The notes below the pieces were generated by a model. The model searched no databases. It saw only the letters and a list, made by a program, of their open reading frames with translations, and had not been told where the DNA came from. 64,000 nucleotides of DNA, taken from positions 1 through 64,000 of the forward strand of contig JAPLVC010000003.1 of NCBI GenBank assembly GCA_026397315.1, in the 5' to 3' direction. The DNA is from Candidatus Aenigmatarchaeota archaeon (GTDB lineage: Archaea; Aenigmatarchaeota; Aenigmatarchaeia; QMZP01; QMZT01). Both the position numbers and the translations under genes were made by a program. Below, one piece after another: positions 1 through 64,000 of the stretch. How positions within the stretch are numbered: position 1 is the stretch's first letter; every line of letters begins with the position of its first letter.

Positions 1-135
1 ATGTTCGGCGACACGGTCTATTCGAGGTCAACAATGCAGCAGAAAAAAGAACTGAAAGTCGTGTGCATAACATACAACCTGTACAGATATGCGATGACCC
101 TTTTTATGTTGGAGGTTTTCTACAGCCGTGTTTAA
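1..135 (+). mobile_element. 3' end of IS5-family (archaeal ISH1-like) transposase and right IS end, truncated by window edge
   Basis: Frame 1 reads ...MFGDTVYSRSTMQQKKELKVVCITYNLYRY...EVFYSRV*, resembling the FG..V.SR....Q..E.....YNL C-terminus of archaeal IS5 transposases; ends in GAGGTTTTCTACAGC, similar to IS5-type termini. Confidence 0.65.
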
Positions 136-172
136 ACATAAATTTATATATCCTTATTACGAAAAAGTATAT

Positions 173-529
173 ATGAATTCGGAATACATAATCTCCAGGG
201 ACCAGATAAAAAGGATAAACGAAATGTATGGCGGGAGCCTAAGGAATGACGCGGAGATAGAGACCGCGCTTGAGATGGGCAAAGGCAAGGCCGTTTTCCG
301 GAAGGTAGCATGCCTGTGGAGAGCGATACTTGTCGGCCACCCGTTCACTGACGGCAACAAGAGGACAGCCCTAATGGTGGCGCTTACAATATTGGAAGAT
401 TGCAACATCAGGGCCGAGGAAAAGGCAAAGGAGGCCATGGTTTCGGAGATAACCAAAGTGGCGAAGGAGAACATAACCGATATCAACAGGATAGAGAGGC
501 TGGTAAGATATGCAGTGGAAGGCAATTGA
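173..529 (+). CDS. Fic/Doc family toxin (Doc-type)
   Basis: HPFTDGNKRTA motif (HxFxDGNKR); ATG 173 lies ~23 nt after TATA box. Confidence 0.9.
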   Translation: MNSEYIISRDQIKRINEMYGGSLRNDAEIETALEMGKGKAVFRKVACLWRAILVGHPFTDGNKRTALMVALTILEDCNIRAEEKAKEAMVSEITKVAKENITDINRIERLVRYAVEGN

Positions 530-728
530 AAGGATAATGAAGGAGAACGACAAATACGCGCAGATGCTGGAAGAGTTCGACAGGACAGGCGTCCTCTCGA
601 TAGACAAGATACGCCGCTCCTTCACGATAAAAAATTCGACTTTTTCAGCCCTTAAATCCCGTTCGAAAGCGACGGGCAGGCCCATGAGCGACATCATCGA
701 CGGCCTCGTCGAGAAGAGCTCCTCCTAG
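510..728 (+). CDS. ribbon-helix-helix protein, putative antitoxin
   Basis: C-terminal RRSFTI...LKSRSKATGRPMSDIIDGLV RHH pattern; overlaps Doc gene. Confidence 0.65.
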   Translation: MQWKAIERIMKENDKYAQMLEEFDRTGVLSIDKIRRSFTIKNSTFSALKSRSKATGRPMSDIIDGLVEKSSS

Positions 729-770
729 CTTCTTTATATACCCGTTCTGCAGATAGCTATACCAATAGGT

Positions 771-1262
771 ATGCTTATGGCCAAGTCGAGAATTACGCCC
801 AGAAAAGAATTCATGGCAGCAGCGATAGAGAAAGCCATGCGCACGAAAATCAAGGGCGACTACGCGTTCGGCGCCGTCGTTGTCAAGGGCGACAAGATAG
901 TCTCGACTGGCGGCAACCACGTCAAACGCGATAGTGATCCCACGCGCCACGCCGAGATGGTGGCCATCCACAGGGCGTCCAAAATCCTCGCCACGAGGCA
1001 CCTCAAGGGATGCGTGCTCTACTCGACGCACGAGCCGTGCCCCATGTGCACGTCCGCCGCGATATGGGCAAAAATGGACGGCATCGTGTTCGGCGCGAAG
1101 ATAAAGGACATAGACGCGTACAGAAAAAAGAAAGGCAACGAGGAATTCGAATGGAGAACGATTTCCATCCCCTGCGCCGTCGTCGCGAAGCACGGCGACC
1201 CGAAAATCGCAGTCGTCGAAGGATTCATGCGCAGGGAATGCATGCAGCTCTTCCACAGCTAA
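771..1262 (+). CDS. nucleoside/nucleobase deaminase (TadA/guanine deaminase-like)
   Basis: HAE and PCPMC zinc motifs. Confidence 0.9.
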   Translation: MLMAKSRITPRKEFMAAAIEKAMRTKIKGDYAFGAVVVKGDKIVSTGGNHVKRDSDPTRHAEMVAIHRASKILATRHLKGCVLYSTHEPCPMCTSAAIWAKMDGIVFGAKIKDIDAYRKKKGNEEFEWRTISIPCAVVAKHGDPKIAVVEGFMRRECMQLFHS

Positions 1263-1350
1263 AACATCGAAGTCCTTACCGATTTCTGAAAAAATGTTTA
1301 AACGCATGTTTAAACATAACTATTTATCCAAAATTTGTTTTTAATTTATT

Positions 1351-1692
1351 ATGGCAAACGGCAACGGCCTAGCTTCTTTTAAGGAAAAGTTGCTAAAAGC
1401 CAAGAAAATAATTTTCACAAAACATGCGATCATGAGATGCAATGAAAGGGAACTCACTCAAAGCACAATAGAAAGCTGTCTTTTAAACCCTAAAAATTTG
1501 TTTAAGGTAATCTCCCAAAAAGCGGACCTTATGAGTGAGGAGAAACACAACCTGTATTTCAGGATCAACAGGAACAAAACTCTTGTGATTGTCGTTTTGT
1601 TCGAAAAAGAATTTTTATATGTGGTCACAACCTTTATTAAATATAGAAAGTTAGATGATAAAGTGAGAATATGGCGGAAAAGACACTGGTAG
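1351..1692 (+). CDS. DUF4258-like (RelE-fold) putative toxin
   Basis: FTKHAIMR..ER motif and C-terminal VVTTF; paired with DUF2283. Confidence 0.7.
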   Translation: MANGNGLASFKEKLLKAKKIIFTKHAIMRCNERELTQSTIESCLLNPKNLFKVISQKADLMSEEKHNLYFRINRNKTLVIVVLFEKEFLYVVTTFIKYRKLDDKVRIWRKRHW

Positions 1693-1985
1693 ACTACGAC
1701 GAAAACAATGACGACCTCTTCCTGAAAAGAGGCAGCGAAAAGTATGAGGCCAGCATGGAAATAGGGGATTTCATAGTGGATTTCTCAAAAAACGACAAAA
1801 TTGTGGGAATAGAGATAATCAACGCATCCAAAAATTTCGGAGTGGCCAAGGCGCTTCTTAAAAGCGTAAAATCCGCTTCTTTGGCCGTGACGCAAAGAAA
1901 CCAGGCTATGATGGTTACAGCCATCCTTGTTCTTGAGAACGACCAGGAGATAAGAACCGCAATACCGATAGCGATTAAAAATTAG
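1671..1985 (+). CDS. DUF2283 domain protein (putative antitoxin)
   Basis: DYDENNDDLF...IVDFSKNDKIVGIEIINAS pattern. Confidence 0.85.
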   Translation: MAEKTLVDYDENNDDLFLKRGSEKYEASMEIGDFIVDFSKNDKIVGIEIINASKNFGVAKALLKSVKSASLAVTQRNQAMMVTAILVLENDQEIRTAIPIAIKN

Positions 1986-2153
1986 CAAATACGGGGCGGC
2001 CTGTATTCCACGAAACACGGCTTCTGCCGTGGAACGTCCTGGACAGGTAGACATCCCCGTAACGCGGTTCAGTTATAATTTCATCCCGGCGCTTAAATAC
2101 CATGTTTAAACATAACAATATAACCGGACCCGCCCAAATTCTAAACAGATACC

Positions 2154-2411
2154 ATGACCGAAGAGAAACAATCGAGCTCAAAATCAGCGCTGGACAAGGT
2201 CGGCGACCTTCTGGAGAATGCAGCCAAGGTAGTCAAAACCCGCAAGACGACGGCAGGCGCATTGATGGCGGCGGTCCTGGGCGGCATGATAAAGCTCACG
2301 GTCCTGACAGAAACGTTCCCCCAGCCCTTCGACGTCGTGGGCAACGTTATCATATTCGCGGCTGTCCTCATGGTCATAATCGACCTGTGCCGCGGCGGAC
2401 TCGAAGATTAA
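2154..2411 (+). CDS. small two-TM membrane protein
   Basis: 85 aa, two hydrophobic segments, promoter motif upstream. Confidence 0.65.
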   Translation: MTEEKQSSSKSALDKVGDLLENAAKVVKTRKTTAGALMAAVLGGMIKLTVLTETFPQPFDVVGNVIIFAAVLMVIIDLCRGGLED

Positions 2412-2523
2412 CCAAACAAGCAACGACAACAACGACAGCGCAGCGGCTAAGATGTTAAAATAAAGAAATCAAAGAACCGGATGTTTAACCAATTTCCAAT
2501 TATTTATCGTATTTACCGTTTAA

Positions 2524-2688
2524 TTAAAAGCGCCTCGGCGGTCTGTGCTTCTGATAGCAATCTCTGCAGTAAACAGGTTTGTCTCCGGAGGGCTTGAACG
2601 GGACTTCGCAGTCCTTGCCGCACTCGGAACATTTTGCCTTGTGCATTTCTCTGCCGAATTTGTCGCCACTGTCTCTTCGTTCTTCCAT
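2524..2688 (-). CDS. CxxC-x17-CxxC zinc-ribbon protein (copy 1)
   Basis: Manual translation MEERRDSGDKFGREMHKAKCSECGKDCEVPFKPSGDKPVYCRDCYQKHRPPRRF (below ORF-track cutoff). Confidence 0.9.
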   Translation of the reverse strand: MEERRDSGDKFGREMHKAKCSECGKDCEVPFKPSGDKPVYCRDCYQKHRPPRRF

Positions 2689-3111
2689 ATTATCCACTTC
2701 TCCTAATTTTATTTATCTTATTTACCGGGTTGTTTACTGTATCAATGCAGTGTTCCATAACAAGCAATTCAAACAAATTTGTTATCAGTTGTTGTCAGCG
2801 CAATGCATCGATGCATGACGGCGTATCACTGGATATCGCCGGCCGGTATACCCCTATATACGAATTCCATATTTATATTTGTCACTTTCAGCCAGTTTCA
2901 TGATAAATTGTCATCTTTATCTTTTGCCATCTTCGCAGCGGTCCTGATGGTCATAATCGACCTGTGCCGCGGCGGCCTCGAAGATTAACCGGACCATAGA
3001 AGCGGCAGCAACTGCAACAAAGACAGCGCCGCAGCTAAGTTGTTAAAATAAAGAAATAAAAAAACCGAGGTTAGTTTTCAGTTCCAATTGTGTGTCGCGT
3101 TTAACGCCTAA

Positions 3112-3279
3112 TTAAAAGCGCCTCGGCGGTCTGTGTTTCTGGAAACAGTCTCTGCAGTATATCGGTCTGCCATCCGTGGGCTTGAAAGGCACTTCGCACT
3201 CTTTTCCGCACTCGGAACATTTTGCCTTGTGCATTTCTCTACCGAATCTGTCGCCACTGTCTCTTCGATTTTCTTCCAT
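3112..3279 (-). CDS. CxxC-x17-CxxC zinc-ribbon protein (copy 2)
   Basis: Manual translation MEENRRDSGDRFGREMHKAKCSECGKECEVPFKPTDGRPIYCRDCFQKHRPPRRF. Confidence 0.9.
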   Translation of the reverse strand: MEENRRDSGDRFGREMHKAKCSECGKECEVPFKPTDGRPIYCRDCFQKHRPPRRF

Positions 3280-3490
3280 ATTATCCACTCTCTTACTTTT
3301 TTATTCAATCGCGCGATGGGGTCACCAAAACAAGTGTTTGCAACGCCATTGTTAAGTCAATATATGGATTCACTATATATAAATGCAGTCAGGGCAGTCC
3401 AGAGGCGATCTCCGCCCTTATGGTCGTCATCGACCTATGAAGAACGACTTGGATAACTACACTAATAAATTATAGAGTTATTACTCTTTC

Positions 3491-3853
3491 ATGGATCAAG
3501 AAACAAACATCCATGAATTGAAAGAAAAAATTAAGAAATTCTGCGAGGATAGAGATTGGGACCAATTTCATAGTGCAAAAGAATTAACGATTGCTTTGAT
3601 AATCGAAACTGCCGAATTACTTGAACATTTCAGATGGAAGTCTGAAAAAGAAGTTAAAGAAATGTTCGAGAATAAAGCCAAGAAGGAAGGCATAGAGGAC
3701 GAAATGGCAGATGTTCTTTACTTCTTGATACGAATAGCTCAAAGATATAACATAGACTTATCCGAAGTGCTGGACAGGAAAATGAATAAAAACGAGCAAA
3801 AATATCCGGTGGAAAAAGCTAGAGGCTCAAATAAAAAATACACGGAGCTGTGA
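3491..3853 (+). CDS. MazG-like nucleotide pyrophosphohydrolase (dCTP pyrophosphatase-like)
   Basis: RDWDQFH, E..ELLE, DEMADV, KMNKNEQKYP motifs. Confidence 0.9.
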   Translation: MDQETNIHELKEKIKKFCEDRDWDQFHSAKELTIALIIETAELLEHFRWKSEKEVKEMFENKAKKEGIEDEMADVLYFLIRIAQRYNIDLSEVLDRKMNKNEQKYPVEKARGSNKKYTEL

Positions 3854-5721
3854 AAATGAGGCTTTATCAGGGAACTTCTGTGGAGTTCGTTGATGACACC
3901 GTTCAGAACAGGATTTCTGATAAACTAAGGATATCTTTTGAAAACTATTACGGGAGAAGAGCAAATCCCTCCGAAGTTATGTCTTGGACCAATTCTTTAC
4001 AATTCGTAAAAAACCTGATAGAAAAGAATTCCCTGACCGATAACATGATTATACTGGAAGCCGAGATCCCCTACACGAACGAGAGGATAGATTGCATGCT
4101 GTTTGGAAAGGGAAGCAGCGGGGATTGCGTTGTTATCATGGAACTGAAGCAGTGGTCGAGTGCCGAAAGCTGCGACGTAGAAGGAAATGTCATGACATTT
4201 ACCGGTGGAGCCAAGAGAATGGTTCCCCATCCGTCCTATCAGGTAGAAGGCTACTATTTCATGCTGAAGGATTTCGTTACGATTTTTGAGAAAGAAGTCA
4301 ATCTAGATGCCTGCGTTTACTGTCACAACTATTCCAGAACCGGTGACCATGTCATCTTTTCGGACAAATTCAGGGATATTTTGAAGCAGTTTCCCGCTTT
4401 CGTCAAGGAAGACTTCGAAAGCCTTGGACATTACCTGAAGGAAAGAATCGGGAGCGGCGAAGGCATGGAAATTTTCAACAGGTTTACTAGAAGCGACATA
4501 AGGCCGTGCAAAAAGCTACTCGAACATACTTCTCGAATGATAAACGGTCACAAGGCGTTTACTCTAATTGACGAGCAGATAACGGCCAACAATACCATCC
4601 TTGACAGAGCAAAGAAATCTTCTAAACTAACCAAGAAATCGGTAATTATAGTTAAAGGTGGTCCTGGGACGGGTAAATCCGTTATTGCTTTGAATGTTCT
4701 GGCCGAACTCCTATCAAAGGGCTTGGTTGTTTATCATGCGACTGGTTCAGCTGCTTTTACAAAGACGCTGAGGAAAATCGTGGGTGTAAGGGCTTCGAAA
4801 CTTTTCAAGTATTTCAACAGCTTTACAATCGCGAAAGAAAATGAAATCGACGTCCTGATATGCGACGAGGCACACAGGATCAGGGAAACGAGCAACTCGA
4901 TGTATACGCCTAGAGAACAAAGGTCCAACATCCCACAGGCGGAAGAACTGATAAAGGCGGCTAAAGTTTCCATCTTCTTTATTGACGATCATCAGATAGT
5001 GAGGCCGACCGAGATAGGGAGCAGCGACCTTATCAGAAAAACGGCGGAAAAATTCAACGCGGAAATATTCGATTTCGAGCTGAAGACACAATTCAGATGT
5101 TCAGGTTCGGACGGTTATCTCAGTTGGGTCGATGATGTGCTGGGGATCAGGGACACGGCGAACAAGTTCCTTACCAAGGAAGAAAAAATGGAATTCGTCA
5201 TTTTCAATTCTCCTCATGAGTTATACGAAGTCATAAAAAAGAAAAATGAGGAAAAACCAAATTCAGCGAGACTGGTCGCTGGCTTCTGCTGGTCGTGGAG
5301 CGATCCGAACCCGGACGGGACACTGAAAAACGATGTGGTAATAGATGATTTCAAAATGTCATGGGAAGGGAAAGATGGCAAGGTCCTTGCGAAAGACATC
5401 CCTCCGGCCTCATTATGGGCACATGACCCTAGAGGCGTCAATCAGATCGGAAGCATATACACCATTCAGGGCTTTGAATTCGATTACGTTGGCGTTATCA
5501 TAGGCAAAGACTTAGTCTACGATCCGATAAAGAAAGACTGGATCGGCAGAAAGGAAGGTTCGGCAGACGGGAATGTAAAGAGAGCTCAACCGCAAGATTT
5601 CACGAAATACGTCAAGAACGTCTATCGCGTCCTTCTCACACGAGGCATGAAAGGTTGCTACGTCTATTTCATGGACAAAAACACGGAAAACTTCTTCCGG
5701 TCGAGAATGTCAAAACAATGA
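3850..5721 (+). CDS. DUF2075 (Schlafen group 3-like) helicase with N-terminal PD-(D/E)xK-like domain
   Basis: RID..L...ELKQW, Walker A GGPGTGKS, DEAH, QFRC, IQGFEFDY, YRVLLTRG. Confidence 0.88.
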   Translation: MKMRLYQGTSVEFVDDTVQNRISDKLRISFENYYGRRANPSEVMSWTNSLQFVKNLIEKNSLTDNMIILEAEIPYTNERIDCMLFGKGSSGDCVVIMELKQWSSAESCDVEGNVMTFTGGAKRMVPHPSYQVEGYYFMLKDFVTIFEKEVNLDACVYCHNYSRTGDHVIFSDKFRDILKQFPAFVKEDFESLGHYLKERIGSGEGMEIFNRFTRSDIRPCKKLLEHTSRMINGHKAFTLIDEQITANNTILDRAKKSSKLTKKSVIIVKGGPGTGKSVIALNVLAELLSKGLVVYHATGSAAFTKTLRKIVGVRASKLFKYFNSFTIAKENEIDVLICDEAHRIRETSNSMYTPREQRSNIPQAEELIKAAKVSIFFIDDHQIVRPTEIGSSDLIRKTAEKFNAEIFDFELKTQFRCSGSDGYLSWVDDVLGIRDTANKFLTKEEKMEFVIFNSPHELYEVIKKKNEEKPNSARLVAGFCWSWSDPNPDGTLKNDVVIDDFKMSWEGKDGKVLAKDIPPASLWAHDPRGVNQIGSIYTIQGFEFDYVGVIIGKDLVYDPIKKDWIGRKEGSADGNVKRAQPQDFTKYVKNVYRVLLTRGMKGCYVYFMDKNTENFFRSRMSKQ

Positions 5722-5740
5722 ATTATTAAGACCCATCCAG

Positions 5741-6793
5741 CTATTTCGCCCTTATTCTGCTTGAGCGCCCCTTGCCGTCCTTGGCTGCAACGGACTCGAT
5801 TTCTATGAATCCGCCGGCTTCGAGCCGCCTGAGCATGCGATAGAATGTCGTGTAGCTTATGCCGAGACTGTGCTTGATTTGCTCGAAGAGCTCGCCGGAT
5901 TCCATCGACTTCTTTTCGCGGATGAGCGTCAAAATCACCATGCTGTCGCTGCTCGCTTCGGACGGATGTATCGACTTCTCCGCCTTTTCGACGTGCTTTG
6001 GGAGGATTTTTTTCGACGCGTCGGATTCGGCTGCGAGCGCGGACTGCTTCATGAGCTCTATCGCATGGCGCAAGTCGCTAGCGCTGTCTGCGATTTGTTC
6101 GAGAAGCGCGTCGGACAGGACGTCCGGGTACAGGCCCGCATCCCTTCGACCCTTGAGTATCTCCAGCGTCTCTTGGCCGGAATACGGCTTGAACTCGATT
6201 CTCACTGGCGAGAAGGTCGACCTCACTTTATCGCTGAATGTATGCATGATGTCCTCGGTAGCGATGGCGAATACCGCCGTTTTCGAGCCGGGATAAACCT
6301 CGTGCGCGCGCAGGATGATGTATAATATCTCGTCCGCTACGCCCTCCGGGAGCAGATAGTTTATCTCGTCCAGGCAGACGACTAGCGATTTCTTCTTTTT
6401 TGCTAACTCGACGAAGACTTCGTCCTGTATCTTCGCCAGCGGGACTCCGCTGTCCGGTGGCGGCATCCCAAGGACTTTGCGCCGGATCTCGGAGAATATC
6501 TTGTACGCGGACGACTGGAGATGGCAGTTGATATATACCGGAATTATGGCGGAAGACGTTTCCTTAAGCTGTTGAAATACGAGCTTGGCTGACGTGGTCT
6601 TGCCGGTCGCTGGCTGGCCGATAAGTAACGCGCTGGATGGGCGGCCTTTTTTTAATCCGGGCTTCAGGCAGAACGACATCTCCCTGAGCTGCGCGTCGCG
6701 GAACTCGAACTGCTCCGGCGTGTAGTCCGGATCGAAAACGTCCTGGCTGCGGAATAGCGTCTCGTCCGCTGCGAGCATATCTGAGACGTCCAT
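5741..6793 (-). CDS. cdc6: Orc1/Cdc6 replication initiator
   Basis: FDPDYTP...R..Q, GQPATGKT, LDE, DLR, C-terminal winged helix ending GRSSRI. Confidence 0.92.
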   Translation of the reverse strand: MDVSDMLAADETLFRSQDVFDPDYTPEQFEFRDAQLREMSFCLKPGLKKGRPSSALLIGQPATGKTTSAKLVFQQLKETSSAIIPVYINCHLQSSAYKIFSEIRRKVLGMPPPDSGVPLAKIQDEVFVELAKKKKSLVVCLDEINYLLPEGVADEILYIILRAHEVYPGSKTAVFAIATEDIMHTFSDKVRSTFSPVRIEFKPYSGQETLEILKGRRDAGLYPDVLSDALLEQIADSASDLRHAIELMKQSALAAESDASKKILPKHVEKAEKSIHPSEASSDSMVILTLIREKKSMESGELFEQIKHSLGISYTTFYRMLRRLEAGGFIEIESVAAKDGKGRSSRIRAK

Positions 6794-6893
6794 TAAGATA
6801 ATGTCGGAAGCATGAATAAAACCACGATTTTCATGCCTCACTTTTCAGGCGGGCGCGGCTCAGGTATATATCCGATTTGGAAGGTTAGAATAT

Positions 6894-7056
6894 TGAGGGC
6901 TTACCGAGGCGTTTCGCGCTTTGGCAGCGCCGGTTCCCTGACCTAGGATGTGATGTACATGACCTCAGCTAAAAGCGTTCCGTACGAGCATGTGGACATG
7001 GAGCTTATCGAATGATAATGTGCGCAAAAGCCGAAGCGCGTCCTCACCCTGCGCGC
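6894..7056 (+). ncRNA. candidate structured non-coding RNA (unassigned)
   Basis: TATA at 6865-6871, closing stem TGAGGGC/GTCCTCA, several internal hairpins, T-tract after 7056. Confidence 0.35.
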
Positions 7057-7081
7057 TTTTTATTTTGCCCAACCCCATTTT

Positions 7082-7145
7082 CAGGATCGTGGCGCGTGCC
7101 CGGGCCCTTCGGCCCGGGTCGCCATTCCTGGCTATTTTTTCTTTT
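7082..7145 (+). terminator. GC-rich hairpin followed by T-tract
   Basis: CAGGA..TGGCG..CCCGGGCC-cttc-GGCCCGGG..CGCCA..TCCTG then TTTTTT. Confidence 0.45.
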
Positions 7146-7205
7146 ACAATGCAGCCGGCTGGAATGTCCGGAAGGAATTAAAAAACCTTTGACCAATATG
7201 GTATT

Positions 7206-7496
7206 ATGAAGTTCCATATTCTGGTTTGTTTAGTCGCTTTGCTTGTTTGTGTTGTTTTTGTTTCCGGTTGCACGACGCTGTTCAACGGGCTTGGTATAAA
7301 GACGGGTGGTTCTGGAAGCGGCGATAAAGCCAACACGGCCGTGGGCTACGGGCCGTCCGGCGGTTATGCGACTTCGAACCAGAGCCAGCAGAGCGAACAG
7401 AACCAGACCAGCCAGCAGAATGATACGATAGTGACTCAGGTGAACGAAACAAGCGAAATAAACGAAACGAACGAGACAAACCAGACCGCCGGCTGA
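7206..7496 (+). CDS. small lipoprotein, low-complexity Q/N/T tail with N-glycosylation sequons
   Basis: hydrophobic N-terminus with VSGC lipobox; NQT/NET repeats. Confidence 0.7.
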   Translation: MKFHILVCLVALLVCVVFVSGCTTLFNGLGIKTGGSGSGDKANTAVGYGPSGGYATSNQSQQSEQNQTSQQNDTIVTQVNETSEINETNETNQTAG

Positions 7497-7544
7497 CTTC
7501 GAAAGATAAAAAATAAGAAGGGAAGCGCCCGGTTTCTTCGAGCG

Positions 7545-7832
7545 TCACTCGCAGCACTTCTTGTCGAACTTCCTGCCGTACTTGATGCCCCAGCTAGCCC
7601 ATCCCGCAGCCATTATGGCGATGAAGGCCAGGACTGCGACAAGGCAGACGGCGACGTTCTGGTATATCGAGAACCTGTCCGCGAAGAAGAACAGCCATAC
7701 GATGAAGAAAGCCACGATTCCGAAGACCGACATTATTGAGATCGCGACTCTCAGGCCGAAGCCCGGCGTGTCCTCTGGGCTTGCGTATTCCTTAGCTTTT
7801 GAAACATTTTTCTTTGGCATTTTCCACCTCAT
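7545..7832 (-). CDS. two-TM membrane protein
   Basis: hydrophobic segments, FSIYQNVA..WASWG pattern. Confidence 0.7.
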   Translation of the reverse strand: MRWKMPKKNVSKAKEYASPEDTPGFGLRVAISIMSVFGIVAFFIVWLFFFADRFSIYQNVAVCLVAVLAFIAIMAAGWASWGIKYGRKFDKKCCE

Positions 7833-7924
7833 TAATATTTATTCCCTCTTATTTATAGAATGCGACTGACTTCGAGAGATGATTTTTAGAGATGGCAAAC
7901 CCTGGTGTTATCTTTATATAACAG

Positions 7925-7944
7925 TTGTAATAATATTATTACAA
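7925..7944. promoter_or_regulatory. perfect 20-bp palindrome, likely operator of MNT-HEPN operon
   Basis: TTGTAATAATATTATTACAA between TATA-like elements upstream of 7972. Confidence 0.6.
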
Positions 7945-7971
7945 GTGTAATAAATATATCACTGTGGGAAT

Positions 7972-8508
7972 ATGTGGGAGAATTACAACAAATACATGGT
8001 TTTCAAGGTCTTCCTTGACGACCCGTTGCCCAAAGCCGGTTTTCAGCTTAGGGAAATAAGCAGGATGATAAAGCTTGCCCCCAAATCCGTGGGCATCTAC
8101 CTGGCAGAGCTGGAAAAGGAAGGGCTTGTCATACGGGAGAGGCAAAAGGCGACCGGATACCCGGTTTATTTAGCCAACAGGAACAACGAAATGTTCAGGT
8201 TTTACAAGAAGCTTGACATCGTCTATTCGATAAAAAAAGGCGAACTGCTTGATTATTTGCACGATAAAACCACGCCTGATGTCATAGTATTATTCGGCTC
8301 GGCGTCCAGGGGAGAGGACACGCAGGAAAGCGACATCGACCTTTTCGTGCAGTGCAGCGAAAGGAAGCTTGACCTAACCATGTTCGAAAAGCTCCTGAAG
8401 AGAAAAATCAGCATATTGTTCGGCGAAAATTTCAAAGGGCTCAGCGACGAACTCAAAAACAATATTATAAATGGCATAATTCTCAAAGGATATCTGAAGG
8501 TGTTCTGA
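7972..8508 (+). CDS. HTH + minimal nucleotidyltransferase (MNT antitoxin)
   Basis: N-terminal wHTH; LFGSASRGED..ESDIDL. Confidence 0.9.
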   Translation: MWENYNKYMVFKVFLDDPLPKAGFQLREISRMIKLAPKSVGIYLAELEKEGLVIRERQKATGYPVYLANRNNEMFRFYKKLDIVYSIKKGELLDYLHDKTTPDVIVLFGSASRGEDTQESDIDLFVQCSERKLDLTMFEKLLKRKISILFGENFKGLSDELKNNIINGIILKGYLKVF

Positions 8509-8509
8509 A

Positions 8510-8920
8510 ATGGAAGCGGGTTTGATTGGAGTCACCAGAGACAAGGCCAAGGCAAAATCGATTCTCATGATGGCCGAAGTCACGCTGGAGATGATCAGAA
8601 CGATAGACGAGAGCAAGTTCGCCTCCAATCTGGTAAAAGAGTATTATGATGTCATAAGAGAGCTTATTTCTGCTATCATGCTTCTTGACGGATACAAAAC
8701 CCGCGGTGAAGGCGCCCACATAAGAGCCATAGAATACATGCGGGAAAACTACAAGCAGCTTTCAGAGCTTGAGATTTCCGCCATTGACGACCTCAGGGAA
8801 AAGAGGAACAGGATAGCATACAACGGTTTTTTCGTCCAGCCCGATTATGTCGCGAGGAAAAAACAGACACTGGCCGGCATAATAACCAAGCTTATTGAAA
8901 TAACAAAAAAGCGCGTTTAG
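8510..8920 (+). CDS. HEPN-domain protein (toxin partner)
   Basis: YY..., H..., LREKRNRIAY (RxxxxY variant of Rx4-6H); follows MNT. Confidence 0.75.
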   Translation: MEAGLIGVTRDKAKAKSILMMAEVTLEMIRTIDESKFASNLVKEYYDVIRELISAIMLLDGYKTRGEGAHIRAIEYMRENYKQLSELEISAIDDLREKRNRIAYNGFFVQPDYVARKKQTLAGIITKLIEITKKRV

Positions 8921-9005
8921 AAAGTTTGTCGTATGGGTGACCACAAAACCTGAAACGTGGTCACCTCGTTTCAAACCTTTAAAATCCGCATGCAAATACA
9001 ACTTC

Positions 9006-10316
9006 ATGGGGTTTCTCGGTTTTCTGAAGAAGGGCAAAAAGCCTGCGCTCGAGACGACGATTTCAGACAACGCTTCCCATGAAAATGCGGTTGCCGGGGA
9101 AGAAGTCGCGCTGGCTGACGTCATGGCTGCTATCATCGCTTCCCGCGAGAAGTGGCTTGCCGAGGAGCGGAAGCGGGCGAAAACGCTGCACGGGAAGATA
9201 CTGGACGAATTCGCTTCTGTGAGGAAGCTCGCCGAATCGCTGGGGAAGGAGAAGTTCGAGGCCGACGACAAAACCTACGCCGTCGTCAACATGCTCAAGG
9301 ACAACTACACGAAGAAGGCATCGTCGCTCCTTTCGAACCCGCCGCGCATAAACGATTATAATTACGAGGAAATCGCTGGTTTCTCCGCTTCTGTCAAAAA
9401 GACGCTGGCCGAGCTGCTCAACATCCCGCCGAAGCAAGCGGTCCTTCTCACACGCTACTTCAAGAAAGACGCTTCCAAAATCATACTCAGGCTGAAGGAG
9501 GCGGACGTCGCCCACATGGAGCTTTCATCGCTTCTCAACGGCAGCGACCTTCACCTTTACAGCAGGATCGACGCCGGCGTACGAACTGTCGGGGAGATGG
9601 CGGCTAAGGTGATGGACTTCGACGCTAGCCTCAACGGCCTTGGCGGCAGGATGGAAGGCAAGCAGGAAGAGCTGGGCGGCAAGAAACAAAACGCTAGCGC
9701 ATTCCTGGAAAGCGAGGAGAGCCGGAACCATCATGCGCTGGAGAACGAGATAAAACGCATGGAAGGCGAGCGCGATTCGCTTGCCGGAAAGCTGGGCGAC
9801 GAGCTCTCGCCATTGAAGCGGCCGGCGAAGAAGCTGGAGCATTCCCTAGCGAATGATGCTAAGGCGAAGGAGAAGAAGGAATTATATTCCAAGATCGCGC
9901 ACTCGCCGCTGAAAGTCATGCTTAGCGATGGCGATGCCGCGATAGCGGACGTGCTGGCGAGGCTCAGGGAAACGAATCTCAAGGATGAGGACAAGGAGCA
10001 TGTTGAAGAGCTGACCAAGAAAATCGAATTGGGTTACCTTTCCGAGCTCGCGGACAAATACAAGTGGCTCGAGAACGAGATAGCGGACAAAAAAGCGCAG
10101 CTCGATAAATCCCCGTTCCCCGAAAAACGCATGAAAAACGAGAGGGAAGTGGACAGCGCCGGTCACGAGCTCGCGGAGATGAAGAGGGAGCATGAGCGGC
10201 TCTCGCGTGCGCGCTCGGAAGCGATGGAAAAAGCGAGGGCTGAAAAGCGCAGGCTCGAAGAGCTGATTGAGAGGCAGGCTAAAATCAAGCTCAAAATAAA
10301 TCTTGGGGTGGTTTGA
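9006..10316 (+). CDS. long coiled-coil protein of unknown function
   Basis: E/K-rich heptads; stop overlaps thiM start. Confidence 0.75.
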   Translation: MGFLGFLKKGKKPALETTISDNASHENAVAGEEVALADVMAAIIASREKWLAEERKRAKTLHGKILDEFASVRKLAESLGKEKFEADDKTYAVVNMLKDNYTKKASSLLSNPPRINDYNYEEIAGFSASVKKTLAELLNIPPKQAVLLTRYFKKDASKIILRLKEADVAHMELSSLLNGSDLHLYSRIDAGVRTVGEMAAKVMDFDASLNGLGGRMEGKQEELGGKKQNASAFLESEESRNHHALENEIKRMEGERDSLAGKLGDELSPLKRPAKKLEHSLANDAKAKEKKELYSKIAHSPLKVMLSDGDAAIADVLARLRETNLKDEDKEHVEELTKKIELGYLSELADKYKWLENEIADKKAQLDKSPFPEKRMKNEREVDSAGHELAEMKREHERLSRARSEAMEKARAEKRRLEELIERQAKIKLKINLGVV

Positions 10317-11116
10317 TGGATGAAATTTATGCAGTTCTGGAGAAGCTTAAAGAGTCGAAGCCGCTGGTGCACCACATAACCAACTGGGTGACGATATACG
10401 ATTGCGCCAACGTGACGCGCGTGCTGGGCGCTTTGCCCGTGATGGCGCACGCCAAAGAAGAAGTGGAAGAGATGGCGTCAGGCTCGCAGGCGCTCGTGCT
10501 GAACATCGGAACCCTGACGCCGGACCTCGTCGACTCTATGATATCCGCAGGCAAAAAAGCAAACGAGAAAGGAGCGCCGATCATCATGGACGCGGTGGGC
10601 GTGGGCTCTACAAGCCTGCGCACGGACAAGGCGAAGGAGATTCTGGAGAAAGTGCATGTTGATATCGTGAAGGGGAATCTCGGCGAGATGGGCACGCTGG
10701 CGGGCGTGAAAGCGAGTGTGAGAGGCGTCGAATCTAATGGCGCAGCAGCGGACGCAAAAGACGTCGCCAGCGCCGTCGCTAGAAAATACAAGACGGTCGC
10801 CGTCGTCACGGGCAAGGATAGCGTCGCTTCCGACGGTAAAATGGCGTACGTGGTTTCGAACGGTCACATAATGATGACCAGCGTCGTGGGAACGGGATGC
10901 ATGGCCGCGAGCGTTATAGCCGCTTTCGCAGCGGTCGAGAATGATCATGTCAAGGCAGCCGCTTACGCACTGGTGTGCTTCGGCATCGCGGGCCAGCTGG
11001 CTGCAGCGAAATCGAAGGGTCCGGGCAGCTTCATGGATAATTTCTACGACGAGATTTACAGCCTTGACGAGAAGAAGATAGCGAAGCTGAAAAAAATAAA
11101 AAAGGTAAAGGTCTAG
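10313..11116 (+). CDS. thiM: hydroxyethylthiazole kinase
   Basis: PLVHHITNWV, LNIGTL, KGN, GTGC motifs. Confidence 0.95.
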   Translation: MMDEIYAVLEKLKESKPLVHHITNWVTIYDCANVTRVLGALPVMAHAKEEVEEMASGSQALVLNIGTLTPDLVDSMISAGKKANEKGAPIIMDAVGVGSTSLRTDKAKEILEKVHVDIVKGNLGEMGTLAGVKASVRGVESNGAAADAKDVASAVARKYKTVAVVTGKDSVASDGKMAYVVSNGHIMMTSVVGTGCMAASVIAAFAAVENDHVKAAAYALVCFGIAGQLAAAKSKGPGSFMDNFYDEIYSLDEKKIAKLKKIKKVKV

Positions 11117-11764
11117 ATGGGAAAGCTGGATTTTGGCTTGTATTTCATAACAGACCGGGCGCTTTCGCGCAGCGGCGTAATCAGCGACGCGAAGGCTGCG
11201 ATACGCGCAGGCGTACGTATCGTCCAGTACAGGGAGAAGTCGCTCGCCAGGGAACGGATGATCGCGGAGGCTAGGGAAATCGCTGGTCTCTGTAAAAAGG
11301 CGAATGTGACTTTCATAGTGAACGATTATATTGACGTCGCCGTCGCCAGCGCCGCGGACGGCTTGCACATCGGGCCGTGCGACATGCCGCTAGCAGAAGC
11401 GAGAAAGACGTTAGGTGACGGGAAGATAATAGGTGTAACGGCCGGCTCTGTTGCTGATGCCTTGCGTTTTGAGCGGGCGGGGGCAGACTATATAGGCCTG
11501 AGCCCAATATTCGCAACCGCGACCAAGAAGGACGCTGGTCAGCCTGTCGGCCTGGACGCTATCAGGGAAGCGAGCAAACGATTGCGCATCCCGTTCGTGG
11601 CGATAGGCGGTATAAACCGGGAGAACCTGACCAGCGTACTTGATGCGGGCGCGAAAAGCGTATGCATGATATCAGCCATTCTTAAATCCGGGGGCATAGA
11701 GAAAGAAGTGAGGGAAATCAGGGGGATAATAAATGAGCACGCAGCTCGAAAAGGCAAGAAATAA
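11117..11764 (+). CDS. thiE: thiamine-phosphate synthase
   Basis: LYFITD, QYREK, VND, T.TK, AIGGI. Confidence 0.95.
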   Translation: MGKLDFGLYFITDRALSRSGVISDAKAAIRAGVRIVQYREKSLARERMIAEAREIAGLCKKANVTFIVNDYIDVAVASAADGLHIGPCDMPLAEARKTLGDGKIIGVTAGSVADALRFERAGADYIGLSPIFATATKKDAGQPVGLDAIREASKRLRIPFVAIGGINRENLTSVLDAGAKSVCMISAILKSGGIEKEVREIRGIINEHAARKGKK

Positions 11765-13004
11765 ACAGCTTACTGAGGAAATGGAAATCGTCGCTAGGTC
11801 CGAGAAAGTCAATGTGAAAGAGCTCATGAGGAACATCGCGAAAGGTTATGCCGTCATTCCTGCCAGCGACTTGCACAAAAGCCTCAAACCGATCGGAATT
11901 GGGAAGGGATTGCGCATCAAGATTAATGCCAACATCGGCACGTCTGTCGCTAAAGCGGACGTCGCTTACGAGCTGGAGAAGCTGAGGGTTTCGATAGAAG
12001 CGGGCGCGGACACAGTCATGGACCTGAGCACTGGAGGCGACATAGACCTGGTGAGGCGCGAGATAATAAAGCATTCCACTATCCCTGTCGGGACTGTTCC
12101 CATTTACCAGGCCGTCTGCGACCGCAATGAAATAGTCGGCCTTACTGCAAATGATTTTCTCAATGGCATACGAAAGCACATAGAGGACGGCGTGGACTTT
12201 ATCACGATACATTCGGGCGTGACGAAGGCCGCGATCCCGCTGGTGCGGAAGCGAACGATGGGCGCTGTATCGAGAGGCGGAGCTTTCCTGATAAAGTGGA
12301 TGGAGCATAACCAGCGGGAGAATCCGCTGTATGATAATTTCGACAAGATCCTCAAGATGGCTTACAAGCATGATGTTACTCTTAGTCTCGGCGACGGCCT
12401 GCGCCCCGGCTGCATAAAGGACGCGACGGACAAGGCGCAGCTACACGAACTGCGCGTGCTCGGTGAACTGGCTGACGCCGCGTACAAAGAGAATGTGCAG
12501 GTCATGATCGAGGGACCGGGCCACATTCCCATCAATGAGATAAAGAAGAACATCGACCTGCAGAAGAAGATATGCAAGGGCAGGCCGTTCTATGTTTTAG
12601 GGCCCATCGTCACGGACGTCGCGCCGGGCTATGACCATATCACTTCGGCTATCGGAGGCGCTCTCGCCGCTTTTTACGGTGCTGATTATTTGTGTTACGT
12701 AACTCCGAAAGAGCATCTCGGATTGCCTGAGATTGACGACGTCCGCGAGGGAGTGATTGCCGCCAAGATAGCCGCACACGCTGCAGACGTCGCCCTCGGC
12801 CGCGGACGCGAATGGGACGATTCGATGGCTGACGCAAGAGCGAATCTGGACTGGGAGCAGATGATGAAGCTTGCCATAAATCCGTCGAAGGCGAGACAAA
12901 TGAGGAAGGAATGCTCTCCGAAGGACGTGAATGCCTGCTCGATGTGCGACCGGTTCTGCTCCGTAAAGCTGATGAAAGAAATGAGGGAGAAACGATGCGA
13001 ATAA
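11733..13004 (+). CDS. thiC: phosphomethylpyrimidine synthase
   Basis: KINANIGTS, SRGG, EGPGH, CSMC...C. Confidence 0.97.
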   Translation: MSTQLEKARNKQLTEEMEIVARSEKVNVKELMRNIAKGYAVIPASDLHKSLKPIGIGKGLRIKINANIGTSVAKADVAYELEKLRVSIEAGADTVMDLSTGGDIDLVRREIIKHSTIPVGTVPIYQAVCDRNEIVGLTANDFLNGIRKHIEDGVDFITIHSGVTKAAIPLVRKRTMGAVSRGGAFLIKWMEHNQRENPLYDNFDKILKMAYKHDVTLSLGDGLRPGCIKDATDKAQLHELRVLGELADAAYKENVQVMIEGPGHIPINEIKKNIDLQKKICKGRPFYVLGPIVTDVAPGYDHITSAIGGALAAFYGADYLCYVTPKEHLGLPEIDDVREGVIAAKIAAHAADVALGRGREWDDSMADARANLDWEQMMKLAINPSKARQMRKECSPKDVNACSMCDRFCSVKLMKEMREKRCE

Positions 13005-13954
13005 AGGACATAGGTGGCGAATTCGGGCTCATCGCTAGAGTCGCGCGCAGGATAAAGGACAAGAGCGTGGCGAACCAGATAGGCGACGACACAGCGGTCG
13101 TGCGCGTCGGAGGCAAGACGCTTCTTTTCACGATTGACACCTTGGTCGAGGACGACCATTTCGCTCTTCGCTGGTCGACGCCGGAGCATATCGGCGCGAA
13201 AGCGATGGAGTCGAACGTCTCAGACATCGCGGCTAACGGTGGCCGCCCTCGCTACGCGCTCGTTTCCATCTGTCTCAAAGACGAAACGCCAGTCGAATTC
13301 GTGGACGGCCTCTACAAGGGCATCTACTCGGTCGCGGACAAATACGGCTTCGAGATAATAGGCGGCAACTTCACCCACGGCAAGCAGATCGTAATCGACG
13401 TGGCCATGGTGGGCGAAACGCAGAAACCTGTTCTTCGCTCAGGAGCGCGCGAAGGCGACCTTATATGCGCGACCGGCGACCTAGGTAAGTCGAAGGCCGG
13501 GCTCGAGTTGTTCAGGCATTTCGGCAACGGGGCAAAGCGCTTCGGTGCTGTGAAAGCGCATCTTGAACCAAAATGCAGGCTGAACGAATCCATGATTATT
13601 GCTAAATTCGCTAGTGCCATGATTGACGTTTCCGACGGGCTCGCACCCGAGGTCGGCCACATATGCGAATCGTCGGGGGTGGGCGCGGTCGTGTACAAGG
13701 AAAAAATTCCCGTATCCAAGTCGACGCGCTCTGCGGCTGAGCTGCTCAAAGCGGATGCTTACGACTTCGCCCTGCGTGGCGGAGAGGATTACGAGCTGGT
13801 CTTCACGATTTCCCAGAAAAACCTCACGAAGCTGAAAGCGAAATTCAAGGCTTTCGCAGTCGTGGGGAAAATACTGCCGCAGAAAAGCGGGATTTATCTT
13901 CTGGAAAACGGCAAAAAGAAATCGCTGGGCAAGGGATACGACCACTTCGTGTAA
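12995..13954 (+). CDS. thiL: thiamine-monophosphate kinase
   Basis: GEFGLI, IGDDTA, NVSDIAA, DVSDGL, GGEDYEL, GYDHF. Confidence 0.95.
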   Translation: MRIKDIGGEFGLIARVARRIKDKSVANQIGDDTAVVRVGGKTLLFTIDTLVEDDHFALRWSTPEHIGAKAMESNVSDIAANGGRPRYALVSICLKDETPVEFVDGLYKGIYSVADKYGFEIIGGNFTHGKQIVIDVAMVGETQKPVLRSGAREGDLICATGDLGKSKAGLELFRHFGNGAKRFGAVKAHLEPKCRLNESMIIAKFASAMIDVSDGLAPEVGHICESSGVGAVVYKEKIPVSKSTRSAAELLKADAYDFALRGGEDYELVFTISQKNLTKLKAKFKAFAVVGKILPQKSGIYLLENGKKKSLGKGYDHFV

Positions 13955-13983
13955 TTTTTATAGAATAAAAATAAATCATATTC

Positions 13984-14289
13984 ATGAAGAAAATTCTGAT
14001 CATCCTGATTCTGATAGCTATCGTTTGTATTGTATCTAGTCTGATTGCTTTTCTAATGCCGACTTTGGGATGTTCTTTTTGGAACTACGACGCCTGCGAC
14101 TTTTCCTGTTCGGTGGATTCTGATTGCAGCTTTAAGGGTTGCAGTTGCATGAACAAAAATGAATCATATTCGCTAAGCAGATGTTACGGTCCTTTCATGT
14201 GCGAAAGCGTGTCGCCCATGTGTGCTGCCGGAACATGTAAATGCGTTGACAACAAATGCAGCTTTGAAGTGAAAAAATTAGGGAACTAG
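13984..14289 (+). CDS. Cys-rich membrane-anchored/secreted protein
   Basis: N-terminal TM; C..DSDC...GCSC...C.C...KC pattern. Confidence 0.7.
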   Translation: MKKILIILILIAIVCIVSSLIAFLMPTLGCSFWNYDACDFSCSVDSDCSFKGCSCMNKNESYSLSRCYGPFMCESVSPMCAAGTCKCVDNKCSFEVKKLGN

Positions 14290-15552
14290 TTTTTCAGGGG
14301 TGCGCGGGAAGAGAATCGCCTCCTGCACGTCGGGAATGTTCATGATCTGCTTGACGAAGCGCTCGACGCCAAAGCCAATCCCCCCATGCGGCGGCATTCC
14401 ATATCTGAAAGCGTCGAGGTAGAACTTGAAGTCGGCTGGATTCAAACCTTTCTGCCTCATTACGTCTGCTAACACTTCGTAGCGGTGCTCGCGCTGGCCG
14501 CCTGAGGCGAGCTCAAGGCCTTTGTAGTCGAGGTCAATCCCCCGCGACACGTCGCCGTCGAGCATTACGTAGAACGGCTTGAGCACGGACGGGTATTTGA
14601 TTATGAAATATATTTCGTGGCCCTGCTTCTTCATTATCTCGGCGAACTTCGATTCCTCAGCGTCCTCGAGGTCGTCGCCGAACTTCTTGTGCATACCGTT
14701 CTTGTTCAGCGTGTCTATGACCTCATGGTAAGTGATGCGTTTGAAAGGCAGGTCCGGCACGACCAGGTCATGGAGCATTTCGTGCTTGAGCCCTTTCATG
14801 ACGTGGACGACCATGTTCTCCAGCACGCGGAGCACGTCTTCTTCGCTGTCTATCCACGCCATCTCGAAGTCGAGCGACAAAAATTCTGAAATATGCCTGC
14901 GGGTGTGGAACTTCTCGGCCCTGAACGCCTGGCCCATCTCGTATACCTTGTCCAGGCCGGACGCCATCATCATCTGCTTGTACAGCTGCGGCGATTGCCT
15001 CAGATACGCGTCCTTGCCGTAATAGTTGAACTTGAAAAGAGTCGAACCGCCCTCCGCGCCGGCCGCCTGAATCACGGGCGTATGGATTTCGATGAAGCCG
15101 TTCTTGCGGAAGTATTCGTCGATAAGCGAAAGCGTCCGGTCGCGCACGAGGAAGATTTTCTGGATCTCCGGCCTGCGCAGGTCGAGATATCGGTAGTCGA
15201 AGCGTGTGTCTTTCCATGATTCGACGTTCCTGTCCATGGGCAGCGGCCTCTCGGCGCCCGCCAGGACCTTTACGCTCGACGGTATGACCTCGTAGCCGAG
15301 CTTCGCTATCTTCGATTCCATCGCCGTTCCGTCGACCTCGACGCAGTCTTCCTTGCCGAGCTTCGAAATCGTCTCGAACACGCCTTCGGACACGTCTTCC
15401 TTCTTGGCGGTTATCTGCACCTTGCCCTCGCGGTCGCGCAAAGTGAGGAATATTATCTTGCCTATGTTCCTGACGTCGTCCACCCAGCCCTTCAGCCTGA
15501 CTTTAGCCCCGGCCTTCAGATCGTTCGAATAAGTGCGCTCCATAATCATCAT
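14278..15552 (-). CDS. aspS: aspartate--tRNA ligase (archaeal type)
   Basis: LRQSPQLYKQ, FRAEK..TRRH..EF, SGGQREH, PPHGGIGFGVER. Confidence 0.93.
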   Translation of the reverse strand: MMIMERTYSNDLKAGAKVRLKGWVDDVRNIGKIIFLTLRDREGKVQITAKKEDVSEGVFETISKLGKEDCVEVDGTAMESKIAKLGYEVIPSSVKVLAGAERPLPMDRNVESWKDTRFDYRYLDLRRPEIQKIFLVRDRTLSLIDEYFRKNGFIEIHTPVIQAAGAEGGSTLFKFNYYGKDAYLRQSPQLYKQMMMASGLDKVYEMGQAFRAEKFHTRRHISEFLSLDFEMAWIDSEEDVLRVLENMVVHVMKGLKHEMLHDLVVPDLPFKRITYHEVIDTLNKNGMHKKFGDDLEDAEESKFAEIMKKQGHEIYFIIKYPSVLKPFYVMLDGDVSRGIDLDYKGLELASGGQREHRYEVLADVMRQKGLNPADFKFYLDAFRYGMPPHGGIGFGVERFVKQIMNIPDVQEAILFPRTPEKLVP

Positions 15553-15678
15553 TTTTGTCGTTCAGGATATTAATATTTGCCGTTTTCAGGCTAGGTTTCG
15601 AAGACGCTTGGAAACGCTAATTATGGCAATATAAAACTTGTAGGCGAATAGTGTTTATTTCATGTTCAGGATGAAAAC

Positions 15679-16200
15679 ATGCAGGAATACGAGACGCTCG
15701 CGCACAGACTCGCGAAGAAATACGGCGACATGGCGAAAAAGAAATATTTTAAGAGAAACCCGCATGTCCCAATGAATGAAAAAATAGCCCTGAACGAGGA
15801 GATGCACTACACCGCCGAGAGGTTCAAGGGCAAGAATCTTTTCGAGGCGGCGAAAGAGCTGCTTTTTCTCGGCTCGCCGCAGCACGTGACTCCCGCATCC
15901 TGCCCGGACAATATCTACAGGAAATTACATAACAAGCTGATAGAGCAATTCGGCGATGAAAATGCTTCGAAATTTGAATCGGTGCACGCGGACAGGGGCG
16001 TTTTCAGTGCCGGCTTTTACGAGGAGCTTCTGGGAGAGACGTTTTCCGATACCGCAAGCATGTTCATAACCACACTTGACATAGAGCTGAACGGTCACAA
16101 AGACGGAGATAAAAGAAAGGTTACATACACGACGCTGTGGCATCACAGGGAGGAGAACGGCCATAACGGACAGTCTGGCGTCAGCCCTCCCTCAGAATGA
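15679..16200 (+). CDS. hypothetical protein
   Basis: 173-aa ORF filling gap. Confidence 0.55.
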   Translation: MQEYETLAHRLAKKYGDMAKKKYFKRNPHVPMNEKIALNEEMHYTAERFKGKNLFEAAKELLFLGSPQHVTPASCPDNIYRKLHNKLIEQFGDENASKFESVHADRGVFSAGFYEELLGETFSDTASMFITTLDIELNGHKDGDKRKVTYTTLWHHREENGHNGQSGVSPPSE

Positions 16201-16696
16201 CGAGCGTCTCGGTCGACTCGATGCCCTGCACGTCGCGCAGCTTCTCTATTATTATCTTGTCAAGCTCGTCTATGTCCTTCACGCGGATGAGAAGTATGAT
16301 GTCTATCGTCCCGGTCACGATGTCGGCCTTGTGCACGAAGTCCAGGCGCCTGAGATCCTTTACAAGGTCGTGCTGCGTGCGGCGGAAGCCTTTCATGTAT
16401 TTGGAATCGACTTTGACCAGCACGTACGCGGCAATGCCCTTGCCTATCTTGCGGTAGTCGACGTCGATGGTAAAACGCTTTATGATGCCCAGCTTCTTCA
16501 TGCGCCTTATGCGATTATGCACGGTAGTTATGGGCAATAGGGTGCGGGAGGCGACCTGCCGCACGGTCAGGTCGCCGTTATCCCGGAGAATCTCAAGGAT
16601 GCGCAGATCCTTGTTGTCGACCTCGGTTCCGGTTTTCCCGCCTTTCGCGTCCGGATGTGCTTCCGTAGCGTAATCCATATTGAACATTTGTTCCAT
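16181..16696 (-). CDS. Lrp/AsnC family transcriptional regulator
   Basis: D..IL..L..NG....TTVHNRIRRM..GIIK HTH; RAM domain VTGTIDII. Confidence 0.93.
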   Translation of the reverse strand: MEQMFNMDYATEAHPDAKGGKTGTEVDNKDLRILEILRDNGDLTVRQVASRTLLPITTVHNRIRRMKKLGIIKRFTIDVDYRKIGKGIAAYVLVKVDSKYMKGFRRTQHDLVKDLRRLDFVHKADIVTGTIDIILLIRVKDIDELDKIIIEKLRDVQGIESTETLVILREG

Positions 16697-16802
16697 TTAG
16701 TATATAAATTTTGGCATTTTTTGCATATTTTTCAACAAAAACAGGTATAAACATATATACCGTCTCCTCCAAGCAAACGTTATCTGAAAAGGAGGAGTTT
16801 GC

Positions 16803-17837
16803 ATGAAAGATACGAAATACGCTCGTTACGAATCGCTGCTTGGCATCAGGGAAACGGAAAAAGAGATAAAAATCATAAAGGACTTTTTCCAGGATGCGCT
16901 AGCTTCGTCGCTAGCGCTGCAGCGCGTGTCCGCTCCCATAATCGTGAGGAGCGGGACCGGAGTCAACGACGACCTTAACGGCATCGAGCATAAAGTCTCT
17001 TTCACAATCCCCGACGATGCGCACGCGATGGCTGAAATCGTGTTCTCGCTGGCCAAATGGAAGCGGCTCGCGCTCGCTGAATACGGCTTCATGCCGGGCG
17101 AGGGATTGTATACCGACATGAACGCCATACGCCCGGACGAGACGCTGGACGAATTCCACTCGCTCTATGTCGACCAGTGGGACTGGGAGAAAATCATCCT
17201 GCCCGGCGAACGCTCGCTGGCGACGCTGAAAGCGACGGTGAGGAAAATTTACGGCGTGATAAAGGCGACTGAGGCCATGGTGTACTCTCGCCATCCGCAG
17301 ATAAAGCCGTTCCTGCCGGACGACATAAGTTTCATTCACGCAGAGGAACTGCAGTCCATGTATCCGCATCTCACACCGAAACAGAGGGAAGACGCGATCG
17401 CCAAGGAGAAAGGCGCCGTATTCGTAATAGGCATCGGAAGCGAACTGGCGGATGGCAAGCCGCATGACGGGCGCGCGCCGGACTACGACGACTGGATTAC
17501 GGAAACCGGCGAAGGGAAGCGCGGCCTCAACGGCGACATAATAGTCTGGTACCCGTTGTTAGCGAAGGCGATGGAGCTGTCGTCGATGGGAATACGCGTC
17601 GATAGCGAGTCGCTGGCGAAACAGCTCGAGATACGCAAAGCCGAAAGTCGCATGCGTCTGCGATGGCACTCGCGTTTGCTAGCAGGCGAGTTGCCACTTA
17701 CGATGGGCGGAGGCATAGGCCAGTCGCGCTTGTGCATGTTGTTCCTGCAAAAACTGCACATAGGCGAGGTGCAGGCGAGCATCTGGCCGGAGAGAATCTC
17801 GGACGAATGCGCCAGAAAAGGCGTGAGGCTGCTTTAG
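16803..17837 (+). CDS. asnA: aspartate--ammonia ligase (bacterial-type AsnA)
   Basis: SLAKWKR, HSLYVDQWDWE, RAPDYDDW, LSSMGIRV, GGGIGQSR. Confidence 0.96.
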   Translation: MKDTKYARYESLLGIRETEKEIKIIKDFFQDALASSLALQRVSAPIIVRSGTGVNDDLNGIEHKVSFTIPDDAHAMAEIVFSLAKWKRLALAEYGFMPGEGLYTDMNAIRPDETLDEFHSLYVDQWDWEKIILPGERSLATLKATVRKIYGVIKATEAMVYSRHPQIKPFLPDDISFIHAEELQSMYPHLTPKQREDAIAKEKGAVFVIGIGSELADGKPHDGRAPDYDDWITETGEGKRGLNGDIIVWYPLLAKAMELSSMGIRVDSESLAKQLEIRKAESRMRLRWHSRLLAGELPLTMGGGIGQSRLCMLFLQKLHIGEVQASIWPERISDECARKGVRLL

Positions 17838-17905
17838 CTTCCGCCAGCCAAATTTTTTAAGCACAGCTTTCAAAAATAAGTTATTCATTAAATAAGGGTG
17901 GTTGC

Positions 17906-19183
17906 ATGAACATCGACAAGTTGTCTCAAAGCATCGGCAAAACCATTGAGATAAAGGGATGGGTCTATCGCATGCGCGAGAGCAAGGACATCATATTCAT
18001 AGTCGTGCGCGATTCGAATGACGTGGTCCAGTGCACGATAAAGTCCGACAATAAGGATTTTGAAAAAGCGAAGTCGCTCACGATGGAGTCGTCAGTCATA
18101 ATCAAAGGCTCCGTCGTTGAAGACAAGCGCGCGCCGACGGGCTTCGAGCTGAAGATATCGTCGCTCGAACCCGTTCACATAGCCGAGCGCTACCCGATAA
18201 CGAAGGACCAATCCCCTGAATTTTTAATGGACGTGCGTCATCTATGGTTACGCTCGCGCCAGCTCACGGCCGCGATGAAAGTCCGTCACACTGTTGTCGG
18301 GGCGATACACAAGTTCTTCCGCGACCGCGGCTATTACGAATTCGACCCGCCCATATTCCAGCCCAGCCAGTGCGAAGGCGGAGCAACGCTCTTCCAGGTG
18401 AAATACTTCGACGACGTCACGTATCTGTCACAGTCATGGCAGCTCTACGCAGAGGCGGCGGTATTCGCTTTGGAGAAGGTATACGACATGTCTCCCACGT
18501 TCCGCGCTGAGCGGTCGAAAACATCGAGGCACCTCGCGGAGTTCTGGATGGCTGAGATGGAAGCCGCTTGGATGGAGCTGCACGAAGTCACTGAAGTCGC
18601 TAAAGACGAGGTCCGTTTCATAATCCAGGAAGTCCTGAAGCACAATAAGAAGGAGCTGGAGATTCTCGGCCAGGACGTGAAAAAACTGGAGGAAATGGTC
18701 AAGAAGCCGTTCCCCACCATCACATACACGCAGGCTCTCGAAATTTTAAGCAAGAAGGAAAGCCAGAAGATGGAGTGGGGCAAGGATCTGAGGACGATAG
18801 AGGAAGACCTGCTCATGAAGCATTTCGACACGCCGGTCGTCGTCACCAACTATCCGAAGGAGATAATGGCCTTCTACAAGCCGCGCGACCCGAAGGACCC
18901 GAAGACCGCGCTGTGCTTCGACATGCTCGCGCCCGAAGGATACGGCGAGATAATCGGCGGCTCGCAAAGAGATACGGACATAAAGGCGCTCTCCGAATCA
19001 CTGAAGAAGATGGGAGAGAAGCCGGAGAACTACGGCTGGTATCTCGATCTTCGTCGCTACGGCAGCGTGCCGCATTCGGGCTATGGACTCGGCGTCGAAC
19101 GAGTCGTAGCGTGGCTCTGCAAGCTCGAGAACATAAAGGACGCGATAGCGTTCCCGCGCACCCAGAGAAGGTTCAAGCCTTAA
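17906..19183 (+). CDS. asnS: asparagine--tRNA ligase
   Basis: RHLWLRS, YLSQSWQLY, RHLAEFWMAE, YGSVPHSGYGLGVER. Confidence 0.95.
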   Translation: MNIDKLSQSIGKTIEIKGWVYRMRESKDIIFIVVRDSNDVVQCTIKSDNKDFEKAKSLTMESSVIIKGSVVEDKRAPTGFELKISSLEPVHIAERYPITKDQSPEFLMDVRHLWLRSRQLTAAMKVRHTVVGAIHKFFRDRGYYEFDPPIFQPSQCEGGATLFQVKYFDDVTYLSQSWQLYAEAAVFALEKVYDMSPTFRAERSKTSRHLAEFWMAEMEAAWMELHEVTEVAKDEVRFIIQEVLKHNKKELEILGQDVKKLEEMVKKPFPTITYTQALEILSKKESQKMEWGKDLRTIEEDLLMKHFDTPVVVTNYPKEIMAFYKPRDPKDPKTALCFDMLAPEGYGEIIGGSQRDTDIKALSESLKKMGEKPENYGWYLDLRRYGSVPHSGYGLGVERVVAWLCKLENIKDAIAFPRTQRRFKP

Positions 19184-19229
19184 TACTCACACAATATCCG
19201 TTTTTAAATTTTGTTTACAACAAAATAGC

Positions 19230-19670
19230 ATGAGCCACGGCGAACCAATGACAAGAAGGAATGCACTCAAAAAAGGCGGTCTTATTTTATTGGGTCTTGC
19301 TCTGGCAAAGAGCCTGTATGGCAGCAATGATGTGACACTGAAGGGCCCCGAATACACGGATCTGCTGGAACAAATATACGCGAAAGTAAGACCAAGCTTC
19401 TCCACGTATATTTTTGGTTTGGAAATGAAGACACCTCTCAGCTTTGACATTAATGGAGACAATAATCCAGACAAAATAGAATTTAAACAGAGAGAAATGG
19501 GTCTTGACACACCAATCTTGCTGATGGGCATGAATCTAAGCGGAAAAGGTTTTGTCGATTTCAGGTCAGAGGTAAAAAACGGAAAGTTCAAGGAAATTAC
19601 AGTTAGCAACGCCACTGCGGAAGAGGCATTAAAATATCTGAACGCGCTTAAAGAAAATCTTTACAAGTGA
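19230..19670 (+). CDS. hypothetical exported protein with twin-arginine-like signal
   Basis: TRRNALKKGG + hydrophobic stretch; DINGDNNPD Ca-loop-like motif. Confidence 0.6.
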   Translation: MSHGEPMTRRNALKKGGLILLGLALAKSLYGSNDVTLKGPEYTDLLEQIYAKVRPSFSTYIFGLEMKTPLSFDINGDNNPDKIEFKQREMGLDTPILLMGMNLSGKGFVDFRSEVKNGKFKEITVSNATAEEALKYLNALKENLYK

Positions 19671-19673
19671 GAC

Positions 19674-20402
19674 TCATCTGTTCAGAAAGCCGAATAGTTT
19701 CTTCTGCTTGTTTTCGCCGAGCATCTGCTTTGTAGTGTCCCATGAATAGCGGACCAATCCCTTTTCGGGAAACTTCTTGTTTTTTGCCAAAAACTCTTTC
19801 ATCGATTTTATGGTGCGCTCGTCGGAAGGGTATCCAGTCCCTTCGATGCCATATCGCTTCGTCAGCTCGGCCATCTCCTTGTCGCGCTCGACCTTCGCCA
19901 TTATGGAAGCGGCTGAGACGACGGCGTATGTGCTGTCCGCGTGGTTCTCGACCACCAGTTCGGTGCCGAATTTCAGCATCTTCTGCATGACCCTTTTGAA
20001 CTTCTCCGTATTGACCTCTGGACCGTCGACATACGATTTGTTCGCGTTCAGGCAGTCGATTATCGTGCACATCTTCATCGCTTCCATGCGGTTGAGATTG
20101 ACGCCCTGCTTGTTGTAATCATCTATCTTGCACGGCCCGACCTTGAGGACGACGATGTCCTTCGCGATTTTTTCTATCTCCTTCGCGAGTTTCTCGCGCT
20201 GCGAAGGCGAAAGCTCCTTCGAGTCGCGCACGCCGATTTTCTTGAGTTTCGCGATGTCCTTCTCAAAAACAGAAACTCCTGCTATCACAAGCGGCCCGAC
20301 TACCGCGCCGCGTCCCGCCTCGTCGACGCCGCAGACTACCGGACCCTTTCTCTTCTTCTCACCGGCCACAATAGTTATCTCGGTCATAAAACCAACATGC
20401 AC
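19674..20402 (-). CDS. rnhB: ribonuclease HII
   Basis: GVDEAGRG, DSK, VSAASIMAK, GYPSD. Confidence 0.96.
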   Translation of the reverse strand: MHVGFMTEITIVAGEKKRKGPVVCGVDEAGRGAVVGPLVIAGVSVFEKDIAKLKKIGVRDSKELSPSQREKLAKEIEKIAKDIVVLKVGPCKIDDYNKQGVNLNRMEAMKMCTIIDCLNANKSYVDGPEVNTEKFKRVMQKMLKFGTELVVENHADSTYAVVSAASIMAKVERDKEMAELTKRYGIEGTGYPSDERTIKSMKEFLAKNKKFPEKGLVRYSWDTTKQMLGENKQKKLFGFLNR

Positions 20403-20458
20403 AAGATATCTTGAATATTGAGGACTCAGAATTAAATATTAAAAACGCGCGCTTCGGA

Positions 20459-20782
20459 TTAGAGTGATGCTATAACGAAGCCTATCAGCGCCGTGACAAA
20501 ATTGGCGGCAAATGACAGCAGCACGGCCTTTTTCATTCTTATCTGCAGCAGCAGCTTGAGCAGCACAATCTCGGTGATGAAGACAAGCGTTTCCAGCAAG
20601 AAATATTGCGGGAAAACGCTATAGTATACGAATGTCGCAAGAGGCCAAGTGACGCAATTGACAAGGACGGCATAAAGCAGTAGCTTCAGTGGCTTTTTTC
20701 TCACTAAAAGCAACCACACCAGATATTCAACAGTTATTGTAACCAGTAAGAGCAACGGCAGCTGTTCAAACGGAATGTTCAT
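20459..20782 (-). CDS. four-TM membrane protein
   Basis: hydrophobic; E..V, N..T.P, E..V...E, AN..T pattern. Confidence 0.7.
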   Translation of the reverse strand: MNIPFEQLPLLLLVTITVEYLVWLLLVRKKPLKLLLYAVLVNCVTWPLATFVYYSVFPQYFLLETLVFITEIVLLKLLLQIRMKKAVLLSFAANFVTALIGFVIASL

Positions 20783-21476
20783 TTTTTGCGCCTTCCGTTT
20801 TTCCTTTCCTAAATCTTCTCGCAACGAGAATTATGATAATTACTATGAGGGCGGCAGCCGGGATTGCAAAATACATTATTTCATATGAAGATAATGGAAT
20901 TATAAGCCTCGACGGCAAAGGCCTGACATTCTGAGTGACATAAGTCTTTTCTTCGGTCGTACCGTCTGTGTATGTATAAATCGTCTTTGATTTTTCTATT
21001 TCCAGCATGTCGTTTTCAATCGAGATTATTTTCAGTTCATCAACTATTTTTTTGCTGGGGTCGGTATCCACTATCTGACTGATTGATTCTATCTCCACAT
21101 CCGATGATATGAAATTCTTGTCGTTTGCAATATATTCGGTTAGCTTGGAATGGTTATCGGAGTTCATTATACTGATAAGTGGCACCTCGTTGAACAGCGA
21201 TTTCTTCACAGCGTAGATTTTGGGTTTGTTGAACTTATAGAAATGCATGCATTCGTTGCCCCTGACTACCTGATAGTTTTCCATCGCGAACGTATAATGC
21301 ACAACGAAAGTGTAGTCCGGGAAATCGTTGGTGTTTTCTATCTGGAAGCAATACTCCACGCCTTTATATCCCGGTATCAGCACATCAGCCGAGACCTTCG
21401 GTGCGGCCAGAAAGAGGACCGCCAGAAACAAAAACAAAACGCAAAACGCTGTAAAGGTAGCTTTCTTCGAATTCAT
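20766..21476 (-). CDS. secreted protein with C-terminal TM anchor
   Basis: signal peptide (VSA-DV), C-terminal TM + RRFRK. Confidence 0.75.
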   Translation of the reverse strand: MNSKKATFTAFCVLFLFLAVLFLAAPKVSADVLIPGYKGVEYCFQIENTNDFPDYTFVVHYTFAMENYQVVRGNECMHFYKFNKPKIYAVKKSLFNEVPLISIMNSDNHSKLTEYIANDKNFISSDVEIESISQIVDTDPSKKIVDELKIISIENDMLEIEKSKTIYTYTDGTTEEKTYVTQNVRPLPSRLIIPLSSYEIMYFAIPAAALIVIIIILVARRFRKGKTEGAKNEHSV

Positions 21477-21597
21477 AATTATATTTTGCAGGTGTTCGTC
21501 TTAAATGTTGCGTTTTTCTTCGGCGAACAACGAAACGTGATTTTTAGCGAGCGGCCGTTTTAGTTCAATATCATCTTAAATAACTTTTTCCCGATTA

Positions 21598-21837
21598 TTG
21601 TCTATGGGATTCGGATTAGAAAGCCGGGAAGCAGCATCACCTGAAGCCGAAATAAGAAAAAAATATATTGATAAAATTTTCGAAAAACTCAATGAATTAA
21701 GCGGGTTATTCTATACCAATCCCATTGCCTACAAAGACGAGATGACGAAATTTCTCGACATAACATTAGGAGAAATAGGAACTGATTTTCTCGATCTGGA
21801 AAGAAATAACTCATCGCACGACGTCTTTGACGAGTAA
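21598..21837 (+). CDS. hypothetical protein
   Basis: AT-rich 79-aa ORF. Confidence 0.4.
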   Translation: MSMGFGLESREAASPEAEIRKKYIDKIFEKLNELSGLFYTNPIAYKDEMTKFLDITLGEIGTDFLDLERNNSSHDVFDE

Positions 21838-23304
21838 TCATTCTATGAAAACTGGTCCCTCGTGGACTTCATCGATTCTTTTTTCGAGCTCTTCTATCCT
21901 GCGCTTGAGCTCGTCGACGCTGGGGATTTCGCTGACCTTGCCCCACTCGCGCTTCTCGACGGTCCCGACTTCCTTCTTGATGCGTTCGACATCGGAAGCA
22001 ACGCTGTTGACATGATCCTCGTTGCGCAGGATGGCTTTCTTCACTTCGTTGAGATCCTTGTAGATGTCGCCGGTCATGAGCTTCTCGTCCGCTTTCATCC
22101 GCTTGTCGAGGAATCCCTTTTCTACATCGTCCCTTGTCAGGAAGCCGTCCATGCGCGAGACTATGGTGTCGATTTCCCTGCGCAGGCCGTCCATCTCGCC
22201 AGGCTTCACCTGCGCCATCGCTTTCGCGCCCTTCGCCGCCGCTGGAGACGGCTCGAATTCAGGCAGTTTTATCGGCTTCAGATCGTTCAGTTTCTCCAGC
22301 CTGGCAGCCAGCATCTCGATTCTCTGTTCCATCTTCGAAAGTTTCGTCCTTACGTCCGGGTCCTGTGTAAGAGTGATTTTCTTGCCGGTAGTCGCGCTTT
22401 TGGAAAGCAGGACGCTCTTTATCTCCGTCATGAACTTCCTGTTGTCGTTCATCTCCTGCTTCAGGCTATCGATGCTCATCTCCTCCCCGGATATGAGCGC
22501 CTTCAGCCTGTCGATGCTCGCCTTGTTGGCTTCCATCGCTTTTTTTACCTCTTCAGAGCTCTTCGGCCCGAATTTGACGTTGAGATCGTCCAGCTTGCTG
22601 AACAGTTCGCTTCTCAGGTGGTCCATGTCGTCATTCGACCTCGGGACGACGCCCTTGTCGGTTTTGATTTTCCTGACCTCGTCCTCGAGGTTGTTTATTT
22701 CAGCATGAAGGTTCTCCAGGTCGCGGCGCATGCCCGCCGGGACTTCGAAATTGGAAACGTCCATCTTCATCTTGAGGTCGTCCACTATTCTCCTGTTCTC
22801 GGCCACCATCTTCCTCAGCGGCTCGGTGTCCGGCATCGTGCCCTTCGGCTTGTCGGTTATCATCAGTTTGAGATTCTCTACGGCCTTCCTGTTATCCTGT
22901 ATGGCCAGTTTTATGTCGTCCAGGTCGATGGGAGTGCTTTTCCTTGAGGCGATCTCGTCCCGTATTTCCTCTATGCTCCTTTTCATCTGTTCGAAGTCTC
23001 CAGCGTCCTCTGGCGTGACATTGACCGGTGAAATTCCCATCAGCCTGTCGCGCAGGAACTTGACCTCCTCGACCGTCTGCTTCCATCGCTTGAACATTTC
23101 CACGTCTTTCGCGATGGACTGGAGCATCATTATTCTTTCCTCGGTTTCCTTTGGAAGCGGAGACGACGAAGTGAGCTTGAGCTTCTCGACCTCGTTCTTC
23201 ATGTTGAGTATGTCGAGCTGCGTAAGGTTCTGCAGGTCCTCGAGAGTCGATAGCTTATCCGTGAGGTCCTTTGCCATATTGGAATCTTCGCCCATTAACA
23301 CCAC
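21838..23304 (-). CDS. coiled-coil repeat protein
   Basis: repeated ..ENR/DNR/ANK..helical units. Confidence 0.8.
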   Translation of the reverse strand: MVLMGEDSNMAKDLTDKLSTLEDLQNLTQLDILNMKNEVEKLKLTSSSPLPKETEERIMMLQSIAKDVEMFKRWKQTVEEVKFLRDRLMGISPVNVTPEDAGDFEQMKRSIEEIRDEIASRKSTPIDLDDIKLAIQDNRKAVENLKLMITDKPKGTMPDTEPLRKMVAENRRIVDDLKMKMDVSNFEVPAGMRRDLENLHAEINNLEDEVRKIKTDKGVVPRSNDDMDHLRSELFSKLDDLNVKFGPKSSEEVKKAMEANKASIDRLKALISGEEMSIDSLKQEMNDNRKFMTEIKSVLLSKSATTGKKITLTQDPDVRTKLSKMEQRIEMLAARLEKLNDLKPIKLPEFEPSPAAAKGAKAMAQVKPGEMDGLRREIDTIVSRMDGFLTRDDVEKGFLDKRMKADEKLMTGDIYKDLNEVKKAILRNEDHVNSVASDVERIKKEVGTVEKREWGKVSEIPSVDELKRRIEELEKRIDEVHEGPVFIE

Positions 23305-23345
23305 GTCTAATTAAATATTGTCACTGGTCATATAAGTCTTAGGTT

Positions 23346-23867
23346 TCACACGTCCGCCGAAGGCGATATGCGCGGGCACACCTCGTTTATCACCTTCACC
23401 TTGGTCAGCGACCACGTGTCGTTTATGCTTTCGACCTCAGCCTCGATTATCCAGTCGTAACCGGGCTTGAGCGGGTTCGTGAGCGTTCGCTGCGTCTCGG
23501 ACGTTATGTTTATCTCGGGATAGACTATCAGCCTCGTGCCTGTGGGCGTCTGCATGGTCAGCTCGAGCGAGAAGTTGTAGAGGTTCTGCGAGCCCGTGTT
23601 GATTATCTTCACAGTCACGGTGCCGTTGGTGCCGTTGAAGTTCCACGAAATGCCTGAGTTGCCGTAGTCTGAGTCGAAGCCATACGCCGTCGATCTGCAT
23701 AGCATGTCCTGGTTCGCGCTGTTCGTCGCTCCCTGGGAAGCGTCGGTCGCCAGCTTCATGGCCCACGGTCCGATAGCGACGGCCATGAGGATGGTTATGC
23801 CCATGAGCAACACAGTCGCTATCAGCGGCGAAATGCCTTTCATGTGGATTCCCTTGCGTTTCATCAT
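23346..23867 (-). CDS. archaeal type IV pilin-like protein
   Basis: class III signal KG-ISPLIATVLL; NTGSQNL. Confidence 0.85.
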   Translation of the reverse strand: MMKRKGIHMKGISPLIATVLLMGITILMAVAIGPWAMKLATDASQGATNSANQDMLCRSTAYGFDSDYGNSGISWNFNGTNGTVTVKIINTGSQNLYNFSLELTMQTPTGTRLIVYPEINITSETQRTLTNPLKPGYDWIIEAEVESINDTWSLTKVKVINEVCPRISPSADV

Positions 23868-23877
23868 ATCACCTGCG

Positions 23878-24588
23878 TCACTCGCCTTTTATAATGAGGA
23901 AGTCCTCTCCCGACTCGAGCATGAACTTTATGTCGTATGTTATGCCGTAGTCCGATTCCATGTGCGCCGTCACCTCGCCGTAGGGCAGGTGCATGCCGCT
24001 CCTCTCGAGTTGCGTGTAACCAGAACCGATAGACGACGTTGCGTTGTTGTCAAGCGTTATCTCAAGATACTCTATCGGCATGGCCTGCTGCAGGTCCTTC
24101 TGGTAGACCGAGATCAGCACGCTGGATATGTTGTAGGCCGTGTTGTTGCCAACAGAGCCGATTTTTTTCAGGCAGGCTGTGAGGTGCTCGTTCTCGAGCA
24201 TGAAGCCCGCCTGGCCGCCGCAGGTCGTTTCGTAGGCCTTTGTGTCCAGGTTCGCCCCGAATATGACGTTGCCGAAAGTCTGGAAAGTCCTCGGCGAAAT
24301 GATGGGGGCGCTGCATTCGTATTCCCAGTAAATCGTGTCGTTGTCACCGTCGATGTGCAGCTCTCCCTCTTCCACGTTGAGTGAGACCGTGCGCTTCGAC
24401 CCTTCGCCTTCGGAAGCGACAGTCTGTATGACGCCGTCGAGGCTGGTGAAAGTCGACTTCATCTTGTCCATCGTTATCGAACACTGCATTTTCTGGATGG
24501 TCGGCAGGGCCGTCCAGTAGACTATGCTCGTCGCGGCTATCAGAAAGCCCATGAACAATACGCCTGAGATCATGCTGAAGCCCTTCAT
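23878..24588 (-). CDS. pilin-like protein (class III signal peptide)
   Basis: MKG-FSMISGVLF hydrophobic N-terminus; EGEGSKR. Confidence 0.75.
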   Translation of the reverse strand: MKGFSMISGVLFMGFLIAATSIVYWTALPTIQKMQCSITMDKMKSTFTSLDGVIQTVASEGEGSKRTVSLNVEEGELHIDGDNDTIYWEYECSAPIISPRTFQTFGNVIFGANLDTKAYETTCGGQAGFMLENEHLTACLKKIGSVGNNTAYNISSVLISVYQKDLQQAMPIEYLEITLDNNATSSIGSGYTQLERSGMHLPYGEVTAHMESDYGITYDIKFMLESGEDFLIIKGE

Positions 24589-25166
24589 GCAACAGTCTCC
24601 CCCGTTATCTTGTCGCTGCCCTTCCTCATGTCAAGAAAAACATAAAGGTTCGTCTTGTATTTCTCTAATAATAGATTCTTTTCGGTCGTATTAAAGCTTG
24701 CCCGGAAAGCTAATTCGGATAGCGGCGAAGCGAATACCACCGACGCAGTTTCGCCGTCGCCAATTTCCAGCGTGCTCAGCGAATCGGAAACGTTCAGCGT
24801 GACGTTCAGAGCCGTGCCCATGTAGTTTCCGATGGTTACGTTGAGGTTGTCGCTGGAGTTCTGGGTGAGTATCCATAGCGTCGCTAGCGTAGCGCCTCTG
24901 CTTTTGGAGGCATTGACAACTATGCCCGTGAAATTGACTAGCGCCTGCGCGCCTCCCGTGGAATTAAGGCCGAGGTTCAGCGCTGCCGGGTATTCGTCCC
25001 TGACGTTGGAGAAAAAATTCGCCATCTCGCCCTTGATGCCCTTCTGCGAATACGCGGGCGCGAAAAAAGTCGAGATGCCTATGTAGAAAAGCAGGAGTAT
25101 GAGGAAAGCTCCGATTAAGAAGAACTGCCCTTTCATAGTTTTCTTTTTTATTGCTCTCATATTCAT
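24585..25166 (-). CDS. pilin-like protein (class III signal peptide)
   Basis: KKKTMKG-QFFLIGAF. Confidence 0.75.
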   Translation of the reverse strand: MNMRAIKKKTMKGQFFLIGAFLILLLFYIGISTFFAPAYSQKGIKGEMANFFSNVRDEYPAALNLGLNSTGGAQALVNFTGIVVNASKSRGATLATLWILTQNSSDNLNVTIGNYMGTALNVTLNVSDSLSTLEIGDGETASVVFASPLSELAFRASFNTTEKNLLLEKYKTNLYVFLDMRKGSDKITGETVA

Positions 25167-25531
25167 CTCCACATGTAAAGCCTTATCTCTTGGGGGCTGT
25201 ATGACCCGTGGCCTGCAATGATGTATGCAGACACGGCGACGTTGCTGCCCTCCGTGTAATTGCCGGTGCATGCGCCGTCGAAGTCGCATAACTGGACCGC
25301 GTGGCTGTAGCCAGGCATCTCGACCAGCACGTTTATCCCGTCGTAGTCGCCATTCGTCGCTAGCGGCCGCAGCAGGCCGCGCGCATCCAGGTCCTTCAAT
25401 CGCTCGTACCCGGCCGGGACAAGTTCCTGCGGATCAGTCTTGCTTATGTAAACGGACCCTGCCGATAAGAGGAAACCCATGACTATGATGACCGCCATCA
25501 CGCTTTCGACTATTCTCCAGAAGCCCTTCAT
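25163..25531 (-). CDS. pilin-like protein (class III signal peptide)
   Basis: MKG-FWRIVESVMAV; C-terminal LYMW. Confidence 0.75.
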   Translation of the reverse strand: MKGFWRIVESVMAVIIVMGFLLSAGSVYISKTDPQELVPAGYERLKDLDARGLLRPLATNGDYDGINVLVEMPGYSHAVQLCDFDGACTGNYTEGSNVAVSAYIIAGHGSYSPQEIRLYMWR

Positions 25532-25532
25532 G

Positions 25533-26207
25533 CTACCACACAGCTATCGTAATATTCGCCAGCTCCCCAGTCTCGAAGACCTTGCGTTCCGTCCTTCGGC
25601 TGTTCACATTCACCGGTCCGGAAGGTATGGCCTTCCCATACTCCACGTTACCGGATGCTTTCTCTATCGTTATCATGAAATTATGCCTCAGCGAGATGCT
25701 GCTGCGGAAGTTGCTGTAGCTCATGCCTTCCATCTCGCTTATCTTCGCCGTTGAAATCATTTCCCTCTTCTCGAGAGCCCAAGGCGACGTGAGGTTCGCT
25801 CCCGTCATGCTGAATGTGCCGGTGCAGTTCAGCGTCGTGTTGGCATCGGCGAACAATATGGTGTAATAGTTGTATCCAGCTCCGACGTTCGCCTGCCAGT
25901 ATACGTCGTTCCCATCGAGCATGCACGGCAGTGATTCGCCATCGCGAAAGACGATGGTCGAGTTGCGCTCGCCCGCGTACCAAAGCGATTTCGCCTTCAG
26001 CACGGCGCTAGCGGCGGCGCCGGAATAATATTTCACCGGCGCTTCGTATACGTCTATCGCTAGGAAGTCCATGACCTTCTGCTGGCCGCTGTCCGCGGCG
26101 ACCTCGAAGCTGGAGCCCTGTACCTGGAACATGGCGAAGTAGTATGAGAAAGACCATCCGATGAAAAACATGAACACGAAAACGCCTATTATCCAGTCGA
26201 AGTCCAT
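25533..26207 (-). CDS. pilin-associated membrane-anchored protein
   Basis: N-terminal TM, C-terminal ITIAVW like neighbours. Confidence 0.7.
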   Translation of the reverse strand: MDFDWIIGVFVFMFFIGWSFSYYFAMFQVQGSSFEVAADSGQQKVMDFLAIDVYEAPVKYYSGAAASAVLKAKSLWYAGERNSTIVFRDGESLPCMLDGNDVYWQANVGAGYNYYTILFADANTTLNCTGTFSMTGANLTSPWALEKREMISTAKISEMEGMSYSNFRSSISLRHNFMITIEKASGNVEYGKAIPSGPVNVNSRRTERKVFETGELANITIAVW

Positions 26208-26248
26208 AGTTAATTAATGTTGGAGCCCGAATAAAAACTAGGATTCCT

Positions 26249-26662
26249 TTACCTGAATTTTTTGCCATTTCCAATGTCTTTCAGCAGCGCGTTCATTTTA
26301 GAGAGGCTTATGTCTATCGTTTTCAGGCGCGATGCCGCGTCCCCGGAATCATATTTGCAATCCCCTCCCGCTATCATTTTTGCAACTTCTTCTAGCACGC
26401 AAAAGTTCGGCAATATGTTGTTAAAAATAGCGTGCGAAAAGGAAATCCTATCTTCATAATCCATTTTCTTTTCCCTTTGGAATCTGTTCAGCGTGCATTC
26501 GATGCGGTTTTCAAAGTCTCTGTAATGCTTCAGCGCCGCGGGTATTATTTCAGGCCTTTCCGTTATCCTTCTGTAAAAATGCTGAAACCTGGCGTCTTTC
26601 TCGCGGTTGACAAAAACGTAGTTGCTCCAGTCCCTTGTGGGAAACGCGCAATCGCAATACAT
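26249..26662 (-). CDS. hypothetical protein
   Basis: 137-aa ORF. Confidence 0.5.
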   Translation of the reverse strand: MYCDCAFPTRDWSNYVFVNREKDARFQHFYRRITERPEIIPAALKHYRDFENRIECTLNRFQREKKMDYEDRISFSHAIFNNILPNFCVLEEVAKMIAGGDCKYDSGDAASRLKTIDISLSKMNALLKDIGNGKKFR

Positions 26663-26840
26663 GTTTTAGAAAGGGAAACAAGTTTTAAATTTCGTTCGTG
26701 TGGCTGAAATAATGCGGAAAACGAGCAATATCGAGCGGTTTTCGGGAAAAAGATTTAAATACTCCTTCACTAATTTAAACAGAAAACACACAAACGCGAA
26801 CAGGTTTTCAAAAATGGGTTAGCTAATTGGAGGTGTCCGG

Positions 26841-27128
26841 ATGGCTTCGAGAAAAAAGTATTACCTTCTTAAGAAAGGCAACAACGTGTCTGTATTCACA
26901 GGCAGGTCTCCGAGACAGGCCGCTCTTAAGGCTGCGGCGAGGGGCATAGCTGACATAAAGCTCCGCGAAAGAGGCAGGAGAAACAAGGACAGGACTTACA
27001 CAATCCACGTCTTCAAGGGAAGCGTGAAGGTTGTGGATGCCCCCGAGAAGAGGCCGGAGTGGTTGCCTGCAAGGATTAAGAAGGCATTCGTCAAGAAGGT
27101 TGGCATAGAGAAAGTCAACAAGATTTAA
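26841..27128 (+). CDS. non-histone chromosomal protein MC1
   Basis: VFTGRSPRQAALKAAARG...LRERG...HVF.G...P.WLP..I.K.FVKK. Confidence 0.93.
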   Translation: MASRKKYYLLKKGNNVSVFTGRSPRQAALKAAARGIADIKLRERGRRNKDRTYTIHVFKGSVKVVDAPEKRPEWLPARIKKAFVKKVGIEKVNKI

Positions 27129-27137
27129 GTTCGTTTC

Positions 27138-27172
27138 AGGCCTGTTGGTTTTTCAGGCCTTCATTTTTCTTT
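27138..27172 (+). terminator. hairpin + T-tract after MC1
   Basis: AGGCCTG...CAGGCCT followed by TTTTTCTTTT. Confidence 0.45.
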
Positions 27173-27193
27173 TGAATCTTCAAAAAAACTTTT

Positions 27194-28495
27194 TTACCAG
27201 CAGATGCCCTCGAACTTCGAGACTTTCGTGCGGTCGAGGATGCGCCTGCCCTCCAGGATGACCTTGCTTTTCATTTTCGAGAAATCCGCATCGGTGAGCT
27301 TCTTGAACTCGTCCCACTCGGTCACGACTATGCAAGCGTCGCTGTTCTCCAGCGCTTCGCGTGCGCTCTTCATGTAGTCGACGGAAGGGTGTATCTTCCT
27401 CATATGCTCCATCGCCTTCGGATCGTACGCCTTGACTTTCGCGCCCTTCTGGAGAAGCCTCTCTATTATGTATATAGAAGACGCCTCGCGGATGTCGTCG
27501 GAGTCGGGCTTGAACGCGAGTCCGAGCAGGCAGATGGTCTTGCCTTTGAGGTTCGGGATTTTCTTCTCGAGCTGCTCGACTATCATGACTTTCTGCCTGT
27601 CGTTGAGACGATGAACTTCTTCGAGCAGCTTCGGCTCGTAACTAAGCTCCCTCGCCTTCCATATCAGCGCTTCCACGTCTTTGGGGAAGCACGATCCGCC
27701 ATATCCGACGCCCGCTTTGAGAAAATGCGGGGAGATGCGATGGTCCATGCCAACGCCTTTCATCACTTCGTTGACGTCGATGCCTAGTTTCTTGCAAATG
27801 TTGCCCATCTCGTTCGTGTAGGAAATCTTCGTCGCGAGGAATGCGTTGCTCGCGTACTTTATCATCTCCGCCGTCTTCAGGTCCGTCCTGAGGATCGGCG
27901 CCATGAAATTGGAATATAATTTCTCTATGACGTTGCCCGCCCTTTTGTCGGATTCTCCTATGACTATCCTGTCAGGCTTCAGAAAGTCGTCCATAGCGCG
28001 GCCCTCGCGCAGGAACTCGGGGTTCATGCACAGGCCGAAATCCTTTCCGGTTTTCTTGCCCGACGCCTTTTCGATGTTGCGCAGGACTACGCCGTCCGTC
28101 GTGCCGGGAACGACGGTAGACTTGACAACTATGACATGGTATTCTTTTTTGTTTTTCAGAACTTCTCCTATCTGTCTCGCTACACTCTCGATGAAGCTCA
28201 GGTCTATGGAGCCATCCTCGCTTGAAGGCGTTCCCACAGAAATGAAGCTGACCTCGGTTTCCGCTATCGCGCCTTTCACGTCCGTCGTCGCCTTGAGCTT
28301 CCCTTTCTTTAGCGCGTCCTTGAGGTGGCCATCGAGGTGCGGCTCGAACATCGGCGAGACGCCGCTGTTTATGGTCTCGACTTTCTTCTGGTCTATGTCG
28401 ACGCAGATGACGTCGTTGCCCTTGACCGCGAAGCCCACTCCTGTCGAAAGCCCGACATAGCCCGTGCCCATTATGGAGATTTTCATAGGAAACAA
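27194..28495 (-). CDS. ugd: UDP-glucose/GDP-mannose 6-dehydrogenase
   Basis: GTGYVG, KSTV, NPEFLREG, GGSCFPKD, AFKPDSDD.RE. Confidence 0.93.
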   Translation of the reverse strand: MFPMKISIMGTGYVGLSTGVGFAVKGNDVICVDIDQKKVETINSGVSPMFEPHLDGHLKDALKKGKLKATTDVKGAIAETEVSFISVGTPSSEDGSIDLSFIESVARQIGEVLKNKKEYHVIVVKSTVVPGTTDGVVLRNIEKASGKKTGKDFGLCMNPEFLREGRAMDDFLKPDRIVIGESDKRAGNVIEKLYSNFMAPILRTDLKTAEMIKYASNAFLATKISYTNEMGNICKKLGIDVNEVMKGVGMDHRISPHFLKAGVGYGGSCFPKDVEALIWKARELSYEPKLLEEVHRLNDRQKVMIVEQLEKKIPNLKGKTICLLGLAFKPDSDDIREASSIYIIERLLQKGAKVKAYDPKAMEHMRKIHPSVDYMKSAREALENSDACIVVTEWDEFKKLTDADFSKMKSKVILEGRRILDRTKVSKFEGICW

Positions 28496-28549
28496 ATTGT
28501 TTTGCTTAAATTTATGCTTTTGCCCATCGCGAGCCTTTTGGTGAATTGG

Positions 28550-28825
28550 TCATTTCAGTCTAAACTTGGCAGGTTTTTCATTTCTTTGTGTCGTTTTAAC
28601 TATGAATCGGGGAGTGTTATAGACGCCGCTTACGCGGTCACCGTTTTTATAAACAGCGTAATCACCCAAAATTACCATATTGTTTTTCCATGTCCTGTCA
28701 TCCACCCTCGGATATTTTTTGTCCAACCATTCACACACTTCTCTTACGGTAGATTCACCGATAACCGAAAGGGCTTTCTTGAATTTTGGCACAAGGTTCT
28801 TTTCCTTCAATTGCATGTTGATCAA
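28550..28825 (-). CDS. small winged-helix-like hypothetical protein
   Basis: AT-rich 91-aa ORF overlapping tal stop. Confidence 0.5.
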   Translation of the reverse strand: MINMQLKEKNLVPKFKKALSVIGESTVREVCEWLDKKYPRVDDRTWKNNMVILGDYAVYKNGDRVSGVYNTPRFIVKTTQRNEKPAKFRLK

Positions 28826-29646
28826 TCACCGAAAATTTTTTGGTACTCGGGCACGACATCCTCCGAGAACTTCACTATCCCCTCGAACGTCTTCGGGTGT
28901 TTTATCATTTCCTCGAGCACGTCGAAAGGTATGGTAGCTATGTGCGCGCCTGCCAAGGCGACCTCTCGGACCTGCCTGGCGTTGCGCAGCGACGCCGCAA
29001 TGACTTCAGTTTTCATGCCGTATCTTTCAAGTATTTCCATAGTCCTCTTCACCAGTTCGACGCCGCTCGCTATACCCTTGTCGTCCACGAGTTGCCCGTC
29101 CTTGTGTTTCCCTTCCGCCGGGAAATAGTCTCCCTTGCCGAAGCTCTCGCCGAGCTTCGTTCTTAGATAATCGTCAATCCTGCCGGCGAACGGGCTTACG
29201 TACGCCGCTCCGGCTTTCGCCGCGAGCAGCGCCTGCTCCGGCGTCATTACAAGCGTGGCGTTGACGGGGATTTTCCTGCGGCTGAGATCCTTTATCGCTT
29301 TCAGTCCCTCGTAATGCTCCTCGCCCTCCTGGCGTGACGTGCTCACAGGAACCTTTATCACGACGTTGCCCATCAGGCCATTGAACTTGCCGTAAAGCAT
29401 CACGCCTTCCTTGACCATGTCCTCCGCCTTGAGGCTGACAACTTCAAGGCTGACAGGACTGTCCCTGCCAGCGACTTTGCAGATGTCTGAAATGTAATTA
29501 GCCATGTCGACTTTCTTGCCGCCGCTTTTCAGCTTGTCGACGGCTTTTTTGATCAGCGACGGGTTCGTAGTCACGCCGTCGCACATGCCGTATTCCTTCG
29601 CTTTGTTTATCTCGTCGATTTCCGCTGAATCCACAAAAATTTTCAT
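28822..29646 (-). CDS. tal: transaldolase (FSA/TalC family)
   Basis: IFVDSA, GVTTNPS, IKVP, YVSPFAGRIDD, AASLR. Confidence 0.92.
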   Translation of the reverse strand: MKIFVDSAEIDEINKAKEYGMCDGVTTNPSLIKKAVDKLKSGGKKVDMANYISDICKVAGRDSPVSLEVVSLKAEDMVKEGVMLYGKFNGLMGNVVIKVPVSTSRQEGEEHYEGLKAIKDLSRRKIPVNATLVMTPEQALLAAKAGAAYVSPFAGRIDDYLRTKLGESFGKGDYFPAEGKHKDGQLVDDKGIASGVELVKRTMEILERYGMKTEVIAASLRNARQVREVALAGAHIATIPFDVLEEMIKHPKTFEGIVKFSEDVVPEYQKIFGD

Positions 29647-29666
29647 AATATCACCATTATTTTATT

Positions 29667-30323
29667 TCAAGCCGACGCGTCCGCTTTCTCCCTTATGGTT
29701 CTCAGCATCGCAGCAGGATCCTGGCTGTAGAATATGGCAGAGCCCGCCACAAGCACGTCCGCCCCGGCGCCAGCAACGGCCGCGCAGTTGTCCTTGTTTA
29801 TGCCGCCGTCGACTTCTACTTCGAAGCTCAGGTTTTTCTGCAAGGCGATTTCCTTAAGCTTCGTCACTTTAGACAGCGCATGCGGCATGAACTTCTGGCC
29901 GCCGAAACCCGGCTCGACCGTCATCACGAGGACGACGTCCGCCATATGTAAAACATGCTCTATTTCAGAAACGTCAGTTCCCGGTTTTATCGAAACGCCC
30001 GCCTTGCACCCGAGGCCCTTTATCTGCTCCAGAACAGCGCCCAGGTCCTTGCATGCCTCTGCGTGGACGACGATTATGTCCGCGCCTGCTTCAGCGAATG
30101 CAGCCACGTGCTTTTCCGGATGCTCTATCATGAGGTGGACGTCGAGAACCTGCTGCGTTATCTTGCGCAGAGCCTTCACTACGAGCGGGCCTATGGTTAT
30201 GCTAGGCACGAAGCGGCCGTCCATCACGTCGATGTGAATCCATTCAGCTCCCTCCACTTTTTTCAGTTCGCTCTGCAGGCAGGCGAAATTGGCCGAAAGT
30301 ATCGAAGGCGAAATCTTGACCAT
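29667..30323 (-). CDS. rpe: ribulose-phosphate 3-epimerase
   Basis: SPSILSA, HIDVMDG, DVHLM, PGFGGQ, VDGG. Confidence 0.96.
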   Translation of the reverse strand: MVKISPSILSANFACLQSELKKVEGAEWIHIDVMDGRFVPSITIGPLVVKALRKITQQVLDVHLMIEHPEKHVAAFAEAGADIIVVHAEACKDLGAVLEQIKGLGCKAGVSIKPGTDVSEIEHVLHMADVVLVMTVEPGFGGQKFMPHALSKVTKLKEIALQKNLSFEVEVDGGINKDNCAAVAGAGADVLVAGSAIFYSQDPAAMLRTIREKADASA

Positions 30324-30380
30324 TTTAAAGATTTAGCTTCACGCTTTATATTTTTATACCAGCCAGCGATAATCATAATC

Positions 30381-30836
30381 ATGAAAGTTGCGATAGGTTC
30401 CGACCATGCGGGCTACGAACTGAAAGAGAAGCTCAAGGAGTTCCTGCAGGCGAACGGCTATCACTTCGAGGACTTCGGGACGAATTCTACGGACGCTAGC
30501 GATTATCCGGAATACGCCAAAAAGGTCTCCGAGGCCGTGATTAGCGGCTTCGAGTTCGGGATTCTGATTTGTGGCAGCGGCATTGGCATGTCCATCGCGG
30601 CGAACAAGTTCCCCGGGATTCGCGCGGCTTTCTGCATGAACCACGACCTTGCTAAGGCGAGCCGCGAGCACAACAATGCGAACGTCCTCACATTAGGCGC
30701 GAAGTTCACGACCGACTTGGAAGCGAAGAAGATAGTGAAAGCGTTCCTTGAGACGAAGTTCAGCAACGAGGAACGCCACATAAAGCGGCTCAAGAAGCTC
30801 GCCGAGATCGAGATGATTTTCCAGGCGAGGAAGTAA
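30381..30836 (+). CDS. rpiB: ribose 5-phosphate isomerase B
   Basis: GSDHAG, CGSGIG, HNNAN, RH. Confidence 0.96.
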   Translation: MKVAIGSDHAGYELKEKLKEFLQANGYHFEDFGTNSTDASDYPEYAKKVSEAVISGFEFGILICGSGIGMSIAANKFPGIRAAFCMNHDLAKASREHNNANVLTLGAKFTTDLEAKKIVKAFLETKFSNEERHIKRLKKLAEIEMIFQARK

Positions 30837-30912
30837 TACTTTGCAATACGCGCTTCCACGACGTAGGAAATCTTTTTATATTGTATGAGCAAATAATACT
30901 CGGTATGATGTT

Positions 30913-31755
30913 ATGAAGGAACGCATAACGCTCACTATAGACAGGAAAATTCTGGAGAAGATAGACACGATGGTCGACGGGCTAGACGTGCGCAACCGCT
31001 CGCACGCGATAGAGCTCGTGCTTTCCAAGTTTCTGAGCATGCGGGAACTGAAGACGGCGCTCATCCTCTGCGGCGGAGAGGGAACGAGACTTCGCCCCAT
31101 CACATACGAGACGCCCAAGGCGCTGGTCCCCGTTCAGGGCAAGCCGCTCATAGAGCACATGTTCGACCTGCTCAAGAAATACAACATAAACGACGTCATA
31201 ATCTCGGTAGGCTACCTGAAGGAGAAAATAATAGCAGAGAAGAACAGCTGGTCCAAGCTGGGCCTTAACATATCATATGTCGAAGAGAGCGCGCCACTAG
31301 GGACTGGCGGACCACTAAGGTTTGCCAAGGACAGGCTTACCAAGACTTTCATAGTCTCCAACGGCGACGAGCTGAAGGACATAAACATAGTCGACATGTA
31401 CGAGGCACACAAGAAGAACCGCGCGCTCGTCACCATCGCGCTCACGACGGTGGATGATCCCAGCCAGTATGGCGTCGCGAGGCTCGACGGCTCCAGGATA
31501 ATAGAGTTCGTCGAGAAGCCGAAGAAAGGCAAGTCGCCTTCGAATCTCATAAATGCGGGCTTCTACATAATGGAGCCCGAAGTCGTCGAGATGATCCCCA
31601 AAGGTCCGTGCTCGCTGGAGAAGGAAATATTTCCCAAGCTCGCGAAGATGGGGCGGCTCTACGGGTTCCCGTTCAGCGGCCAGTGGTTCGACACCGGCAC
31701 GATGGAACGCTACGAGCACGCGCTCAAGGCGTGGAAGGGCGTCAGGACGGAATAA
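30913..31755 (+). CDS. RHH-fused NDP-sugar nucleotidyltransferase
   Basis: N-terminal RITLTID...RNRSHAIE RHH; GGEGTRLRP..PK, LGTGG, NGD, EKP, WFDTG. Confidence 0.9.
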   Translation: MKERITLTIDRKILEKIDTMVDGLDVRNRSHAIELVLSKFLSMRELKTALILCGGEGTRLRPITYETPKALVPVQGKPLIEHMFDLLKKYNINDVIISVGYLKEKIIAEKNSWSKLGLNISYVEESAPLGTGGPLRFAKDRLTKTFIVSNGDELKDINIVDMYEAHKKNRALVTIALTTVDDPSQYGVARLDGSRIIEFVEKPKKGKSPSNLINAGFYIMEPEVVEMIPKGPCSLEKEIFPKLAKMGRLYGFPFSGQWFDTGTMERYEHALKAWKGVRTE

Positions 31756-31851
31756 TCACCTTAGAAACCATTTAATTTTTACTTACTTATACGTTGCAAC
31801 CAAATTAAAGATTTATAAAGTTTATTTTTTCAATATTAGCAAGGTGAGTTT

Positions 31852-32373
31852 ATGGGAGAGCACATGGACAATTTCAGGAAATTAGTGAAGCAGGAGGAAT
31901 TAAATAATCGACAAAAACAGACGTTTTCATACGTTAAACAATTATATTTTATTGAACCAGGTTTCGACGTTGATAATTATGAGCATCTTATGGGATGCCC
32001 AGAAAAAGATCTAGGTGATAATGAGTATGCTCAGGATATACGGAAGATAAATGAGGAAGTTGTCAGAACGTTTGAGAGTTTGGGCAAGGAAGGAATTACC
32101 ATTTTGGGAATGGCTTTGATTAATCCAGATGAATGTACACTCAGACAAAATGCCGCAATTATTTTGGGTGAACTTGGAAAAAGATACCATCCACATACAG
32201 AGAATTATAAATTTATCAGAGGCCTTCTAACGTCAAAGGCTATCGGTACCGGCGCTTCCATCGAACGCGATGGTTATGACTTCGGGTCCAATGTGGAACC
32301 TGAGGGTTTTGTAACCGCGAGAATATTGCACGCCCTTAATGGGATGGGCGTTGTTGAGGATTCTAATAAGTGA
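31852..32373 (+). CDS. hypothetical protein with HEAT-like motif
   Basis: LRQNAAIILGELG; AT-rich. Confidence 0.55.
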   Translation: MGEHMDNFRKLVKQEELNNRQKQTFSYVKQLYFIEPGFDVDNYEHLMGCPEKDLGDNEYAQDIRKINEEVVRTFESLGKEGITILGMALINPDECTLRQNAAIILGELGKRYHPHTENYKFIRGLLTSKAIGTGASIERDGYDFGSNVEPEGFVTARILHALNGMGVVEDSNK

Positions 32374-32566
32374 TTTCGCTTTTATTGCAGTAACGAGCCT
32401 ATCCATGACAGCCCTCAGCCAAAGACCTGAAAGAAAGTTTCCATTACGGTCTCTCGTTTTGGGTTTTTAAAAATCCAGGATGTGCATACAAGCACATATT
32501 TAAACCATTATGGTTATATATAAGGAATATAATAACCGAGTTATAGGATGTTTGTAAAGTGATATC

Positions 32567-33088
32567 ATGGGATTGAGACCGGCAAGATGCTACAGGAAGC
32601 TTGAGAGGCCGAACACGCGCATCTCGATAAGCAAGCCCAGGAAAAGCTACGTGAAAGGCGTCCCGCCGTCGAAAATACACAGGTTCAACTCCGGAGTGGA
32701 CAAGCCGGAATTCACGGTCAACATGTATCTCGTCATCAAGAACGCCGTCCAGGTGAGGAACAACGCGCTCGAGGCGATGAGGCTATCGGCGACGAAGGAG
32801 CTTGAAAAGAAGGCGGGCGTCGACGGATACTTTGTCAAGATTCTTATATTCCCCCATCATGTTCTCAGGGAAAACCCGCTTGCAACAGGCGCAGGCGCCG
32901 ACAGATTCCAGACGGGCATGCGCAAGGCGTTTGGAAGGCCCATAGGCACGGCAGCACGCACGAAGAAGAACCAGCGCATTCTAGTGGCGAAAATCGCCCC
33001 CATAAACGAGGCCGTGTGCAGGCACGCCCTGAAAATCGCTTCTTCAAAAGTTCCGAGCTCCTGCTACATCGAGACTGTAAGACTGTAA
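32567..33088 (+). CDS. rpl10e: 50S ribosomal protein uL16 (L10e)
   Basis: RPARCYR, HHVLREN..A.GAGADR.QTGMR.AFG.P. Confidence 0.96.
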   Translation: MGLRPARCYRKLERPNTRISISKPRKSYVKGVPPSKIHRFNSGVDKPEFTVNMYLVIKNAVQVRNNALEAMRLSATKELEKKAGVDGYFVKILIFPHHVLRENPLATGAGADRFQTGMRKAFGRPIGTAARTKKNQRILVAKIAPINEAVCRHALKIASSKVPSSCYIETVRL

Positions 33089-33165
33089 AGTAGGATGCAG
33101 GTTAGTCGGGGAGAAAACAAAAAGAAGAATGGGAAGTGTTAAAATGCTTCCCTAATCTTGTTGCT

Positions 33166-33432
33166 TTATCTTATCAGGCCACTGAACACTGCCCACAATG
33201 CACCAACCACCAAGAAAAGCCAGCCAAGAAACTCGAATATGTATACTCCGAAGATGTAAGTGCTTCCCAGCATGTTAGTGAACAAGCTCGCTGTAAATGC
33301 TATCGATACGAGGAAGAAAACCCCCGCGGCCGCTATGAAGTTAAACTGTCGCTCTGCTTTCGTCCTGATTTTCGCGTACTCTGCAAAAACTGGTGTTAGC
33401 AGCGTTGCAATGGCAAGCCATATGTCTATCAT
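33166..33432 (-). CDS. three-TM membrane protein
   Basis: hydrophobic 88 aa. Confidence 0.7.
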   Translation of the reverse strand: MIDIWLAIATLLTPVFAEYAKIRTKAERQFNFIAAAGVFFLVSIAFTASLFTNMLGSTYIFGVYIFEFLGWLFLVVGALWAVFSGLIR

Positions 33433-33505
33433 TTGAACACCCCTTGTTAAATAATTGGTCCCGACTCCAATATAAATCCTCGCATGCGTCTGGCAGCACG
33501 TTTGT

Positions 33506-34324
33506 TTATAAATAGACTTCTATGCCTGCGGCGACGAGAATGAACAATGCGCCTATGGCTATTATCTTGAGCGAGTCTAAAAATATGATCTCCATGACTT
33601 TCGTACTTCTGCACCTGAGTATCGCTGCCGACAGCAGTCCGCCCGCGATGCTGGCGCAAAGGTAGCCGACGACCTCGGGTATGCCGTGCGGCAGAAACGA
33701 TAGCGTGACCATGGGAATGTCGGTTATCGATTTAGATAGCTCGCCTATGCACGTGCCCAGGATGGAAGCGTTCCACACGATTATGAACACTGCGCCCGCT
33801 CCGTAGAGCAGCGAGAATATGAAGGAAAATATCATCACTTCCATGTTATTAGCGAAGACTGCTAGAAATGAGTCGAAGTTGCCTTTTATTATCCTGCCCG
33901 TGAACTGGCCGGAAACGGCTGCGCGTATCTCGGTTATCTTGACGAGCTGTACCTGGAAGAAATCCTGCGGCAGGATGAAGGACCACGCGGCGAAAGCGAC
34001 GGTCACGCCGAGGAAGTAGAACAGGAACATCAGTATGTCCTTTTCGTGGCGCTTGAAGAAGTCCTTTTTGTAATGGTTTATGCATGCCTCTTCCTCCATT
34101 TTCTCTTCCTTCATTATCACTCTGGTCAGGAAGTAGACCGACGGCATGATGGTGAATATGACCGCGAACATGCCCGTAAGGTTGAAAGACACGCCTGAAA
34201 TGGTGACCTTGTAGAAAAGCTGCGTCGAGAGAAGCACGCCCACCGTCGTTATGAGCAGCGCCCAGATGAACGTCAGGTAAGGCGACTTGTCCACCTCCCT
34301 GAAGCTGAGGATCGACTCGAGCAT
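33506..34324 (-). CDS. SpoIIM/DUF95 family membrane protein
   Basis: F.NN, WNA..LG, PHGIPE, AA.IE. Confidence 0.88.
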   Translation of the reverse strand: MLESILSFREVDKSPYLTFIWALLITTVGVLLSTQLFYKVTISGVSFNLTGMFAVIFTIMPSVYFLTRVIMKEEKMEEEACINHYKKDFFKRHEKDILMFLFYFLGVTVAFAAWSFILPQDFFQVQLVKITEIRAAVSGQFTGRIIKGNFDSFLAVFANNMEVMIFSFIFSLLYGAGAVFIIVWNASILGTCIGELSKSITDIPMVTLSFLPHGIPEVVGYLCASIAGGLLSAAILRCRSTKVMEIIFLDSLKIIAIGALFILVAAGIEVYL

Positions 34325-34410
34325 AATATTATTATGGCCGCATGCATTTTAATCTCTTGCAGTCGCTAGCTGTCTGAAGCGATTTAAGGCCGGGCAGGCA
34401 GAATATAATC

Positions 34411-35115
34411 ATGAAGTTCCCGAAGCCGGGCAGGAACATTTTTCACAGGGGTTCGAAGGAAGCCGCGCCGCCTGCCGCGAAGGATGGCAAGTCAGCCGAA
34501 GACAAAAAGTTCGTGGAATCCATAAACGAGATATACAGGCAGTTCAAGGAGGAGAAGCTGCGCAAGGAGCGCTTTGCCATTCTCGGCGTTGGCAACGACC
34601 TGAAAGGCGACGACGGCGTTGGCCCATACGTCGCTGAAAAACTAAAGAAACTAATAGGCAAAGACGAATATTTCCTTTTCATAAAGACGGCGATGCCCGA
34701 GGATCACGTCCGCGAACTGAAAGCCTTCACGCCCACGCTTCTCATAATCGTCGACGCTGCGGATTTCGGGAAGAGGCCCGGAAGCCTTAAAGTGATAAGG
34801 GACTACGAGATAAGCGATACGGCGCTCTCAACGCACATAACGCCGCTCAGCATTTTCCTGCGCCTTTACAACGCCGACCAGCCGGTGAAAAACCCGGTCA
34901 CCATAATCGGCATACAGAAGAAAAGCAACGAGTTCGGCCAGCCCCTCGGCAGCGAGGCCAGAGTCGCTGGTGACAAGGTCGCGGAAATAATAAACGACCT
35001 TTATCGCAAGAAGCTGCTCGGCACCATGCTGGAGAAGGAATTCGAGCGTCAATCCAGCGCCATCAAGAAGATAGAGAGCGCTTTCTCGGGCGGAAAAAAA
35101 GCCACAGGCAAATAG
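34411..35115 (+). CDS. hycI: hydrogenase maturation protease (HycI-like)
   Basis: GVGNDLKGDDGVG, PE, VDAA, STH..P. Confidence 0.88.
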   Translation: MKFPKPGRNIFHRGSKEAAPPAAKDGKSAEDKKFVESINEIYRQFKEEKLRKERFAILGVGNDLKGDDGVGPYVAEKLKKLIGKDEYFLFIKTAMPEDHVRELKAFTPTLLIIVDAADFGKRPGSLKVIRDYEISDTALSTHITPLSIFLRLYNADQPVKNPVTIIGIQKKSNEFGQPLGSEARVAGDKVAEIINDLYRKKLLGTMLEKEFERQSSAIKKIESAFSGGKKATGK

Positions 35116-35121
35116 CGCGGA

Positions 35122-35460
35122 CTATTTTTTATGCGTTTCTTTGAACTTGTCCTTGTCGGGACCGGCGAGTTCGAACTTGTCCGAATTATCGACGGATTTC
35201 GGGTTTGTCGGGCAGACGTCGTGACATTTGCCGCAGAAGATGCATTTTCCGACATCGATGGACCACGTCTTCTGCTCCCTGTTGACGACTATCGCGTTTG
35301 TGGGACAGTTTATGGCGCAGAGCATGCAGAAGATGCACGTTTCCTTTTTCCATTCCACCTTGCCGCGGAATCCGGGCGGCAGCGAAGGCCGCTGTTTCGG
35401 ATAGCGTCTCGTCGCAGGTCTGGAAAAAAGCCTTTGCAACGCTTCCGGTAAGAGATTCAT
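35122..35460 (-). CDS. 2[4Fe-4S] subunit (NuoI/HycF-like)
   Basis: T.RYP, FRG, CxxCxxCxxxCP twice. Confidence 0.92.
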   Translation of the reverse strand: MNLLPEALQRLFSRPATRRYPKQRPSLPPGFRGKVEWKKETCIFCMLCAINCPTNAIVVNREQKTWSIDVGKCIFCGKCHDVCPTNPKSVDNSDKFELAGPDKDKFKETHKK

Positions 35461-35471
35461 TTTTCATACAC

Positions 35472-36395
35472 CTACATGACATAAAACCCTAGCAGGACCC
35501 TGGCAAGGTCGATGAGAGCTAACGGCCCTACGACGAACCAGTAAAACCTGAAAGCCTGAGCTATCTGCAACCTGGCGAACACGACGCGGAATACGATCAG
35601 TATCGCTAGTAACGCGAGCGAATAAACGGCGAAAGTAAGGAGGCTGTTGGCCCCGAGGTAAAGGACCGCTCCCAGAGATATTAACACCCAGAATCCCGCC
35701 GCTTTAGCCAGCTCGAACAGCGCCAGCCTCGGGCCGCTGTATTCCGTCGTGGGGCCTGCGACTATTTCCTGCTCCGCGTCCGGTATGTGGAACGGAGGAA
35801 GCGAAAGCTTGCCCAGCACGCCCATCAGGAAAGCGAAAAATGCGAACGGCAGCTGCAGGGTGAAAAGGGGGACGATACGAAAGCCCGTTAATACGCCAAT
35901 CGTCACCAGTGAGATGACGAAGGGAAATTCATATGCGAACAGCTGCGTGAGCTCCCGTATGCTGCCTAAAGAAGCGAAGGGGTTGCCCGCGGCGAAGCCT
36001 GCGACCGCGAAAAATACGGAAGACATTATCAGGAAGTACAGTACGACGAAAAGGCTGCCCTGGAAAAATATGGGTTCGACGCTGAACATGCCGGGAAGAC
36101 CAGCGATGGGAATGAATAACGCTACAGTCATCAGCGACGCGAACGAGACCACCGGGCACAGCGTAGCTAGCGCGCCTGTTGCGTCGCGGGTTGTTATGTT
36201 CTCCTTCGACAGCAATTTGAAGAAGTCGAAGAATGGCTGCCACAAAGGCGGCCCGATGCGATGCTGCATGCGTGCGCTGACCTTGCGCACTATGCCCATG
36301 TAAAGGAAACCGATTATGAAAGCGGCCAGGAATCCTGGAAAGACGAGCATATTGAAAACGTTCTGCGCCAGCTGGGGCGTCAGCGCTTCAAACAT
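35472..36395 (-). CDS. membrane subunit (NuoH/HycD-like)
   Basis: RK..ARMQ.R.GPP..QPF.D..KL..KE, PF...AEQE...G..TEYSG. Confidence 0.92.
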   Translation of the reverse strand: MFEALTPQLAQNVFNMLVFPGFLAAFIIGFLYMGIVRKVSARMQHRIGPPLWQPFFDFFKLLSKENITTRDATGALATLCPVVSFASLMTVALFIPIAGLPGMFSVEPIFFQGSLFVVLYFLIMSSVFFAVAGFAAGNPFASLGSIRELTQLFAYEFPFVISLVTIGVLTGFRIVPLFTLQLPFAFFAFLMGVLGKLSLPPFHIPDAEQEIVAGPTTEYSGPRLALFELAKAAGFWVLISLGAVLYLGANSLLTFAVYSLALLAILIVFRVVFARLQIAQAFRFYWFVVGPLALIDLARVLLGFYVM

Positions 36396-37596
36396 GCGGG
36401 TGACCTCCGTGGCCATGCGCTTCATGCGAGCCGCCGTCTCTCATGTGCAGGATTTCGTGCTTGGTTATTATTTTTTCCTTGCACGATTTCGTGTCGATGA
36501 TGGTCATCCTGTCCGTGCACGAAAAACAAGGATCGAGTGAAGCGACTATAACAGGCACGTCGGATATCGTATGGCCTTTCAGTATTTCCTCCAGGACGTG
36601 GAAGGTCTGGTATGTCGGCGTGCGTATGCGCACCCTCGTCGGTTTTACGCCTCCGGACTGCATGTAATAGAACAGCTCACCGCGCGGCGCCTCGACCCGC
36701 GAAACTGTCTCGAGTCCTTCTTTTACGCTTACGGCTGACGGGAGCTTGAGCGAGATATCGCCCTTTATTTCAGTGAGAGTCGTCAGCGACAGCCGGATCA
36801 TGCGTATCGATTCGAGACATTCCTTCGCGCGGACTATGCAGCGCTCCTGCGCGTCGCCGCCCTCGCCGGTTACGGCCCTGAACTTCAGGTCCTTGTAGGC
36901 GAGATACCCTGTCTCCCGCACGTCGTAATCGATGCCTGAAGCACGAAGATTCGGGCCGACCGGGTTCAGCTCCTTCGCTTTCATTCGAGACAGATGCCCT
37001 ACATTCCTGGTCCTGATCTTCATCAGAGAATCATTCCTGAAAACGCTCAGATAATGCTTCAGCCGCTCTTCCAGCGTGTCGAGGTTTTTGGCCATCTTGC
37101 CGTAGTTTTCCTGACCGATGTCCCTTCTCACTCCGCCTATCACGTTCATCGCGAAGTGCACGCGGTTGCCTGTGAGCGATTCCTGCATGTCCATGACGAG
37201 CTCGCGGTCGCGGAAGATATAATGGAAGAGAGTATCGAGACCAACTTCCCAGGCGACCAGGCCCAGCGCGAGCATGTGCGAATGCATTCTTTCCAGCTCG
37301 CTCACCAGCGTGCGTATGTGCTTTGCGCGGTCGGGAATCTCGACTCCCAGCATCTGCTCGATGCCCTGACAGTAGCATGATGTATGGTAGTGCCCGCATA
37401 TGCCGCAGACGCGCTCGCTCAGGAAGACGCCTTTCGCCCAGGGCCTGTTTTCGAACGACTTCTCGATGCCCTTGTGATTGTAGCCGAGAACGAGCTCCGC
37501 CCCTTTTATCGTTTCCCCTTCGACGCGCAGCTTTATGTGGGCCGGCTCGACCAGCGCGGGATGCTGCGGTCCGAACGGCAGGACAAAATCATGCAT
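36388..37596 (-). CDS. group 4 [NiFe]-hydrogenase large subunit
   Basis: GPQHP, L1 ERVCGIC, EAPRGE, L2 DPCFSCTDR + C-terminal extension. Confidence 0.93.
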   Translation of the reverse strand: MHDFVLPFGPQHPALVEPAHIKLRVEGETIKGAELVLGYNHKGIEKSFENRPWAKGVFLSERVCGICGHYHTSCYCQGIEQMLGVEIPDRAKHIRTLVSELERMHSHMLALGLVAWEVGLDTLFHYIFRDRELVMDMQESLTGNRVHFAMNVIGGVRRDIGQENYGKMAKNLDTLEERLKHYLSVFRNDSLMKIRTRNVGHLSRMKAKELNPVGPNLRASGIDYDVRETGYLAYKDLKFRAVTGEGGDAQERCIVRAKECLESIRMIRLSLTTLTEIKGDISLKLPSAVSVKEGLETVSRVEAPRGELFYYMQSGGVKPTRVRIRTPTYQTFHVLEEILKGHTISDVPVIVASLDPCFSCTDRMTIIDTKSCKEKIITKHEILHMRDGGSHEAHGHGGHPHV

Positions 37597-37739
37597 ATAA
37601 TTATTTTGCTTACCTGTTATAAGTAACTTTCCTGTCAAAAATTACTCTTCGACGAAATTAAATAAAATAAGAAATTATGCAGTCATTAAAAAACAGCAAA
37701 CCAAAGGATGAACGGCCCTCTGAAATCCATTTTCCTTTA

Positions 37740-38081
37740 TTATGACGTTCTCATGTTCTTGGGCGTTATCTCTACACGATTGCCATCGAGCAAGTTCATG
37801 TTGAAGCCATTTCCAAGCTCGTTCTCGAAGACAACTTTTTGTACCATACCGGTTCGCGCATTCGCTTCTGATTCCATTATCATGCCTTGATAAAGGAAGC
37901 TGTGCGTTTCTCCTATAGAATCCGCAGGTATTGAATATTTTCCCGGCGTTCTCACGACCTTGTCCCCGATAGCATAATATCCGTGGCCGTCTAAGCCCAT
38001 TCCGATATAAACCGGAGTGGCTTTCCCTGCACCGATCCTGTCAGCTTCTTCCATGCCTTTCCGAAGATCTTTCATTTTCAT
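37740..38081 (-). CDS. hypothetical protein
   Basis: 113-aa ORF with GGTGA RBS. Confidence 0.55.
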   Translation of the reverse strand: MKMKDLRKGMEEADRIGAGKATPVYIGMGLDGHGYYAIGDKVVRTPGKYSIPADSIGETHSFLYQGMIMESEANARTGMVQKVVFENELGNGFNMNLLDGNRVEITPKNMRTS

Positions 38082-38192
38082 TTCATCACCAAATTATTAG
38101 TGCTTTTGATTTTCTGTTAGCTCTAAGTTTTATAAGCCTTGATTGTTGCTACAAAAAAGTAGAATAAGTGAATAAAAATAAAACCGGTTTCT

Positions 38193-38516
38193 TTATGCGA
38201 CGTCCGCTCCGACTTCAGCGCCTTTGTCGACGGTGACGAGATGGATGTTGTCGCCTTTCACCGCTGCGAGCAGCATGCCCTCCGAAGTCACGCCTTTTAT
38301 GAGCGTCGGCCTGAGGTTGGTGAGCACGACTATCTTCTTGCCGGCCAGCTTCTCCTTGTCGTAGTGATTCTTGACGCCGGCGACCAGGGTTATTTGTTTA
38401 CCTCCAATGTCGACTTCGAGCTTGTAAAGTTTGTCCGATCCCGCTATCTCGTCGGCCCTCAGGATTTCTCCCACCCTGAATTCCATTTTTTCAAAATCCT
38501 TCATTTCAACTTCCAT
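38193..38516 (-). CDS. tRNA-binding OB-fold protein (MetRS C-terminal/Trbp111-like)
   Basis: RVG.I....DKLYKL.VD.G, NL.P..I.GV.SEGMLLA. Confidence 0.9.
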   Translation of the reverse strand: MEVEMKDFEKMEFRVGEILRADEIAGSDKLYKLEVDIGGKQITLVAGVKNHYDKEKLAGKKIVVLTNLRPTLIKGVTSEGMLLAAVKGDNIHLVTVDKGAEVGADVA

Positions 38517-38622
38517 AAAATCCCCTCAATAATAGGGTGGCGCCGTGATTTAAATTATTGAGCGACCTTGAGCGGCCATCCGTCTCGCGCCATTTATTAA
38601 CCTCTGTAAGACAATTATAATT

Positions 38623-40530
38623 ATGAAAAGGGGTTGGGTTTTTGGGTTAGTTTTACTTTTAGCCGTTGCTTTTTTGCTGGTGCCGGGTTTTGCCCGCGCC
38701 GCCAGCCCTGATGTCATCATACTGCCTGACGAGAAAGTCCTTTCCGTCAACTCGGCGGTCCTGATAAAAGTCGACCCCAAGACGACTGAAAAGCCGATGC
38801 GCATCACGTGGTCGGTATATAATACAGGCAGCATAGGCCTCGGCTCTTTCCCGGCAACAACGGACGGAAAGGGTCTCTGTTATTTCTCCAACAGCGACGG
38901 CAACGCGACATGCGGACCGTCGCCATTCTTCAATTCGGGCCCGACCGAGATGTATATCAACGTCATAACGCCCAGCGGCGCGACGAACAAGACCGTCCCG
39001 CTTAACATATCCAACATATCGATCGAGCTCACGGGCGTGAACAAGGTGGACAACACCGTATACATGTTCTTCTACATGGCTCAGAAAGCCTGGATGAAAT
39101 ACAGCATATACAAGGAGGACCTGAGCATATACCAGACCGAGCGCCCGCTTGAATACGATACCGTTAACGCCAGATACGCCGGCAACATCACGCTGAACCC
39201 GGGTGTCTACTACTTTACTTTCATGGTCAACAATTCCGGAACGTATGGCAGCACGCTGAAGAGGATTGAAATCCCTTCGGGCGACTATCTCACCATGCAA
39301 ACCAGCAAGGCTGAATACTGGACCGGAGAGAAGGTCGGAGTGACAGGCACGTCCAGCGCCTCGAGCGTGACTGGAGAAGTGCGCTACCCGGATGGCAAGA
39401 AGGCCAAGGATTTTTCTGTTTCAGTCGCTTCCGATCACACGTTCTCTTACGAGTTCGTGTCCGAGGGCAACTGGCCAGAGGGCGAATACGAGATCCGCAC
39501 GCTCAGCCCGCTGGCCAAGACTACGAAATTCTCGATAGTGGAGTTCTTCGAACTCATACCGGATTCCATTTCCGCCGCCGTCAACGAGTCTGACGATTTC
39601 TCTGAGACCATACAGATAAAGAATCTCAGGCAGAACTCTACTAACATATCAGTTTCCGTATCAGGCGATCTGAAGGACAGCTACGTCGACTTGGGTAAAT
39701 CGTCTTTAGGTCCGCTCGAAGCCACGACGATAAGCATAGACGTGCCTAACATCGAAGCGGACGTCGAGGGCAAGGTGACGGTCAAATCCGGCGACGGCCT
39801 CGAACTCGCGATACCGGTTTCAATAACAATGCTGGAGCCCGGGCAGGTATGCACGGGCGGCAAGTCGCTGGCGATAGATAAAGAGACGATGATTCTTTCC
39901 AGGGAGTGCATAGACGGCGACCCTGTTTACCACGAGATCCGCGTCAGCAACAGCGGCGCTGCAGGACTAACGAGTTTCAGCTACAGCGTCGAGGACACCG
40001 GAGGCGGTGACCAGTATCTGGAGACGCTCGACAGCAGCGGCTACATTGACGTCCCTGTTTCCGACCTGTCGGTTGCGGCAGGCGATTCAGAGACAGTTGA
40101 AATATCCATCACGCCTTCGGGCGCGGGCAAATACGAGGGCCTGATAAACATAAAGGCAGGCGGCGAGACCGCTAGCGTCCTGGTGGTTCTCAACTGCTAC
40201 GCTAACATTTCAGAAGACATAACCAGCCTCTCATACGCGCTTGCGGGCAAGAGCGTTTCCGAGACCGTGAGAAGCGATATCGGCTCGGACATCTCGAAAG
40301 CCGAGAGTGCCCTGACGCTGGGCAACTACGCCCAGGCGAACGAATACTACCAGAAAGCGCAGGCTAAAATCGACATGCTTGAATCCGGAGTAGCGCCGGC
40401 CATGGATCTCACGTGGATAATCATCATAATCGTCATAGCTGTCGTGGCAGTCGTCTTCCTCTGGTTCTTCAAGTTCAGGAAGACGACGGTAGTTTCTGAA
40501 GACGTCGACGACCTTGAGAAGTTCTCGTAA
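38623..40530 (+). CDS. large surface glycoprotein with Ig-like domains and C-terminal TM
   Basis: signal peptide, beta-rich repeats, many N-x-S/T, C-terminal TM + KFRK. Confidence 0.8.
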   Translation: MKRGWVFGLVLLLAVAFLLVPGFARAASPDVIILPDEKVLSVNSAVLIKVDPKTTEKPMRITWSVYNTGSIGLGSFPATTDGKGLCYFSNSDGNATCGPSPFFNSGPTEMYINVITPSGATNKTVPLNISNISIELTGVNKVDNTVYMFFYMAQKAWMKYSIYKEDLSIYQTERPLEYDTVNARYAGNITLNPGVYYFTFMVNNSGTYGSTLKRIEIPSGDYLTMQTSKAEYWTGEKVGVTGTSSASSVTGEVRYPDGKKAKDFSVSVASDHTFSYEFVSEGNWPEGEYEIRTLSPLAKTTKFSIVEFFELIPDSISAAVNESDDFSETIQIKNLRQNSTNISVSVSGDLKDSYVDLGKSSLGPLEATTISIDVPNIEADVEGKVTVKSGDGLELAIPVSITMLEPGQVCTGGKSLAIDKETMILSRECIDGDPVYHEIRVSNSGAAGLTSFSYSVEDTGGGDQYLETLDSSGYIDVPVSDLSVAAGDSETVEISITPSGAGKYEGLINIKAGGETASVLVVLNCYANISEDITSLSYALAGKSVSETVRSDIGSDISKAESALTLGNYAQANEYYQKAQAKIDMLESGVAPAMDLTWIIIIIVIAVVAVVFLWFFKFRKTTVVSEDVDDLEKFS

Positions 40531-40615
40531 AACCAATCTGAAAAGGCGAAGATACGAAGATGGCGCGACAGCTTATTCGCACTTTTTTTAAAGGCCGGGA
40601 ATTAAAGCGCCCCGA

Positions 40616-42163
40616 CTACTTCGAGAAGAACCTTTTCAGGGCCGGGTGCATGTCTTCCATGTGCTGCATCGATATCTGCTCGTAAAGCTGGTAGACTATC
40701 ATGACTGCCAAAAGTATACCAGTTCCTGTTCCCAGCGCGTCGGTGAAGTCGGCGAAAGACGCCAGGAAGCCGACGGTCGCACCTCCCAGCACGGAAAGCG
40801 CAGGTATGTATCTGTCAAGGACTTTTTCTATAATCCTGATGTCGCGCCTGAAGCCTGGGATTTGCATGCCGGTCGATTCTATCTGGGAAGCGACGGTCTT
40901 CGAGTCCATGCCAGCTGTGCTGACCCAGAAATACGAGAATATGACCGAGCCGCCCACCATGAACAATGCGTATGTGATAAGCCTGACTATGTCTATGGGG
41001 GCTATGTTGACCAGCGACGTAAGGCCCATCGAGAGCATGGAGAAATACCATACAAGAGCGCCCAGCACGCCGAAGCCGAACACTATCTTTATGCCGGTGC
41101 TCATCTTCTTCTTGGTGTAATAAACGAGCAACGCCCCTAGCAGGGCGAAAAGGCCTATGGATATCATGGTACCAGCGATTGCGGTCGTCCTCGGGTGTAT
41201 CAGGAAGAACACGAGCCCGCTGGTTGGCTGGCCGCTCGTGTCGAAGGTTCCGAGCCATGCGTTGCCGCCCTGCTGCGCGAGCATTTTAGCAAAGACCTGC
41301 ACATTCGCTAGTAACGCGCCTATGAGTATGACCGGAATGTTTGAAGTGTAAAGGAACTTGAGAGGCCAGCGCCTGCCGAAGCCGCGCACCGTCGAAAAAG
41401 CCAGCGGTATCTCGACGCGAATCGCCTGGACGTAGACAACTAACAGGAAAACAATCAACGTCGCTATGACGGGTAGCAGGACTATGAACGCGCTGAGCGG
41501 TTCGCCCGCGCCCATAAGGACGGCGGCGTTGGGTATCGCTCCGGACGGCGGGTTCTGGATGCCGGTCGATATGGACCCGTCCGACGTGAGCGGGTTGAAG
41601 GCGCGGATGACCATCGTCTTCGCGACGCCGGCGACTATGAAAAGGCTTATGCCCGAGCCGAAGCCCCACTTGGAGACGACCTCGTCCATGAACAGGACTA
41701 TCCATCCGCCCAACGCCAGCTGGAGCACGACGATGAAAGCCATGCCGGAGATCGCGGCTATCGCTCCGAAGGCAACGTAAACATAACCTTCTATGAGACA
41801 GAGTGCTATTGAGAGCAGTTTCTGAGTGCCCTGGAAAAGCGTCTTGCCCTTCTGTTCGGAGAGGTCCCATGGTATTATCTTGGAACCGACGAGCAGCTGA
41901 AGAATAATGGACGCCGTGACTATGGGGCCTATACCTAACGTGACTAGAGAACCGAAGGTCGAGCCGAGCAGGATTTCAAGGTATTTGAAGTATTCGTAGT
42001 TCGTCTTCGATATGCCGAAGACGGTGACCTGCGTCATCGCGAAATAAATAAGCAGCGCGATGCCCGTCCACTTCAGCTTTTCCTTGAAGCTCTGCCTCTT
42101 GAGAGGCTCAGATACGCCTGGCAGCCTCTTCAACACGCCGATATAAGCATCTTCAAGTCCCAT
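40616..42163 (-). CDS. secY: protein translocase subunit SecY
   Basis: LGIGPIVTASII.QLL, GSGISLFI, YTSNIP, QIPGFRRD, GTGILL. Confidence 0.97.
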   Translation of the reverse strand: MGLEDAYIGVLKRLPGVSEPLKRQSFKEKLKWTGIALLIYFAMTQVTVFGISKTNYEYFKYLEILLGSTFGSLVTLGIGPIVTASIILQLLVGSKIIPWDLSEQKGKTLFQGTQKLLSIALCLIEGYVYVAFGAIAAISGMAFIVVLQLALGGWIVLFMDEVVSKWGFGSGISLFIVAGVAKTMVIRAFNPLTSDGSISTGIQNPPSGAIPNAAVLMGAGEPLSAFIVLLPVIATLIVFLLVVYVQAIRVEIPLAFSTVRGFGRRWPLKFLYTSNIPVILIGALLANVQVFAKMLAQQGGNAWLGTFDTSGQPTSGLVFFLIHPRTTAIAGTMISIGLFALLGALLVYYTKKKMSTGIKIVFGFGVLGALVWYFSMLSMGLTSLVNIAPIDIVRLITYALFMVGGSVIFSYFWVSTAGMDSKTVASQIESTGMQIPGFRRDIRIIEKVLDRYIPALSVLGGATVGFLASFADFTDALGTGTGILLAVMIVYQLYEQISMQHMEDMHPALKRFFSK

Positions 42164-42320
42164 GCAAAAACCTTCAGATATCCTGTTTTATCCTGCATAA
42201 TTTTGTGGTGTGTTTTTTATTTGCAGTATTAACAGATAACAGGATTTGTTAATTATATTTATAAGTCTTGCTAAAATACGTTTCGGATTTGGAAGGTTTA
42301 GTTAAAATAAAAAATAAGAT

Positions 42321-42746
42321 TTACTCGCTGGCTGCGTTCTCTTCCACGGCTTTGCCGCCGGCTTCCTCTATCTTTTCCTTCGCGTGCACTGAGAATGCCT
42401 TTGCAGTCACAGTCAGCGCCTTGGTTATCACGCCTGAGCCGAGGACCTTGTCGAAGCCGAATTCCGCCAGGTTTATTTCGACCTTGCCGTTTTTCAGCGC
42501 CAGGTCTTCGAGGCTGCTGAGGTTTATGACCTTTACTTCCTTCACGCACTTGTAGCTCTTGGGGACGAAGCCGCGCTTGCCGAGATGGTCCGGTTCGTAC
42601 TTCTGAAGCCATGACTTCATGTGCTTGAAACCGCCGGAATAACCCTTGCCGCCGCGCACGCCTTTGCCGCGCCTCTTGCGCATGCCGCCGTAGCCGCACG
42701 TGCGCGTTCCGCGCTTCTTCTCTATTTTCTTTTTCCTGTTCGCCAT
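42321..42746 (-). CDS. rpl15: 50S ribosomal protein uL15
   Basis: RG.RT.G.G..K.RG.G.RGG.G, KVLGSG, A.EKIE.AGG. Confidence 0.96.
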   Translation of the reverse strand: MANRKKKIEKKRGTRTCGYGGMRKRRGKGVRGGKGYSGGFKHMKSWLQKYEPDHLGKRGFVPKSYKCVKEVKVINLSSLEDLALKNGKVEINLAEFGFDKVLGSGVITKALTVTAKAFSVHAKEKIEEAGGKAVEENAASE

Positions 42747-43178
42747 TTACATCATCCTCTCGATGAGCTTGTTTATCTTGTCGCCCCTGTAACCCAGCGC
42801 GCCCTTCGGGAACGCTCTCTTAATGCCCTCGTATCCCTTCCTCGGCGGGCTGAGCCTGAAAAGGGGCTTGAAACCCTTGATATCATTCATGTTTTTCTGC
42901 TTCTTTATCGTGTCTGCGACGTCCTTAGCAGCTTTTTCGTCGAGCTTCTTGTCGCCTTCCATGCGGCCGCGGGCAGCGACTAGCTTCTCGAGCGTCGCTT
43001 CGCTGATCTCGCCCCACGTGACGAAGTCCTTGACCTTTTTTATCATGCCCTCGATCTGCGGCTCTTTCCTGACGATGACGCAATGATTCACGCGCGTGAG
43101 GCGCATCATCTTCATCGTGGCGTTTATTTCCTTTTTCTTGTCGACTGTGCCGCGGACCCTTATGACAGCAAACATCAT
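42747..43178 (-). CDS. rpl30: 50S ribosomal protein uL30
   Basis: AVIRVRG, VTWGE, RLSPPRKG, GYRG..IN.LI.RM. Confidence 0.96.
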   Translation of the reverse strand: MMFAVIRVRGTVDKKKEINATMKMMRLTRVNHCVIVRKEPQIEGMIKKVKDFVTWGEISEATLEKLVAARGRMEGDKKLDEKAAKDVADTIKKQKNMNDIKGFKPLFRLSPPRKGYEGIKRAFPKGALGYRGDKINKLIERMM

Positions 43179-44062
43179 CAGATATCACCCTTCGTCCTGC
43201 TCAGGTTCTTCAGAGCCTCGAACATAGCCAGCGCGAGGTTTATTCTCGTGCATGACTGGCCGGAAATCTTTGAGCGGATGTCTTTTACGCCGGCGAGTTT
43301 AAGCAGTTTCTTGCTTTCCTTGTCAGCCACTATGCCTACGCCCATCGGCGTGGGCATAAGCTCGATCTTGACCGAGCCGGTCTTGCCTGTTGTCTTGAAA
43401 GGAATAGAATGCGCCCCGCCGCAGTTGCACTCCCACGAGCCGCAGCCCCTGCGGACGCTTATGACGTTCAGTTTCGCCTGTTGTAAAGCCTTTTCTATCG
43501 CGGTCCTGTGCTCGTTTGAGGACGCCTTGCCTATGCCTATGACGCCGTCGCCGTTGCCTACTGCGACGACCGATGTGAGCTTGAATCTCCTGCCCGACTT
43601 GTGCATCCTGGCTGTCATTCTCGTTGGCGTGCGGCGAATACCGCCGCCCTTGCCTGGCGTGCCGCCTATGTGCACAAGCTCTTCCATCAGGTCCGGGACA
43701 AGATAATCGACAATCTGTGGCTCGAGAATTATTTTGCCTTTCGAAAGCAGGTCTTTGATGTCCTTGAACTTGCCGCTGACCACTTCTTTACCCAGTTCAG
43801 TCTTCGGCAACCATGCGGAAACCCTTTCCTCAGCCTTTCGCCTCCGAGACGGTTCGTATTCGCGGCCCTTCTTTATCTGCTCCTCGACTTCCTCGGTCAC
43901 GACTTCCTTTTTCTCGGCCGTTTCCTCGACAGCTTCCTGGACTTTCTCCTCTGCAACTTCGAGTTCGGTTTCAGCCGTTTCCTGGGCTGCGTCTTCCAAG
44001 TTTTCTTCCTTCTTCTCCATTTCTACTCCGGTTTCCTCATGCTTGAGTTTCTTTTTAGTCAC
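43178..44062 (-). CDS. rps5: 30S ribosomal protein uS5 with acidic N-terminal extension
   Basis: W.PKT.LG, RMHKSGRR, RRGCGSWEC.CG..HS. Confidence 0.96.
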   Translation of the reverse strand: MTKKKLKHEETGVEMEKKEENLEDAAQETAETELEVAEEKVQEAVEETAEKKEVVTEEVEEQIKKGREYEPSRRRKAEERVSAWLPKTELGKEVVSGKFKDIKDLLSKGKIILEPQIVDYLVPDLMEELVHIGGTPGKGGGIRRTPTRMTARMHKSGRRFKLTSVVAVGNGDGVIGIGKASSNEHRTAIEKALQQAKLNVISVRRGCGSWECNCGGAHSIPFKTTGKTGSVKIELMPTPMGVGIVADKESKKLLKLAGVKDIRSKISGQSCTRINLALAMFEALKNLSRTKGDI

Positions 44063-44139
44063 TTTTTCACCTGCAATCCTGAATCCTAAATGATAATTTT
44101 ATTGGTTATTATAGATATACACATTATATAAAAGGATAC

Positions 44140-44766
44140 TTATTTATATCTTCGCCTTTTTTTAATAGTTTCCATCCTCGCCAGGACGTCTTTTGAGGCC
44201 GTAAAACAGTCCGCATAAGCGGCCAGCACGCTTTCCCAGCACTCGTCGAGGACGGCGAAATGAGTCGATTTCAGCGCCTCGTACAGCAGGAAAAGGTCGA
44301 CCGCGCGATCTTCTGCCGAAAGCGAGAACTTGCCCAGGCCGAAATCGATAAGGTAAACGCGGCCATCGCTTCCGCTTAGAATCATGTTCGAGGTCGTCAG
44401 GTCGCCGTGTATGATGCCCGCGATATGGAGGCCTGCGACCAGCGCGCCGACCTCTTCGCACGTCTTCCTGCGCGCTTCTGCATCCATCGAGTTGAGCGCG
44501 TCCTTCAGCTTCGTCCCTTTCACGTATTCCATGACGAGCCTGAAGTCGTCCTCTGTGCGGACGCGCGGGACAGACACGTTGCTAGCGCGTGCGCGCTCCA
44601 TGAGCTTCGCTTCTGCTCGCGTCCTCTGCTTGCGTATCTTCACGTCGATCTGCGGGATGCGATACCCTTTCGCGACGCGCTCTTTCACCAGTTCGCCATC
44701 GCGCAGGTAGAGAATCGCTTCAGCGCCCCGCTGGATTATTTTTTCCTTTGTAATATCATGGCTCAT
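44140..44766 (-). CDS. bud32: KEOPS kinase Bud32
   Basis: GAEA, KER..K.YR, HGDLTTSN, IDFGL, RRRY. Confidence 0.94.
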   Translation of the reverse strand: MSHDITKEKIIQRGAEAILYLRDGELVKERVAKGYRIPQIDVKIRKQRTRAEAKLMERARASNVSVPRVRTEDDFRLVMEYVKGTKLKDALNSMDAEARRKTCEEVGALVAGLHIAGIIHGDLTTSNMILSGSDGRVYLIDFGLGKFSLSAEDRAVDLFLLYEALKSTHFAVLDECWESVLAAYADCFTASKDVLARMETIKKRRRYK

Positions 44767-44797
44767 AGAATAAAGATGTAAGGCTTTTTTATATGGT

Positions 44798-45124
44798 TTA
44801 GCAGTTGTACCTGTTGACGTCTCTTTTTTCAAGGCACAGAAGCGGTGAACGTGTGAGGTACATCAAATAAGTCTTAAATTCGCCCTGTGTTATGTCATAG
44901 GAATTGCTCGAACCGTAACCGTTTTTTACGTATAACTTAACGGGGGTTTTCGGCTTTCCTGTATCAACATAGCGTTGCAATATTATGCTCGATGTCTTTG
45001 GGCCTATCTCTATGGTTTTATCTCCGAGCGTTATCTCTCCAAATTTAATATTACCGGAATCGTCTTTCTGTGACTTAAAATGATATTGTATATCTACGAT
45101 ATCCTTGTTCAATCTAGGACACAT
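44798..45124 (-). CDS. hypothetical protein
   Basis: AT-rich 108-aa ORF. Confidence 0.45.
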   Translation of the reverse strand: MCPRLNKDIVDIQYHFKSQKDDSGNIKFGEITLGDKTIEIGPKTSSIILQRYVDTGKPKTPVKLYVKNGYGSSNSYDITQGEFKTYLMYLTRSPLLCLEKRDVNRYNC

Positions 45125-45193
45125 TTAAATCACTTATTAGTGATAAATTTTGTATTTAAAAAGGTTATTGCGCCGCTTTTGATGATTTCGAAG

Positions 45194-46129
45194 TTATTTT
45201 CTCCACAGCTCGCACGTCTTGCATATTTTCTGCGAACTCGGCTCCCCGCACTTCTGGCAGCGCAGCAGCTCGAAGCCGCCCTTCTTGACGACTTCCCTGA
45301 TACCGGGCGCGAGGCGAAGGAACGTGTTGAGCACCGAGAACTTTGTGCCCGGACTCTCGGCCTCGAGCGTGTTCAGGAAGTCGCGCACTTTGAAACGCGG
45401 CCCCTCGATGAACGGGCATTCGTTCTCCTGTATCTCCAGCCCGTTGAGTAGCGCGTAGAGACCGATCTCGCGCTCAGGAATCTCGCGAAAAGGCTTTATA
45501 CGCGGCACGAAAAGCCTGCTCTGGACCAGCGGCTCGCCTGCCATGCGCGCTAGGCGCATCAGGTCGCCGCGGATGTAATCCATCATTATGCCCTGCACTT
45601 CGTCGTCGAGGTTCATGCCGAACACGATTTTATGCGCGCCCAGCTCCCTCGCCTTCCTGTTGAGCAGCCAGCGGCGGGCGAGGCCGCAATAAGTGCACGC
45701 CGTCCCTTCCCACTTGCCGGACTTTTTCAGGCCTTTGACGACGTCGCTCAGCGGCCTGCCTAATTCGTCGCTGAACGAAAAAACGTGATGCTTTATGCGG
45801 AGCTTTTTGCACAGCTTTTTGGCTATTTTTAGGCTATCGTCCCTGTAACCGGCGATGCCCTCGTCGATGGTTATGGCGAACATCGCTACGTCCCGTCGCT
45901 TGCGCAGGATTTTGTGCAGCATGTAGAGCGCGGCTGTCGAATCCTTGCCGCCGGAGACTGCGAAAGCGACGGTTTCGCCATGGCCTATCATCTTGCCCTT
46001 GCGCATCGTCTTGCGGACCTTGTCCTCGATGCTCTGGATGAAGTGCCCGCGGCAGAGATACGTGCCCTCGTATTTCCTATGATAGACGGCCTTTTTGCCG
46101 CATTTGGTGCAATAACCGGGCTTTGACAT
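45194..46129 (-). CDS. tRNA 2-thiolation protein (TtuA/NcsA, TIGR00269)
   Basis: N-terminal CxxC..C..H, SGGKDS PP-loop, CTYCG..RR, C-terminal CxxC...CxxC. Confidence 0.92.
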   Translation of the reverse strand: MSKPGYCTKCGKKAVYHRKYEGTYLCRGHFIQSIEDKVRKTMRKGKMIGHGETVAFAVSGGKDSTAALYMLHKILRKRRDVAMFAITIDEGIAGYRDDSLKIAKKLCKKLRIKHHVFSFSDELGRPLSDVVKGLKKSGKWEGTACTYCGLARRWLLNRKARELGAHKIVFGMNLDDEVQGIMMDYIRGDLMRLARMAGEPLVQSRLFVPRIKPFREIPEREIGLYALLNGLEIQENECPFIEGPRFKVRDFLNTLEAESPGTKFSVLNTFLRLAPGIREVVKKGGFELLRCQKCGEPSSQKICKTCELWRK

Positions 46130-46243
46130 AATCATAGAATAAACCCTGGATTTAAATCCCGGCGTATGGCCGGTATGAATTAGTGTTATCACTATAAAGA
46201 AGTTAAAATAAAGCTTTATAAGGAGAGAAACGTAGTATATAAT

Positions 46244-46636
46244 ATGGTCAAAAAAGCAACGATTATCGCGCTAATACAACAGTATGATAAACACACAGAA
46301 GTTGAAATCAACTTTAAACCGCGCAACGAAGACGTTGATTTGCACGCGCACGATTTTTTCGCAACGCCACGTTTGGCCGGCACCAAAATTTTTACATATG
46401 ACCAGGAGCCGGAAAAAAAACACCCCGGACAAACTGTCCATAAAATAAGATTCAAATTGCCTCACACAGGAGATCTGAATGCTCAAGCCGTTGAAGTCAT
46501 GGTAAATGGCTATGTGAGCCAGCTCACTAGCACTATTAGCGATGCGATGGCAAAAAGCACGGGTGTAAACACATACCCGATTGCAATGAAAAGTGTCACA
46601 CAATCAATGGGAAGTGCCGCACAAAAGAAATACTGA
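46244..46636 (+). CDS. hypothetical protein
   Basis: 130-aa AT-rich ORF with own TATA. Confidence 0.55.
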   Translation: MVKKATIIALIQQYDKHTEVEINFKPRNEDVDLHAHDFFATPRLAGTKIFTYDQEPEKKHPGQTVHKIRFKLPHTGDLNAQAVEVMVNGYVSQLTSTISDAMAKSTGVNTYPIAMKSVTQSMGSAAQKKY

Positions 46637-46647
46637 TCCCGTTTTTT

Positions 46648-46848
46648 TCAGCCGCCTGAGACTACCTTTATCAATTCTATTTTATCGTTGTTCGCCAGCG
46701 GCTCGTCGTCCGTTATTATCTCCCTGCCGCGCCTGACGAGGACGGTTTCCGGGTTCACGCCGAGCTTTTGCACGGCGTCTATCGCTTTCGCTTTATCCGG
46801 CAGGACGAGCGTGTGTTTCCTGCCCTGGAGCTCGGCGACGATTTTCAT
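46648..46848 (-). CDS. ThiS/MoaD/SAMP ubiquitin-like sulfur carrier
   Basis: LGVNPETVLV, C-terminal VVSGG. Confidence 0.92.
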   Translation of the reverse strand: MKIVAELQGRKHTLVLPDKAKAIDAVQKLGVNPETVLVRRGREIITDDEPLANNDKIELIKVVSGG

Positions 46849-46909
46849 AACTAATATAAAAGAGATTTATAATAAATACTGTAAACCGGGAACAGAGCGC
46901 AAAAACAAA

Positions 46910-47069
46910 GCTGGGATGGCCGAGCTAGGTTCAAGGCGATGGACTCGAATGGATATCATGAGGCGAATGCCTGTGATTGCGCGACATCCATTGGGCTTCT
47001 GCCCGCGCAGGTTCAAAAGCGAAAGACGCAGATTGCATCTGCGTCCGCTTGAAACTCCTGCTCCCAGCG
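46910..47069 (+). tRNA. tRNA-Ser(CGA) with introns at 37/38 (46950-46985) and 59/60 (47018-47055)
   Basis: GCTGGGA/TCCCAGC acceptor, ATGGA-CT-CGA-A|A-TCCAT, long variable arm, GGTTCAAA|TCC after BHB-like intron removal. Confidence 0.9.
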
Positions 47070-47075
47070 CTAACC

Positions 47076-47147
47076 GGGCTGGTGGTCTAGTGGCATGACG
47101 TCGCCTTCACACGGCGAAGATCAAGGGTTCAATTCCCTTCCGGCCCA
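47076..47147 (+). tRNA. tRNA-Val(CAC)
   Basis: cloverleaf; TCGCC-TT-CAC-AC-GGCGA. Confidence 0.95.
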
Positions 47148-47192
47148 TCACGCTGAACTTATAAAAACGCATCGGAATAATATGTTGTAATC

Positions 47193-47265
47193 GGGTCCAT
47201 GGTCTAGTGGCTATGACGTCTGCTTGACGTGCAGAAGATCGCTGGTTCGAGTCCGGCTGGACCCA
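47193..47265 (+). tRNA. tRNA-Val(GAC)
   Basis: cloverleaf; TCTGC-TT-GAC-GT-GCAGA. Confidence 0.95.
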
Positions 47266-47351
47266 TCTTTTTCCAAAGCTTTCACGTGCTTTTTCCGGCG
47301 CCTCTTATCAATATATAAATAAAAGACACAGTGATTATTGTTATCAGGCAT

Positions 47352-47484
47352 GCCCCGGTAGTCTAGTGGCCAAGGATACCGGCCTTTCGGGTGCTTTTCG
47401 AAGTCTCGAAAGGTAAGAGCTCCGCAGCGAGCGATGACTTCACGAAGAAAGCCGGTGACCCGGGTTCAAATCCCGGCCGGGGCA
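47352..47484 (+). tRNA. tRNA-Glu(TTC) with 60-nt intron at 37/38 (47390-47449)
   Basis: CCGGC-CT-TTC-G|A-GCCGG; BHB CTTT/GAAG with bulges CG|G and AA|A. Confidence 0.92.
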
Positions 47485-47558
47485 CTTGAGCAAAAGCGCG
47501 GTTTCCGCCGCGCCGGCCTGCTTTTTAAACTTTTAAAATTTGACGACAAGTATATTAC

Positions 47559-48317
47559 ATGAACTACGGCTGCGACAACTGCACCAACTGCGGCGCATGC
47601 TGCACTGGCTTGGACATCGAGCTCTCGAAAGAGGACATCCGCTCGCTCGTTTCTCTGGGCTACAAGCTTGAAGATTTTCTCGAAACAGAGCCGGTTCCCA
47701 TGCTCAAGACGAGCCCAGGCAAGAGGAGATGCATTTTTCTCGACAACAAAAATTTCTGCGCTATCCACGGCCGACATGGCCACGCAGCGAAGCCCCACAC
47801 GTGCAGACATTACCCGAAGATGACGCAAGAAGCGCTTAGCCAGAGGGATTACAGATTCTTCAAATACGGCGGCAAGACGCTTTCGCGCGACGTGCTGGCC
47901 AATATCCTGGCATCCATGAAAGACGTCCACGAGAGCGAGCTTTTCAAGTCTCTTCTCTTCCGCCTGGAGAAACTGAGAAAACAAAAGGCGTCTTACATAG
48001 ACACGTTCAATTACGACGATAACAGGAGACACTCGGAACTGCGCAAGACCTTCGCGAGGAGAAGGGCAATCAAGCTGGCGAAGGCTAAGGTCAGAAGCGA
48101 CGACATCGCGGAATTCGCCGCCATTACCAAAAGGCGAAGCTTCGACTCGTCCGGTTTCACCGGTGAGCTGCGCGCGAGGCTCATGAAAGGCGAGGGACAC
48201 AACCACAACCTGCCGGAAATGTTGCTAGCGTATCTCTACGCGATAAAGAAAGCGGAGCCGCGCGACGCGAAGGCGGCTGCCAAATATTTCTTCGAGTGGA
48301 ACGCCAAGAGATTCTAG
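47559..48317 (+). CDS. YkgJ-family Cys cluster (Zn/Fe-S) protein
   Basis: C..C..CGACC, CIFL..N.C.IH, KP.TC..YP. Confidence 0.85.
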   Translation: MNYGCDNCTNCGACCTGLDIELSKEDIRSLVSLGYKLEDFLETEPVPMLKTSPGKRRCIFLDNKNFCAIHGRHGHAAKPHTCRHYPKMTQEALSQRDYRFFKYGGKTLSRDVLANILASMKDVHESELFKSLLFRLEKLRKQKASYIDTFNYDDNRRHSELRKTFARRRAIKLAKAKVRSDDIAEFAAITKRRSFDSSGFTGELRARLMKGEGHNHNLPEMLLAYLYAIKKAEPRDAKAAAKYFFEWNAKRF

Positions 48318-48384
48318 TTTCCGCCTGCGGCGGGCGCTCAAGTTTTTAAACTGCGAAATACTATGTATTCTACAGTGATGGCAA

Positions 48385-48546
48385 ATGCCCGTGTTTGAAA
48401 AATACTGCGACAAGTGCGGAGAGCCTTCCACGAGCCTCAAGAACGTCAACGGCAGGATGATATGCGCCAAGTGCCGCGGCGTGCATTTCGAAGAGGACGA
48501 GGAGCTCACGAGGAAAGCGAAACTCAGGAAAATGTGGCTGAAGTAA
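48385..48546 (+). CDS. small zinc-finger protein
   Basis: Manual translation MPVFEKYCDKCGEPSTSLKNVNGRMICAKCRGVHFEEDEELTRKAKLRKMWLK. Confidence 0.7.
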   Translation: MPVFEKYCDKCGEPSTSLKNVNGRMICAKCRGVHFEEDEELTRKAKLRKMWLK

Positions 48547-48586
48547 GCAAAAAATGGCGCCATATAAAAAATCACTCGAAACAATC

Positions 48587-48743
48587 GCGGGGGTACCCAA
48601 GCGGTCAAAGGGGCTAGAATACCTAAGTTCGCTTCGACTGGTATGGCCAAGTTTAGGTATGGCTAAGTTCAGGCATTGGCTGCAAGGCCGTTGAAATGCC
48701 TAGTGCTTTAGTAGCTTCCAGGGTTCGAATCCCTGCTCCCGCA
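48587..48743 (+). tRNA. tRNA-Leu with introns at 30/31 and 37/38 and two alternative anticodon mini-exons (TAG 48651-48657, CAG 48667-48673)
   Basis: GCGGGGG/CTCCCGC acceptor, CTAG|G-TT(TAG or CAG)G|G-CCTAG, long variable arm, GGTTCGAATCC. Confidence 0.9.
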
Positions 48744-48807
48744 TAACTTTTTCTTTTGTTGTCCGGTCTTTTCCAGATTTATTAATAAACCGGGACATAA
48801 TCTAAAT

Positions 48808-49206
48808 ATGGCAGTTTTCGGCAAATCGCCAGACGAGAAACAGGAAAGGATAATGGTGGACCTGATAAACAGGGTCAACGAGAACGTCCAGCGATTGAGG
48901 GTCATAGAGCAAAAGATGCAGGCGGCCGACCTCAGGATAAACTCGGCCGAGCAGAACGTCGTTTCTTACACCAAGAACATGCAGAAGGAGCTCTCGGACA
49001 AGAATACAACCATTTCCCAGATAGATGAGAGGATAGAGAAGATAGAGATCGCATACATGGAGATTCTCAAGCAGCTAAAGCTCGTCGCCACCAGGGCGAA
49101 TCTCGATGAACTTAAGCAACTCGTTTCGATATACGACCCGATGAAATCGAGTTTCGTCACCAAGGAAGAGATGGAAAGGTTTGTCGAGGAAAAGCTTTCA
49201 AAATAG
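48808..49206 (+). CDS. coiled-coil protein
   Basis: heptads; RLR..E, DP...FVT.EE tail. Confidence 0.75.
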   Translation: MAVFGKSPDEKQERIMVDLINRVNENVQRLRVIEQKMQAADLRINSAEQNVVSYTKNMQKELSDKNTTISQIDERIEKIEIAYMEILKQLKLVATRANLDELKQLVSIYDPMKSSFVTKEEMERFVEEKLSK

Positions 49207-49244
49207 TATTTTAAGAGGATGCTACAAAGAATATAATAGACGGG

Positions 49245-50111
49245 GTGTTCGCAGTGAATCTTAATCCTTTTGGCGGCAAAAAAAAGAGTAAAGGCCCACC
49301 GGGCATGGGTGACGAAGCTTTCGGTCCGCCGGCTCATGCGAGAGGTCCTCCGGAAAGGCGCATCGTACCCACCGATGAAGTGAGGGCATGGTCGTCGAGG
49401 GGGATGTCGGAACCCGACATAATAAGGAACCTGCGAAGGGAGGGCTATGCCACGGGCGAGATAGACCAAGCCATGAAGGAGGCGCTGCGCAGCAGGGTCT
49501 CAGGCAACTTCTACAACAACAAACCCATGGTCAACGAATACGGCGAGGCGTCGCTGGGGCCTCCGCCGGAAGAGGCGCCTGAAAGGGAAGACATACCCAA
49601 GGGCCTCGGCTACCCCGGAGCCGACATGGACGATGATGACATAACGCCGCCGCCTTATGATTCTCCAGCAGAGCAGCAGAGAGAGCCGCAATACCCTGAC
49701 ATGCCTGAAGGCGACTACTTCAACGAGCCTGCCCCAAGAAGGCCCGCTCCGGCCATGAGAGGCCCGACGAGGGGGGTTGACAGGCGCGAAATCGAAGAAC
49801 TAGCGGAAGTCATAGTCGAGGAGAAGCTGCGCGAACTAAAGGAGCACTTCAAGGCGATAGACATGCAGTTCCAGCAGGTGACCAGGAAAGTCGACTCGAT
49901 TTCGGATGAGATGAACAGGGTGCGCATGGAAAAGAGCAACGAAGTGAAAGGCATCGAGGGCAAGATAGACGGCTACTCCAGGAACATGGACGAGATCAAC
50001 GGCCGGATGGAATCGATGGAGAAGGCGCTTAAAGACTCGTTGTCACCGATGCTCGAATCGATGCGCTCGCTGGCGGATCTCGTAAAGAGCATGAAGGAAA
50101 AAAGCAAATAG
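49245..50111 (+). CDS. Pro-rich + coiled-coil protein
   Basis: G.SE.DI..L..EGY...EID.A N-terminal motif; EELAE.IVEEK coiled coil. Confidence 0.75.
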   Translation: MFAVNLNPFGGKKKSKGPPGMGDEAFGPPAHARGPPERRIVPTDEVRAWSSRGMSEPDIIRNLRREGYATGEIDQAMKEALRSRVSGNFYNNKPMVNEYGEASLGPPPEEAPEREDIPKGLGYPGADMDDDDITPPPYDSPAEQQREPQYPDMPEGDYFNEPAPRRPAPAMRGPTRGVDRREIEELAEVIVEEKLRELKEHFKAIDMQFQQVTRKVDSISDEMNRVRMEKSNEVKGIEGKIDGYSRNMDEINGRMESMEKALKDSLSPMLESMRSLADLVKSMKEKSK

Positions 50112-50113
50112 TT

Positions 50114-51058
50114 TTATTGCGGCTTATTGTCTTCTTTTGTCCACTTCTTTATTTTCAGCGTTATCTTGTTGGTCCTGCCCATGCTTTCCACGTCGACGAC
50201 TTCGCGCTCCTTCAGGTCGGCGATTATTCTCGAAACCTTGGCCTTCGAGAAATCGCTTTCGCGCACGATGATCTTCTGGTTGACGGTGTCGCCGTGCTTT
50301 CTCAGGATGTCGACGATCATCTTCTCGTCCCTCTTGAGCAGAGGCATGACGACTTTCACAGAGTCCTGCCTGCGGATCGAGCGCACGTAATACATGCCCA
50401 GCGACGCTATTATCACGACCGCTATCACGACCATTATGCCCACGCCGTAAACGCCCATCATGTTGGTGGCCGCTGTCCTGTAGGTCGCGGAGAAATATAG
50501 GTCATCGCCAGCCTCGACGTTCTCCTTGTCCCAGTAGACCATTATGTGCTTGCCGTCGCTGAGAGTCTTGCCGTTGCGCGGCGAGAAAGACTCGTTGGAC
50601 ACGTCTGTAGCGAGCGTCGACGACGTCGGCAGGTAAATAACGTTGAAGAACCTTTTCGCGTTCGCGTCCATCGAGACGAAATTGGAGAACTGGTAATCGT
50701 CGTTCTTCTTTTCCACGAGGCCTGTCGCCTCGAAAGTTATCCTGACGTTTGCCTGCACGCCCGGCCTGGGGTTTACGAATCTGCACGAAATGAGCGTCGT
50801 GTCCGTGACTTTCGTCTGGCAGTCGATTGGAGACTGGTCGGACTCGTAATTGATGTTTAGTGCCCTGTATTTCATATTGTATTCAAAATTGGTGACGTTC
50901 TGGTCCATTGTAAGCGTAACAACATTCGAAACGGTCGTATCGTCCTGAATGCGGCTCTCTATGCCATAGTATTCAAGGTTTAAAGCATTTACCGGCGCGA
51001 TGAAACAATTAAGAGCAAGAATGAACAATATCATGCCTGAGATTTTACTGAATTTCAT
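50114..51058 (-). CDS. membrane-anchored protein with C-terminal winged HTH
   Basis: signal peptide, TM, Q..IV...FSKAKVSR...L..R....GRTN. Confidence 0.85.
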   Translation of the reverse strand: MKFSKISGMILFILALNCFIAPVNALNLEYYGIESRIQDDTTVSNVVTLTMDQNVTNFEYNMKYRALNINYESDQSPIDCQTKVTDTTLISCRFVNPRPGVQANVRITFEATGLVEKKNDDYQFSNFVSMDANAKRFFNVIYLPTSSTLATDVSNESFSPRNGKTLSDGKHIMVYWDKENVEAGDDLYFSATYRTAATNMMGVYGVGIMVVIAVVIIASLGMYYVRSIRRQDSVKVVMPLLKRDEKMIVDILRKHGDTVNQKIIVRESDFSKAKVSRIIADLKEREVVDVESMGRTNKITLKIKKWTKEDNKPQ

Positions 51059-51127
51059 ATAGAATATATTGGTTCAAATGGGTTTAAAAAAGCAGAAAAA
51101 TGCCCTGCGATAAAGCCGATGCGTGAC

Positions 51128-51379
51128 TTAAAGGCTTCTCGAAATCTCGACGGTTTCGGCGTTCTGCACGCCGCTGATTTTCGCAAGCTTCTCTTCCATG
51201 GCCGGAAGCGTCCCCTCTGCGTCGGGTATTATTATTGTGAACTTCCACGCCTTGATGCCGAAGGCAAGCGGCTCCTCTTCGAGGCGCTGCGGCTTGAGCT
51301 TCTCCAGCTCGTGCTTAAGTTTCTCGAAATGAATCATGTCATCCGGCGTTATCCTGAAAACAACGATTACGTCTCCCAT
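51128..51379 (-). CDS. ef1b: elongation factor 1-beta
   Basis: EEEPLAFGIKA, PD.EG, E.V..SR. Confidence 0.93.
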   Translation of the reverse strand: MGDVIVVFRITPDDMIHFEKLKHELEKLKPQRLEEEPLAFGIKAWKFTIIIPDAEGTLPAMEEKLAKISGVQNAETVEISRSL

Positions 51380-51435
51380 TTGAAACACCTCACAAGTATA
51401 ATAAAATCATAAAATCCGAATTCAGGCGCGAGCGT

Positions 51436-51621
51436 TTAAGGGCCCTTGAAACTGCAGTTCGAGCACTCGTAAACGTTCATGAGGCTCCTGCACTTCTCGC
51501 ACCTTATTATCTTTGCCTTGCCGCAGCCGGGGCACTCGAATTGGACCCAGTTCTTCTGGTTCTCTATCCTGACGCCGCAGCTTGAGCATTTCATTGAATC
51601 GGCACTGGTTTCGCTTTTCAT
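51436..51621 (-). CDS. zinc-ribbon protein (DUF1610/HVO_2753 family)
   Basis: CSSCG, F.CP.CG...I.RC.KCR, Y.C..C.F.GP; upstream of EF-1beta. Confidence 0.9.
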   Translation of the reverse strand: MKSETSADSMKCSSCGVRIENQKNWVQFECPGCGKAKIIRCEKCRSLMNVYECSNCSFKGP

Positions 51622-51759
51622 ATTTTTCCTCTCTGGTCCGGTAACGCTAACCGGTGATTTACAATAATTGTAGGGCGATATATTTAAATACAATACAGCA
51701 TTAATTAGTGTATTAATATGACTGAGCCTTTCGTTATCGAAGGGCGAGGAGGGATGAAT

Positions 51760-52131
51760 ATGGCAAAATTCGTTAAAGTCGAAATCTCAAAGGATCTTAC
51801 GGACAAGATATACGAAGCGATAGAAGCTGCAAGCAGCACGGGCAAGCTGAGAAAAGGCGTCAATGAAACGACCAAGTGCATAGAGCGCGGCATGGCCAAG
51901 ATGGTCATACTCGCGACTGATGTCACACCCGAAGAGGTCGTTATGCATCTTCCCGTGATTTGCAACGAGAAGAAAGTTCTTTGCGTTGAAGTGCCTTCGA
52001 AGCTTGAACTGGGCAAGGCCGCGGGCCTTGAAGTCGGCACCTCGAGCATCGCCATCGAAGAGGTGGGAGACTCGAAGAAGCTCGTCGACGACATAAAGAG
52101 GAAGCTTGAAGGCCACGCTATTCAGGCTTAA
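51760..52131 (+). CDS. rpl7ae: 50S ribosomal protein L7Ae
   Basis: RKGVNETTK.IERG.AK, ELG.AAGL.V. Confidence 0.96.
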   Translation: MAKFVKVEISKDLTDKIYEAIEAASSTGKLRKGVNETTKCIERGMAKMVILATDVTPEEVVMHLPVICNEKKVLCVEVPSKLELGKAAGLEVGTSSIAIEEVGDSKKLVDDIKRKLEGHAIQA

Positions 52132-52142
52132 GAGGATGAACC

Positions 52143-52340
52143 ATGGTAGTTACTGCTGAAATCATTCAGGTATTGGAGAAGCTTGGAGTAAAAGGCGTAA
52201 CCAAAGTCCGCTGCAAAGTCCTTGAAGGCAGGGATAAAGGCAAGGTTCTGATGCGCAACGTCTCCGGCCCGATAAGGAAAGGCGACATCATAATGCTCAA
52301 AGACACCGAGATGGACGCCTCAGGCAGGATGTCCGGTTAA
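52143..52340 (+). CDS. rps28e: 30S ribosomal protein S28e
   Basis: [10 protein letters not shown]....RNV.GP...GDI..L..TE. Confidence 0.93.
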
Positions 52341-52357
52341 GCCAGGAAAGTGAAAAC

Positions 52358-52528
52358 ATGAAATGCTCGATGTGCAAGACAAACGTGGCGAGAGGAACGG
52401 GAAAGATGTACGTCCGAAACGATGGTCGGATTTTTTACTTTTGTGGCTCCAAGTGTCATAAGAACTGGAAAATGGGCAGGGCGGAGAAAAACATAAAGTG
52501 GGCCAGCCCAGAGAAAGCCAAGAAGTAA
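52358..52528 (+). CDS. rpl24e: 50S ribosomal protein L24e
   Basis: Manual translation MKCSMC...GTGKMYVRNDG.IFYFCGSKC.KN..MGR....IKW. Confidence 0.93.
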   Translation: MKCSMCKTNVARGTGKMYVRNDGRIFYFCGSKCHKNWKMGRAEKNIKWASPEKAKK

Positions 52529-52574
52529 AATTCCTTACTTTATTTTTCCGTTTTAATCGCGTCAGGCGTCAGTC

Positions 52575-52979
52575 TCACTGTTTGTGCTGCTCTTTTTCTT
52601 CCTTCTTCTCTGCCTTGCTTTTCCCGGCGGCCACGAACTTCTGCAGCCACGTGACCAGGACCAGGATGGCCGTTATGCCCAGCCATAAAAGCAAAAAGCC
52701 CCAGACATGGAAAGCGAGGGACACGACCAGACCCAAACCAGCGAAAACGAAATTCTGGAAAATGAACACCTCTTTGCGGTAGCTGATGTTAGTGTCTATG
52801 AAAAGTATGATGCCGGCGGCTATCAGCGCGAGGCAGGAGAAGAAAGATACGATGTTATCCGTTGCCGTGATAGTTATAATGAGATAAATGAATGCGGATG
52901 TGACCAGGCTGCCCGTAAGGAAGCATTTCCAAGCCTGCTTTTTGTCGGCCACGCGGCCCGGGTTGTACATCATCCTCAT
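52575..52979 (-). CDS. four-TM membrane protein
   Basis: hydrophobic 134 aa. Confidence 0.7.
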   Translation of the reverse strand: MRMMYNPGRVADKKQAWKCFLTGSLVTSAFIYLIITITATDNIVSFFSCLALIAAGIILFIDTNISYRKEVFIFQNFVFAGLGLVVSLAFHVWGFLLLWLGITAILVLVTWLQKFVAAGKSKAEKKEEKEQHKQ

Positions 52980-53050
52980 GTTAAATAATTAAGCGGGGAA
53001 TTTTAAAAACCAATTTCCCCTTTTGAAACCAGAGTTTTCGCTGACAGCGC

Positions 53051-55480
53051 CTATTCGAGATAGTCAGTGTCCTCTTTTTTGCTGCCTTTCTTCATCTCCA
53101 TGCCCCTGCTCCTGAAGCTCTCGATTATCTTCTCGTAGTAGCGGAGCATGTCAGGCGTTATGGACGGCCTTGAGTTTCTCAGCGCCTCGTCGAAATGCTT
53201 TTTGGTCACGAAGTATTCTTCCTTATTATCGGCGGGCTTCTCCGTTTTCGCTTTCTTCGTCTTTGCATTCGCTGCGCTTGGCGTCGCCGGCTTCTCCTTC
53301 GCCATTATCTCCCTTATGGCGTTTATGCCGGCTTCCCTCACTAACGCTTCGAGATCCGCGCCTGAATAACCGTCGGTCAGTTTCGCGAACTTCTTCAGGT
53401 CGACGTCCTTCATCTTCATTTTTTTGGTGTGTATCTTGAGCACCTCGAGCCTCGATTTCTCGTCAGGCGCTGGAACGAGAACCTGCCTGTCGAAACGGCC
53501 AGGCCTCAAAAGCGCGGGGTCGAGTATGTCCGGCCTGTTCGTCGCGCCTATCACGACGACGTTGTGCATCTCTTCCACGCCGGACATGTGGGTGAGGATC
53601 TGCGACACCACGTTCTCTGCCACGCGCGTGCCCATGTCGAGGCCGCGCCTCGGCACGAGCGCGTCCATCTCGTCGAAGAAGATGATGCTCGGCGCGACCT
53701 GTTTCGCCCTCTTGAATATCTCGCGTATGTGCTTCTCGCTCTCGCCGACCCATTTGCTCAGCACTTCGGGTCCGCGAACCGATATGAAGTTCGCGCCGCT
53801 TTCGGAAGCGACAGCCTTCGCTAGCAGCGTCTTTCCCGTGCCCGGCGGGCCGTAGAGCAGTATGCCTTTCGGAGGCGAGACTCCGATGTTCGTGAAGACT
53901 TCAGGGTTTTTGAGCGGCCACTCGATTATCTCTTTCAGCGACTGCTTCACCCCTTCGAGGCCTCCGATGTCGTTCCATTTCACATTCGGGATTTCTATCA
54001 TCACTTCACGCATGCCGGACGGCTCGACCATCTTAAGGCCGTTCTCGAAGTCCTTCTTGCTGACCTTCAGTTTCTTGAGCACGTCCTGCGGGATTTCCTC
54101 TTCCTTCCTCCAGGTTATCTGGGGAAGAATGCGCTTCAGCGCGGACATCGCAGCCTCTTTAGCGAGCGCTTCCAAATCGGCGCCGACAAAGCCGTATGTC
54201 CTGCCTGCAAGGAAGTCCAGGTCGACGTCGGGCTCGAGCGGCATGTTTCTCGTGTGTATCTGCAGGATTTCTTTGCGTCCTCTAGCGTCCGGAACGCCTA
54301 TCTCTATCTCGCGATCGAAGCGCCCGGGCCTCCTGAGGGCAGGGTCGAGTGAGTTGGGTATGTTGGTTGCGGCAATGACAATAACCTTGCCTCTCGCTTT
54401 AAGACCATCCATGAGCGCAAGCAACTGTGACACAGTGCGCTTCTCCACCTCGCCCGTCACCTCTTCCCTCTTAGGAGCTATGGCGTCAATTTCATCTATG
54501 AATACTATCGACGGCGCGTTCTTTTCGGCTTCCTCGAAAAGCTTGCGCAGGTTTTCTTCCGTTTGTCCGTACCACTTGCTCATTATCTCGGGTCCGGCAA
54601 TCGAATAGAAATTCGCGCCGCTCTCGTTAGCTACCGCCTTCGCTAGCAGCGTTTTACCAGTGCCCGTTGGGCCGTATAACAAAACGCCTTTCGGCGGGTC
54701 GATGCCTAAGCGCACGAAAAGCTCCGGATGTCGTAGCGGCAGCTCGACCATCTCCCTTATCTTGACCAGCGTGTCGTGCAGGCCGCCTATGTCCTCGTAG
54801 GTGATCGTAGGCACCCTGCCCGCTGCTTCGAGATCGACTGCTTCTTTGCGCAGCTCTATCTGCGTCGTTGGAGCTATCTTGACTATGCCCTCCGGCTGCG
54901 TCGCAACTATTGCCAGTCTCGTCTCGCTCTGCATGGGGATGAAAGACGAGAAGTCGCCTCCCTGGATGTTTATACCCATGCTCCTGAAAATGTCGAAAAA
55001 AGGATCCATCCCATTGTCACCGAACGGGCTTCCCTGCCTTTGACGGCCGCGCGAAGCCGGCGATGGTGATATCACGTCGCCTTTCGTCAGCGGCCTGCCC
55101 ATAAGGTTCTGCCTGAGCAGGTCAGCGACGCCCTGGGATATTTCCAGCACTTCGTCTTTCTGCGCGGGCGCGATGACGACTTTCTTCGCCTCTTTGACGT
55201 CGGCTTTTGCGATTTTGACCGTTTCTCCCACGCCAACGCCGATGTTCGTCCTGGTTATGCCGTCCATGCGGACCAGGCTGAGGCCGATGTCAGCAGGGTA
55301 AGCGCGCACGGCGATAGCCCCGGTCTTCTTCTTGCCCTGGAGCTCGATGACGTCGCCCTCTCGTATGCCGAGCTCGTTCATCATCTTGGACTCCAGCCTT
55401 ACCATGCTCATGCCCGACTCGCTCCTGTCGGTCAGCTCTCCCACCCTCAGCGATATATCTTTCTCTGCCATGAAAATCAC
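53051..55480 (-). CDS. cdc48: CDC48/VCP family AAA+ ATPase
   Basis: N-domain; two AAA modules [27 protein letters not shown]. Confidence 0.96.
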
Positions 55481-55704
55481 CCTCCATAAGGCATTTCCTG
55501 AATGCCTTCAAAAACATCATTAAACGCAGTAGACGCGTTAGCTGCAATGATTGTATATAACAGCTGGTCAGCGTCCTGCACCGGGAATTCGAATTCGCGT
55601 CCCGGCCTCAGCGGGAACGGCCTTTCTGGTCTGTCGCCCGCAGCGGCCTCTAAACCAAAAATCTCAAACGTTCTCATAACATTACCTCCGAACAATTGCG
55701 TCAT
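55477..55704 (-). CDS. small hypothetical protein, translationally coupled to cdc48
   Basis: 4-nt start/stop overlaps with both neighbouring genes. Confidence 0.55.
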   Translation of the reverse strand: MTQLFGGNVMRTFEIFGLEAAAGDRPERPFPLRPGREFEFPVQDADQLLYTIIAANASTAFNDVFEGIQEMPYGG

Positions 55705-55928
55705 TCTCTCTTCTCCTTCCTTATCCTGACTATGATCGAATGGCCGGTCCTGATGATCTCGATTTCCGGCTCGTTTCTGACCATCTGGATTATCTCGACG
55801 TAGCGCCGGACCGTGACGTTATGAATCCCGGTTTTCTCCGATATTGCGTTGAGGCTCATCGCCTCGTTCCTTTGCTTTTCAAGGAGCGTCAGTATCTCCC
55901 TCATTATTTCCAGCGGGTCTCGTTTCAT
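55701..55928 (-). CDS. winged HTH regulator
   Basis: MSLNAISEKTGIHNVTVRRYVE. Confidence 0.8.
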   Translation of the reverse strand: MKRDPLEIMREILTLLEKQRNEAMSLNAISEKTGIHNVTVRRYVEIIQMVRNEPEIEIIRTGHSIIVRIRKEKRE

Positions 55929-56248
55929 ATCCGGTCACGTCAATTTCCAGTTCTAAGTGTTCAGCGTCTCAGTGAATGACTATTATATTTTGATGATGTA
56001 GTTTGATACCATAATGTATAAACTTATACATTAACTGGTATATAAAGGTTACGCATCAGTAGTAGATAGAAATAACTAACGTATTGTCGCCAGAATGTCA
56101 AGATATTCAATATTGCTAACGAAAAGCTTTCATGACTACTTTAGAAATGAATCATGAATCTGCGCTAAAACTTGAAAATTCAACTCAAAAATCACGTGAG
56201 AATTAGTCTTTCATCTGAACAAAAAGCAGCTGCCAGAAGGAAAAATCG

Positions 56249-57838
56249 TCATGGACTATAGTTTATGAAAGCTTCGTAGAACTTCTTCATAAACATCTTG
56301 GCTGTGATGAGCCTGTATTCGACTTGTTCTCCGAACAGATACTGACTCAACATGGCGTTTGTGATAACCCAAAGATTGTATAATAGCGTTGAAAACATGA
56401 AGTAAAAGCAGCGTATCTTGTGATTTTTTGACGTGGTGTTCGGTCGGAACTCATGTTTTTTGACTCTGTATCCAGTTTCTATGTTCCATCTTTTTCCGTA
56501 AAGCCTGAACAGATTGGCGGTATATAACATCAGAGTCGGAAGGTTCGTGATAAAGGCTACGTCCTTTCCTTCATGATCTCTCTTTACGACCAGCTTCGTT
56601 CTGGCTAAATATTTATCGTCGTTGCTTCTCAATTTCATTTCAACGACAGCCGGTGGCGAACTTCTTTTCATGATTCTTAAAACTCTTTTCGTCTTAACGC
56701 CTGGCATCAGATATTTGATTCCCATTTCGTCGAACAGGCTGATGAACTTCGCGGAATAGAAACCCCTGTCGACATAGAAATATCTCGCGTCAACCTTGTT
56801 TTTCGCGTATTCTATAAGCGTTTTTACGGCTTCCCTTTCGTTAGTGAAAACGCCTACGGGCAGAGCCAACAGAGTAAAGTCTCCGTATTTTTCGGCTATC
56901 TTGATTGTGACGAACCTGAATCTTTTGCAAGTTCCGAGCTTGTATTCTCCGCCCACGACCATCTTATCGGTCTTGTCTCCGTAATACAGCCAATCGTGAT
57001 AGTCTATCGCCAAGTCCACGGGACCGCTTAACAATCCTCTTGCTTTGGCAATCTTGTATATCCTCTCGAAAGCAGCCATGAACATTTCTTTAATCTCTTC
57101 AGATTCGAGCTTGGCGAGGTATCCAAGCATGGTTCTCGCATGCGGAACGTTGTCCTTGAACTCTTTCTCGTCTCTCATGAGCTGGTAGCCTTGATTCGCG
57201 AACGTATTGTTGTAAGCGACATAAGCCAGCAGGTCGAGTAAGTTATCTTTGCAATATCTCGCCTTGCAGTTCAGGGGAAGCGCAAGCGTAGGGAAAATCT
57301 CTTCCCTGAGCAGCCTGATTACTTTGGTTCCTTCCTTGTCTACATGTCTTTTGATAGTTTTCTCGCACTTCTTGCCAAGATTTTTATCTTCCGCGAAGTC
57401 GATGTCGAGCAATTTTCCCTCTTCCTTTGCGATTTCCCTTATCCGTTTCGCCATGAAGTCGATTATCGATTCGATTTCATCGTCTATTCTTTCGTTCACC
57501 ATGACGCTGAAGCTTTGCTGACAAGGAAGCGTTCCGTCCTTGTAGCCGAGCAGCTTGGCTTCTTCCGGTCTTCTTTTCAGATGAGAAATCAGCGAACCGA
57601 ACGATTTTATGTCTTTTAGCTCTTTGTAAAGAATCGATTTTATTATGGTGAAAGGGTCATACCTGAGCCTTCGGTCGCCGACCCATGTCTTGTATTTGGT
57701 GAGCAGAAGCTTCTCAAGTGAATACAATTCAACCTTAGAGAGAAGAGCCGCTATCGTGCTTTCTTCTGGTTTAAGCTCCGAAAAAGCTTTTTTAATCTTC
57801 AATTCCAAGTCATTACATGTGGTAGGTGTTGTCTGCAT
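56249..57838 (-). CDS. DDE transposase (ISH3/IS4-like, DDE_Tnp_1) with N-terminal extension
   Basis: LAID, YYG, DRGF, Y.KRWNIETGYR..K, YNLW. Confidence 0.9.
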   Translation of the reverse strand: MQTTPTTCNDLELKIKKAFSELKPEESTIAALLSKVELYSLEKLLLTKYKTWVGDRRLRYDPFTIIKSILYKELKDIKSFGSLISHLKRRPEEAKLLGYKDGTLPCQQSFSVMVNERIDDEIESIIDFMAKRIREIAKEEGKLLDIDFAEDKNLGKKCEKTIKRHVDKEGTKVIRLLREEIFPTLALPLNCKARYCKDNLLDLLAYVAYNNTFANQGYQLMRDEKEFKDNVPHARTMLGYLAKLESEEIKEMFMAAFERIYKIAKARGLLSGPVDLAIDYHDWLYYGDKTDKMVVGGEYKLGTCKRFRFVTIKIAEKYGDFTLLALPVGVFTNEREAVKTLIEYAKNKVDARYFYVDRGFYSAKFISLFDEMGIKYLMPGVKTKRVLRIMKRSSPPAVVEMKLRSNDDKYLARTKLVVKRDHEGKDVAFITNLPTLMLYTANLFRLYGKRWNIETGYRVKKHEFRPNTTSKNHKIRCFYFMFSTLLYNLWVITNAMLSQYLFGEQVEYRLITAKMFMKKFYEAFINYSP

Positions 57839-57893
57839 GGCTTCACTTCCACCCAAAGGGTTAGGGGTCCAATCCAGACCCTTTGGATATTGA

Positions 57894-57965
57894 TGCGGCA
57901 GGCGGGAATCGAACCCGCATCACCCAGTTGGGAACACCGGTGGGTTGCCGTTACCCCACTGCCGC
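57894..57965 (-). tRNA. tRNA-Gly-like gene with aberrant anticodon loop (GT-TCC-CA)
   Basis: GCGGCAG/CTGCCGC-A acceptor, GGGT/ACCC D stem, GCGGG-TTCGATT-CCCGC T arm; G32 and C37 non-canonical. Confidence 0.75.
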
Positions 57966-58120
57966 TTTTTCTTTATAATTCTTCGTCCGATGTACTATTA
58001 ACTTGGATAGCGTATTTATAAAGGTTATCTATTTTTCGTCCTACAAATTATCAAATAAACTTATATATAACTTCGTCCTAACTATTATATATAAATACAA
58101 AATATTAAGGACGAATTATT

Positions 58121-58387
58121 ATGGAAAAAGAACTGACCGATATTGAACGAAAATTTGCAGATGAGTTGATCGAAACATTACCATTGGAACCAGAAATAAA
58201 GAAAAGTTCAGCAGAAGTGCCAATTATTTATGATGGAAGGCAGTATTCTATTAGGATACCAAAGAAATTTGCAGAGGCACTGAAACTTGATCCAAAAAAT
58301 GACAGATTTGAGTTTAATATGGAAATTCCACCTTTTAAGGCTAAAGATAATAAACCGAAATTGATTGGAAAATTGATAAAGGGTTAA
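58121..58387 (+). CDS. AbrB/MazE-like DNA-binding protein
   Basis: YDGRQYSIRIPKKFAEAL.L. Confidence 0.75.
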   Translation: MEKELTDIERKFADELIETLPLEPEIKKSSAEVPIIYDGRQYSIRIPKKFAEALKLDPKNDRFEFNMEIPPFKAKDNKPKLIGKLIKG

Positions 58388-58388
58388 T

Positions 58389-58562
58389 ATGGTAGGTTCA
58401 AGACATCTTAATAAAAATGAGCGAATAATTCTCGCACTATTATACAAAGAAAGAAGACCTATGAGCATCAGAGAAATATCAAAAAGAACGGGCATAAGCT
58501 GGATAACTGTAAAAAAATATCTTAAAACACTTCAAAGCAAAGGTGTGTTGGTGGGTGGATGA
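58389..58562 (+). CDS. small winged HTH protein
   Basis: Manual translation LNKNERIILALLYKERRPMSIREISKRTGISWITVKKYLKTL. Confidence 0.85.
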   Translation: MVGSRHLNKNERIILALLYKERRPMSIREISKRTGISWITVKKYLKTLQSKGVLVGG

Positions 58563-58681
58563 AAAGAAAAAGGCTTCCGAGAAACAAATGGGAAGTTAAC
58601 TTTGATAATGTAGGAAGGTTAATTGACACAAGACTTAGGGAACTCGAAAGACAGAGAAAGAAGAAATTCAAATTCATATAG
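58559..58681 (+). CDS. small basic protein
   Basis: 40-aa ORF with ATGA overlap. Confidence 0.45.
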   Translation: MKRKRLPRNKWEVNFDNVGRLIDTRLRELERQRKKKFKFI

Positions 58682-58692
58682 AAGAGATATTT

Positions 58693-59559
58693 ATGGAAAA
58701 CAAAAAACTAAACATATCGTATTTGAAAACTTGTAATTGTTCGCCTAATCATATCAACTGTTTAACTGCTAAAGAATGGGTCAAGGGTCAGGTTGGCATC
58801 TGGGAATTCTTTTATGAAAAAAGAGACGTAAGAGACAAGAGCATCCATCCTGCTGTTTATCCGATTGCTTTGGCATCTCAATGCATCAAACTCTTCACAC
58901 ATAAAGGCGAATTGGTTCTGGATCCGTTTGCTGGCATAGGAACAACACTAATAGCCGCAAGTGATTTAGAAAGAAATGCGGTAGGTTTCGATTTGAAAAA
59001 GGAATATATCGAATTTACAAAGAAGAGATTATCTCAAAAGAAGTTGGAAGAAAAAACAAAACAGATACCGATACTTGACGATGCAATAAACATCCCAAAA
59101 TATTTGAATGAGGAAACAGTGTCTCTTTGTGTAACATCGCCACCATATGCTCACATGCTTGGCAAGCCTCGCCTTAACAAAAGCATGAGGGGCGACATCA
59201 GGAGCAATAATCATTTCAAGGAAGTTCAGCAATATTCCGATAATCCGAGAGATCTCGGAACCATGACACATGATAAATATGCAGAAGCCTTAACAGAAAT
59301 CTACAAAGGAATTTTACCATTAATGAAGCCAAGAGCTCACAGTGTAATTAATGTAAATGATGTGTGGTGGGAAAACAAGCGCATACCAACACATCTCTAT
59401 GTCGTTGAAGCTCTTCAAAAAGCAGGTTTTGAACTCAGAAATATTTTAATCTGGGATAAGAGAAACCTCGTAAATAAAGTTGGTATCTTCGGATGGCCAA
59501 GTAATTACATCAAACTTGGAGCTACTTTTGAATACATTCTGGACTTTTGGAAACCTTGA
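58693..59559 (+). CDS. DNA amino-methyltransferase (N4-C/N6-A)
   Basis: HPA.YP, DPFAGIGT (motif I), TSPPY (motif IV). Confidence 0.92.
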   Translation: MENKKLNISYLKTCNCSPNHINCLTAKEWVKGQVGIWEFFYEKRDVRDKSIHPAVYPIALASQCIKLFTHKGELVLDPFAGIGTTLIAASDLERNAVGFDLKKEYIEFTKKRLSQKKLEEKTKQIPILDDAINIPKYLNEETVSLCVTSPPYAHMLGKPRLNKSMRGDIRSNNHFKEVQQYSDNPRDLGTMTHDKYAEALTEIYKGILPLMKPRAHSVINVNDVWWENKRIPTHLYVVEALQKAGFELRNILIWDKRNLVNKVGIFGWPSNYIKLGATFEYILDFWKP

Positions 59560-60505
59560 AGTTATTCCCTTCTCTATCGCATCTATTACAAATTTTATTA
59601 TATGTTTTTTCACATTTAAAAGTAGATTTCCTTGTTTCTATTTTTATTTCTCTACCGTCTGGTTTTTTACCTTTAAACTGTTTCAAACATAAATATTCTT
59701 TCGGTAATGTGTATCGATATTCTATAATAAAATATTCATAAATTTTATTTAACAGTTCTGGAGATATTTTAAGTTGGTCACAAATGAACTTCAATTTATC
59801 TTCGTGGTCTTTGGCATCAAATGTAGATGATCCTTGCTGCTTCACCGATAAGTCAATATAAAATGGGACTATGCCTTTTTTTAAGATGTTAATAATAATG
59901 TCAAGTTCAATTTCAAAACCATTTGCACTCAATTCTAAATCTTTTACAATTGAATGATGCATTCCCCAACAACCACACTGACCATCTGGAATTGATTTGT
60001 TGAATATAGACTCAACTATGTTTAATTCAAATCTTTCAATCTGATCTCTTGGTTCACCCATTCCGAATTTACCTTGTCGACAAGAAAGGCAAACTTTTTC
60101 TCCACTTATAAGAGAATCTAACACTTTGAAAATATTATTGAATGATATGTCATTATCGCCATCAATACATATCACAAAATCATGCACTTTCTCTATGTTT
60201 CCATAAACTTCTTTATGCATCTCTTTTAAATAATATCTTATAATATCCCCCTTTTTGTGTGTTCCAACAAACAAATCTTCTTCGCCAGTATCTGCATTGA
60301 CAATAATTGGTCTACCTCTCAAAATTGGTATATGATGTGGATTAACATCTCTTTTGGCAAACTCGTTTTTGTGTTCTCTAAACCAATTTAAGAAATTATT
60401 GCAAAGTGTCATTTCATCATCTATTTTGCCCTTAAACATAGGTGTGAGCAAAAGTAGATTTTTTACAATAACCATAGAAAATCGCATTTTATTATTTGAA
60501 TGCAA
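59522..60505 (-). CDS. glycosyltransferase family 2-like protein
   Basis: KG, IDGD, DGQCG, FEIE.D motifs. Confidence 0.7.
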   Translation of the reverse strand: MHSNNKMRFSMVIVKNLLLLTPMFKGKIDDEMTLCNNFLNWFREHKNEFAKRDVNPHHIPILRGRPIIVNADTGEEDLFVGTHKKGDIIRYYLKEMHKEVYGNIEKVHDFVICIDGDNDISFNNIFKVLDSLISGEKVCLSCRQGKFGMGEPRDQIERFELNIVESIFNKSIPDGQCGCWGMHHSIVKDLELSANGFEIELDIIINILKKGIVPFYIDLSVKQQGSSTFDAKDHEDKLKFICDQLKISPELLNKIYEYFIIEYRYTLPKEYLCLKQFKGKKPDGREIKIETRKSTFKCEKTYNKICNRCDREGNNFKVSKSPECIQK

Positions 60506-60749
60506 ATGAAAATATTTTGTCTACATCCTTATGAAGTCCCTGAATTCCAATTCCCATTCCAAATTCAATCATTTTTTCTTGAGAGGGATTATTTTCTCTC
60601 GTTTCTTGAGCTATTCTTGGATTATGATAAAATTTAACCGTAATATTAAACTCTTTTTCTATATCTTTTATATGTAATCCAATAAGATGTGAATTACGAC
60701 AAATAGGCAAAACAGTGTCCGTCTGTAAATTTTCTAAATCTATCATCAA
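60492..60749 (-). CDS. small protein resembling RCK_C/TrkA-C domain
   Basis: S.LIG..IKD...F.I.V, NP....I..G..I.I.G...V. Confidence 0.5.
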   Translation of the reverse strand: MMIDLENLQTDTVLPICRNSHLIGLHIKDIEKEFNITVKFYHNPRIAQETRENNPSQEKMIEFGMGIGIQGLHKDVDKIFSFAFK

Positions 60750-60869
60750 ATCCCCATTTTCATAAATGGGTTATATATTTAAATAATAAAACCCTATTTT
60801 TGACACTTATATATAAACTTTACTGTTTTTTGGAATATATACGTTTCTGTTTACTGATAAGTAATTAAT

Positions 60870-61625
60870 TCATATAATATTCTTTCTTTTTTGGAAACAC
60901 ATATCGAGTTTGTTAATTTGAACTCTAAATCCAGTCCCATGATCATGTGATCTCCCATTTGGATATTGCCCTATCCGTATGTCAACGAGAATATCTCCGC
61001 TTTTCAATAGATTAATGAAATTATCGAAACTAAACTCACTAAGCAGCCAAGCTTCATTGAACCAGAATTCTTCATTTTTCCCGCTTCCTCTGCATTCTGC
61101 CTTAACGAATAACAACTGAGGGAACTTCTTCTCGAAACACTCCCTTAAAATTCTTCTATTCCAATACCCCAAAACTTCTTTCTTCTCTTCAGGTTTGTCA
61201 GTTAGATATTTCATTATATCCATTGGTGCAGGACCGCCAGACACAAGTTCTACCTTATCTTCGCTTACCTCAACTATGAATCCTTGTTTCCCTCTGAGAG
61301 TATTGAATTTTAATGTGCTTACCGTGGTATGCAGGTCTGGTTTTTCATTCCCTCTGGCTTGATACCCGAATCTTTTGAGAAGAACAGAATTGGCACCATC
61401 CGGCAAAGGCGATTTTGTGAATAGTGTCAGCATGCTTTTAGCGGTTTTCCTTGTAGACTTCAATTCAGCACCCTTCATATCGGGAGTTGGAATGTTATTT
61501 TCTGGTATCCCAGTGAGGTCTTCAAGCGTTTTCCCTATCCCAGTTGGACCAGCTCTATGAGTTTTAACCCATTTCCTTTCGTTTAGAAGTTTCAACTGTT
61601 CTACGACTTCCTCATATGTAAGCAT
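60870..61625 (-). CDS. MvaI/BcnI family restriction endonuclease
   Basis: TGIGKTLEDL.GI.ENN...PD..G.ELKS.R, TLFT, HDHGTGFR. Confidence 0.92.
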   Translation of the reverse strand: MLTYEEVVEQLKLLNERKWVKTHRAGPTGIGKTLEDLTGIPENNIPTPDMKGAELKSTRKTAKSMLTLFTKSPLPDGANSVLLKRFGYQARGNEKPDLHTTVSTLKFNTLRGKQGFIVEVSEDKVELVSGGPAPMDIMKYLTDKPEEKKEVLGYWNRRILRECFEKKFPQLLFVKAECRGSGKNEEFWFNEAWLLSEFSFDNFINLLKSGDILVDIRIGQYPNGRSHDHGTGFRVQINKLDMCFQKRKNII

Positions 61626-61653
61626 ATTTATAATTGGTCGAGACATTAAAAAT

Positions 61654-61953
61654 ATGGCAAAACAGGTAAAGATTATCAAATGTCCATTTTGTAACGATGG
61701 TGACGTTGAGATTACGATGTTTACATCGGTTTTAAACAAAAGAACTGGACCATATGGCGGCAATAAGCCCAAATTTGAACGTTCAGCCGAGCAGATGTAT
61801 GTCAATACCATAAAGTGTCCAAAATGCGGGAGATCTGGCAAAGACATACAAAGAGTAATGAAAACCGGAAAAACAAAGCAATTATCTCACGAAGAACGCA
61901 TAGAAATGCTAAAAAAACGAGGCTTACCGCTTGTTCTCGATTCAAAAAACTGA
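61654..61953 (+). CDS. zinc-ribbon protein
   Basis: CPFC and CPKC. Confidence 0.7.
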   Translation: MAKQVKIIKCPFCNDGDVEITMFTSVLNKRTGPYGGNKPKFERSAEQMYVNTIKCPKCGRSGKDIQRVMKTGKTKQLSHEERIEMLKKRGLPLVLDSKN

Positions 61954-61965
61954 ATTTATTTTTAC

Positions 61966-62181
61966 TTACGCTTTCATAATTTTCTTCGCTTTGAGTTTGC
62001 CGTCTTTCGGTAAAATGACAATGATATTCTTCCCGATATGCCTTTTGTGGACGGACACGTAGCCCGTATTGCCGAGACGTTTTACTTTCTTGACAAACAC
62101 TTTCTCTACATCATCGACATGAACAGATATCGGAAGTTCGGCTTCGTCTTTCATTGTCGCTTCAACCCTAACAAATCCCAA
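61966..62181 (-). CDS. DUF2080-like AbrB-fold protein
   Basis: K.VK..GN.G.V.V.K..IGK....I. Confidence 0.75.
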   Translation of the reverse strand: MGFVRVEATMKDEAELPISVHVDDVEKVFVKKVKRLGNTGYVSVHKRHIGKNIIVILPKDGKLKAKKIMKA

Positions 62182-62630
62182 CGGTTTAAATATTTTCCTT
62201 CTTTATCTCTGAACATTCTTATCGAAGTTTTATTATGTTTTTTACCGGTCTTCCCTGGTTTGTTCTTCCATTCAGCATGTTCAGTTTTTGTATATTTTGA
62301 GACATTCTTACACGGAACTACGAAGAATTCTGGCAATCTTCCTCTTTTCGCTTCATCTAAATTCACAAAGACATAGAAAAGGTTATCGGATTTAACTACT
62401 TCATCATTTTCAGAAAGTATCCACGCTCTCGGTGAATTCTTACCCAATGTTGCTTTAACCTGTATGGCTATTGGCTTTTTACCACCACTGTCTGAAACGA
62501 GGATGTCTATCCCCTTGGTGTTTCTTGAAGTAATCGTAGCGATATATCCCCGTCTCGTCAACTCACCGGCAACAAAATGGGTTCCAGAAATTCCGATTAG
62601 AGCTTTCGGAATCGATTTTGCATTATTCAT
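62151..62630 (-). CDS. PD-(D/E)xK nuclease-fold protein
   Basis: G..FVA.EL.RRG, DIL, IQVK, FYVFV. Confidence 0.75.
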   Translation of the reverse strand: MNNAKSIPKALIGISGTHFVAGELTRRGYIATITSRNTKGIDILVSDSGGKKPIAIQVKATLGKNSPRAWILSENDEVVKSDNLFYVFVNLDEAKRGRLPEFFVVPCKNVSKYTKTEHAEWKNKPGKTGKKHNKTSIRMFRDKEGKYLNRWDLLGLKRQ

Positions 62631-62815
62631 TATCCACCTCTTTTCCTTAAAACAACCTTTCCGTTTTCCATTATAAACACCAGTTCGTCGCCCTTCTTCC
62701 AATCAAGCGTTTTAATGATTGAAGTCGGTATGGTGACAAAATGCTTGACATATTCCTTGCTTCTTTTTTTATCTGCCAAAAGGTTGGTGCTTTTGAATGC
62801 TTGAATTCGCGGCAT
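62630..62815 (-). CDS. AbrB/MazE-like DNA-binding protein
   Basis: VTIP..II..L.WKKGDEL.F. Confidence 0.8.
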   Translation of the reverse strand: MPRIQAFKSTNLLADKKRSKEYVKHFVTIPTSIIKTLDWKKGDELVFIMENGKVVLRKRGG

Positions 62816-62931
62816 ATTTGAAATTCAGAAGCTGGGTATAAATTGTTATGTTTAAACATTTTTTGGTGATATTTTTGCCATATATCGGTTTACAAAATTA
62901 TTGGTAACTTTTGTCATTTCCAACTACTGTC

Positions 62932-62999
62932 AGGCTTTGCACATTAAGTCCTTGATTTAAGCGACTATTTGTGCAGGAGCTACTATTTGTGCAAAGCCT
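62932..62999. repeat. 12-bp perfect inverted repeat with internal 12-bp direct repeat
   Basis: AGGCTTTGCACA (62932) / TGTGCAAAGCCT (62988); ACTATTTGTGCA twice. Confidence 0.7.
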
Positions 63000-63019
63000 A
63001 CGCATCACGCACGCATCAG

Positions 63020-63610
63020 TCAGCCAGCATTCAGAACGTGTAACGTTATCGGCACGTTGGAGCCGAAATTAGTCGTGTTTTCCAGGCAGTCGCCGAACTT
63101 CATGTCCCTGCACGCGACCGCGTTATACATGTATGTCCCGGCAGGCGTGCCGTCGGGGATGCGTATTTTTATCGAATAAAGGTCCACGTATCCGTAGCTC
63201 ACGAGCGTCGAGTTATCCGGTTGTTCCATCATCACCCGCATGCGAGTGAGGAGCGGCTCGCACGTCGTGAAATGCAGGCACTGGTAAGCCGCCATCACGT
63301 CGAAATCCGCGGCTGAAGGGAATACCTTGGCGACGAACATGTGCGCCTCTTCATCGTCCGCGAAGTTGTTGAAGACGACGTCAAATCCCACCGTGTCATT
63401 CGCCTTCAGCCAGAACACGCCGTCGCCGTTTATCTTGAATGTGAAGTCATTCGACACGGATATCTGCGAGCCGTTGGTGGAATTATCCAGCGTTTTGTTG
63501 TAGTATTCGTATTCCGTGGTCTCGTTTACGTCCTTGACGCCTCTGCCGACACATCCGCTTGCCGCGACGAGCGCGACCAGCGCGAAAGCGATAACAAACG
63601 AAACTCTCAT
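63020..63610 (-). CDS. lipoprotein with Ig-like domain
   Basis: ASGC lipobox; IRIP.GTP.GTY. Confidence 0.75.
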   Translation of the reverse strand: MRVSFVIAFALVALVAASGCVGRGVKDVNETTEYEYYNKTLDNSTNGSQISVSNDFTFKINGDGVFWLKANDTVGFDVVFNNFADDEEAHMFVAKVFPSAADFDVMAAYQCLHFTTCEPLLTRMRVMMEQPDNSTLVSYGYVDLYSIKIRIPDGTPAGTYMYNAVACRDMKFGDCLENTTNFGSNVPITLHVLNAG

Positions 63611-63668
63611 AATAACCAATTCCCCGAGCCCTAATAAATGATTAAAAGCTTGCAACGAAGATTTTAGC

Positions 63669-64000
63669 ATGAAGGCGCTCAAAACCTTCTACAGGGCAGT
63701 CCTGCCGTTTGATTATTCCGCGTTTAAGCCGGAGGAGCTTAACGAACATATGATAAACGTAATGGCAGGCGATCTTCACAAGAACCACGGCTATGACGTT
63801 TCCGTCAAAGGGAACATGATGAAGATAACGGTTCCAGACGGGGAAGATGGGATTTCAAAGATGCCGGGTTATATGCTGGAAGGCCTGAAGAAAGCCGGCC
63901 TGTGCATGGAGGAAGTTTTTGTTCTGGATGATCTGACAAAAGTGGAGCTTTTCGGCATCGAGATGAGGGCCAACCGCCGAGGAAAAACCATATTTCCCAT
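63669..64000 (+). CDS. hypothetical protein, truncated by window end
   Basis: open frame MKALKTFYRAVLPFDY... running off the end. Confidence 0.55.
   Translation, partial: MKALKTFYRAVLPFDYSAFKPEELNEHMINVMAGDLHKNHGYDVSVKGNMMKITVPDGEDGISKMPGYMLEGLKKAGLCMEEVFVLDDLTKVELFGIEMRANRRGKTIFP

Follow-up and report, generated by a model that had tools for sequence, protein, structure and literature searches.

A tRNA-Leu gene of Aenigmatarchaeota with two mutually exclusive anticodon exons, a probable source of both tRNA-Leu(UAG) and tRNA-Leu(CAG) by alternative cis-splicing

In this work, we describe a tRNA-Leu gene of an Aenigmatarchaeota archaeon whose pieces all lie contiguously within 157 nt (positions 48587-48743 of the window, i.e., of the whole 64,000-nt stretch of DNA analysed) and which parses into two complete leucine tRNAs with different anticodons. 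The window represents contig C5 of a 1.05-Mb genome that is 91% complete. Judging from the sequence and its conservation in relatives, it is likely that this one gene provides both tRNA-Leu(UAG) and tRNA-Leu(CAG) by alternative cis-splicing, and that the two routes are both functional.

Gene Layout and the Two Splice Products

The gene begins with a shared 5′ exon (48587..48617, plus strand) comprising tRNA positions 1-30, where the GGCT at positions 25-28 represents the 5′ strand for either of the alternative BHB helices at 30/31. It is followed by a 33-nt intron (48618..48650, plus strand), a 7-nt exon corresponding to positions 31-37 with the anticodon UAG (the UAG cassette, 48651..48657, plus strand), a 9-nt spacer that bears the second 3′ splice site and acts as a switch element in the model below (48658..48666, plus strand), a second 7-nt exon for the same positions 31-37 with the anticodon CAG (the CAG cassette, 48667..48673, plus strand), a 24-nt intron (48674..48697, plus strand) and, finally, the shared 3′ exon (48698..48743, plus strand), which extends from position 38 to the discriminator A73, has a long variable arm and does not encode CCA. 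A 16-nt tandem repeat (copies at 48640-55 and 48656-71) runs through the region of the cassettes. On the UAG route, the 30/31 intron is the 33-nt one, and the 37/38 intron comprises 40 nt (48658-48697, plus strand); on the CAG route, the 30/31 intron comprises 49 nt (48618-48666, plus strand), and the 37/38 intron is the 24-nt one. The spacer is thus either the start of the 37/38 intron (UAG route) or the end of the 30/31 intron (CAG route). Two other elements are shared in the same manner: the 5′ strand of the 33-nt intron may find its partner in the 3′ end of the same intron (UAG route) or in the UAG cassette plus the spacer (CAG route), and the 3′ splice site closing the intron 48674..48697 has a helix strand, TGAA, that can pair with either cassette.

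The 3′ exon was not found a second time in the genome. A TATA-like element about 25 nt upstream of the gene (48560..48570, plus strand) and a T-rich run after it (48748-48758) can be read from the sequence, and the gene presumably has a single promoter and a single transcript.

To enumerate the splice products, we used a program that removes any intron bounded by a BHB motif and scores the resulting cloverleaf, the expected answer not being supplied. The results clearly showed that the two top-ranked two-intron products tie, with a cloverleaf score of 73.5 each: Leu(UAG), obtained by the removal of 48618-50 and 48658-97, and Leu(CAG), obtained by the removal of 48618-66 and 48674-97. On both routes, the introns are located at 30/31 and 37/38, and the products, 84 nt each, differ solely in base 34. 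ARAGORN recognized Leu(tag) and Leu(cag) in the two spliced products, of which the latter is identical to an intronless Leu(CAG) gene of a relative at 74 of 84 positions. In each of the four BHB motifs the central helix has 4/4 pairs, some of them G-U, while the intron helices comprise 5 and 6 bp on the UAG route and at least 8 and 2 bp on the CAG route. The coordinates, the repeat and the BHB motifs given in a preliminary description of this DNA were all found to be exact, and its claims that each cassette has a complete BHB pair and that both routes end in the same leucine cloverleaf, with a difference at position 34 only, were confirmed by the two products.

A third path exists on paper, where the first intron is removed and then a 16-nt intron is excised at the same 30/31 site, again leading to the CAG tRNA. 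When the 80 intervening bases were resampled, two splice-competent Leu cassettes appeared in only 1 of 20000 trials. Among the tRNA genes of the genome parsed by the splicer with scores ≥62, no other gene yielded two well-formed, near-tied products that differ in the anticodon. ARAGORN run with introns wrongly calls it Thr, and since default ARAGORN and Rfam overlook it altogether, such genes may explain part of the “missing tRNA” problem in DPANN genomes (PMC5829648).

Proposed Mechanism of Alternative Splicing

The genome encodes RtcB (G000 C2:60854-62122) and an EndA of the epsilon2 type (L062:1189-2376, minus strand; 395 aa, E 5e-104 to ARMAN-2 4FZ2, with the loop YK motif aligned); the ARMAN-2 epsilon2 EndA cuts both strict and relaxed non-canonical BHBs at non-canonical sites (PMC3239211). 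We propose that one pre-tRNA is processed by the epsilon2-type endonuclease and the RtcB ligase along two mutually exclusive cis routes. Two 3′ splice sites would be alternative partners of the exon-1 bases 25-28, just as both cassettes would be alternative partners of the one final 3′ splice site. The 9-nt spacer would couple these choices: on the UAG route it would pair downstream, and on the CAG route its partner would be the first intron (5′ strand), the UAG cassette thereby becoming buried. Cutting the 40-nt intron first would commit the precursor to UAG, and cutting the 49-nt intron first would commit it to CAG; if the 33-nt intron were cut first, the intermediate would resemble the natural “skipped cassette” layout described below and either outcome would be open to it. 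Cleavage at the four motifs, ligation of the 7-nt exon, and both mature tRNAs together with their ratio are what we infer for this precursor.

Constrained folding gave a modelled energy difference between the UAG and CAG routes of 0.0 kcal/mol for this gene and of −0.6 ± 2.4 kcal/mol over 30 genes (range among genes from −5.9 to +5.2). Folding of the whole precursor was uninformative (z −1.05), and neither BHB pair, i.e., neither route, was visible in the unconstrained minimum-energy fold of the naked precursor. Since the best fold of the naked precursor lacks both BHB pairs, the choice of the route is probably governed by the folding order or by enzyme binding. The preliminary description had proposed that alternative folding allows one cis gene to supply both tRNAs and had regarded this as a switch. 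The first part is supported by our data, but there is no sign of regulation, and a constant division of the precursor between the two folds suffices.

Spliced junctions were not found in two sequencing runs that barely contain the organism, a result that has no weight either way: at the locus, an unrelated Leu 5′ end came from the RNA run, and the unspliced gene of a relative came from the second one. The two spliced forms were not found in the JGI contigs.

Leucine tRNA Genes in Genomes Bearing the Dual Gene

We found 40 tRNA genes in the genome. The other Leu genes are those for UAA, CAA and AAG, and neither Leu(UAG) nor Leu(CAG) was found as a separate gene, be it in this genome or in the 58 others with two-cassette genes (0/59), an outcome that the preliminary description had named as support for its reading; in the same 59 genomes, the other Leu genes (UAA/CAA/NAG) were recovered in 110 of 177 cases, and within the family in 53 of 66. 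One Leu gene of G001 with an N anticodon region and a 3′ exon of the AAG type was left uncounted. When intact UAG or CAG arms were scanned for blindly, 115 of the 312 non-dual genomes gave a hit, and no dual genome gave one with a valid stem. Of the 27 genomes of the order that lack a dual gene, both separate genes are present in 19, only UAG in six (four at contig ends and two where other Leu genes were also missed) and neither in two.

Five tRNA genes (Pro UGG, Thr CGU, the usual-type Gly UCC, Trp and Arg GCG) are missing from the genome, probably because of assembly gaps, as in the congener G004 they are located in two clusters. In G004, assembled mostly as one 1.1-Mb contig, 12 of 12 other U34 tRNAs and 11 of 12 other C34 tRNAs have separate genes, and Leu UAG/CAG are represented by the dual gene only. 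The commonest Leu codon in the genome is CUG (33%), while CUA accounts for 5%.

Across the phylum, an intact UAG arm unaccompanied by an intact CAG arm was found in 52 cases vs. 35 for the reverse (p 0.09), and part of f3, f7, f28 and the genus g170 showed only UAG. Such a distribution suggests that CAG may be dispensable in some lineages. As UAG-only hits outnumber CAG-only ones and some lineages perhaps do not need CAG, the case for the use of both cassettes rests more on the conservation of cassettes and helices than on need.

As to the remaining codons of the CUN box, the family reads CUU/CUC by tRNA-Leu(AAG) rather than GAG (e.g., C3:50143-50282, minus strand, in this genome (G000), as well as L051, L084 and L112); within the order, some genomes have AAG and others GAG. 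Leu(AAG) in place of GAG has been reported for ARMAN-4/5 (PMC3239211). The window also encodes, at 771-1262 (plus strand), a 163-aa zinc deaminase, about equally near TadA and guanine deaminase and below the NCBIfam cut-off for TadA, which is a candidate for making I34 on Leu(AAG).

Conservation of the Cassettes and Intron Helices

A set of 21 family genes was gathered by homology and the 5′-end pattern, the anticodon not being used. This layout was found in 21 of the 23 genomes of the family; of the remaining two, the first has a different dual layout, and the second (77% complete) yielded none. In line with the expectation in the preliminary description that relatives of a working gene should retain both exons, the two cassettes are kept together with both sets of splice signals. 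The UAG and CAG cassettes each show a single variant, i.e., they are invariant in 21/21 family genes spanning 9 genera; the 9 nt directly after the CAG cassette show 17 variants in the same 21 genes, and a third, degenerate copy of the repeat, which lies in the same register, pairs with the same partner and makes up the first intron's 3′ strand, shows 11 variants, although the counts and p values here and elsewhere overstate independence since the family genes are related and the genomes are incomplete.

The intron helix specific to the CAG route, located right after the CAG cassette, was paired in 37 of 42 cells, with 7 pair types at its second pair, and none of 2000 column shuffles matched it. 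In the helix specific to the UAG route, column covariation was absent (1599/2000 shuffles), so its length was tested instead. The total was 90 bp over 20 distinct genes vs. 48.5 in controls where the CAG helix was held fixed and its loop was shuffled (0/3000), individual lengths reaching 10 bp in G008 and 6-7 bp in several short introns. Moreover, the second 3′ splice site of G369 is altered jointly with the exon-1 bases 25-28 (CGCA/TGCG), and a single spacer change in G006 has its counterpart on both routes. Opposite position 34, the shared last helix has G, a base compatible with both U and C, in 35 of the 52 dual genes vs. 9 of 30 single Leu(UAA) genes.

Some CAG-route elements are imperfect. 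The central 37/38 helix of this route has a C-A mismatch in 17 of 52 dual genes, and the standalone Leu(CAA) gene in G031 bears the same mismatch. The invariant U33 is replaced by C within the CAG cassette of the G229 dual gene (L223) and in the standalone Leu(AAG) of G346 (L399), due to decay, tolerance or an assembly error. Two other candidates for decay were rejected: A37, present in some CAG cassettes, is carried by standalone CAG genes too, and A32 in G040 and G230 can be removed on paper by a 32/33 splice via a palindromic CTAG helix (shown for G230).

These data bear on the possibility that the UAG route alone works, with U34 reading both CUA and CUG, and that the CAG cassette is a relic of a tandem-gene fusion. 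U34 is able to read CUG by wobble, some lineages of the phylum show just an intact UAG gene, and the C-A mismatches and C33 in G229 could be taken in the same sense. However, the CAG cassette would then be part of an intron loop where no pairing has to be preserved, and yet it is invariant in all 21 genes of 9 genera, the helix following it covaries, its 3′ splice site follows the exon-1 changes in G369, and no pairing explains the C at position 34. We consider the UAG-only explanation unlikely.

It is likewise improbable that both cuts occur but one of the products is a minor leak of little translational role, the motifs being maintained to avoid dead ends. The range of energy differences among genes (see above) would be compatible with such a leak, but dropping one cassette would be a simpler escape from dead ends, whereas 10 families with three layouts have retained both, the combination being UAG plus CAG in each case and never two alike.

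Quite improbable is the production of the CAG tRNA alone, by direct or recursive 30/31 splicing, with the UAG cassette serving as an intron stem and CUA being read by inosine-34 Leu(AAG). The replacement of Leu(GAG) by Leu(AAG) in the family, the TadA/GuaD-like deaminase encoded at 771-1262, the low share of CUA (just 5% of Leu codons), the pairing of the UAG cassette with the first intron on the CAG route, and the tandem introns known at one site in relatives would all agree with this explanation. Nevertheless, the helix used only on the UAG route is long and lineage-specific (see the lengths in G008 and in short introns above), the UAG cassette stays intact even when its pairing is weak or absent (G008, f37, D layouts), and dual genes are present in Leu(GAG) genomes that have no other CUA reader (G104, G228, G230, G251, G313, G338); in addition, the deaminase is as near to guanine deaminases as to TadA.

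Distribution of Dual Leu Genes in the Phylum

The scan covered 371 genomes of the phylum, with a follow-up, and the statements on lineages rest on family labels. Genes with two cassettes were found in 59 genomes of 10 families, in three layouts. Of the 52 parsed dual genes, 31 have mutually exclusive micro-exons, as in the gene studied here, in nine the UAG cassette is fused to exon 1 and is skipped as an intron, and in 12 the stretch from the D-loop to the anticodon is duplicated. The UAG cassette lies ahead of CAG in every dual gene, and a search with a degenerate pattern revealed no tRNA with two identical cassettes or with the reversed order. The alternative anticodon modules lead to synonymous Leu in the 59 dual genomes, with the exception of two variant CAG cassettes among the 52 parsed genes. 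In viral contigs, 12 pattern matches were obtained, all judged to be due to chance on reading.

The layout of our gene is also present in four further species of the genus, in one of them on a 1.1-Mb contig, as well as in a contig from an unrelated run. An assembly artefact (listed in the preliminary description as a refuting outcome) or a chance tandem duplication, for which the occurrence of a 16-nt tandem repeat within a metagenome assembly could speak, has a negligible probability, being refuted by the same layout in other species and altogether in 59 independent assemblies, including the 1.1-Mb contig, and in the unrelated run.

In the genus g26, dual and separate states are both present. 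Separate UAG and CAG genes are mostly neighbours on one strand, with UAG first in 12 of the 14 pairs mapped initially and CAG first in two further pairs, in G044 and G334. This pattern fits an exchange between a tandem pair and a fused gene, which might proceed in either direction. Taken together, the results make it fairly likely that we deal with prokaryotic alternative splicing in cis, where mutually exclusive exons give two working isoacceptors in at least 10 families and three layouts, and that this arrangement was exchanged more than once with a tandem UAG-CAG pair.

Comparison with Known Systems

The nearest known case to the dual Leu gene is the trans-spliced tri-split tRNA-Gly(UCC, GCC) of Caldivirga maquilingensis, where separate transcripts are joined in trans via leader sequences (Fujishima et al. 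2009, as summarised in PMC4390854). Both systems combine common 5′ and 3′ parts with alternative anticodon pieces to give synonymous isoacceptors, and both involve BHB motifs and EndA; in contrast to tRNA-Gly, a single gene contains all the Leu pieces in cis, and its two cassettes compete, each excluding the other. The separate loci joined in trans by complementary leaders that define split and tri-split tRNAs are not found for gene 48587-48743. The split tRNA-Glu(CUC/UUC) of Nanoarchaeum equitans is made of two halves encoded by separate genes and trans-spliced (PMC4390854). Just as our gene, it concerns a U34/C34 pair with a partly common coding sequence in a DPANN archaeon, but it has no micro-exon and no choice inside one precursor.

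Multiple-intron tRNA genes are described for Thermoproteales, ARMAN-2 and Asgard archaea (PMC4033280, PMC3239211, PMC11291895, bioRxiv 10.64898/2026.10.13.758758). The dual Leu gene resembles them in its very short exons, in its several BHB introns, which occupy canonical and non-canonical sites, in the broad-specificity EndA of the genome, and in giving a canonical cloverleaf upon intron removal; the difference is that they are described with one product per gene, whereas the Leu gene parses to two. A term search in these four sources revealed no gene with two alternative anticodon exons. More generally, we found no description of a cis two-anticodon tRNA gene in the searchable literature, though a mention in older primary papers is possible.

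A similar logic is used by the docking/selector system of Dscam, where one upstream strand pairs with either of the competing downstream strands and thereby selects one of the duplicated exons. In both cases competing strands decide which duplicated exon is used, but the Leu gene belongs to a prokaryote, has a 7-nt tRNA exon and would rely on a protein endonuclease and a ligase instead of a spliceosome.

If both RNAs are made, the one-gene-one-tRNA rule is broken in cis, and prokaryotes possess mutually exclusive exons that require no spliceosome; the ratio of the routes could then tune CUA/CUG decoding. A 157-nt substrate and a relative of a solved enzyme make the choice of EndA between competing motifs, as well as the ligation of a 7-nt exon, accessible to experiment. 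The gene would also provide a cis counterpart of, and a possible evolutionary step for, tri-split tRNAs.

Other tRNA Introns and Genes

In Leu(CAA) and Leu(UAA) genes (G000 C7:151825-151943 and C6:49501-49690; many relatives, including L047, L056 and L127), the introns contain a sequence antisense to their own anticodon. The antisense is followed by a D′/C′-like or K-turn motif, and on inspection by eye the fifth base before the box pairs with position 34. These introns are possible intron-encoded 2′-O-methylation guides, like the known tRNA-Trp intron. In gene 48587-48743, the first intron contains a stretch antisense to the UAG cassette, and inspection by eye revealed no box after it, i.e., no box C/D guide.

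The Leu genes L013, L015 and L024 (of G021, G012 and G009, respectively) have two introns arranged in series at one D-loop site; as no exon separates them, recursive splicing is implied. Furthermore, a family of inverted repeats of the AAGCCTTTT...AAAAGGCTT type recurs in many tRNA introns and intergenic sites of this genome and its relatives (e.g., G000 C7:47308-47428 and C6:145384-145507); it looks like a small mobile element supplying intron gain.

Within the window, default ARAGORN missed a tRNA-Ser(CGA) gene with two introns (46910-47069, plus strand) and a tRNA-Glu(UUC) gene with one intron (47352-47484, plus strand), which flank two Val genes. A tRNA-Gly(UCC)-like gene at 57894-57965 (minus strand) differs by its odd loop (G32, C37) from the usual Gly(UCC) gene of G004 and is possibly foreign or non-translational. 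Elsewhere in the genome, tRNA-Ile(UAU) is present (G000 C2:82939-83068) and no Ile CAU was found; a tRNA-Phe gene (G000 C3 ~149490-149620) has an apparent acceptor-stem intron at 3/4; and about 650 nt past Leu(CAA) there is a copied 3′ end of a Leu tRNA (G000 C7:152581-152606), which resembles the remnant of an integration site.
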